Position numbers and translations under genes: made by a program
Notes under the pieces: generated by a model
Told to the model about the DNA's origin: nothing
The model's database searches: none
Seen by the model: only the letters and a program-made list of their open reading frames with translations
Source: Octopus vulgaris
Taxonomy: Eukaryota
NCBI GenBank assembly: GCA_951406725.2
Contig: OX597839.1
Span: 15,500,001 to 15,564,000 of the forward strand
Direction of reading: 5' to 3'
DNA: 64,000 nt
In this document: positions 1-64,000 of the stretch, in pieces
Layout of the letters: each line of letters starts with the position of its first letter
How positions within the stretch are numbered: the first letter of the stretch is position 1

Positions 1-17250: not shown

Positions 17251-20200
17251 CATCATCATCATCATCATCGTTTAACGTCCGCTTTCCATGCTAGCATGGG
17301 TTGGACGGTTCAACTGGGGTCTGGGGAGCCCGAAGGCTGCACCAGGCCAGTCAGATCTGGCAGTGTTTCTACAGCTGGATGCCCTTCCTAACGCCAACCA
17401 CTCCGAGAGTGTAGTGGGTGATTTTATGTGCCACCGACACAGGTGCCAGATGAGGCTGGCAGACGGCCACGCTCGGATGGTGTTTTTATGTGCCACCGAC
17501 ACAGGTGCCAGACGAGGCTGGCAGACGGCCACGCTCAGATGGTGTTTTTATGTGCCACCGACACAGGTACCAGACGAGGCTGGCAGACGGCCACGCTCGG
17601 ACGGTGTTTGTTACGTGCCCACAGCACGGAGGCCAGTCGATGCGGTACTGGCTACGGTCCCGTTCAGATGGTTTTCTTATGTGCCACCGGCACTGGTACC
17701 ACAAGGATACAAATTCCATTGATGTTCATCTATTTTGATTTGGTTTGACTTGATTCAATTGACTTTGATTTGATTTGCCTCAACAGGTCTTCACAAGTGT
17801 CAGAAGCAGGAAGGTATGCACAGGCGGACTGACTACGTCCCAGGTAGGGGCCACGGGTTATGGCTTCACTAGTCTTGCCGGGTCTTCTCACGCACAGCAT
17901 ACTTCCATAGGTCTCGGTCTCTAGTCATTTCCATGGTGAGACCTAACGTTCGAAGGTCGTGCTTCACCACCTCGTCCCAGGTTTTCCTGGGTCTACCTCT
18001 TCCACGGGTTCCCTCAACTGCTAGGGATTGGCACTTTCTCACACACCTATCTTCATCCATTCTCGCCACATGACCATACCAGCGCAATCGTCTCTCTTGC
18101 ACGCAACAACTGATGCTTCTTATGTACAACATTTCTCTTAGGGAACTAACACTCTGTCGAGTAAGTACACTGACATTACACATCCATCGGAGCATACTGG
18201 CTTCATTCCTCATGAGCTTACGCATGTCCTCAGCAGTCACGGCCCATGTTTCACTGCCATGTAGCATGGCAGTTCGAACACATGCATCATACAGTCTGCC
18301 CTTTACTCTGAGCGAGAGGCCTTTAGTCACCAGCAGAGGTAAGAGCTCCCTAAACTTTGTCCAGGCTATTCTTATTCTAGCAGTTACACTCTCAGCGCAC
18401 CCACCCCCACTACTGACTTGGTCACCTAGATAACGGAAGCTATCAACTACTTTTTGATTTTTCCAGTTTCCCCCTGAGCTGTGACGGAAGTTGTTTCTGC
18501 AGATTTTCGGAGGTCAATGCTCCCGAGCATCTGCCACATATAAAAACTATCTTCCCAGTTAGCCTACCTTTGACATTGCTGCACCTCTTATGTGTCCATA
18601 GCTTACACTGGGTACATCTTATAGAGTTTCTACCTACACCTTTTCTACAGATCAAGCAGGGCCATCTTCCTGAGGACATTTGTGGATTGCCTACCTTTCT
18701 ACTTATTAGTACTTTGGTTTTAGCTAGGTTGACTCTAAGGCCCCTCGATTCTAAACCCTCCTTCCACACCTGGAACTTCTCCTCCAGTTCTGATAGTGAC
18801 TCAGCAATTAGAGCGAGGTCGTCAGCATAGAGGAGCTCCCAGGGGCAACCTGTCTTGAATTCCTCTGTTATTGCCTGGAGGACTATGATAAATAGGAGGG
18901 GGCTGAGTACTGAACCCTGGTGGACCCCAACCTCTACTTTGAATTCTTCTGTGTACATGTTGCCAACCCTAACCTTGCTTACGGCATCTCTGTACATGGC
19001 TTGCACAGCCCTCACCAGCCATTCATCTATCCCTAGTTTCCTCATTGACCACCAGATAAGGGATCGGGGGACCCTATCAAAGGCTTTCTCCATGTCAATG
19101 AAAGCCAGGTACAGGGGCTTATCTTTGGCTAGGTATTTCTCCTGCAGCTGCCTTACCAGGAATATAGCATCAGTGGTGCTTTTCCCTGGCACAAACCCAA
19201 ACTGCATCTCATCTAAACTAACTCTCTCTCTAATTAGTTGGGCTATGACCCTCTCCGTAACCTTCATTACCTGATCCAACAGCTTGATACCTCTGTAATT
19301 ATTTGTATCTAGGGCATCACCTTTACCTTTGTAGCAGTTGACTAGTACGCTGCTACACCAGTCATTGGGTATGACTCCTTCGTGTATCACCTGGTTGACT
19401 ATACGGGTGACTAGGTTATAGCCGACACTGCCAGATATTTTGAGCATCTCTGCAGTAATTCCTGATGGGCCTGGGGCTTTCCCTGTCTTCATGCTTCTAA
19501 TTGCCTTAGCTACCACGGAACTATCAACTCGGATAGCTGGTCCCTCTGTTGGGTCAACATTTGGCAGACTCTCTTTATCCCATTCATTTTCTTTATTCAG
19601 CAACCTTTCATAGTAGCATCTCCAAACCTCTCTCTTTGCATCCTCATTTAGCGCAAGTGAACCATCATCCATGCAAACACACTTCTCTCCTACCACATCA
19701 CGATTCTCTCTCACACACTGTCTTGCAACACGAAATACCTCAAGTCTTTCATCCTCATGGCGCAGAACATTGGCAAATTTTTTCTTATCTGCTTCCCCTC
19801 TGGCTAAATAAACCTGTCTCCTAGCTTCCCTTCTGGCTGTCTGATACAATTCCCTGCTACCACCGTTCTTCCAGTCCTTCCAAGCCTGTCTCTTTTGTCT
19901 AATAGCCCTGTCAACCACAGTGTTCCACCACCATGTTACTCTGGGTTGAGATGGTACTTTGCTCCATCCACAGATCTGGTCAGTGGCTGTCAGCAGATTG
20001 TCCCGTAGAAATCTCCAGTTGTCTTCCACATTAAGTGAAGCTATATCCCCTTCTATTTCGTCAAAGGCTTCGAGTAGTATGTCTCTAAATCTCTGTCCAT
20101 TTGCAGGATCTTTAAGCTTCCAGACCCTTCTCCTCCAAGCAGGTCTTCTTCTGGGCAACCATTTAGCTCTGACCCTGAAGTCGCTAACTACTAATCTATG

Positions 20201-21566
20201 TTGAGGAGTGCATTCTTCGCCTGGAAAGGTTTTGGCATTTATAATCAGCCCTCTTTCCCTTTTTCTGGCAAGGATGTAGTCAATCTGGCTGGTGTGTCTG
20301 CCAGAACGGTAGGTGACTAGGTGAGAGGAGAGTTTCCTGAAGTTGGTATTGCAGACCATAAGGTCATTTGCATCGCAGAACTCCAGCAGCCTGGTTCCCT
20401 CCTCATTACGAGAGCCGAAACCGTAGCCTCCATGGACGCCATGGAAGCCCCCGACATGCCGTCCGACATGTCCATTGAAATCACCTGCCACGAAGAGAAG
20501 GTCACTGTCATTTGTCAACGAGGTAGTTCGCAATAGGGTGTCATAGAATTGGTCTTTTTGTCCTTCCGGTAGCCCTGGTTGAGGGGCATATGCCGAGATG
20601 ATGGTAACTGTCCTGTGGTGAAGGACTAATCTAATTTTAATTACTCTGTCACTTACTCTGACTACCTCAATTACCTTACCTACCCATTTCTCTGCAAGAA
20701 GTATACCCACGCCCCCGACCCCGTCAGTGTTCCCTGCCCAGAAAATCTTGTACCTGTGTTCCTTGCCTGTGAGGAGCCTAGCGGAACCTCCTCTCCACCT
20801 TACTTCCTGGATACAACATACATCCACACGTCTCCGTTCAAGCAGCTCTACAATCTCTCCAGACCTACCTTTCAATGTGCCAACATTGAGTGTGCCAACT
20901 CTGAGGGTGTGGGCATCTGAGACCCTGGGATGAGGGGCAGCCGTGTCATGTACCAGTGAAATGACGATGGGATTTGATTCACAATTCATGTTGTTGGTAT
21001 CGGCTTGGCAACAGGTAATAACAGATGGCTTAAGGTAGTTCTTAGAAGAAAACTAGAACCCAAGAAACAGATAATTGATTTACCGTTTATGAGGTACACT
21101 GTAAGAGTTCTATATCAAGGTATTGCGTGTCGCAGTTGAGATTAATTGAATCACTCGTTGTGTTTATCTTTCTCTTGATATGAATATACTTCCAGACATG
21201 TTTCTGTAGCAGTTTTCTTCGTGGCGAGAATTTCACCTAACCGCTATAGTTGAATCTGTAGTTGTCTCGTGTACAATTTAAATCTTCGATGTTTGTCGAT
21301 TGGTTCTTGCTGCTTCTTCATTATATGTTCTGCTTGGTTATTTTTCTCTAGTTATAGATATCCTGTAACCGTTTTCTTCATGGTGATATTTCACACTAAC
21401 AGTATGAGAGGTATCTGTAACATCTTGTATTAATGGTGGTCGCCTGCCTCGAACTGTAACTTGGTCGAGTATGCTCTGTGTGGTCAGAGACTTAGCTCTT
21501 AAAAGAACTAAAAGCCTAAGACGAGCTGTGTGGTCAGAGGTTTAGCTCTGAGAAGAACTAAAAACC
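17251..21566 (-). mobile_element. Near full-length RTE-clade LINE: 5' UTR, APE-RT-PHD ORF, structured 3' UTR and (GAT)n tail
   Basis: ORFs 18443..20989 and 17869..18330. (CAT)n at 17251. Both ends abut (TA)n. Confidence 0.95.
17869..20989 (-). pseudogene. RTE ORF: apurinic endonuclease + reverse transcriptase + PHD-like finger + C-terminal domain, frameshifted near 18450-18500
   Basis: APE motifs GTLNV, IQE, SAYAP, GDFNG, SQIDY. RT motifs YRGIKLL, QFGF, DMEKAFD, GVHQGSVLSP, LYADD. C4HC3 cluster. C-terminal MLHGSETW and [15 protein letters not shown]. Confidence 0.93.
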
Positions 21567-21598
21567 TATATATATTTGTATGTATGTATATATGTATA

Positions 21599-22000
21599 TA
21601 TTACTCTTTTACTTGTTTCAGTCATTTGACTGCGCCCATGCTGGAGCACCGCCTTTAGTCGAGCAAATCGACCCCGGGACTTATTCTTTGTAAGCCCAGT
21701 ACTTATTCTATCGGTCTCTTTTGCCGAACCGCTAAGTGACGGGGACGTAAACACACCAGCATCGGTTGTCAAGCAATGCTAGGGTGACAAACACAGACAC
21801 ACAAACACACACATATATATATATATATACATATATACGACAGGTTTCTTTCAGTTTCCGTCTACCAAATCCACTCACAAGGCATTGGTCGGCCCGGGGC
21901 CATAGCAGAGGACACTTGCCCAAGATGCCACGCAGTGGGACTGAACCCGCAACCATGTGGTTGGTTAGCAAGCTACTTACCACACAGCCACTCCTGCGCC
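21599..22000 (-). mobile_element. Full-length tRNA-derived SINE
   Basis: Minus strand starts GGCGCAGGAGTGGCTGTGTGGTAAG with a GGTTCAGTCCC B-box, a CORE-like TGGCATCTTGGGCAAGT, an internal (TA)/(TG) tract, and ends CAGTCAAATGACTGAAACAAGTAAAAGAG. Homologous to 58398-58752. Confidence 0.9.
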
Positions 22001-22132
22001 TGTGTATATATATGTATGTATATATATATGTATGTATATATATATATATGTATGTATATATATATGTATGTATGTATATATATATATGTATGTATGTATA
22101 TATATGTATGTATGTATATATATATATGTATG

Positions 22133-22165
<33 letters not shown>

Positions 22166-22166
22166 G

Positions 22167-22207
<41 letters not shown>

Positions 22208-22248
22208 GTATGTATATATATATATGTATGTATATATATATATGTATG

Positions 22249-22279
<31 letters not shown>

Positions 22280-22928
22280 GTATATACCTCTATTAACTCT
22301 GCCAGACCAAGTCTCGCTCTATCATCTTTTTTCAACCCTCGCGTATCTGTCTATCGATCTCCGCCATCTTTGAAGCCTGTTCCCTTAATACACTTCCGCC
22401 TTGTCCAAAAATTCCTTTCCGGTCAATTTCTTTACTTAAGGCAACAACATGTGCTCTCTCTTTCATTCACCTAGCAGCTAATAATCTCGAGCACAGCTAA
22501 GTTTGAATGCTTATATTATTTTATTTTTATTTATTTATTTTCACTTCACTTCTCGACCAATCATACATGTTTTCCTATCTGTTGTTATTTATCTATCTAA
22601 GTATTGTATCTAATTTCTCCTCTATTAACTCTGCCAGACCAAGTCTCGCTCTATCATCTTTTTTTCAACCTCCGCGTATACGCGGTGCCCCCACCCTGCC
22701 CACCCCCACCACCAATACCGGATATCTCTATATTTTTGCTCCATCTATACCGGATGTTGTTTCTCCCACCACCATTATAGGTGTCTACTCTTCGAACCCC
22801 CCTCCTCAATAAGCTATTTCACCATGCATTACCCTCTTGAGATCCTACGTTCTACTTGCCTAAGAACCTGTCATCATTCTCTGAACCACCCCTCCCCACT
22901 GGTGCTCCCCTATATTTCTGCACCCCCC

Positions 22929-23181
22929 CACATAGAAAAAGCACCATCCGAACGTGACCGATGCCAGACCCCTCTGGCACCTGTGCAGGTGGCACGTAAA
23001 AAACACCCACTACACTCGCGGAGTGGTTGGCGTTAGGAAGGGCATCCAGCTGTAGAAACACTGCCAGACTAGACTGGAGCCTGGGGCAGTCCCTAGCTCC
23101 CCAGACCCCGGTCGAAACCGTCCAACCCGTGCTAGCGCGGAAAACGGACGTTAAACGATGATGATGATGATGATGATGATG
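22929..23181 (+). mobile_element. RTE 3' UTR fragment with (GAT)n tail
   Basis: GAGTGGTTGGCGTTAGGAAGGGCATCCAGCTGTAGAAAC and tail match the RTE 3' end. Confidence 0.9.
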
Positions 23182-23234
<53 letters not shown>

Positions 23235-23393
23235 TGTATATATATATATGTATGTATATATATATGTATATATATATATATGTATGTATATATATATATA
23301 TATTTGTATGTATATATATATGTATGTGTATATATATGTATATATATATATATGTATGTATATATATATATATATTTGTATGTATATATATAT

Positions 23394-23435
<42 letters not shown>

Positions 23436-23456
23436 TATGTATGTATATATGTATAT

Positions 23457-23599
23457 ATTACTCTTTTACTTGTTTCAGTCATTTGACTGCGGCCATGCTG
23501 GAGCACCGCCTTTAGTCGAGCAAATCGACCCCGGGACTTATTCTTTGTAAGCCCAGTACTTATTCTATCGGTCTCTTTTGCCGAACCGCTAAGTGACGG
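23457..23599 (-). mobile_element. 3' portion of the tRNA-SINE, fused head-to-head with LINE copy D
   Basis: Near-identical to 21599-21742. Confidence 0.9.
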
Positions 23600-25658
23600 C
23601 AAAAAGTCCCGCCTAAAAATAAAACTGTTGGAAATCGAAAAATGTCTGCAACTCTCCCATGAAAAGGAAAGAGCAGACAAAGAAGCCTGGGCTATAGACA
23701 ACATAAAATCTAACCCCAGAGCTTTCTACAGGTATGCCAAAGAAACAGCTACGGTGCACTGTAGAATAGGGCCACTCCTCGAAAAGGATGGCACACTTAC
23801 AGGAAAACCAATGAGGGTAAGTGAAATACTGAATGAGCAATTCAAGAGTGTTTTCACTCCACCCCTTGGGCATCTCCAAATCACCAATCCAACTGACTTT
23901 TTTACCACTGCAGATATAGAATCAGAGGCGGCGACGATAAATTACATCGATATAAAGGAAGACGATGTAATCAAGGCTATAGATGAAATGAAAACAGACT
24001 CAGCTACTGGCCCCGATGGATTCCCGGCAATCCTCCTAAAAGCATGTAAGAGAGTCCTAGCAAGACCACTGCAGTTCCTCTTTCATAGCTTCCTTGCAGC
24101 TGGCAAACTTCCAAGAAAACTGAAGGAAGGTAAAATATGCCCCATTCATAAAGGAGGTAGCAGAGCGGAAGCCAAGAACTATAGACCTATCTCTCTGACC
24201 TCACACATCAGCAAGGTCATGGAACGAATAGTCAGAAGGAAGCTGATCACCTTCCTTGAAGAGAATGACTTGCTGCCCGACACCCAACATGGTTTCCGAC
24301 CAGGGAGAAGCTGTTTAACTCAGCTCCTACAACACTATGACTGGGTGCTGAAACGGCTGCTCAACCACTCAAATGTGGAAGTGATATATCTCGACTTTGC
24401 AAAGGCCTTTGATAAAGTCGATCATGGAATGATATGTCACAAACTGCGTGATCTCAACATAGTTGGAAAACTGGGAGAATGGCTTCAGGACTTTCTTAAA
24501 GATAGAAGTCAGGTGGTAGTGGCCAATGGGGCCACTTCCATTAACACGCAAATAGTGAGCGGTGTTCCGCAGGGCACTGTTCTGGGACCACTACTGTTCA
24601 TAATGGCCCTCTCAGACATGCCCTCAGCCACGCAGAGAGCCACGATCACAAGTTATGCAGATGATACAAAATTTTCACAGGCAATACAGAACCCTGAGGA
24701 CACTAAACACCTGCAATATGAGCTGGACAAAATATACAAGTGGGCTGGAAAGAATAGCATGCAGTTCAATGCTGAAAAGTTTCAAGCTCTATACTATCAG
24801 CATGCAAAACTAAATGCAATACCCAATGAATACACTGAACCCGGAGGAATAGCAATCCCAGAGGCACAATCAGTGCGTGACCTAGGTATTTACATGAGTG
24901 ATGACGCGACTTTTCGTGTACATGTTGCTAAATTGGCAATGAAATGTAGACGACTGGCCGGATGGATCCTCAGAACCTTTAGAACAAGAGAACAAGAAAC
25001 CATGATGGTCCTCTGGAGGACACTTGCCCTAAGCCACTTTGACTACTGCTCTCAGTTATGGTCACCATCCAGTGTCAAGTTGATCACAGAGCTCGAGGCG
25101 ATCCAACGAAGCTACACGAAGAAGATAGCCTCTATGCAGAATGTAAGCTACTGGGAAAGACTCAAGAGATTAAAACTATATTCCCTGGAGTGTAGGCGGG
25201 AAAGATATGCCATAATATACATCTGGAAGATCCTGGAGGGACGTGTCCTGAACTTTGGCATCGAGAGTTACGCAAATGCCAGAACTGGGCGCCACTGCGT
25301 GGTGCCTAGGACTCCAAACTTGCCATCAAGATGTAGGACAAGATACTGTGATAGCCTGGGCTTCCGAGGCCCACAGCTCTTCAATATCCTCCCGAAGAAC
25401 CTGAGAGACCTGCATGGGGTGGATGCAGATGTCTTTAAAATGAAGCTGGATCTCTTCCTGTCAGGTTTCCCAGATGAACCAACTTCACGGCAGGAGGGGC
25501 AGATGAGGGCAGCTGCATCGAACTCTCTCATGCACCAAATGGCAGTTGCTAGAAAGCTTTCGTGAAGTGAAACCAAGTAGCAACACCAAATGGCGGTGCC
25601 CCAGCATGGCCACAGCTCATAAGCTGAAACTAGAATCAATCAATCAATCAATCAATCA
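23600..25658 (+). mobile_element. CR1/L2-group LINE copy D, the longest copy, 5'-truncated (no endonuclease), with (TCAA)n tail
   Basis: Uninterrupted ORF to 25565. Tail at 25636-25658. Confidence 0.95.
23628..25565 (+). CDS. Non-LTR retrotransposon ORF2 fragment with an intact reverse transcriptase domain
   Basis: [56 protein letters not shown]. No stops; the frame is open back to the truncation point and has no true start. Confidence 0.85.
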
Positions 25659-26949
<1,291 letters not shown>

Positions 26950-28300
26950 ATCATCATCATCATCATCGTTTAACGTCTGTTTTCCGTGCTAGCACGAGTT
27001 GGACGGTTCAACCGGGCTCTGGGAAGCCAGGGGCTGCTCCAGGCTCCAGTCTGATCTGGCAGCCACTCCGCGAGTGTAGTGGGTGCTTTTTACGTGCCAC
27101 CTGCACAGGTGCCAGGGAGGGTCCGGCATCGGTCATGATCGGTTCGAGCTTTTAACGTGCCAGCGGCATGGAAGCCAGCCGAGGCGGCGCTGGCAACGTT
27201 CGGATGGTCTTTTTTATGTGCCACCAGCACAGGAGCCAGTCGGGGCAGCGCTGGCATCGGCCACGTTCGGATGGTGCTTTTTATGTGCCACCGGCACAGA
27301 AGCCAGTCGGGGCGGTGCTGGCATCAGCCACGTTCGGATAGTGCTTTTTATTTGCCACCGGCACAAGCATCTTAACTACTTTTTCCATTGATATTTATTT
27401 CGACGTTCATGTTCATGTACTTGACTCAACAGGTCTCCTCAAGCACAGCTGGACGATCTGGGATCCGGGGTACTTTGAATGGGCAGTGGCTATGCGGAAC
27501 TGATGCAGGAAGCAGCCCGGGTCTTTGCAGTCACAGCATATCTCCAGAGATCTCGGTCCTTCGCCATTGCCTCAGTGAGGCCCAACGCTCTGAGGTCATG
27601 CTTGACTACTTCTTCACACATCTCTCCTCATCCATCCGCAGCACATGACCATACCATCGCAAGCGTCGCTCTTGCACAACACATCTGATGCTTCTTATAT
27701 CCAGCATTTCTCTCAGGGTGCTTACACTCTGTCGTGCGTGCACACTGACATTACACATCCAGCGGATCATGCTAGCTTCATTTCTTTCATGTCTACGCAT
27801 GTCCTCTGCAGTCACAGCCCATGTTTCACTACCGTGAAGCATGGCAGTTTGCACACATGCATCATACAATCTACCTTTCGCTCTGAGGGAGAGACCCTTT
27901 GTCGCCAGTTGGGGTAGGAGTTTTCTGAACTTTGCCCAGGCTATTCGTATTCTAGTGGTGATAATCTCTGTGCATCCACCTCCACTACTAACTTGGTCAC
28001 CCAGGTAGCGGAAACTATCAACTACTTCTAGTTTCTCTCCCTGGAGTGTGATGGAATCTGTTTTATGAGTGTCTGTGGTGTCTATTGTCCCTGTGCATCT
28101 GCTGCACATGAAAGCTATCTTATCTGTTAATTTCCCTTTAATGTTGCTGCACCTCTTGTGCATCCATAGCTTACATTGGGTGCATCTTATGGAGTTTCTA
28201 CCTACACCTTTCCTACAGATTGAGCAGGGCCACCTACCCGAGGGGGTGTGCGCTGAGTTCGCCTTGCTGCTTACTATAACTTTGGTCTTTGCTACATTTA
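26950..28300 (-). mobile_element. RTE LINE 3' fragment (diverged subfamily, internal deletions)
   Basis: ORF 27606..28163 is homologous to the RTE PHD/C-terminal region. 3' UTR repeat units and (CAT)n at 26950. Confidence 0.92.
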
Positions 28301-28330
28301 CTATATATATGTATGTATATATATATGTAT

Positions 28331-28389
<59 letters not shown>

Positions 28390-28557
28390 AAAGTATGTAT
28401 ATATATATGTATATATGTATATATATATATATGTATGTATATATATATATATATGTATGTATATATATATATATGTATGTATATATGTATATATATATGT
28501 ATGTATGTATATATATGTATGTTTATGTATGTATATATGTATGTATATATATATGTA

Positions 28558-29640
28558 TTGGTCCCACTCCTGAACTATATGGTCGTTATATTGACGACAT
28601 TATCGGTGCCACCTCACTCTCCCGCGAACATCTAGATTCCTTCCTCTCTTTCGTCCAATCTTTCCATCCAGCCCTCCACTTCACTTCCACTATCTCCAAC
28701 ACCTCTGTCTCCTTCCTCGACATTTCGGTTAGCATTCTTCACTCCACTCTTACCACCTCCATTCACTACAAACACACAGACTCACACTCATACCTCAACT
28801 TCTCTTCCTCCCACCCAGAACACACCAAGCTTTCCATCCCCTATTCCCAATTCCTCCGTCTACGTAGGCTCTGTAGTGACGACCATGACTTTGAGACTCA
28901 GTCTCAACGTATGGCTCACCACTTCACCCTACGTGGATACCCCCTCACCACTATCCACACCGCCCTTGCCAGAGCATGGTCCGTGGACCGTGTATCTGCT
29001 CTCTCTCCCCGAACCCGCCCTGTAGTCTCCCGCCTCCCTTTTCCCCTCACTTACCACCCCACGACCCTACGTCTCCAACGCACCATTCTTCGAGCTTTCC
29101 GTCATCTCCAGTCCGACCCGTCCACTTCACACCTCTTCCCTAACCGACCCCTCCCCTCTTTCAAACGAGCCCACAACCTTCGAGACCTTTTGGTCCATAG
29201 CTCCTTCCCTGACCCTACCTCCCAACCCGGCTCGTTCCCCTGCTCCCGCCCACGTTGCCGCACTTGCCCTTACCTCTCCAACACCACCCGCCTCACTAGC
29301 ACCCACCATCGACCCTATCCCATCATCCACTCCTTCACCTGCACCTCCAGCAATATTATCTATTGCATCTCTTGCTCTCTCTGCAATTCCTTGTACATCG
29401 GACAAACGGGACGCCGCTTGGCTGACCGGTTCGCGGAACACCTTCGTGACATCCACCTTGCGAACGACACACCGGTCTCACGCCATTTCCGCTCCACCGG
29501 TCACTCCTTGCAACACCTATCTGTGTTCGGTTTGTCCTTACACAGAGGCCATCCGGATTCCCGTTTGCGCCGTGAACAGGAATTAATCTTCTCTCTTCGC
29601 TCTTATACGCCATTTGGTCTCAACTCTCCCCCCTCCTCAT
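28558..29640 (+). CDS. Penelope-like RT (C-terminal half) + GIY-YIG endonuclease
   Basis: Genuine part of ORF 28329..29969; the N-terminal YI and C-terminal P/S/L stretches come from low-complexity DNA. Confidence 0.8.
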
Positions 29641-30460
29641 CTAACCCCCTCTCCCCCTCCTCACCTATCCTTTCTCCCCCGACCCCTACTTCTTCAGTCC
29701 TTCATCCTTTCACCCCTACTCCCCTTCCCTTCTTCCCTCTTTCTCCCTCCCTCTTCCCCTTCCCTCTGCTCCCTCACTCCCTCTCTCCCCTTCTCTCTCC
29801 CCCTCTCCCTCTTTCCTCCTTCATCCCCCTCATCCCCTTCCTTCTCCCCCATCCTCTCCTCTCACCTTTCTTCCCCTCCCCTTCTCTCCCCCTCTTCTCC
29901 CCCTCCCCTCTTCTCCTCACTACACCACATGACTTTACACATCACATCACATATGATGTGCCATACTAATACACACACCAACTAATACATACTAATACGT
30001 ACTAATACATACTAGTACATACTAATACTTACACCAACCCTATACATACACACGTCCAGACCTCTCATACGCACTTATACTCTCTCTCACACACACACAC
30101 ACACCTATACATACCAATACGTACTAATACATACTAATACATACTAATACATACACCAACCCCATACATACGCACGTCCAGACCAATCTTACGCACTAAT
30201 ACTCTCTCATACACACACACACACCCTTATACATACTAATACATACACCAACCCTATACATACACACATCCAGACCCCTCCCACGCACTTTTAGCTGGTC
30301 CCTCAACCCATTTATCAACCCTATTATCTCCCCTTATTTCGCTCTCGCGTCTCATGTTTGATCTTTGACCTCTGGCCGAAATCAGATCGCCATGTTGATT
30401 CGTTAGCTACTGCACGCATTTTTTTCTCTCCTTCTTTCTGTGTTTTTCTCTCTCTGTGTA

Positions 30461-30498
30461 TCTTTCTGTTGAAGAGCGTAGGCTCGAAACGTTAAAGA
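30461..30498 (+). ncRNA. Candidate minimal hammerhead ribozyme, atypical CUGUUGA(A) core
   Basis: TCTTT-CTGTTGA-A-GAGC GTAG GCTC-GAA-ACGT-T-AAAGA. Confidence 0.55.
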
Positions 30499-30890
30499 CT
30501 TGTTTTATTTATATTTCTTGAGCGCCATACTAATACAATTGTTCGTTTGTTTTCCACCTGCCTTCGTCTTTTGTTTATTTTCATAAAGCTTCCCGTTATA
30601 TATATATATATATGTGTATATATATATATGTATGTATATATATATATATATGTATGTATATATATATGTATATATGTATATATATATATATGTATATATG
30701 TATGTATATATATATATATGTATGTATATATGTATATATATATGTATGTATGTATATATATGTATGTTTATGTATGTATATATGTATGTATATATATATG
30801 TATGTATATATATATATATGTATATATATATGTATGTATATATATATATATGTATGTATATATATATATATATGTGTGTGTATATATTTG

Positions 30891-30937
<47 letters not shown>

Positions 30938-30938
<1 letters not shown>

Positions 30939-31225
30939 GAGGTGCAATGGCCCAGTGGTTAGGGCAGCGGACTCGCGGTTTCGATTCCCGGACCAGGCGT
31001 TGTGAGTGTTTATTGAGCGAAAACACCTAAAGCTCCACGATGCTCTAGCAGGGGGTGGTGGCGATCCCTGCTGTACTCTTTCGCCGCAATTTTCTCTCAC
31101 TCTTTCTTCTGTTGGCTTGCTCGCTTAGCTAGCGGGGTGGCGTTATTTGAAGGCTAAAACAATGCGAAACGTAATGTGACCAGCGATGTGTAGCAACATC
31201 TGATAGCCTGGTCGGTCACGGTGAT
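30938..31225 (+). mobile_element. tRNA-derived SINE, same head/body as 15072 but a different 3' tail
   Basis: GGAGGTGCAATGGCCCAGTGGTTAGGGCAG..GGTTTCGATTCCC head; (TA)n on both sides. Confidence 0.85.
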
Positions 31226-31447
31226 ATATATATATATGTGTATATATATATATATATATATGTATGTATCTATATATATTTATGTAAATATATGTATGTA
31301 TGTATGTATATATATATATATGTATGTATGTATATATGTATGTATGTATGTATGTATATATGTATAAATATGTATGTATGTATAATTATGTATGTATATA
31401 TATGTATGTATGTATGTATAATTATGTATGTATATATATGTATGTAT

Positions 31448-31495
<48 letters not shown>

Positions 31496-31517
31496 GTATG
31501 TATGTATGTATATGTAT

Positions 31518-32070
31518 GTCAGGTCACTTTCGAGTGCTACTGGTAACATGTAACCCAGTACAACCTGTTGCATGGTCGGGTCGTCGGCGACTAAACTGGC
31601 AACCCCACCAAGCTTGCTTGGTAAGGAGGGTGTTTACTGGACACCCTGTGGGATGAAAAACAAAACCCGTCAAAGGGCGGAGGAACCCTTGAGAGTCAAT
31701 GGCCATCCAATAAATGTTTTCAGGATATATCATGCGTGGGAACATAGAAATAATCGGACTGAATACCCGATTGTGCAGTTAAACCATTGGGAGTGAAGGA
31801 CTCCTAGTCTTTCTTAGGGCATCCTTCTAGGAGAAGGTAACTCAGGTAACTGGGATAACTCCAACATAAAACCCGCGGCTCTGTGGTTACCGATGATGTT
31901 GACTTGTTCTCCTTTTCGGATTATGGCTGCTGTTGCTTAGTGAGTGGGATTGACTCAGTGCACAGCCTTTCCCCACTTTAAAAAATATCTTCTTGCACAG
32001 GCATTGCATGATAACAACGTTGATTAAGCTTCGTGCAATGGCCATACTCGATAACGAGGGGTCAGCCACC
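31518..32070 (+). mobile_element. Non-autonomous RTE-related element (5' UTR-like) in (TA)n, with an HDV-like ribozyme candidate at its 5' end
   Basis: Discrete GC-richer insert. Carries the CTAGGAGAAGGTAACTC motif also seen in the RTE-derived element near 33650 (-). A decayed relative lies at about 60840-61052 (-). Confidence 0.65.
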
Positions 32071-32083
32071 ATATATGTATATG

Positions 32084-32132
<49 letters not shown>

Positions 32133-32891
32133 ATGTATGTATGTATGTATATATATGTATGTATGTATGTATATATATGTATGTATGTATGTATATATAT
32201 GTATGTATGTATGTATGTATATATGTATGTATGTATGTATATATATGTATGTATGTATGTATGTATATATATGTATGTATGTATGTATATATATGTATGT
32301 ATGTATGTATATATATGTATGTATGTATGTATATATATGTATGTATGTATGTATATATATGTATGTATGTATGTATATATATGTATGTATGTATATATAT
32401 GTATGTATGTATGTATATATATGTATGTATGTATGTATATATATGTATGTATGTATGTATATATATGTATGTATGTATATATGTATGTATGTATATGTAT
32501 GTATGTATGTATGTATGTATATATATGTATGTATGTATGTATATATATGTATGTATGTATATATATGTATGTATGTATGTATATATATGTATGTATGTAT
32601 ATGTATGTATGTATGTATATATATGTATGTATGTATATATATGTATGTATGTATGTATATATATGTATGTATGTATATATATGTATGTATGTATATATAT
32701 GTATGTATGTATATATATGTATGTATGTATGTATATATATGTATGTATGTATATATATGTATGTATGTATGTATATGTATGTATGTATGTATGTATATAT
32801 ATGTATGTATGTATATATATGTATGTATGTATATATATGTATGTATGTATATATATGTATGTATGTATGTATATATATGTATGTATGTATG

Positions 32892-32927
<36 letters not shown>

Positions 32928-33019
32928 TGTATGTATATGTATGTATGTATGTATATGTATGTATGTATGTATGTATATATATGTATGTATGTATATCTAT
33001 GTATGTATATATATGTATG

Positions 33020-33053
<34 letters not shown>

Positions 33054-33090
33054 TATATGTATATATATATATATATATATGTATGTATAT
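32071..33090. repeat. (TATG)n/(TA)n microsatellite
   Basis: Directly visible. Confidence 0.98.
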
Positions 33091-33091
33091 G

Positions 33092-33790
33092 TCTCTCTCT
33101 CTCTTCCCCCGTCTGTCTTGATAGACAATGGGTCGCGATAAGGGTGGGGCCTACTTTGATGATGAGCAGCGTCTGCTGTGACTGAACAGTCTAATTCTAG
33201 AGTGGCAGTCCCTGGTACAGTTGCTGCACACGAACATCGATGGGTACATGTGGGGTGTTGCTGCAGTTGTCCTCCCACCGTTAGAGACGGCCCGTAGCGC
33301 CCGAGATTCCGCCAATTCACCCTGGCTTAAAACTCGTAACTGCCATCTCAGCTTGTTCCATCGATGGAGTAGTTTCTCCATGGCGCAAGCCTGGGCGGTA
33401 GGAACGAAGACACTGGGCTGCCCAGACACCAGAATCTCCCTCTCGGCCCCCCAGACATAATCCAAAGGAATGCAGTGCAGTACGTTTGGAGTCTGGTTGG
33501 CTGCAGGAGTTGCCGGAAAAGGGTCGAGATTCGACACCCTACTGCCTTCGGGGCTCCACTCCGGATTTTCTGTCTGGGTTTACTCCCATAGCCTTTCCCT
33601 CTCCCAAGAGCATCCGCAAGGCAGCGGAGCGAGGGTTTGGAGTCAGAGTTTTCCTTCTCCTAGACTGGCTGCCAACCAAGGCTAACAAGCCCAGTCTGCC
33701 CACCTGGTTATACCGCCAAGCACCCGGTTGCGCCACACAGCAGGCTCAGTGAGAACAGGGGGTACCGCATGAAGGTGCTGCTGTGGACAC
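33092..33790 (-). mobile_element. Internally deleted RTE/BovB-like element (5' UTR joined to the ORF C-terminus), (GA)n tail
   Basis: C-terminal [21 protein letters not shown] is typical of BovB-like RTE ORF ends. 3' CCATTGTCTATCAAGACAGACGG. 5' TAGCCTTGG..AGGAGAAGGAAAACTCTG. Confidence 0.7.
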
Positions 33791-34702
33791 AGTAGTGCAG
33801 GAGAGGCCATAAGCAAAATGGAATTTCTAATTTTGGAATTACTGGATAAGAACGTTACCTTTCGGAAAACAAATCAAGTCAAACCTTCCTTTGCAGTTCC
33901 ATTTACCAGTGTAAAGTTTCTTCTGGTACTGGTGTCTTCTGTGTTGGGGCAACTACTTCTAAATTATCCCATAGGATTTCCAATCATTATTCAACTTTCC
34001 GAGATAAGAGAAAACAACAAAGTACAGGACTAAGTAAATTAGTTTGGCGTCTTAAGGACAACAATATAACTTTCAAGCTGGAATGGTCCATATTGTCTGT
34101 ATCCTTTCCTTTTGATAAGGGCAGAAAATATTGTGCCGTCTGTAATTCCGAACTTTTCTATATACTTTTCGCTAAATTCCCTTTAGTAAACACAATGGTA
34201 GAAAAATCCTATAGGTGCATGCACTGGAGGAAGCACACCTTCCACTCATATGAATGATGAATAATATAGATAACCTCCTTGAATTTAATAATGTGGTTCT
34301 ACTTCTACAACAACGCCATAGAATATTTTTTTTATACTCAGTTACATGAAGAGCTACTACCAAACTCGTTAGGGTATGTTTTACCTTTGTCTCTCTACCT
34401 CTCCCCCCTCTCTCTCTCTCCCTCTCTCTATCATAAGCACCATCAAACACACAGACACAAAACTGTCACTTCACCACTAGATGTATTTGACATTTATCCC
34501 CCACACACACACACATACACACACATAGACACGAATGCAGTTATATACATACACACACATAGGCACTCAATCTCATTAGCAAAAGCAAACAACAACGCAT
34601 CACCATACATACGACTTGCACTCTGTCACCCTCCTATTCTTAGAACTTTCCCATTCCAACCATTTTTGAACTCTTGAACTCTTTAGAATCTTCTCCATCC
34701 AA

Positions 34703-34717
34703 CCAATTTTGACGTCA
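34703..34717. promoter_or_regulatory. Possible CCAAT box and adjacent palindromic CRE (TGACGTCA) upstream of CFAP74
   Basis: CCAAT at 34703 and TGACGTCA at 34710 in unique DNA. Motif only, no TSS evidence. Confidence 0.2.
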
Positions 34718-35030
34718 CTGCTTATAACGGAATATTTTAAAGAAACACTCATTATCACTATGGACTCCGTGTGGGCAGTCATCTAAAAGTTTTTGTTCGC
34801 CATGATGCTGACATAAGTTCCTTGTTTTTCCTGATGAGAAGGTGGCATTATGCACCCTTTATTCCTTCGGAATTGAGAATATGCAGTCTTCGAAACATAT
34901 GTTGAGAATAAAGGAATTTTGTTAAATCGTCGTTCGACTCCATTCTTTCATTTATTTATATGTTTGTATATGTATGTATATGTATGTATGTATGTCTGTA
35001 TATGTATGTATGTATATATATATCTATCTA

Positions 35031-35062
<32 letters not shown>

Positions 35063-35065
<3 letters not shown>

Positions 35066-37070
35066 TCATCATCATCGTTTAACATCTGCCTTCCATGCTA
35101 GCATGGTTTGGACAATTTGACTGAGGACTGGCAAACCAGATGGCTGCACCAGGCTCCAAGCTGATCTGGCAGAGTTTCTACAACTCGATGCCCTTCCTAA
35201 CACCAACCACTCCAAGAGTGTAGTGGGTGCTTTTACATGCCACCGGCTCAAGGGCCAATCAGCCAGTACTGGCAATGGTGTTATATACATGCCACCTGCA
35301 CAGGAGCCAGTCCAGCGGCACTGGTAATGACCTCACTCAAATGGTTTTTCACGTTCCACCAGCACAATTGCCAGTAAGGCGACACTGATAACGACCACGC
35401 TCAAATGGTGCTTTTTATGTGCCACCAGCATGGAAGCCAGTCAGCTGCTCTGGCAATGATCACGCTTGGATGGTGCTCTTAGCGCTCCACCAACATGGAT
35501 GCCAGTCATTGAATTTGATTTCGATTTCACTTGCCTCAACAGGTCTTCACAAGCAGAGTTTAGTGTCCAGTGAAGGAAAGGTACGCATAAGTGGGCTGGT
35601 TACACCCCTGGCATAGGCCACGAGGTTATGGTCTCACTTGGCTTGCCCGGTTTTCTCAAGCACAGCATATTTACAAAGGTCTCAGTCACTAGTCATTGCC
35701 TCTGTGAGGCCTAATGTTCGAAGGTCATGTTTCACCACCTCATCCTAGGTCTTCCTTGGTCTACCTCTTCCACAGATTCCCTCAACTGCTAGGGTGTGGC
35801 ACTTTTTCACAGCTATCCTCATCCATTCTCGCCACATCACCATACCAGCGCAGTCGTCTCTCTTGCACACCACATCTAATGCTTCTTAGGTCCAACTTTT
35901 CTCTCAAGGTACTTACACTGTCGAGTATGCACACTGACATTACACATCCATTGGAGTATACTGGCTTCATTCCTTGTGAGCTTACACATGTCCTTAGCAG
36001 TCACAGCCCATGTTTCACTGCCGTGTAGCATGGCTGTTCGTACACATGTGTCATACAGTCCACCTTTTACTCTGAGCAAGAGGCCCTTTGTCACCAGCAG
36101 AGGTAAAAGCTCTCTGAACTTTGCCCAGGCTATTCTTATTCTAGCAGCTACAGTTTCAGGCCCATACCACCACCCCGTCCTACTACTGACTTGGTCACCT
36201 AGGTAATGGAAGCTATCAACTACTTCTAGTTTTTCTCCCTGGAATGTGGCGGAAGTTGTTCTCTGCACATTTTCAGTATTTATTGCTCCTGAGCATCTGC
36301 CACATACAAAAACTGTCTTCCCAGTTAGCCTTCCTTTGATATTGCTGCACCTCTTATGTGTCCATAGCTTACACTGGGTACATCTTATTGAGTTTCGACC
36401 TACACCTTCTCTACAGATCGAGCAGGGCCATCTACCTGAAGGGATTTGTGGTTTGCCTGCCTTTCTACTTATTAGAACTTTAGTTTTAGCTAGGTTGACT
36501 CTAAGGCCCTTCGATTCTAATCCTTGTTTCCACACCTGAAACTTCTCCTCTAGTTCTGATAATGACTCAGCAATTAAAGCTAGGTCGTCAGCATAGAGGA
36601 ACTTCCAGGAGCATCCTGTCTTGAATTCCTCTGTTATTGCCTGGAGGACTATGATAAATAGGAGGGGGCTGAGGACTGAATTTTGGTGTACCCCTACCTC
36701 TGCCTGAAATTGGGTATGACTCCTTCATGTATCACCTGGTTAACTATACAGGTGACTAGGCTATAGCTGACACTACCAGATATTTTGAGCATCTCTGCAG
36801 TGATTCCTGATGGGAGGGGGGGCTTTCCCTGTCTTCATACTCTTAATTGCTTTATCTACCAAGGTACTGTCAACTCGGATAGCTGGTCCCTCTGTTGGGT
36901 CGACATTCAGCAGACTCTCCTTCTCCCAATTTTCTTTATTGAGCAACCTTTCATAGTGGCGTCTCCAAACCTCTCTCTTTGCAGCCTCGTTTAGTGCAAG
37001 TGAACTATCATCCACGTGGACACATTTCTCTCCTACATCACAATTCTCTCTCACACACTGTCTTGCAACA
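35063..37070 (-). mobile_element. Older RTE LINE copy with a large internal deletion in RT
   Basis: ORFs 35876..36535 and 36773..37171 are homologous to the RTE ORF. (CAT)n tail at 35063. Confidence 0.9.
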
Positions 37071-37105
37071 GTGGATATATATATATATCCATGCTGGCAT
37101 GAGTT

Positions 37106-37141
<36 letters not shown>

Positions 37142-37529
37142 TATATTAGAGATAAAACCACTATTAGGCAAATCAAACAGTGAAAAACATAAACCAATAC
37201 ATAAAAATAAATATAATTAATATAATATACAAAATATATAAAATATAAAATTTAAATTATTTAAATTAAAAATTTTTAATTTATATTTATAAATTTTTAT
37301 ATTTTTTTTAATATATACATACATACATATATCCATGCTGGCATGAGTTGGACAATTTAACAGTGGCTGGCATGTCATAAGACTGCACCAAGCTCTAGTT
37401 TCTGCTTTGGTATGGTTTCTATGGTTGGACTCCTTTCCTTACAGCAACCACTTTACATCTTGAACATTCAGGGTCAACTAGTTATAGAAACAAATGGAAT
37501 AGAAGAGGAGAGGAAGAAGAACACACACA

Positions 37530-37569
<40 letters not shown>

Positions 37570-37929
37570 TGCATGCATATATATATTTATATATATATTT
37601 GTGTGTAACTAACTCCTCCAATATTTTTTTCAGTACCCTATTTCCTTCCTTCACTTCCCCTCTGCTGGACTGATATTCTTTGTGTCCAAATCGTTCCCTA
37701 TCTCTAATCATCTGTTACACTATTGTCACTCCAGCACACTTACCTTCCCATCCAAGTTTTCTGTTCTTCTGTCTTTTATATTCACCTTGTACTCTAACCT
37801 CACATCTCTCTCCGAATGGGCAAACCATGTATTCATTTCTTCGGCAAGATGCTTGCTCTTCCCTCTGTCTTTTCTTATCCTTCAGTATCTGACTCTGTTG
37901 AGGTATCTTATCTTGTGAGTTACTTGATG

Positions 37930-38133
37930 ACTTTACCACCACTGGTGCCACCAAAAATAAAAAAAAATACTCAGTACACTCTGTGAAATGGTTTGCATTT
38001 GAAAGGCATCCAGCTGTAGAAACCATGCCAAAGCAGACATTGGAGCTCAATGCAGCCCTCTGGTTTGTCTGTTCATGTTGAACCATCCAACCCATGCAAG
38101 TATGGCATGGGTTAAATGATTATGATGATGATG
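37930..38133 (+). mobile_element. Degraded RTE 3' end
   Basis: GGCATCCAGCTGTAGAAACC motif and (GAT)n tail. Confidence 0.7.
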
Positions 38134-38812
38134 AAGGAGGAGGATTAAGGATATTTTATTGCTATTTCTTGTAGTTTGAATGACTCCATTTTACCAATGT
38201 ATGTCTGTATATGTGTATATAATTTGTGAATGTTTACACATGTGTAGATGAGATTTTCATATTCCTATCCCCAATGTGTATATGCTTCTTATAAATAATT
38301 TATAAATAAGAGTCTATACAGTCACTATACAGTGAAGTAGTGTACACAAATGAATGTATTGAGGATACAGCAAGGGGTGACTGATAGATGTTGAACATAT
38401 GCAATGTATTTGCATGTATATATAACTTGTGAGTGTTCATATTTAGTTTTCATATTACAATTAACAAGTAGTTATATTTTTTGCTCAAGTTAACCCTTTC
38501 TAATATGCTACACTACTTGTTTTACTGGATTTTGAAAATCATAATAAATCAAGAGGGTCTTAACAATTAGCTTTCTTTATTATTAATCAATGTCTGAGAC
38601 ATAACTTAACAAAAATTTCTTACACAAGATCATTATGGAATGATTTAATTTAAATAGTAGCAATTAAAAATAGACAGTTTTCATTCATAGAACTAGGGAC
38701 AGTTTCAAGCAGTTTGGTATCATAAGAGTTTAAACTAAGTCACTTTTTCTTTGATGTTTATTAATGTTTTGATATAATTTTTTGTTGAAAACAGTAAGAC
38801 AGGAAATACATT

Positions 38813-39114
38813 ATGGACAAAGTGGATAACTTGGATGAAGAATGGAATGAAAAGAATGAGGTACCAGAAGAAGAACCTCTGCAACAAATTGAAGTTTTGG
38901 TGCCTGATGTTCCAAATGAAGTAGCACACACAGATACTCTCAATGAAGGAGAATACACAGATGTTCCTAATGAAGTGGAGTACACAAAAGAAGGTATTGA
39001 GCATGCATCAAGGGACCCACAAGATGTGAAAGAAAAGGCATTTCTTGATGTTGGACAGTGGGGCCCTGAGTCTGATGATGAAACTTTATCTCTGTCTTCC
39101 GGTGCTAGCCACAT
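38813..39114 (+). CDS. CFAP74: CFAP74-like, first coding exon (acidic N-terminus)
   Basis: Acceptor AACAG at 38794, ATG at 38813, donor AT|GTAAGT (phase 2). Splices in frame to the next exon. Confidence 0.75.
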
Positions 39115-39200
39115 GTAAGTTCATGAATAATTCTTCTGTTACAAAGCTTTTCTGTTAAAAAAGGAGTTCATCTCTCTATCACTCTCTCTCTCTCTTTCTC

Positions 39201-39256
<56 letters not shown>

Positions 39257-40064
39257 CTCCATTTTAAGCCTGACCTTCACAAGTGATTTAATTTACTAAA
39301 AAGAAGAAAATCAATAAAATATATGAAAACTTAGTATAGACATAGCTATAGCCATGTGATAAAGAAGTTAAGAGGTTCACTTCACACCTACATTCTTCCA
39401 TGGTTTTATTGATTATCACGTTGGGCCAAGTGTCTTCTCCCTTAGCCTTGGGTTATAAATTTTGGTAGAAAGAAACTGTAGAAAGTACCAGTCAGTGAAA
39501 GCATGTACCATGCTTTCACTAATTGTTTTAGGTGCCTATATAGTCATGAGCAAAGACACCCACTCAGTTCTCCTACTCTTAATCTGGCAGAACTTCCAGA
39601 AGATGGCAGCTGTAAGAGAGAAGACTCTACAAATTTCAGCTGAGTAAACTGGAGCAATGTGAAATTAACTACCTTTCTCAAGAACACAACTTGTCACTTA
39701 GTCACAGAACCTAACCCACTCCCTTAAGATTGTAATTTTAACACCCTAACCACTAACCCACACTCTTTCACCATCATGTGTGTGTGTATGTAAATGTGTA
39801 TTTGTATGTACCAGAATAAAATGGTGCATTGCATTTCATCCATTTACACCAAATGTAACTTAGCTATTTAATAAATAAAAGCCAATATAATAAGTAGCAG
39901 ACTGAAATAAGTAATGAGATTCATAATTGACTAAAAACTTTGAAGATTTTTACCTGATCATATGTACCCTGCCATAGCTACATTGCAACAACTGAAACCA
40001 GTAAAAGAATAAGAGGTTAACTTTAATTATTGGATTTTTAATAAGTGCTTTATTTGTTTTATAG

Positions 40065-40202
40065 AAGTATTGAAGAGGATAATGAAAAGGACAAAAGTCC
40101 AGAATTCCAGCTGAATCTTCACAATTATCTTGAACTACAACGCTATCTCCGCCTTCTAGACAATAACTTAGAGAGATCTCAGATCAACCTTGATCAGTTA
40201 TG
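40065..40202 (+). CDS. CFAP74: CFAP74-like coding exon 2 (138 nt)
   Basis: TTTTATAG|..TG|GTAAAT. Encodes ..LELQRYLRLLDNNLERSQINLDQL, resembling human CFAP74 LRQNLSALDKMHEEQE as I recall it. Confidence 0.82.
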
Positions 40203-41217
40203 GTAAATCCTTTTTTTATCAAATGAATTTTTATCCAGTAATTTTGGTACCAGTAATTTTGCTTTTAACTCTTTTAAAAGCAGCCTGTCTGAGGTTGCTT
40301 CAAGTTCTTTCACATAGATCTATCTACCTACCCTATTGAATATGTTTGTATTCAAACGCCATCAAAATCTTATATAAAAAGTTCAAAGCACTTGTTTAAT
40401 AACGACAAAGTTAATTATTTTACTAGATTTCTTTAAATTTGTAATTATTTTTTAAATTAAGAAGATGAGGAAAATAAATTTTGTTTTAGAAAACTTCAAA
40501 TAAAAGATTAAAAGTGAGAAAGAAGAATGCCATGTGAAAACTTTATAACATGAGAAAAAGCACTTTTGCTGAAAAAAGAAACATGTGTAAATCTATGATT
40601 TGAACAAGTTAAAAATAACTTAAGAAAAAGCAAGATAGCCAAGGAAAAAAAATATATGATGTCTGTTATTTTAGGAAAAAAAATCTAAGATAAAAGTACA
40701 CATGGCTACAGTTAATGTGACAAAAGTTTATCATGACTATCTGACATAGTAAAAATTAATCCTTTGACATAAACCACAAGAGCTGATAGAACAAATTCCT
40801 GAGTTTAGTTTCTATAGCAGTAAGGAGTTAAAAAACAAATCTTCCTCTTTGATAAGATATTAACATCTTACATGTACTGGTACATATTTCCTCAAGATTA
40901 CATGAATTGAGACCGAATGAAAAGAACATATTACAGCAAAGAGCAATGAGGTAAATGACCACTGTGGATTTGATCTCACTGCTGTGTTCACTTGGTTATT
41001 TTAACTCTACATTTAATCTATAAGCTTGTTGGTGAGATTTCTACACAGAAGCTTTCATTCTGGCAAAAAATAAGAACCAGTAATAGATAAGTTAATAATA
41101 ATTCTCTTCAAAAACAAACAAAATCAGTCTTATACTTTAATAAGATATCTTTATTGATACTCTCCTTCCTCTCATCATTATCATCATCATCATTGTAATG
41201 TTTAAACTCATTTTTAG

Positions 41218-41319
41218 GGAGGAGTTTAAGCAATGCCAGGAAAGAATTTTCATTTTAAATGAGGAAGAAGAAGAGGCCCGCCTTGAGTTAGAAAAGGCTG
41301 AGGCTAGCAACGAAAATAT
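41218..41319 (+). CDS. CFAP74: CFAP74-like coding exon 3 (102 nt)
   Basis: TTTTTAG|..AT|GTAAGT. Encodes EEFKQCQERIFILNEEEEEARLELEKAEASNEN. Confidence 0.85.
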
Positions 41320-41409
41320 GTAAGTCCTTTTTTTTTTCCACAAAACCAAGTGTATTCTTTGTTATAGTAAAGTTTGGTATTTTGTCAACATGCTGCACAG
41401 TAAGGTTAT

Positions 41410-41990
41410 ATAGGCATAAACATGGTCATATGGTTTATGAAGTTCACCTCACAACCATGGGGTTCCAAGTTTGATCTCCTGCTTGTGCTGTACTTTGACC
41501 AAATGTCTTTCAATGTAGCCTCTGGGAGATGGAAACTGCAAAAATTTGTAGAATCATCATCATCATCATACATCCATTTTCCATGCGAGCACAGGTTGGA
41601 CGGTTTGACCGGGGTCTTGTTAGCCATGGAGGCTGCACCAGGCTCCAGTCTGATTTAGCAGTGTTTCTACAGCTGGATGCCCTTCCTAAAGCCAACCACT
41701 CCGTGAGTGTAGTGGATGTTTTTTACGTGCCACTGGTACAGGGGCCAGAGCAGGCTGGCAAACGCCCACGATCAGTCGGTGCTTTTACATATCACCGACA
41801 CGGACGCCAGTCAGGCGGCGCTAGTATCTGCCACATTCAGATGGTGCTTTTTACATGTCACCGGCACGGGTGTCTTAACTACAATTTCCATTTGAATTTT
41901 TATTTTAACGTTGACGTTCTCGACTCAACAGGTCTCCTCAAGAACAGCGGGTCAATCTACGATCCAAGGTTAGCACAGCAGGCCGTCATG
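41410..41990. mobile_element. Degraded SINE head (+, about 41410-41550) followed by an RTE 3' UTR (-, about 41553-41990)
   Basis: Similarity to the SINE at 21599-22000 and to the RTE 3' UTR. Confidence 0.75.
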
Positions 41991-42299
41991 CGAGCCATGA
42001 ACTCACTTAGAATATATATAGATATGAATATTCTATTGAAACTTTCTACCTAGGGGATCCACCCATTTCCCATATTTTGGATGTCTGATTCCTGTCAGAT
42101 TGCATCATTGTGGTGTCTGTTGACAAAACTCTTTCTTTTACTCTATCATCATCATTGTTGTGCAGTTAAGAAGTTTGCTGTGCAACTGTATAGTTCCAAT
42201 TTCAGACCAACTGCGCAACATCTTGGTCATGATGTATTTTTTAGCATGGCCCTGAGTTGACTAATATCTTATGAGTGAAATTTCATAGACAAAAGCTTG

Positions 42300-43130
42300 C
42301 CGTCATATTCAACAATGCCTACTATGAGACAGGTGATACAACCCTTCATTCTACCTAAACCTTCCTCAAACCATGCATCATCCAGACACAGCTTAAGAAC
42401 CACATACCAAACCTGCACAAATAAATTCCATGAAAGGAAACCTTAAAAACATCTTCTAAAAGGACCATGTCAAATTTTTATATTTTAACACCAAAACACA
42501 ACATACACAATCACTACTCATATCAAGAAAACATCATTGCATCACACCCCACTTAAACATGAGCGGCACTCAGTCAGAGCCCTCACAGTTGCTCCAGACA
42601 TTAGGCCTCACTATCGCCAAAAGTCTCTCATGGATAAAGTACATTCTAAATATATCTAAGACCACATGTCATTCTCTACAGTTCCACAAATTTCATCAGA
42701 CCCCAACAGTTGTTGGTTTTCTACAAAGCTCAAGTGAAGCCCACAATGGAATATTTCTTCCATTTCTGGGATGCTACTTCAGCTACAGAAACAGACTTCC
42801 TTGCTTGTTTCCAGAGACAAGCTACTTGACTGATTGGTGTAAAATCACTCGTTAACATGCCCTAATTTGGGGCCTACATGCATGCTATTTATTCTCCCAA
42901 CCTTTTCTACTACTATAATAATGGCTTCTAATCTTTGAAGCTGGCTGATCTTGAGCCACCTCCACTCATGCACTTCTAGCCACTTGTCTCTTCTCTTCTC
43001 ATCTCCCCTGGTGTCTTGGGACCATGTCCTGCTCTGCACACTATATCCGGTCCTCTCTTCATAATAGTTGCCCTCTGAAATCTCCATCCTATTTATCTCT
43101 TTCCTGCAGTTGTCAACATACAAAAGTTTA
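42300..43130 (+). mobile_element. Highly degraded LINE RT C-terminal remnant
   Basis: Fragmentary LGLTI..SLSW..I and YKAQVKPTMEY motifs across broken frames. Confidence 0.5.
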
Positions 43131-44523
43131 AGTAGAACACTAACAGAGTTGGAGGGTGAACTATTTATGATCTTGCTGGTTGCCAGATTTTTAATCGCAG
43201 AATAGGTGGAATTAGACTCCCATCTGTCATTTCAGCCAGTTATGTGTGTCACAGTTTTTAAATGTGTGTAAAGTGAAAAGAAGGAATAACACAGCACAGC
43301 ATTGTTTATGAAGTATATATATTTGTTCTTTAGCAAGTGTGTTAAATCCTGTCAACTCAGTTTGCTGTTTTGGGGTGAAATTAAGAAACTATTATCTTCA
43401 AACTTGATCTAAGTGGTCTTTGCTACTACTTTCCTTATTATCAGACACATCAGAGCAGGATTGGGGAAGCTTTTTAGTACTGGGGTGAATTTCAAATGTG
43501 TAAGAACTCATGGAGAAGCATTTCTATGGAAAAGAAATTTATCTTCAATTTCACAAATTTATAATTGTGTGAATCATATTAACTTACTATTTCAGTCATA
43601 TATATATATATATATATATATAGGTTTCTGCAGACTTTGTCAGCAGACAGTTTAAAATTTGACTGTAAATAAAATCTTGTCTGCAGGCAAGTGATTCTTC
43701 CACTCCTATATTACAGGATTAAAATGTCAACTGGAAGGAAAGAGTTCTTTTAATGTCTACCACCCACACAATGAAATTAAGTTAGAAATATTCACCAAGC
43801 TTTAATATTGTATGTCTGCATCAGAATGAACATTAGTTATACTCTAACTAATATTTATAGAGACAGAAATCCTTCTGAGTTAATGAACCATATAGGGAGG
43901 AAAGAGATCTCAAATGATAAACACTGTAGAAGACAATAACCAGAAGCGAACTACAGTCTGGACAACAGAAAATAAAAGGTCAACTGAACCTTGAAAGAAA
44001 GAAGTAGGACACAGAATACAATTAGATGCCCCAAATTATGGGAAATAGTAACTTTTATTTACACTCATTCTAATATTCCTGTTCCCATCCTATAAAAACT
44101 CAGCTTGTTTAGTCAATAAGGTGTTTGTTGAACCATTTTATGATTGTATTTCTAATGAAATATGTTGTATATTTGTGAGTTCCAATTAATTTTTAATTAA
44201 GAATTTGGTGGTATTTAGTCATTCATGAGAAGGGTAATATTTAGTTTAACTGCTTTACAGTCAGATACCTTTACCATTAAGAGCATGGATGAATGATTCA
44301 ATAGGAAACTGAATATTAATGGACAACTAACAATGAGTTTCTGACAGCAATATTTTGTGGCCATGTATCTACACAAAAATATTTAACTCTTGAAGTGTTC
44401 AGTTTGAGATCAACTTTGTTGTAAACAGTGTCAATACAACTACTTCATTTGCTTCTACTACTGATACCAGCTCATCAAGTATGAGCAAGCAACCTAGCAG
44501 TATAAACAATAAACAATTAGAAT

Positions 44524-45145
44524 TGCAACGTAGACTCAGGTGAAATTCCTCCCTCCCATTTATCATACATACATGCATTCGAATGCAGCAGGGAACAGCT
44601 AGCCTTTGGCTGCTATTTGGATCCCGTTGTGTCCACTACTCTGATTGGTTGGTATTAGCGCAATTTGTCTCTTTCTCTGTTGTGCCAAATTGCCATGTAT
44701 AACCAGTCAGTGGCTCAAAATAGAGTAGTGAACAGGTTGTCCCATGTGATTTATTTAGGGCCTCCAACTGGCCAGCCTCGCCTGGCATGTAAAAAGCACC
44801 CACTGCAGTCACAGAGTGGTTGGCATTAGGAAGGGCATCCAGCTGTAGAAACACTGCCATATCAAACTGGAGCCTGGTGCAGCCTTCTGGCTTCCCAGAT
44901 CCCAGTCGAACTGTCCAACATACTAGCATGGAAAACAGACGTTAAATGATGATGTTGATGAACTGGTTATACATGGCAAGTTGGCATGGCAGAGTAAGAG
45001 ACAAATTGCACCAATACCAACCAATCAGGGGAGTGGACACAATGGGATCCAAACAGTGACCAAAGGCTAGCTGTTCTTTGCTATGTTCAAAAGCACATAT
45101 ATATAATAAATGGGAGAGAGGAATTTCACCTGAGTCTATGCTGCA
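44524..45145. mobile_element. Fold-back/MITE-like element with inverted arms of about 185 bp, interrupted by an RTE 3' fragment (about 44760-44960, +)
   Basis: 44524-44707 is the diverged reverse complement of 44962-45145. Confidence 0.8.
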
Positions 45146-48100
45146 GAATCATTAGAGCAGCAGTCAAAATGCTTCTCAGTTTTTAGTTATAGTCCTTTAC
45201 ATTCTCAATTCAAATCCTCTTGACATCAACATTGTGTTTCCAACTTCCAGGGTCAGTAAAATAAAATGCTAGGTATATATTGTGGTCAATTTATATTCCT
45301 ATAATACATTTAAGATACAACTGGAATTATGATAGAAGACAAGATAAATGTCTCAATTTGAAGAGTATTGAGACTACCATTAGCCAATAATACTGATGGA
45401 CAGGTCACCTATCTATTTCTCTTTAGCTTAACCTCAAGAAACCATAGGACTGATGTTTATCACTGATTTCTATAGTATTATCTGGATGAGACATAAACAT
45501 TTCCATTGATTGAACACGTTTGCAGTATCTACATAGATGAAGCTGAACAAACAAAAGACTCTTTGTGTGGTTGTTCAAATTGCTAGAAACAGCAACCAAA
45601 TCTCCCTTAAGTAATACTGCCTTAAAATATAGAAGGGTCCTTTATATAATGTAGTTCTAGATACTGCCAAAAATATATAAATATATATCAAAGGTTTGCT
45701 CAATCAGGGTTGTTCTTGGGCTATAGTGATAAATATAACAGAACCTCATATAGATCTAGAGGACGCAGTGAAACTAAATGTCACTCTAGCATTTTATGTT
45801 TGAGTTCACCAAACATTTCATCTGCCTTGTTTCTAGATTTTAGGTTCTGTAGGGTGAGGATGATGCAGGTGTTCACAGTTAAGTTGATTTCTATTGACAT
45901 CTTACTCAAATCCAAACGGATGCCATAACTACCTTCAAATGTTATTATAGCCAAGTTTGCTTGTTCATCAGTAGATCATGAGCAGACAGAGTTTAGACTT
46001 TTTTATTATTGAAATCAGTGGTCATCTCTAGATCAGTGGCTCAGCAATAGATCAGTCACACCAGTAATTCAATAGTTCAGTGGCTCACCAGTAAATTAGA
46101 ATCTCAACAGTAGACATTAAAAAAGATACTAAATTCCCTGCTCAATTCTCCTTTCTCGTCTCTAATATTTGCAGGCTCTGATCCAAACTATACTTCACAT
46201 ATCATCACCTACTAACATGTAAACCACACATAATGTCTCTTGCCAAGCCACACTCAACCTTTCTGTAAAGACCACTCTTTTTCCTCAAGCATTACTCTGA
46301 AAGTGGTGTGTGTACAACATGGATACTAATCTCTCTTTCACTCACCTTGATATGAGCAACAAGAACTTCCAGTTCTACCTTTCCCACATTTCTAAATATC
46401 CTTGCTTTCCTTCTACTTCTCTTCTAACTCCTCCAACTACCAACAACTCTCACTCCACTCTAAAGTCATCAGCTATAACTTTAACACTCTTAATTCTTCT
46501 TAGCTCTTCCACTCATCTTATACTGATGCCACAGGTGCAGAAACAATTTTTTATGGTTCTCAACTCTTTACATCAATTAGTTTCATCTTTTGCTGGCATT
46601 TCCAACTGACCTGCAAACACTTAAAACACCTTGAACTTTTCTCACCTCCAGACCCAGCTTGTCAAACCATTGCTGTCCCTACACCTATCAGGACATCCAA
46701 CCACTACCTTAATGCAACAACTACCCACCACACATTAACATATAATGCAATGCTCCCATCTCACCTTTGGACTCTATGACACTTCAATTCAGCTGACTGG
46801 CCAGAGATGCTAACAAACCCTAGCAGCACGTGTACTTTACCTTTTACCCATCAGACACCTAGGCAGGTTACTAAAAACCATCTTTTGGGATATCCCTCCA
46901 CGTCTCACATACCACCAACATACATATGTCCAATTCCCCCAAAATCATTCCTTTACAGCTGCACTAATTCAGTTCATATAACAAATACAGCTTACACTGT
47001 ATAGAAAAAAAGAGGCTCCCCTATAAAGTGAGCAGTTTTTACCAGCACTACAGCTCTTGTAAGACTATCATATTAAACTCAAAGGATGCCTCCATGCATC
47101 ACAGTTCATTAAGCAGTATTTCCAAAGAGAAAGCTTTGCTGTCTGCTTTACATTAATTCTACACTACAAAACACTATGTAAATGTTCTTCAAAACTATCC
47201 CTCTCCAGTTCACTATGTTCACCACCATGTACACATGCGCATTATTTACAAAAATACCTCCTCTTACTTATTACTCACAAACAACGCACATCTAAAGCTA
47301 ACTTTTCTCCTCATTACCCTCCTTCTCTTGCTCTCTCTTTCTCTCTCTCTCTCTCTCTACACACACACATATATATATATATATATAGTTCAAATTTACA
47401 GAAGATGAAGACAGGTGAGGGCACAACAAGCAGGTGTTTTAGTTTGATACTCAGAAAGAAAAATGAACAGACTGTTTCAGTCCCAAGAATGGAAACCTCC
47501 ATTACCTTACCAACAATCATTATATTGCTCTTACTTCCAATAGCTCAAAAGTGATAGTGATAGTTATTAAGAACTACCTTCTGCATCACCTTGAATCCCT
47601 CTTCTACCTTAATTACCACTGGTACAGCTTTTGTAAATCCAGATCCATTGGTCATCTACTCTTCTGTATCACAAACAAAGTAGATCCTCACCTTCTACGA
47701 ATTTGGTGCAAACAATGTCCTTTCACTTGATGTCCACACAGTATTCAACCATATCCAGAACACAAGGCTGTTTACTTCATAGTATGGCAGTTTATATTAT
47801 TATAATATTATTAAGTTTCTTAAAACAAGAATATTTCTGTGTGGCTGTTTTTAATATATTATGTTTGGAAAAAGGGTATACTGGTCAGATAAGATGTTCC
47901 AAGGAATGTAGGCACATCTGTGTGGTTAAGAAATTTGCTTTGCAGCTACATGATTGTTTCTAGTTTGTTTTCACTGCACAGCATTTTAATCTTGTGTCAT
48001 CTATCATGTAGTTGATCAAAGACTAGTAAATAAAACTTTGTGGATGGAAACTGCATGGAAGTTCCTGTTTTAAGGTTATCAATTTAGTCTATTGCCTTGT

Positions 48101-48476
48101 TTAATACCACCACCTGACCCTTTTATGCCTTTAGTGGAGTCTACTCTGTTGCAGCATTTGAGCCTGATCTGAAAACAACCTCTTCCAATCAATCTTAGAA
48201 GTCCTGAAAGTGTCATGGGTAGCGCCCTGACTAAACCATAAAAAATTTTCTAAATCATCATAGAATGTTACTTGCAACACACTGGTGACATATCTAGGGC
48301 AAAATTTATACCATTTGTATTAAATGCAACAGCTCTTAATATAATCTAGACTCTTAATAAAGCTCTTGGTGATTTATTTTCATAGCATGGTTCCCAAAAG
48401 CAAGCCCCCTGATAGAAGACCAATATATTTCCCATTTGCTAGTAAAATTTTTTGTGATGTTTTATTTTCTTGTCAG

Positions 48477-48581
48477 TCCATTGATAAACAGACTTCAGAA
48501 GAAGTATAAGCGTATCTGTGAAGAAATAGATCTGGAGAATAATCTCAAAATCAAAATCAGAGAAATGCTTGATGATTCTAG
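48477..48581 (+). CDS. CFAP74: CFAP74-like coding exon 4 (105 nt)
   Basis: TTCTTGTCAG|..AG|GTAAGT. Encodes PLINRLQKKYKRICEEIDLENNLKIKIREMLDDS, similar to human VGRLQAVSRRLFAELENERDL as I recall it. Confidence 0.85.
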
Positions 48582-50249
48582 GTAAGTAAATTAACTTATT
48601 TAAGTGAAGTGGATTTACTTCAGTAAGGTGCAGGCATGGTTGTGTGGTCAGCAAGTTCACTTCACAATTACATGGTTCTACATTTGATGTCACAATGCAG
48701 CACCTTGAGCATCTATCATACTCAGACTGACTAATGTCTTGTGAGTGGAATTTGGTTGATGAAAACTGTGTGGAAGCCTATGATATGTATAAAAAAGTGT
48801 GTGTTTGTGTATGTCAGTGAAATGTAAAAGCAAAATTGCTGAGAAACTGAAAATAACCAGTGCTTTAGAAGTACTTTGAAGTATTTGTTCTGCATTGAAA
48901 CACTCCCTTTTTTTTTCATCGGTTGCACTGTAAACCAATGACTGGCCCATTGGAAACTTGTAACTAATGATGCTGTTATTAAAACCGATAAAATTATATT
49001 TAAAAAGGTAGAAGAAACTGAAAACAGTTGATAAACTTAATTTATTGGAAACCTTATTTCTTGTTCCAGACATATGCCACTCTTCTCAGTTCACCTATAA
49101 CAGCATGAAGTGAATTTATTTCAGTCAGGGATTGAAATCTAATCACTAGCATGATTCACTGGGAGCCTGTTTCTTTATCATTTTTACCACCCTTTTATTA
49201 TCATAATGATAACATGTGTGACTGTTTGCAATATATATAAAAAAAAAAAAGATATGGTACAAGCAATAAAGTAAGCAAAGTTGTGATTTCACAATGTTTT
49301 CAAACAATTTCTTAGGGTGGGGGCATTGTTTTTTTTAGTCATTTTGTGAATTTTTGCTTTATTGGGAGGACTCACTGAGATGTTTTGGTTATTTATTTTA
49401 TGTATGTTTTCTTCAGTTTCACACTGGTCAACAAACTCTGTATCAAAGCTTCAGTTGTATTTCAACATATGTCAAGCACATATGATGTCACACATCCACA
49501 CAGTTTAGTATTACACACATAAGTTATAAATAGTGTTCTCTGTAATTTGTCATGGTCTGTGTGCACAAAAATGCTTTAGTGTGCACATTTTCCCTCAGCA
49601 AAACAATATTATGTGTACACTAGATTCCTAAATACACAAAACTTGAAATTATTCAGATAATTTAAGTATATCACACAAGAATTCATAGACCACTTTAAAG
49701 TTTGAAGACAGAACTAATGTAGAACTATAGTTACTGTATGTGAAGTAAATTTCATCTAGTACTACAACTGAAGAAGCTGGTGTGTAGTTGCCACACTATT
49801 ATAAAGCAATAGATTGATTAAACGTCTGTATATATCATTTGAGTTATTGTTAATACAATTATAATTTTCCAGATTACTAACCTCATATTTAAGCACGGAA
49901 AGTGTTTTAGTGTTTACATCTACCCTATGCTTGAAATGGTTTGATCTCTGATCTTCAATTGTATTAATCCTGGATTTGCACACAAGTACCAAGCATAATT
50001 CTCACTCAGAGCTTTTATTTCTAAACCTAGAGTAGTAACATTCTCATCCAACATGCTCACTGATATTTATATGTGTCAGTGGCATATTGGATTAAAGCTC
50101 TGAGTAATAGTCTTGTTTTGGTTCTCTAGTACAAATTCAAGAATAAGACACTTCGTGATGATCAGTGGTCAAACTAATCAAACAAAATGAAGTGTAGATA
50201 TAAATATTGTGATATTTGTGTTAGAACTACAGTGCTGTATAGTAGTGAG

Positions 50250-51700
50250 GCACACCATGTATGAACATTTCTCTGATGGCATCAGGATCTATCTTTTTTC
50301 CTTATTTATTAATACTTTAGTCTTAGCTAAGTTTACTTTTCCCTACCTAGAATTTGTTTTCAGATTCTACTACCAATTCAGCTATAAGAACTAAGTCCTC
50401 TGCATAGAGGAGTTCCTAATGACAGCTAGTCTTAAACTTCTCTTTTATGACTTGGAGGACTATAGTGAACAGAAGGGGTATGAAGACTGAGCCTTGATGT
50501 ACTCCTATCAAGCTGAATTCATCACTATACTCTTTACTAAATTGCTAACTGCACCTCTATACATGGCTTAAACAGCTCTCACAAGCCAGTCATCTAGCTT
50601 TCTCAGTGACCACCAGACCATAGAGCATGGAACCCTGTCAAAGGCCTTCTCTAAATCAACAAAGACCAGTTACAGGGGCTTGCTTCTGGCTAGATACTCC
50701 TTCAGTGGTCTTGCTAGAAAGATGACATCAATAATACATCTTTCTGGCACAAAAACCAAACTGCATCACATCTATAATTCTTTCAGTAACTTTCATAATG
50801 TGATCTAACAGTTTTCTCTGTTGTTTTCTTTCTCTAGCACTTCCCTTTTACCCTTGAAGCTGTTAACAACAAATGATATTGCTACACCAGTCATTGAGTA
50901 TGGCATCCCACTTGATTAACTGAGTGGCTAACCAGAAATTTTAAGCATTTCAGTTGTGATTCCTGTTGGACTAGGTGCCTTCTCTGCTTTCATCTTCTTA
51001 ACCATTCTATCCACCATACTGCTGTCAATGGATATGGCTGATCCTCTTTTAGGTCTACCTGCAGTAGACCCTCTTTCTCTCATGACTTCTCCTCACACAA
51101 CAGCCTCTCACAATAACACGTCTATACCTCTTTCTTTTCAGCATCCATAAGATCAAGAGTGTTGTTGTTATTCTACACACACTGCTATGCAATGACTTTT
51201 CTCTTACATACTATCTTGCAATCCAGAATACTTCACATCTCTATCCTCATGTCTTGCAAAATTAGCAAATTTCTTACTGTCAACATCTTTCCTAAGTGCA
51301 TTTCATGTTTAGCCTCCCTTTTTGCTACTTGACATTGCTTTTTGCTGCCCTGCTTCTTCAATCTTTCCAAGTTTATCTCTTAGCCTTTATAGCTCTATAT
51401 GCTATTCCATCACCTTATTAAGCTCAATTTGGCAGGGATCTTGCACCAACCTCAGGTTTGATCTGTTGCTTTCAGTAGGTTTTCTTCCATGTTATCATTT
51501 TTCTATCTTCTCTGCCTTGTCATAGGTGTATGGTTAATTCTATGTTCTTCTCCAAATAGCCTTCTGTCACTGATCAGCTGGCTTGCTGGTTACTTGAAGT
51601 TGGTGTTGAAAATGGTAGTCATTTGTGTCAAAATACACTAAGAACCTTGATCCCACTTCATTTCCTCTACCATAGCATAGCCGCCATGTATGTCATAGAA
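50250..51700 (-). mobile_element. Ancient degraded RTE LINE
   Basis: Recognisable remnants (AATGACTGGTGTAGC, AAGGCCTTTGACAGGGTTCC, TAGCTAAGACTAAAGT on -) with no ORF left. Confidence 0.7.
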
Positions 51701-51862
51701 GCCTGAGCATTGAATTGGCCAGCTGAGGTCTCCTACTTCAGCATTATGTGTTAATTGGTGTGAAACAAAAGAATATCAAGAAATTTTGCAAAATTATTTC
51801 TTTTCACTTGCTGTTAACAAAAGTTTATATCACAATGGTTTAACGTAACTTAAATTTTACAG

Positions 51863-52033
51863 AAAGTCTGTGGTTTCAGCAGAATTGAGGAGGAACGAGT
51901 TTGTACATGACAAGCAGTTTTTACTTGAAGATATAGATATACTGCCAAACCAGGCTGAGAAAACACAGATTAATCTTTACATTGAAGAGCAAAAGGCACA
52001 AAGAGCAAAGAAAGCCAAAGAGAAAAAACTACA
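51863..52033 (+). CDS. CFAP74: CFAP74-like coding exon 5 (171 nt)
   Basis: TTTTACAG|..CA|GTGAGT. Open in the expected phase (KSVVSAELRRNEF..KAKEKKL). Confidence 0.8.
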
Positions 52034-53899
52034 GTGAGTATTTTTTTTTCCTTTACTTTTTTTTTATTTCAATTAATAGATTGTATCCTTTTTTTGGGCA
52101 ACACCTTCAAGGATTAAGTTGATTATATTGACCCCAGTACTTATTTAAGACTGGTATTAATTTTATTGATCTCTATTTGTCAAACTGCTACCTTCTGTCA
52201 TATAAAAGAATTAGATATCTGTTCAGGTTACGATGCTGTTTGGTTGAATCTAAAATGATGTGATTACTTTGTGAATGTCTTACCCACACAGCTTTGCATA
52301 CTGATGAAAATAGTTTCTTTTTATTTAACATAAAGAATAGTGAAATTTACATTTGAGATTTCCAAAATACTTTTGTGAATATTCACATTGGTTTTCAGGC
52401 TGGCATAGGTTGGGTGAGTTGTTACTGTACAGGTCAGTTCTTATTCAGAGTTACTACTCCTCCCTACCCCCAGGTGAGTTACAGACCATGTCAAATTCAT
52501 ATAATCCAATTTTGCCCTGGCTTCTCCTTTTAAATGCAAACCATCTTAAAAAGTGCAGTGGTGCACCAGCACTGGAAAAGTTCCTTTGGCAAGACTAAGA
52601 AGTCCTCTCTACCCTACGTTGTCTCTGCTTATTTGCCAACCACTTTGCAGAGGGTCCCCAGGTGCATTTTATGACAGCGCCAGCACTGGAGAGGTTATTT
52701 TATCTCTGACAAGACTGTAGAGTCTTCTCTTTTTCTAAGTTGTCTCAGGTTTTTCAAGGAACCAGGATTAAGAGGATAACAGAAGAAAGAATGACAAAGG
52801 AAAGAAACTGAGGGGGTGATAGGGGAGATGGTAATGAGAGAGTGAGGCAAAGAGTCACGTATATAAGAAATAAGTGATGAAGAGATCAATGTGAGAGAGA
52901 GAGAGAGAGAATGATGGTAGGAGAGAAAGGGAGAGAGGAAGAGTGATTGGTGTCAGAGAGTAATAAAGGAGAGAGTAACAGAAGAGAGCAATAAAGAAAG
53001 GCAATGGTAGTAGGAACTGCATTCAAACATATCCAAGATCTTCTTTCATTCCACAGATGATGTGATAAGAGAGAATGATGGTAGATGTGATTGAATATGA
53101 ATTGATCCAAATCTTAGACTTGACACTACCATTATTTTAACATTCATTCATTAGCTATTTTTGAATAGGTGAGCAAGTTTTCTCCAGCACTGTAGATTGC
53201 CACTTTTCATGATCTTTTGTCATTTCCATGGAGATATTTACCATGTAGTATTCACTATTTTGTCCCAAGTCTTCCTAGGTCTCCCTCTTGCATAGATTCC
53301 ATCCACTTGGAGCCCTTGGCACTTCTTTATGCAGCTGACACACTCCATATACATCACATTACCATACCTGTACAGTTGTCATTCTGGCATATTACATGTG
53401 ATTCCTGTTTTACTATTTTATCCAGTTTTTTTCTCTAAGCTTATTTGTGCTTAATCAAGCACTTTTCATTTTTTCCTAATCTTTATAAATCCTCTGTATT
53501 CAAGGCCCATGTTTTGCTACCATGCAGAATCACATGAAAGTCTGCTTCTCTGTACATGACACAACAGAAATGATATTAAGACATTTTTCAGCTTATTCAT
53601 TAACTGTGGGCCACATAAAAGGCACCCAACCAACTCTGTAAAGTGGCTGGTATTAGGAAGGGCATCCACCTGTAAAAACCATGCCAGAACAGACCTCACC
53701 AGTGCTGGTGCCACATAAAAAGCATCCAGTCCATTCTATAAAGTGGTAGGCAATAGGAAGATCATCCAGTCCTAAAAACCATTCCAAAACAGTGGAGCTT
53801 GGTGCAGTCCTCTGGCATTGCCAATTTTTTCGGGAATAGCTTGATGTATTGGTGAACAATCAATGACATTGGAGAGCATAAAGATTAAAATTGCAGTTG

Positions 53900-54580
53900 A
53901 GAAAAATTTAGCTGACACAGAGGACTAGAAATCATCTAAATATGGGTAAAGAATTACCTGTATCATGATGACTCGCACTGGGTGTCAAAATGCTGACACT
54001 ATGATTGCTTCTCAATACTCTCTGAACTCTGTAAAGGCTATAAGATGTGACATGGATGGCTACAATGGAGACTAGGAAGGTATGGCCAACAGGAAGGGAC
54101 ACAGCAGGTGTTCTGACTGTGTCTACACAACAGAATTCATCCAACAATGGAAGGCCATATGTGTGACAGCAGGATTCAGTTCCTTGTCCAGAAAGAGTCA
54201 GTTGTCAGAATTTTTATGACTTTGCCAGCCCCAGTTTCTAGCCACTTTATTCCCCCAATTATAATCCCGTGGACTACTACATGTGGGACACAGTTGAGAA
54301 AGACACTAATTGCTCTGTCTGCAACACCAAGGCCAAGCTGGTGGCCAAGATCAAAGAGGTGTTTGAAGATTTTCTCAAGAACACAATGAAGAATGTATAC
54401 ACCAAGTTGCAAAGCCTTCTTGAGGCTTTGGTGGAAGCTGAGAGTGGCTACTGTTATCTCCCAGCCATAATCTAGTTGATTTTTTTTTTTTTGATTTTTT
54501 AAAATACTTTTATTTGTGAATGGAATATTATGTTTTCTTTTCCTTTTATGCAAACTATCAAATTGATCCTAAACACCCTA
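53900..54580 (+). mobile_element. Degraded Tc1/mariner transposon, 3' part
   Basis: SPNYNPVDYYMWDTVE..AKLVAKIKEVF..LEALVEAESG remnant. Ends ACACCCTATA. Same family as 58760-59651. Confidence 0.7.
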
Positions 54581-56689
54581 TAATAGCAAACAATCCTTAG
54601 TGTTACAAAAATCATGCACTGAGATTCTCAGAAAATAAGCATTGGGTGTGCCATTGACATTTTTATCCCTGAAGGAAGTATTACAATCATATGATGAGCT
54701 CATTGTTTGGTTGATGAAATCCTATAATTAACCAGTCAAGTTCACATTGTTGGCATGTATATTAGCTTGTGGTGTTTTGATGTTATATTTTCTATTAAAT
54801 AAATCATTTGTATTTGGAATTGCTGTTCTCACTTTGAAATAGCAGAGTCTCATTTTGAAATCATGAATCTCACTTTGAATCGACAGTTTCATTTGAAAAT
54901 GACAGGTATTCATTTAGAATTGCAAATACTAGAGGAAGTGTGATATTGGTTTTCTCAATTATCATCCTATATGCTGAACTTGTTGGTGATATTATAATCA
55001 TATACCTTATTATGAAAGAATCATGAAAAGTTATCAAATAGTTGAACTGAAAATGTTAAAAAACATTTTCAGAAGTGTTTCAATTTGACTGTGTGTAGTT
55101 GCACATTTTTGTAAATGTGTGATATTTTTGGAAATTATAATTGGACATGTTTCTTAAGTGTAAGGAAGTAGAAATATGTCAAGTGAGTATGTATGTTTCT
55201 GAAGATTTTGAGAAATGTGTTGCTGTTCATTTTTGTTGCATACATTGAAAGCATGTGAAGTTCTAGACTTTGTCAAGAAACCAACATTTGATCAGACCCA
55301 AACTAATATGTCCTGTATGTATGGGTGTTGCTAGAGAAATATAAATATATATTGTACAAGTATTCATGTTATTAATGTGATACTCCTAAGACCAAACAAT
55401 TTATAACAGATGAGATCAAGTTTTAATTCTTATAATTAAATGAAATAAAGTTCTTCAATTCATGTATGTGTGTGTGTGTGTGTGTGTAAGTGTTTGTGAA
55501 TGTATGTATACAAACAGAAGATGTAGGAGAGGAAAACTTGGTGAGAGGGAAAAAGAAAAGGAAAGAAAATGTGGCTAACAAGCCGGACAGCCTTGAAATG
55601 AAGAAAAAATTAGAGTGCTAAAGAATAAAGGAGGAATTACTGTAAGAAGAGTGGGTGAAGAAACAGAAGGGAAAATGTTAACTTAAACTCATTGGTGTCA
55701 TGTCTGAGTTTTAATATGATGCAGTGAGCCTTTAGTGTGAAGAGCCATAGTGTGCAGAGATGTGTTGACCTTGCATACATAGTATCATCATCATCATCAT
55801 GGCTGAATCTACTGTACCATTTCACCAACGTATCATCTTCCATCTGGCTGGAACATTATTCCATCTGAACACCAGGTCTGTGTCATGCAGCAGGTTGTCT
55901 CATAGAAGCTCTGAGTTGGTTTTTTTCTCCTCCTCCTTCTCATAGGTATCAACTAGTTTTTCTTTGAATGTATATCTAAGAGTTCTGTCATACTCCATAC
56001 CTTTGTTCTCCAGACTGTATGGTGACTAACTCCTTATACCTCTTACTCTGATGTTACTAATTACAAGTCTAGCAAGTGACATATTCTTCACCTGGGAAAG
56101 ATTTAGTATTCACAACTAGCTGTCTGTCTATCAGGATTCCTTATGAGTATGAAGACTACCTGATCTGCATTTTCATCTGACTGGCAGGTCATGTAGTGGA
56201 TGCCAGGTTTTCTGAAGCTAGTACTGCAAATGTTTATTTGCATAGCAGCATTCCAAGAAACTTGATCCCTCTTCATGTGTGTGTAATCATGGTAGTTGCA
56301 GTGATGAACTAGATTGCAGAATAGGCAAGCCTCCTCAACATTCAGAAAATTGAGAGAGCAACTTTGGAACAACAAGTATGTGTTTAGTCTAAGTATTATC
56401 CACCCTATTATGTGGATTAAAATCATTGAAGATATATGCTAGACAAAAATACCACATGCATTCATGATGAGACACTTGAAAATCTTATAAAAAGACAAGG
56501 TCTCCATTCAAGCATGTTTTTTTTTTTTGTTTTTGTTCCCCCCCCTCTACTAACCATTCAACCTCTGCACCAAACTGGATGTAATTTTAACCACTTTAGC
56601 AAGCAACAGCTAGTTTCTTTTACCATTCACCAGTGTTTTGTTCTTTACCCTTTTGTCTTTGTCTTGTACACTCATCTGCCATATGATGA

Positions 56690-57350
56690 TAAGTAACAAA
56701 AGCTATCAACTATTTCTTGTGAACCATTTGGACACTTAAAAAAGTCTATTTCCAGTGTGCTCTTGTACATATTGCTCAAGTGCACCTGCCATACACACAG
56801 CTTGCCTTCTCTGTTAATCTCTCTGCTAATATGTCTTACACTGAGTACAGTATATGGAGTTTATTCCTACTCCTTTATCTGCACATTGAGCAAGGCTATT
56901 TCTCTAGCAACACTAGAATCCATTTCTTATTTACTAATGCTTTAATCTTAGCTGAGTTTACTTTGAGATTTCTCAAGTCTAGGTTTTGCTTGTATTCTTG
57001 AAATTTCTTTTCTGATTCCACTGTCAGTATATACATGTTTTCACAGACAGCCTTAAACTCCTTTGTGATGGCCTATAGGACTGTTATGATTAGGAGAGGG
57101 CTGAGTACTATTAAGCCTTGATGGACCTCTACCATCACACTAAATTTGTCTCTGAATTCATTGTTTCCATTCACTTTAATTACTGCAACTTTGTACATAG
57201 CATGTACAGCCTCACAAGCCATCCACCAACACCCAGTTTCCTTAGTGACCACCAGATTACAAGAGCATGGCACTTTGTTAAAAACTTTCTTCTAGTCAAC
57301 AAATGGCAGGCACAGTGGTTTACTCTTAGCTAAGTATTTCTCTTGAAGTT
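56690..57350 (-). mobile_element. Ancient degraded RTE RT fragment
   Basis: ORF 57073..57273 VEVHQG..LSPLLIITVL. Confidence 0.65.
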
Positions 57351-57429
57351 GTCTTAGTAGGAAGATTGCATGCATGTATGTATGTTTATATGTAGGTTTT
57401 TCTGGAATAACTGGATTTTTTTACTACAT

Positions 57430-58358
57430 CCTGGCCCCGTGTCGGTGGCACGTAAAAGCACCATCCGTTCGTGTTCGTTGCCAGCCTCGCCTGGCCCCGT
57501 GCCGGTGACACGTAAAAGCACTGTCCGTTCATGGCCGTTTGCCAGCTCTGTCTGGCCCCGTGTCGGTGGCACGTAAAAGCACCATCCGTTCGTGGCCGTT
57601 TGCCAGCTCTGTCTGGCCCCGTGTCGGTGGCACGTAAAAGCACCATCCGTTCGTGTCTGTTGCCAGCCTCGGCTGGCCCCCGTGCCGGTGACACGTAAAA
57701 GCACTGTCCGCTCGTGGCCGTTTGCCAGCTCTGTCTGGCAACCGTGTCGGTGGCACGTAAAAGCACCATCCGTTCGCGTCCGTTGCCAGCCTCGGCTGGC
57801 CCCCGTGCCGGTGACACGTAAAAGCACCGTCCGCTCGTGGCCGTTTGCCAGCTCTGTCTGGCAACCGTGTCGGTGGCACGTAAAAGCACCATCCGTTCGC
57901 GTCCGTTGCCAGCCTCGGCTGGCCCCCGTGCCGGTGACACGTAAAAGCACCATCCGTTCGTGGCCGGTTGCCAGCTCTGTCTGGCCCCGTGTCGGTGACA
58001 CGTAAAAGCACCGTCCGTTCGTGGCCGGTTGCCAGCTCTGTCTGGCCCCGTGTCGGTGGCATGTAAAAGCACCATCCGTTCGTGTCCGTTGCCAGCATCG
58101 CCTGGCCCCGTGCCGGTGACACGTAAAAGCACCATCCGTTCGTGGCCGTTCGCCAGCTCTGTCTGGCACCTGTGCAGGTGGCACGTAAAAAACACCCACT
58201 ACACTCACGGAGTGGTTGGCGTTAGGAAGGGCATCCAGCCGTAGAAACACTGCCAGATCTGACTGGGCCTGACGAAGCCTTCCAGCTTCACAGACCCCAG
58301 TTGACCCGTCCAACACATGCTAGCATGGAAAGCGGACGCTAAACGATGATGATGATGA
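57430..58358 (+). mobile_element. Young RTE 3' UTR with 13 tandem units of about 61 bp and a (GAT)n tail
   Basis: Unit GTGTCGGTGGCACGTAAAAGCACCATCCGTTCGTGGCCGTTTGCCAGCTCTGTCTGGCCCC, followed by the standard RTE 3' end. Confidence 0.93.
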
Positions 58359-58397
58359 TATATATATATATATAGGGCATGTATATATATATATATA

Positions 58398-58752
58398 GGG
58401 CACAGGAATGGCTGAGTGGTAAGAAGCTTCAGTCCCACTGCATGACACCTTGGACAAGTGTCGTCTACTATAACCTTGGGCCGACCAAAGCCTTGTGAGT
58501 GGATTTGGTAGATGGAAACTGAAAGAACTTTGTTACGTATATATGTATGTGTGTGTCTTTGTATCTGTGTTTGTTCCCCCCCCCCCATACAGACACATAC
58601 GCAAACACATCACTCTGTGGTGTGCAGAGAAGACTGATAGAATAAGTGACAGGCTTACAAAGTCTAAGTCCAGGGATCAGTTTCTTCAACTAAAAGGCAA
58701 TGCTCCGGAATGGTCCCATTCAAATGACTGAAACAAGTAAAAGAATGAAAGA
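58398..58752 (+). mobile_element. tRNA-derived SINE (older copy of the 21599-22000 family)
   Basis: GGGCACAGGAATGGCTGAGTGGTAAG head and CAAATGACTGAAACAAGTAAAAGAA tail. Confidence 0.85.
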
Positions 58753-58759
58753 ATATATT

Positions 58760-59651
58760 CAGGGTGCATTGAATAAACTGTTGTCTAAATTACGCAAAAA
58801 TGAAAATAACACTGACATCTCATTTTAACAGACATATTTACCAAAATTACATAAAAATATCTTGAAATACTAAAGAGTAAATTTATTTAATAAAATTGCC
58901 ATTGGCTTCAACTACACCCTCCAGACGATTTCAGAATCTCCTGCAACTCTTCTGGATGGTCTCCTTGTTTAAGTTGGTGAATGCTGCCATAATCCTTGCC
59001 TTCGGTTCATCTTTGGTGTTACAAGGAGTTTTGTTGGTCTCTCGCTCACTGCACCCCACACATAATAATCAAGGGGTTTGCAGTCTGGGGAGTTAGGTGA
59101 CCAGATGTTAGGGGTGATGTGGTTGTAGAAATTGTCTGACAGCCATAACTGCTTGTGTGGCATGGTGTGGCATGGATCCTGTTGCCAGACATAGGGTCTC
59201 CCAGTAGCCACCCTCTTTATCCAGGGCAGCACTACCTTCTCCAGACACTTTATGTAGGCCTCCATGTTGAATCTGAGGTTGTGTGGGAAGATGAATGGAA
59301 GCATAACACCACCATCACTAGTGATGACTCTAAACACCTTGATGTTAATTGGATGTTTGATTTTTATCACTCTTGGTACACATCCTCAGATTGAACTGTC
59401 CTCAGATTGACACCCAAAGACTCTGAAGTGTTCATATTGGAGCTTCCAGCATGAATGTCAAGCATGAATGTCAAGCAATACAGCATCTCGTTTCCAATTT
59501 CTGGCAGAGGGAATTGTCTCATAGTGCTGTTTTTCTCACAGACAGTGCCCAATGTCTCAACTATACTGTATAGTTGACAAATTCGAAAACAAATAATGTA
59601 CATGCACAAAATTAAAAATATAAAATAGTGACACTTTATCCATGACACCCT
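58760..59651 (-). mobile_element. Degraded Tc1/mariner transposon
   Basis: WQQD and WSPNSPDCKPLDYYVWG motifs (ORF 58969..59370). Decayed TIRs CAGGGTG.. / ..CACCCT. Confidence 0.82.
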
Positions 59652-59912
59652 ATATATATATATATGAGGAATTTTAATTCCAGCTTGATATGCTTGTATA
59701 AAGTGTCAGCCCTTTAATTCATTTATGTAGTTTCACTTCCTATAAAAAACAAAGTACATGTCCTCTACTTCTGCGTTGTTTTCTATTTCTCCCATTTATA
59801 CCACAAAATCAAGATATATATAATTTAAGAAAAATAAATTTTGATTTTTATAGTTTTGTTTTATGCTGTTCATACACGACACCTTTTAAGACTTCCTTCC
59901 TCTCGTTCTCAG

Positions 59913-60023
59913 TGATGACAAAGAAGAAATAAAGCAAGAGCAAATGAAAATCAAAGAAACTATAGGACATTCAAAGGAGGCATACAAAAAGGCAAACAAA
60001 TTTTTGAAGGAAACTTTATCAAG
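59913..60023 (+). CDS. CFAP74: CFAP74-like coding exon 6 (111 nt)
   Basis: TTCTCAG|..AG|GTAAGT. Encodes ..SKEAYKKANKFLKETLS, similar to human ARKNHKVAVRFLKASLG as I recall it. Confidence 0.85.
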
Positions 60024-60188
60024 GTAAGTTATTGCAATGTTCTAAATGTAAATCTCCTGTAATCTTTATATTGATAAATTTATTCCTCATCAAAAGTGTT
60101 AGCTTTCTTATAGTAAAGATTAATTATACAATTTCAGTTATCAAATATATCCCATCCCTCCACCATATTCTCTTTTCCTTGTTCAAGT

Positions 60189-60219
<31 letters not shown>

Positions 60220-62083
60220 CACACACACCATTCATTGTTTCTGCCTTTGCAGGCAGCTTAATCTTACATGCCTCCATACACATAACTGTTAGGGATGGGT
60301 GCCAGACCACTGGAATTGGATGGACAGTGAGGTTCTTTTAGACTGACTTCCTCTCCTGTCGGAAAACTTTTTTCTTTATCCACTTAATTTCATCATACCA
60401 GAACAAAGCAACAATCTTTAATAAGCTCTTTGAATACATTTAAAGCGTAGCAAGGAGGGAGTTCTTTTATGATGCCCAAAAGCAAGTCCCTTGATAGAAA
60501 CATAATACATTGTTGAACAGGTTTGTTACAAGCCAATGATCAACTTTATTTACTTTGCATTTTTGTAAAAAAATAATGTTGTTAGTTACTGGTTTCCAAA
60601 GGGCCAATCATTGGTATATGGCATTTATGCGGCAAAAGTGTCGAAGGGGTGTTTATGCAATGCATTTACTACAAATATTGTCATTGTCATGTACCATATG
60701 CTTTGCAGCTCATTGATTATACTACAACAAAAGTCGTCTTGATTAAATGTGAGTTTTCCCATCAGATGAAACCACAACATTACTTCATTCTAACTTTCTC
60801 ATAGTGTTTTCTTGACAAAGATATTGGAGTGGTTTGCAATTCCCTAACTGGATGGCTATTTAGCCACAAGGATCTCATCTGTCCTTCAACAGGTCTTGTT
60901 TTTAGTCCTACTGGATGTCCAGACACCTTCTTCACAAGAGTCACAAACTACTCAAGTGGGATAGCCTGTTTAGTCACTGACCACTCGACTGTGGAACAAG
61001 TAGTTCTGATCTACATGTTACTCACCATTCTGGTGAGATCCCTGACCTGACTTCGTTAACAAATATCATAAAGAGGAAAGTAGAAGTGGGAATGATGACA
61101 ACATAAAGACCATAATGGGTGGGTGAAGAGAGCAAGAGTATAATGGAAAAGGCTGTATTTTTGGAGTGGAGTCAATGGCAGAGTATAGGGCAAAGGATTG
61201 GCAAGAGTAGGTGACAAGTTGCAATGGAAGTGGCTCCAAGGAAAGAGGGTCATAACTGGCAGTACAGAAATGATGAGGTTACAGCATGTTGGGTGCAGAG
61301 AGTTCTATGCAGTCTTTTATACATGGCCCAGATATGGGAGAGTGATAAGAATGATGTGTGTAGCAAGATGAAGGACAGAATTATATGAGTGAAAGAGGTG
61401 GAGGACAAGATGAGCCATGGGTAGATGAGAGGTGGGTGTTCAGAATGCAAGGTGGTGGGGAGCAGCAAATGAAAGCTTGACAAGGTGTAAAATCTCACAG
61501 CCTCTAAACAATATTCATATGTCCACATGTCATCAATGTATGTTTTGCTGTGGGTAGTCATATTTACTGCACGGCATATCACCAACCAATCAGGTCCTTT
61601 TGTGTGTAGTTAATTGAATTGTTTTTATATTGCTGGTATTTTCTGTATTGGTTTGACCAAATACATAAAAGACAAAGTCAGTCCCAGGACGCAACTAAAT
61701 AACCTGAGCTATTTTGTTTAATGTCTCTCAAACACTACTTCCACAATAACAATATCAATAAGAAATATGCTTAAGAATTAAATATAAGCATATACTATTG
61801 TTGTTAATTAGTTCCAGATCAGTCCTGATCAAAGAAACCTATAAACAAAGACATTCAGGCTATAGTCATTCACCCTTTTTTTTTTCTTTTCTAGAATAGT
61901 ATACACTGAACTACATTGTCCTATGTGTCCTTTCTTATGATAGCATGCTGTAGTATGAGGAGACATCCCTTTCATTTCTAGCAACCATTCAGAGACTCCC
62001 TACTGCTTTGAGAATATGTATGTGTTTATTGTAGGAATTTAAGGATTAAATGAATGATAATGAAGAAGAAATTAAATTTTCAG

Positions 62084-62183
62084 GATTCAAGAAAGTGATG
62101 AGAAAAACAACGAAGAATATAAAGCTTATATGAAGCAAAGAATGGAGACTGTTCTGAAGTTGAAAGAATCTATTGATGCTAGT
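62084..62183 (+). CDS. CFAP74: CFAP74-like coding exon 7 (100 nt); the gene continues beyond the window
   Basis: TTTTCAG|..AGT|GTAAGT. Encodes RIQESDEKNNEEYKAYMKQRMETVLKLKESIDAS, similar to human RIREQEKKEEMECHEYMRRRMDAVVALKGSISAN as I recall it. Confidence 0.87.
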
Positions 62184-62397
62184 GTAAGTATACCTCACTG
62201 CCATCACACTGGAATGGTAACCATTGCTACTCCACAGAGTCAAGTTACCACACTGCTGCTACATGGCAGTGCTATGTCCCCAACACTGTTACTACACTGT
62301 AATATCACAGTGTAGTGTCATTCTGTAACACTTTTACTGTATAGAATCATTCTGCTACACAGTTGTTACACTGTAGTGACAGCATACTACATTATTA

Positions 62398-63286
62398 CAG
62401 GGTGTCCCAAAAGTCACTGATGGGCTTCAACTTTTAATAACTTGCTTAACTTTACAAATAAATGCATGAAATTTTGATACAATATAAAGGACATAATGGA
62501 AATTCATATGCATAAGTCAAATTTTGCAACATTACTGCATTACATATGAAAAATGACATTGCTTAAAGGGCAGCCATTTTCGGCTTTGCATGCCCATGCT
62601 CTTTCCAAAACTTGCACCATAACACCCTCAATTGTTTTAGACCCTACTTCACTGATTTCTCTATTGATGTTCTCCTTCAGTTGCACCATAGTCTCCAGTT
62701 TGTTGATGTAAACCCTCTTTCAGGTATCCCCACAAGAAAAACTCTGGGCTAGTCAAGTCTGGGGAACGTGAAGGCCATTCAAAGTAGACCTCACACATGG
62801 TTCCAGCAAGATGGTGCAACTTCTCATACTGCAAGATGCAAGAGAAACAATGCAGTTGCTACAGCAGTGCTTTGGAGAGAGAATAATCTATGTCAGTGTC
62901 AACTAGCTTTCATGTTCCCCAGACTTGACAAGCCTGGATTTTTTCTTGAGGGGATACCTGAAAGAGAGAGTTTTCATCAACAAACTAGAGACCCTGATGC
63001 AACTGAAGGAGAACATCAATAGAAAAATAAGAGAAGTGGAGTCTGAAACTCTTGAGGGTGTTATGTTGCAAGTTTTGGAAAAAGCTCAGGTGTGCAGAGC
63101 TGAAAATGGCTGCCCTTTAAGCAATGTCATTTTTCCTATGTGATGTAGTGGTGTTGCAAAATTTGACTTGTGCATATTAATTTTCATTATGCCCTTTATA
63201 TTCTATCAAAATTTCATGCATTTATTTTGTTAAGTTTATGAAGTTATTAAAAATTAAAACCCATCAGTGACTTTTGGGATACCCTG
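62398..63286. mobile_element. Palindromic Tc1/mariner derivative built from two transposon 3' ends (arms of about 380 bp)
   Basis: TA|CAGGGTGTCCCAAAAGTCACTGATGGG...CCCATCAGTGACTTTTGGGATACCCTG|TA. WFQQDGA in the spacer. SPDLTS-DFFL-GYLKE coding sequence present in both orientations. Confidence 0.9.
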
Positions 63287-64000
63287 TACTATACTGTAGC
63301 ACCTTGTTGCCTCAAAAATATCATTTTATCACACTGCTAGTACACTGAAATGTCAAATTGGCATGTTGCTACTTCACAGTGGTGTCAGGTTTTTCATATC
63401 ACTACAACACCACAGTGTCAGATTACCTCACACTATTATATTATGATATATGAAGATGTTACTGTTTCTACTGTTGTGCAGTGTCAGAGTTTTCACTCAA
63501 TTACCTGCCACACTTTATTTTCATTTTACTGTGCAGATACTGTATTACAACACCAAACTACTACTCCACCACACAGTCAAGTTACCACACTACTACTCTA
63601 CTGCATTGCTGTGTTATTACTCTGCTACTACATTGATGTTTTGTATTACTACACTGCTAATACCTGCTTTCAGTCACTTGATTCTACCACAACTACCACT
63701 CTGGATTGTGTGCTCTCATGCACCTGTATAAGAAGGGAAATTTGAGAGGTGGGGTTAGTCAATTAAGTCTAATCCAGTACTTTACTAATACTTTTATTGA
63801 CCTCAGAAAGATGAAATGCAAAGCTGATCTTAAACCCTGCTGAGGTCATCTTTGCTTTCCACCTTTCCAGGGTCAGGTAGAGTACCCATATTATAAGGTA
63901 AACAATCTGATGTCCTTTTTAGTCTTCCAATTTTCTGCCAATCTTACCTGCATTACTATAATGAGCATAAAAAATCTAATTGGAAATAATTGTGTAGTGA

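What the first reader, a model, noticed from the sequence alone, without database searches (positions are those of the whole stretch)
30461..30498. Second atypical hammerhead (CUGUUGA-A core) at the end of a bona fide Penelope-like element
Seen: stem I UCUUU/AAAGA, core CUGUUGA plus an extra A, stem II GAGC-GUAG-GCUC, GAA, palindromic ACGU stem III, and a GUU triplet, about 100 nt from the element end. The position fits known PLE hammerheads, but A6 is U. Together with 6530-6574, this gives two different non-canonical cores in one window. Inference: this genome may hold a hidden population of variant ribozymes.
Basis: partly seen in the sequence, partly recalled or inferred. Interest (0 to 1): 0.7.

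Follow-up and report, generated by a model that had tools for sequence, protein, structure and literature searches.

The report
Detuned hammerhead motif in Neptune retrotransposon
This is the hammerhead-ribozyme motif at the tail of a young, very abundant Penelope-like jumping gene, and almost all of its roughly 17,000 genomic copies carry U at a core position that is normally A; the change likely slows self-cutting, which makes the family a natural test of whether such elements need to cut their RNA.

Summary
The motif is there as described. It lies in the terminal repeat of a 5'-truncated copy of a young Neptune-type Penelope-like element (PLE). U6 is the family state: of 17,850 exact matches only 197 have A6, fewer than the 448 with C/G6. 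The extra A and the GUU triplet are published traits of PLE minimal hammerheads, so U6 is the only oddity. U6 is derived: basal copies, sister families and metagenome relatives have A6, with stem covariation. Since U6 arose, 35 of 38 motif positions stayed unchanged while flanks diverged about 0.5 per site; positions 7 and 17 changed repeatedly. No excess of insertion ends marks the predicted cut (0 of 101 upstream boundaries), and U6 is predicted to pair over the dimer palindrome. Best reading (0.55): a slowed, likely protein-assisted ribozyme in an element copied from uncut RNA. Rivals: non-catalytic recognition fold (0.28); efficient cut-and-religate (0.12). Cleavage is untested. The genome also holds canonical, U3-A8 and U4C cores. 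This scan noted A6U PLE hammerheads before in other genomes (unchecked notes). I found no paper on it, but Lunse 2017 was unreadable here.

The parts
28559..30598 (+). 5'-truncated copy of a Neptune-type Penelope-like element, between (TA)n tracts; last 2.04 kb of a 4,579-nt unit
   Evidence: 96.8% identical to positions 2492-4579 of the unit of full-length copy L237; unit length
28557..29969 (+). Open frame remnant: RT from the YIDD motif, thumb, Cys linker, GIY-YIG endonuclease, low-complexity tail (P0001, 470 aa)
   Evidence: the full frame is 1,079 aa in L237
29241..29267 (+). CX2-5CxxC linker motif (CSRPRCRTC), a mark of Neptune/Nematis PLEs
   Evidence: definition in PMC8557442 passages
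29355..29459 (+). GIY-YIG core with two internal cysteines
   Evidence: Pfam PF01541 E=0.0027, 18.4 bits, below the curated cut-off of 22.6; motif visible
30385..30400 (+). Zone where 5' truncations and template jumps cluster (about -200 to -212 from the element end); RT stop or RNA start, unresolved
30461..30465 (+). Stem I, 5' strand (UUU and C conserved; the outer U pairs only in some subfamilies)
30466..30472 (+). Core strand C3 U4 G5 U6 U7 G8 A9; 30469 is the A6U change, 30470 the free position 7
30473..30473 (+). Unpaired A between 9 and 10.1, a published trait of PLE minimal hammerheads
   Evidence: PMC4209133; invariant in 15 of 15 rows
30474..30485 (+). Stem II GAGC/GCUC with GUAG loop and the G10.1-C11.1 pair
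   Evidence: 96.7% of cells paired, 3 of 4 pairs with double changes
30486..30493 (+). G12 A13 A14 A15.1, palindrome ACGU (stem III only in a dimer), U16.1, U17; predicted cut after 30493
   Evidence: dimer model from PMC4209133; cleavage not tested
30494..30498 (+). Stem I, 3' strand
30499..30598 (+). Rest of the terminal repeat up to the fixed 3' end; (TA)n target follows from 30599
   Evidence: same end in 29 other loci; unit junction in 151 places
6530..6574 (-). Second motif, UUGACAA (U3-A8) core with ACCGGU palindrome, at the end of a different young PLE family (fragment 6488-7547)

Best explanation
The motif is the minimal type I hammerhead of the terminal repeat of a young Neptune-type PLE, in which A6 changed to U in an ancestor and is now carried by almost all copies; it likely keeps the hammerhead fold but is predicted to cut slowly, and the element is likely copied from RNA that is uncut at this site. 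Shown: full-length copies are repeat-ORF-repeat with the U6 motif in both repeats, about 4.5 kb apart; insertions end 105 nt downstream of the predicted cut and read through it; the motif is frozen while the flanks diverge, except at positions 7 and 17. Inferred: A6U weakens the CUGA turn and lets UGU pair with ACG, which hides the ACGU palindrome needed for the dimer; slow cleavage would then occur only with help, most likely from the element's own protein as reported for an anole PLE, and would serve RNA processing or turnover rather than make the template for insertion.
For: Family state: 197 A6 and 448 C/G6 of 17,850; U6 in 95 of the first 100 rows and 91 of the first 100. Youth: 150 of 150 scored EN matches at 99-100% identity; 14 of 18 long-frame loci have the U6 motif upstream as well as downstream, 1 has another subfamily's U6 motif upstream, 3 none. 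Descent from canonical: 24 descriptor hits in 80 metagenome PLE loci, 18 CUGANGA, 3 CCGANGA, 3 other, 0 CUGU (reversed control 2); the G000 proteins form one clade (100/100) beside such elements (93/91, not starred); flank-only trees put A6 rows outside and at the base, U6 rows at the tip. Structure: 7 of 9 pairs with double changes, covariation 0.62 against 0.21 shuffled and at most 0.15 slid (15 hand-picked rows). Selection after U6: over six subfamily steps position 7 changed 5 times, 17 three times (A/U only), stem I end once, the other 35 never, while the 3' flank took 49 substitutions on about 91 sites. Position 7 is the free position of the consensus, and G17, which impairs minimal hammerheads (PMC3884650, abstract), is the majority in 0 of 8 subfamilies. 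Slow cutting: CUGA mutants had low activity in a mutational scan (PMC9901934); a natural A6C cut at <0.1/min (PMC3088659); P(G5-C15.2 pair) 0.98 here against 0.10 and 0.23 in natural A6 copies of close subfamilies. Uncut template: 0 of 101 upstream boundaries within 3 nt of the cut, 96 beyond, 5 short (95% upper bound 2.9%). Precedent: the anole PLE hammerhead cuts only with protein and is dispensable for insertion in vitro (PMC11167929).
Against: No cleavage was measured and no RNA ends could be read (contigs only). Every sign of retained fold fits a non-catalytic protein-binding fold as well. Read-through does not separate uncut RNA from cut and re-ligated circles. Among 37 distinct TA-flanked 5' ends in 30471-30501, 6 begin exactly at the cut (first 100 of 579 rows, tallied by hand); 5 begin at the other TA dinucleotide, so microhomology explains it, but low-level cutting is not excluded. 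The closed fold is weak in the G7 and C7 subfamilies (0.14, 0.54) and the window motif folds no better than shuffles (z -0.79). U6 itself is not shown to be selected: no change is expected about 58% of the time at the flank rate. Subfamilies were sorted by hand using flanks and position 7, and basal A6 rows came partly from A6-targeted searches. Forks at the A6/U6 boundary are weak.
Confidence: 0.55

Rival explanations
1. A catalytically dead descendant: the hammerhead fold, or the closed rod that U6 favours, is kept only as the site that the PLE protein binds for packaging or RT positioning.
For: A6 changes cost activity; no footprint at the cut; the GUAG loop is frozen in all 8 subfamily majorities, as a binding site would be; sister families tolerate U4C; Naiad PLEs thrive without canonical hammerheads (PMC8557442).
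Against: The positions that change (7 and 17) and those that do not (C3-G8, G12, U16.1) follow the catalytic consensus; C3 and U16.1 would be unpaired in the rod yet never change; natural A6C and U4C hammerheads keep low activity.
Confidence: 0.28
2. An efficient ribozyme in the cell: the two motifs of a repeat-ORF-repeat transcript cut as a dimer, ends are ligated, and a unit-length circle is reverse transcribed, which hides the cut in genomic copies.
For: Two motifs 4.5 kb apart in full copies; near-invariant unit junction in 151 places; upstream repeats up to 2,156 nt and perfect arrays; a 4.5 x 492-nt array with 5 motifs at 99% identity; model proposed in PMC4209133.
Against: A6U should impair the core; mini-arrays have their own breakpoints, none at the cut, and the one shared pair (L268/L284) is a larger duplication; read-through of tandem copies explains the same patterns.
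Confidence: 0.12
3. The 38 bases are conserved as DNA, for example as a promoter or protein-binding element of the terminal repeat, and the RNA fold is a relic.
For: PLE repeats hold promoters (PMC6765202); within the U6 lineage the stems are invariant, which alone shows no pairing.
Against: Compensatory changes in both stems across related elements; freedom exactly at positions 7 and 17.
Confidence: 0.04
4. This copy is a decayed canonical hammerhead, or the resemblance is chance.
For: None found.
Against: U6 in nearly all of 17,850 matches, intact young copies included; control 0.
Confidence: 0.01

Closest known systems
Minimal type I hammerheads (min-HHR) of metazoan PLE terminal repeats (Cervera and de la Pena 2014, PMC4209133; read: main text parts 1-2 of 4, supplementary file 2 part 2 of 3 plus a term search of it; file 1 not searchable)
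   Same: Position in the repeat, short stem I, unpaired base between 9 and 10.1, G10.1-C11.1, GAAAC-GU-H palindrome in place of stem III, U17 common, two copies flanking the ORF.
   Different: U at position 6. The published consensus is CUGANGAH, the only core variant in the parts read is U3-A8, and no row seen has U6. The family is also far more uniform than the 'highly variable' families described.
Poseidon PLE hammerhead of Anolis (PAc; PMC11167929; read: passages and section 3 part 2)
   Same: PLE hammerhead upstream of the RT start site; uncut RNA is the main insertion template; no RNA ends at the cut.
   Different: Canonical C3-G8 motif overlapping the ORF start, protein-assisted cleavage shown; here Neptune clade, 3' UTR position, U6, nothing assayed.
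Natural core variants A6C (phage Bcep176), U4C (viroid), U3-A8 (Perreault et al. 2011, PMC3088659; passages)
   Same: Single change in the CUGA turn in a natural hammerhead, with reduced activity.
   Different: Those are rare single sequences with full stems; here the change is fixed in about 17,000 copies of a spreading element, and it is to U.
Small dimeric PLE hammerhead variants of Lunse, Weinberg and Breaker 2017 (not held; known only from PMC6765202 section 11 and reference lists)
   Same: Short palindromic stem III, dimer cleavage, PLE association.
   Different: Could not check whether that set contains or tested U6 cores.
Non-LTR retrozymes (PMC7229834 passages; bioRxiv 10.64898/2026.07.22.740005 part 1 of 5)
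   Same: Internally deleted 290-540-nt tandem derivatives of this PLE carry the motif in each unit.
   Different: The window copy is a coding PLE fragment; the derivatives have private breakpoints and no dispersed family was seen among 100 of 151 junction places.

Membership tests
PLE minimal hammerhead (min-HHR) | Core CUGANGA (or UUGANAA) | tested here: not met
   U at position 6 in the window and in 95 of the first 100 genome matches
PLE minimal hammerhead (min-HHR) | C3-G8, A9, G12, A13, A14, A15.1, U16.1, H17 | tested here: met
PLE minimal hammerhead (min-HHR) | Stems I and II supported by covariation, G10.1-C11.1, unpaired base after A9 | tested here: met
   (15 hand-picked rows; related sequences can beat shuffles, but the slid controls are also far lower)
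PLE minimal hammerhead (min-HHR) | Palindromic 15.2-16.2 allowing a dimer; copies in both terminal repeats | tested here: met
   ACGU; both repeats in 14 of 18 long-frame loci. The dimer fold itself was not the predicted minimum-energy cofold
Hammerhead ribozyme (functional class) | Site-specific self-cleavage after H17 | not testable with these tools
   Only contigs were offered; genomic ends show no excess at the site
Hammerhead ribozyme (Rfam models) | Match to a curated hammerhead model | tested here: not met
   No hit at E<=10 on 30380-30590; not tested whether canonical min-HHRs would score
Neptune-type EN+ PLE | Single ORF with PLE RT and C-terminal GIY-YIG with internal cysteines | tested here: met
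   P0002, 1,079 aa; homologues carry RVT_1 and GIY-YIG Pfam hits; the window's own GIY-YIG hit is below the curated cut-off
Neptune-type EN+ PLE | CX2-5CxxC linker and (TA)n target bias | tested here: met
   definition
Neptune-type EN+ PLE | Phylogenetic placement in Neptune rather than Nematis | not tested
   No labelled reference sequences were in hand; the linker is shared by both clades, so the name Neptune is inferred
Non-LTR retrozyme | Non-coding tandem unit amplified as a dispersed family through small circles | tested here: not met
   Window copy is coding; mini-arrays have private breakpoints

The most novel reading that the evidence does not exclude
A6U is a selected brake: it turns the PLE hammerhead into a switch whose monomer hides its own dimer palindrome until the element's protein opens it, and the element keeps re-tuning the rate through positions 7 and 17, which changed 5 and 3 times while the flank changed about 0.5 times per site. 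The same A6U would have arisen independently in PLEs of other animals, so PLE ribozymes would evolve towards low, protein-gated activity, and large populations of them would be invisible to CUGANGA searches.
Probability: 0.2. Interest if true: 0.7.

Novelty: new variant of a known kind. Interest (0 to 1): 0.45.

Why it matters
Why PLEs carry hammerheads is open: they cut poorly in vitro, and in the one reconstituted system cutting was dispensable. Here one genome holds a dated series of natural variants in one lineage: A6 ancestors, then U6 with each letter at position 7 and A or U at 17, the newest still spreading. Assaying that series would show directly whether an element can thrive with a crippled or dead ribozyme and what the frozen fold is kept for. 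It also means that descriptor-based counts of hammerheads miss some of the largest families.

Tried and rejected
Rfam on the whole window gave only (TA)n-driven hits among the 150 of 433 listed and nothing on the motif. The repeat finder was swamped by microsatellites. RNA evidence: no RNA holder listed; only contigs were laid. Cross-species check of U6: the motif is the best-covered part of the stretch in runs labelled organisms A-E, but the difference tables list nothing at position 7, which is known to vary, so the lack of a row at position 6 says nothing. Idea that U4C stabilises the same closed fold as A6U: rejected, P(G5-C15.2) 0.07 and 0.01 in two natural U4C copies. Idea that a mini-element had spread as its own family: rejected, L268 and L284 match over the whole 3 kb; this lowers the -195..-205 cluster from 7 to 6 independent boundaries of 101. 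Idea that U6 itself is under selection: not shown (see the Against line). Idea that all A6 copies are decay: partly wrong; the genome-wide count is at decay level, but a small old group has A6 as its own state. Pattern scan of viral contigs: 78 matches, none with a U6 core and both stems. Kink-turn reading considered by eye and dropped (no canonical stem next to the G-A pairs). Literature: 'hammerhead'+'A6U' gave 3 papers, the 2 listed on twister ribozymes and an RNA selection; 'hammerhead' with CUGU-type cores gave 34, of which the 20 listed show no PLE paper; passages of PMC11014351, PMC8490949 and PMC6155905 had nothing on A6U. Lunse 2017 is not held, so novelty in print stays open. Look-ups of earlier scan notes by sequence found nothing.

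Full report
OBSERVATION. A pattern with positions 5-7 left free has 17,850 exact matches in G000 (2.8 Gb) and 0 when read backwards. Rfam has no match on the region.

THE ELEMENT. Upstream lies a frame with YIDD, a CSRPRCRTC linker and a GIY-YIG core. The linker and the (TA)n target are the marks given for Neptune/Nematis PLEs in PMC8557442 (passages); the name Neptune is my inference, not a tree result. The window copy covers the last 2,040 bases of a 4,579-nt unit. The subfamily is young: all 150 scored matches to the endonuclease region are 99-100% identical, many in frames above 1,000 aa. Of 18 such loci fetched, 14 are repeat-ORF-repeat with the same U6 motif in both repeats about 4.5 kb apart, 1 has another subfamily's U6 motif upstream and 3 have none upstream. 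The intact protein is 1,079 aa. The fixed 3' end, followed by TA, is 105 nt downstream of the predicted cut.

IS U6 THE CONSENSUS? Yes. Of the 17,850 matches, 197 have G5-A6 and 448 have G5-C6 or G5-G6, so A6 is no commoner than ordinary point decay. U6 stands in 95 of the first 100 rows, and in 91 of the first 100 rows of a looser pattern with 23,515 matches (7 A, 2 C). Position 7 is free: 24 U, 23 A, 14 C, 8 G in 69 fetched copies (this sample left out rows already fetched by A6-targeted searches). The extra A is not a novelty. PMC4209133 lists a conserved nucleotide between 9 and 10.1 and gives the consensus CUGANGAH-G...C-GAAAN-NUH, with U17 in many rows. In the parts I read, the only core variant is U3-A8 and no row has U6.

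ORIGIN. A scan of metagenome contigs with a protein alignment returned 80 loci of related PLEs (best 80 of 520). They hold 24 descriptor hits: 18 CUGANGA, 3 CCGANGA, 3 others, no CUGU; the reversed control gave 2. The nearest have a stem II of the same length. In a protein tree of 29 rows the six G000 rows of this lineage form one clade (100/100) beside those elements (93/91, not starred). An ungapped alignment of 15 hand-picked motifs shows double changes in 7 of 9 pairs, covariation 0.62 against 0.21 in shuffles and at most 0.15 in slid controls; the outermost stem I pair fails in 13 of 15. Trees of flanks only, with the motif removed, form a ladder: sister families with A6 outside, an old group of A6 copies with the same GUAG loop at the base, U6 subfamilies above, the window's at the tip. 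Forks near the A6/U6 boundary are weak, a side branch may be a second origin, and A6 rows were over-sampled by design. So A6 is ancestral and U6 derived within this lineage.

SELECTION AFTER U6. I sorted 54 copies by hand into 8 subfamilies along that ladder. After the A6-to-U step, position 7 changed 5 times, position 17 three times (A and U only; or two separate A-to-U changes), the outer stem I base once, and 35 positions never. The 3' flank took 49 substitutions on about 91 sites over the same six steps (0.54 per site), the pyrimidine-rich 5' flank more. About 19 changes would be expected in 35 free sites. The grouping used position 7, but the flank-only tree gives the same order. The pattern is hammerhead-specific: 7 is the free position, and G17, which impairs minimal hammerheads (PMC3884650, abstract only), is the majority in none of the 8. 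That 7 and 17 tune the rate is recalled, not read here. U6 itself cannot be called selected, since no change is likely at the flank rate.

DOES IT CUT? Not testable here; only contigs were offered and no RNA holder was on record. Indirect evidence points to slow cutting. In a mutational scan of a hammerhead, changes in the CUGA turn other than the C-G swap had low activity (PMC9901934, passages); a natural A6C cut at under 0.1 per minute (PMC3088659, passages); G5 and A6 stack in the turn (PMC11300833, passages). U6 also lets UGU pair with ACG, the palindrome needed for the dimer: P(G5-C15.2) is 0.98 in the window subfamily, 0.86 with A7, 0.54 with C7, 0.14 with G7, against 0.10, 0.23 and 0.0 in natural A6 copies of matching subfamilies. 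The gain is 0.2-2.4 kcal/mol where it forms, and the motif folds no better than shuffles.

GENOMIC FOOTPRINT. If a cut linear RNA were the template, insertions should start at 30494. The unit junction occurs 151 times; I fetched the 100 listed places. Of 101 distinct boundaries upstream of a junction (some are template jumps, 4 run off the fetched stretch), 0 lie within 3 nt of the cut, 5 fall short and 96 read through (upper bound 2.9%). Among solo copies with a TA flank, the first 100 of 579 rows give 37 distinct loci in 30471-30501: 6 start at the cut, 5 at the only other internal TA, 8 at the anchor edge (hand tally). Microhomology with the target accounts for this, though one of the six has none. 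Ends cluster more at 30385-30400 (6 independent boundaries of 101). So the template is uncut at this site, or cut and re-ligated.

MECHANISM. Shown: position, fixation, descent from a canonical motif, purifying selection, read-through. Inferred: a tandem or read-through transcript carries two motifs; the protein nicks (TA)n and starts reverse transcription 105 nt past the motif; U6 slows the core and hides the palindrome, so most RNA stays whole; residual, likely protein-assisted cutting serves processing or turnover (0.55). Rivals: a dead fold kept for protein binding (0.28), efficient cutting with circles (0.12), a DNA-level role (0.04), decay or chance (0.01).

THE WIDER POPULATION. The second motif, 6530-6574 on the minus strand, has a UUGACAA core, the published U3-A8 covariant, in 25 of 25 loci examined. 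It belongs to another young family whose long copy L253 encodes a PLE RT and endonuclease; its stem II to G12 link is unusual and I did not resolve it. Held loci also show, off-target, a U4C family (CCGACGA), a U3-A8 family and canonical families; a U4C sister with a GUCU loop makes up about a fifth of the first 100 rows. Some 'canonical' CUG copies of the U4C families are probably CpG decay (inference).

NOVELTY. It works like a PLE minimal hammerhead but fails the strict core test, so I file it as a new variant of a known kind. I found no paper on A6U in PLEs, but Lunse et al. 2017, the likeliest place, is not held, and one supplement of PMC4209133 could not be searched. Earlier notes of this scan report A6U PLE hammerheads in other genomes, one of them cartilaginous-fish-like; I did not check them. 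The best-identity named homologue is a shark protein at 57% over 77% of the query. Since U6 arose within the G000 lineage, those cases would be convergent if they hold. Interest 0.45.

Noticed in passing
L329 (G000:C8:18599500-18604500), also L279, L338, L264, L312, L271, L316, L258, L268/L284: Internally deleted derivatives of the PLE in tandem, units of about 290-540 nt, each with the U6 motif; L329 has 4.5 copies of 492 nt at 99% and an inverted copy. Retrozyme-like, but breakpoints are private; L268/L284 is one duplicated locus.
   Followed up: partly
window 30385-30400 and equivalents: Hot zone of 5' truncation and template jumps about 200-212 nt before the element end; an RT stop at a hairpin or an RNA start. 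A possible-RNA run (X5) shows a ninefold depth step there, which contigs cannot establish.
   Followed up: partly
L297, L314: Two insertions end 150 nt past the unit junction and have an inverted segment upstream, suggesting a second RT start site and a tail longer than the 30-40 bp described for other PLEs.
   Followed up: no
G000:C6:117391925-117400899; G000:C10:7331879-7336360: Head-to-tail arrays of full units with exact junctions about 4.47 kb apart; candidate source loci.
   Followed up: partly
L027, L048, L074, L114, L121, L138, L181, L210: A family with a U4C core (CCGACGA, 3-nt loop) turned up repeatedly off-target, so it may be very abundant; it was not counted.
   Followed up: partly
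window 6488-7547 (minus strand); L253:4811-7120: End of a second young PLE family; in L253 the RT and endonuclease lie in different frames; copies often come as inverted pairs; two extra bases sit between stem II and G12 of its motif, and 10 of 25 loci have a mismatch in stem I.
   Followed up: partly
window 18443-21052 (minus) and 23487-25565 (plus): Two LINE-type frames: 869 aa with endonuclease and RT Pfam hits, 692 aa with RT.
   Followed up: no
window 30938-31000: A tRNA-like SINE head follows the (TA)n tract (reading recalled, not tested).
   Followed up: no
L236:3937 and 7808: A young copy inserted into the TA tail of an older subfamily's 3' end, giving a hybrid with two different U6 motifs.
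   Followed up: no
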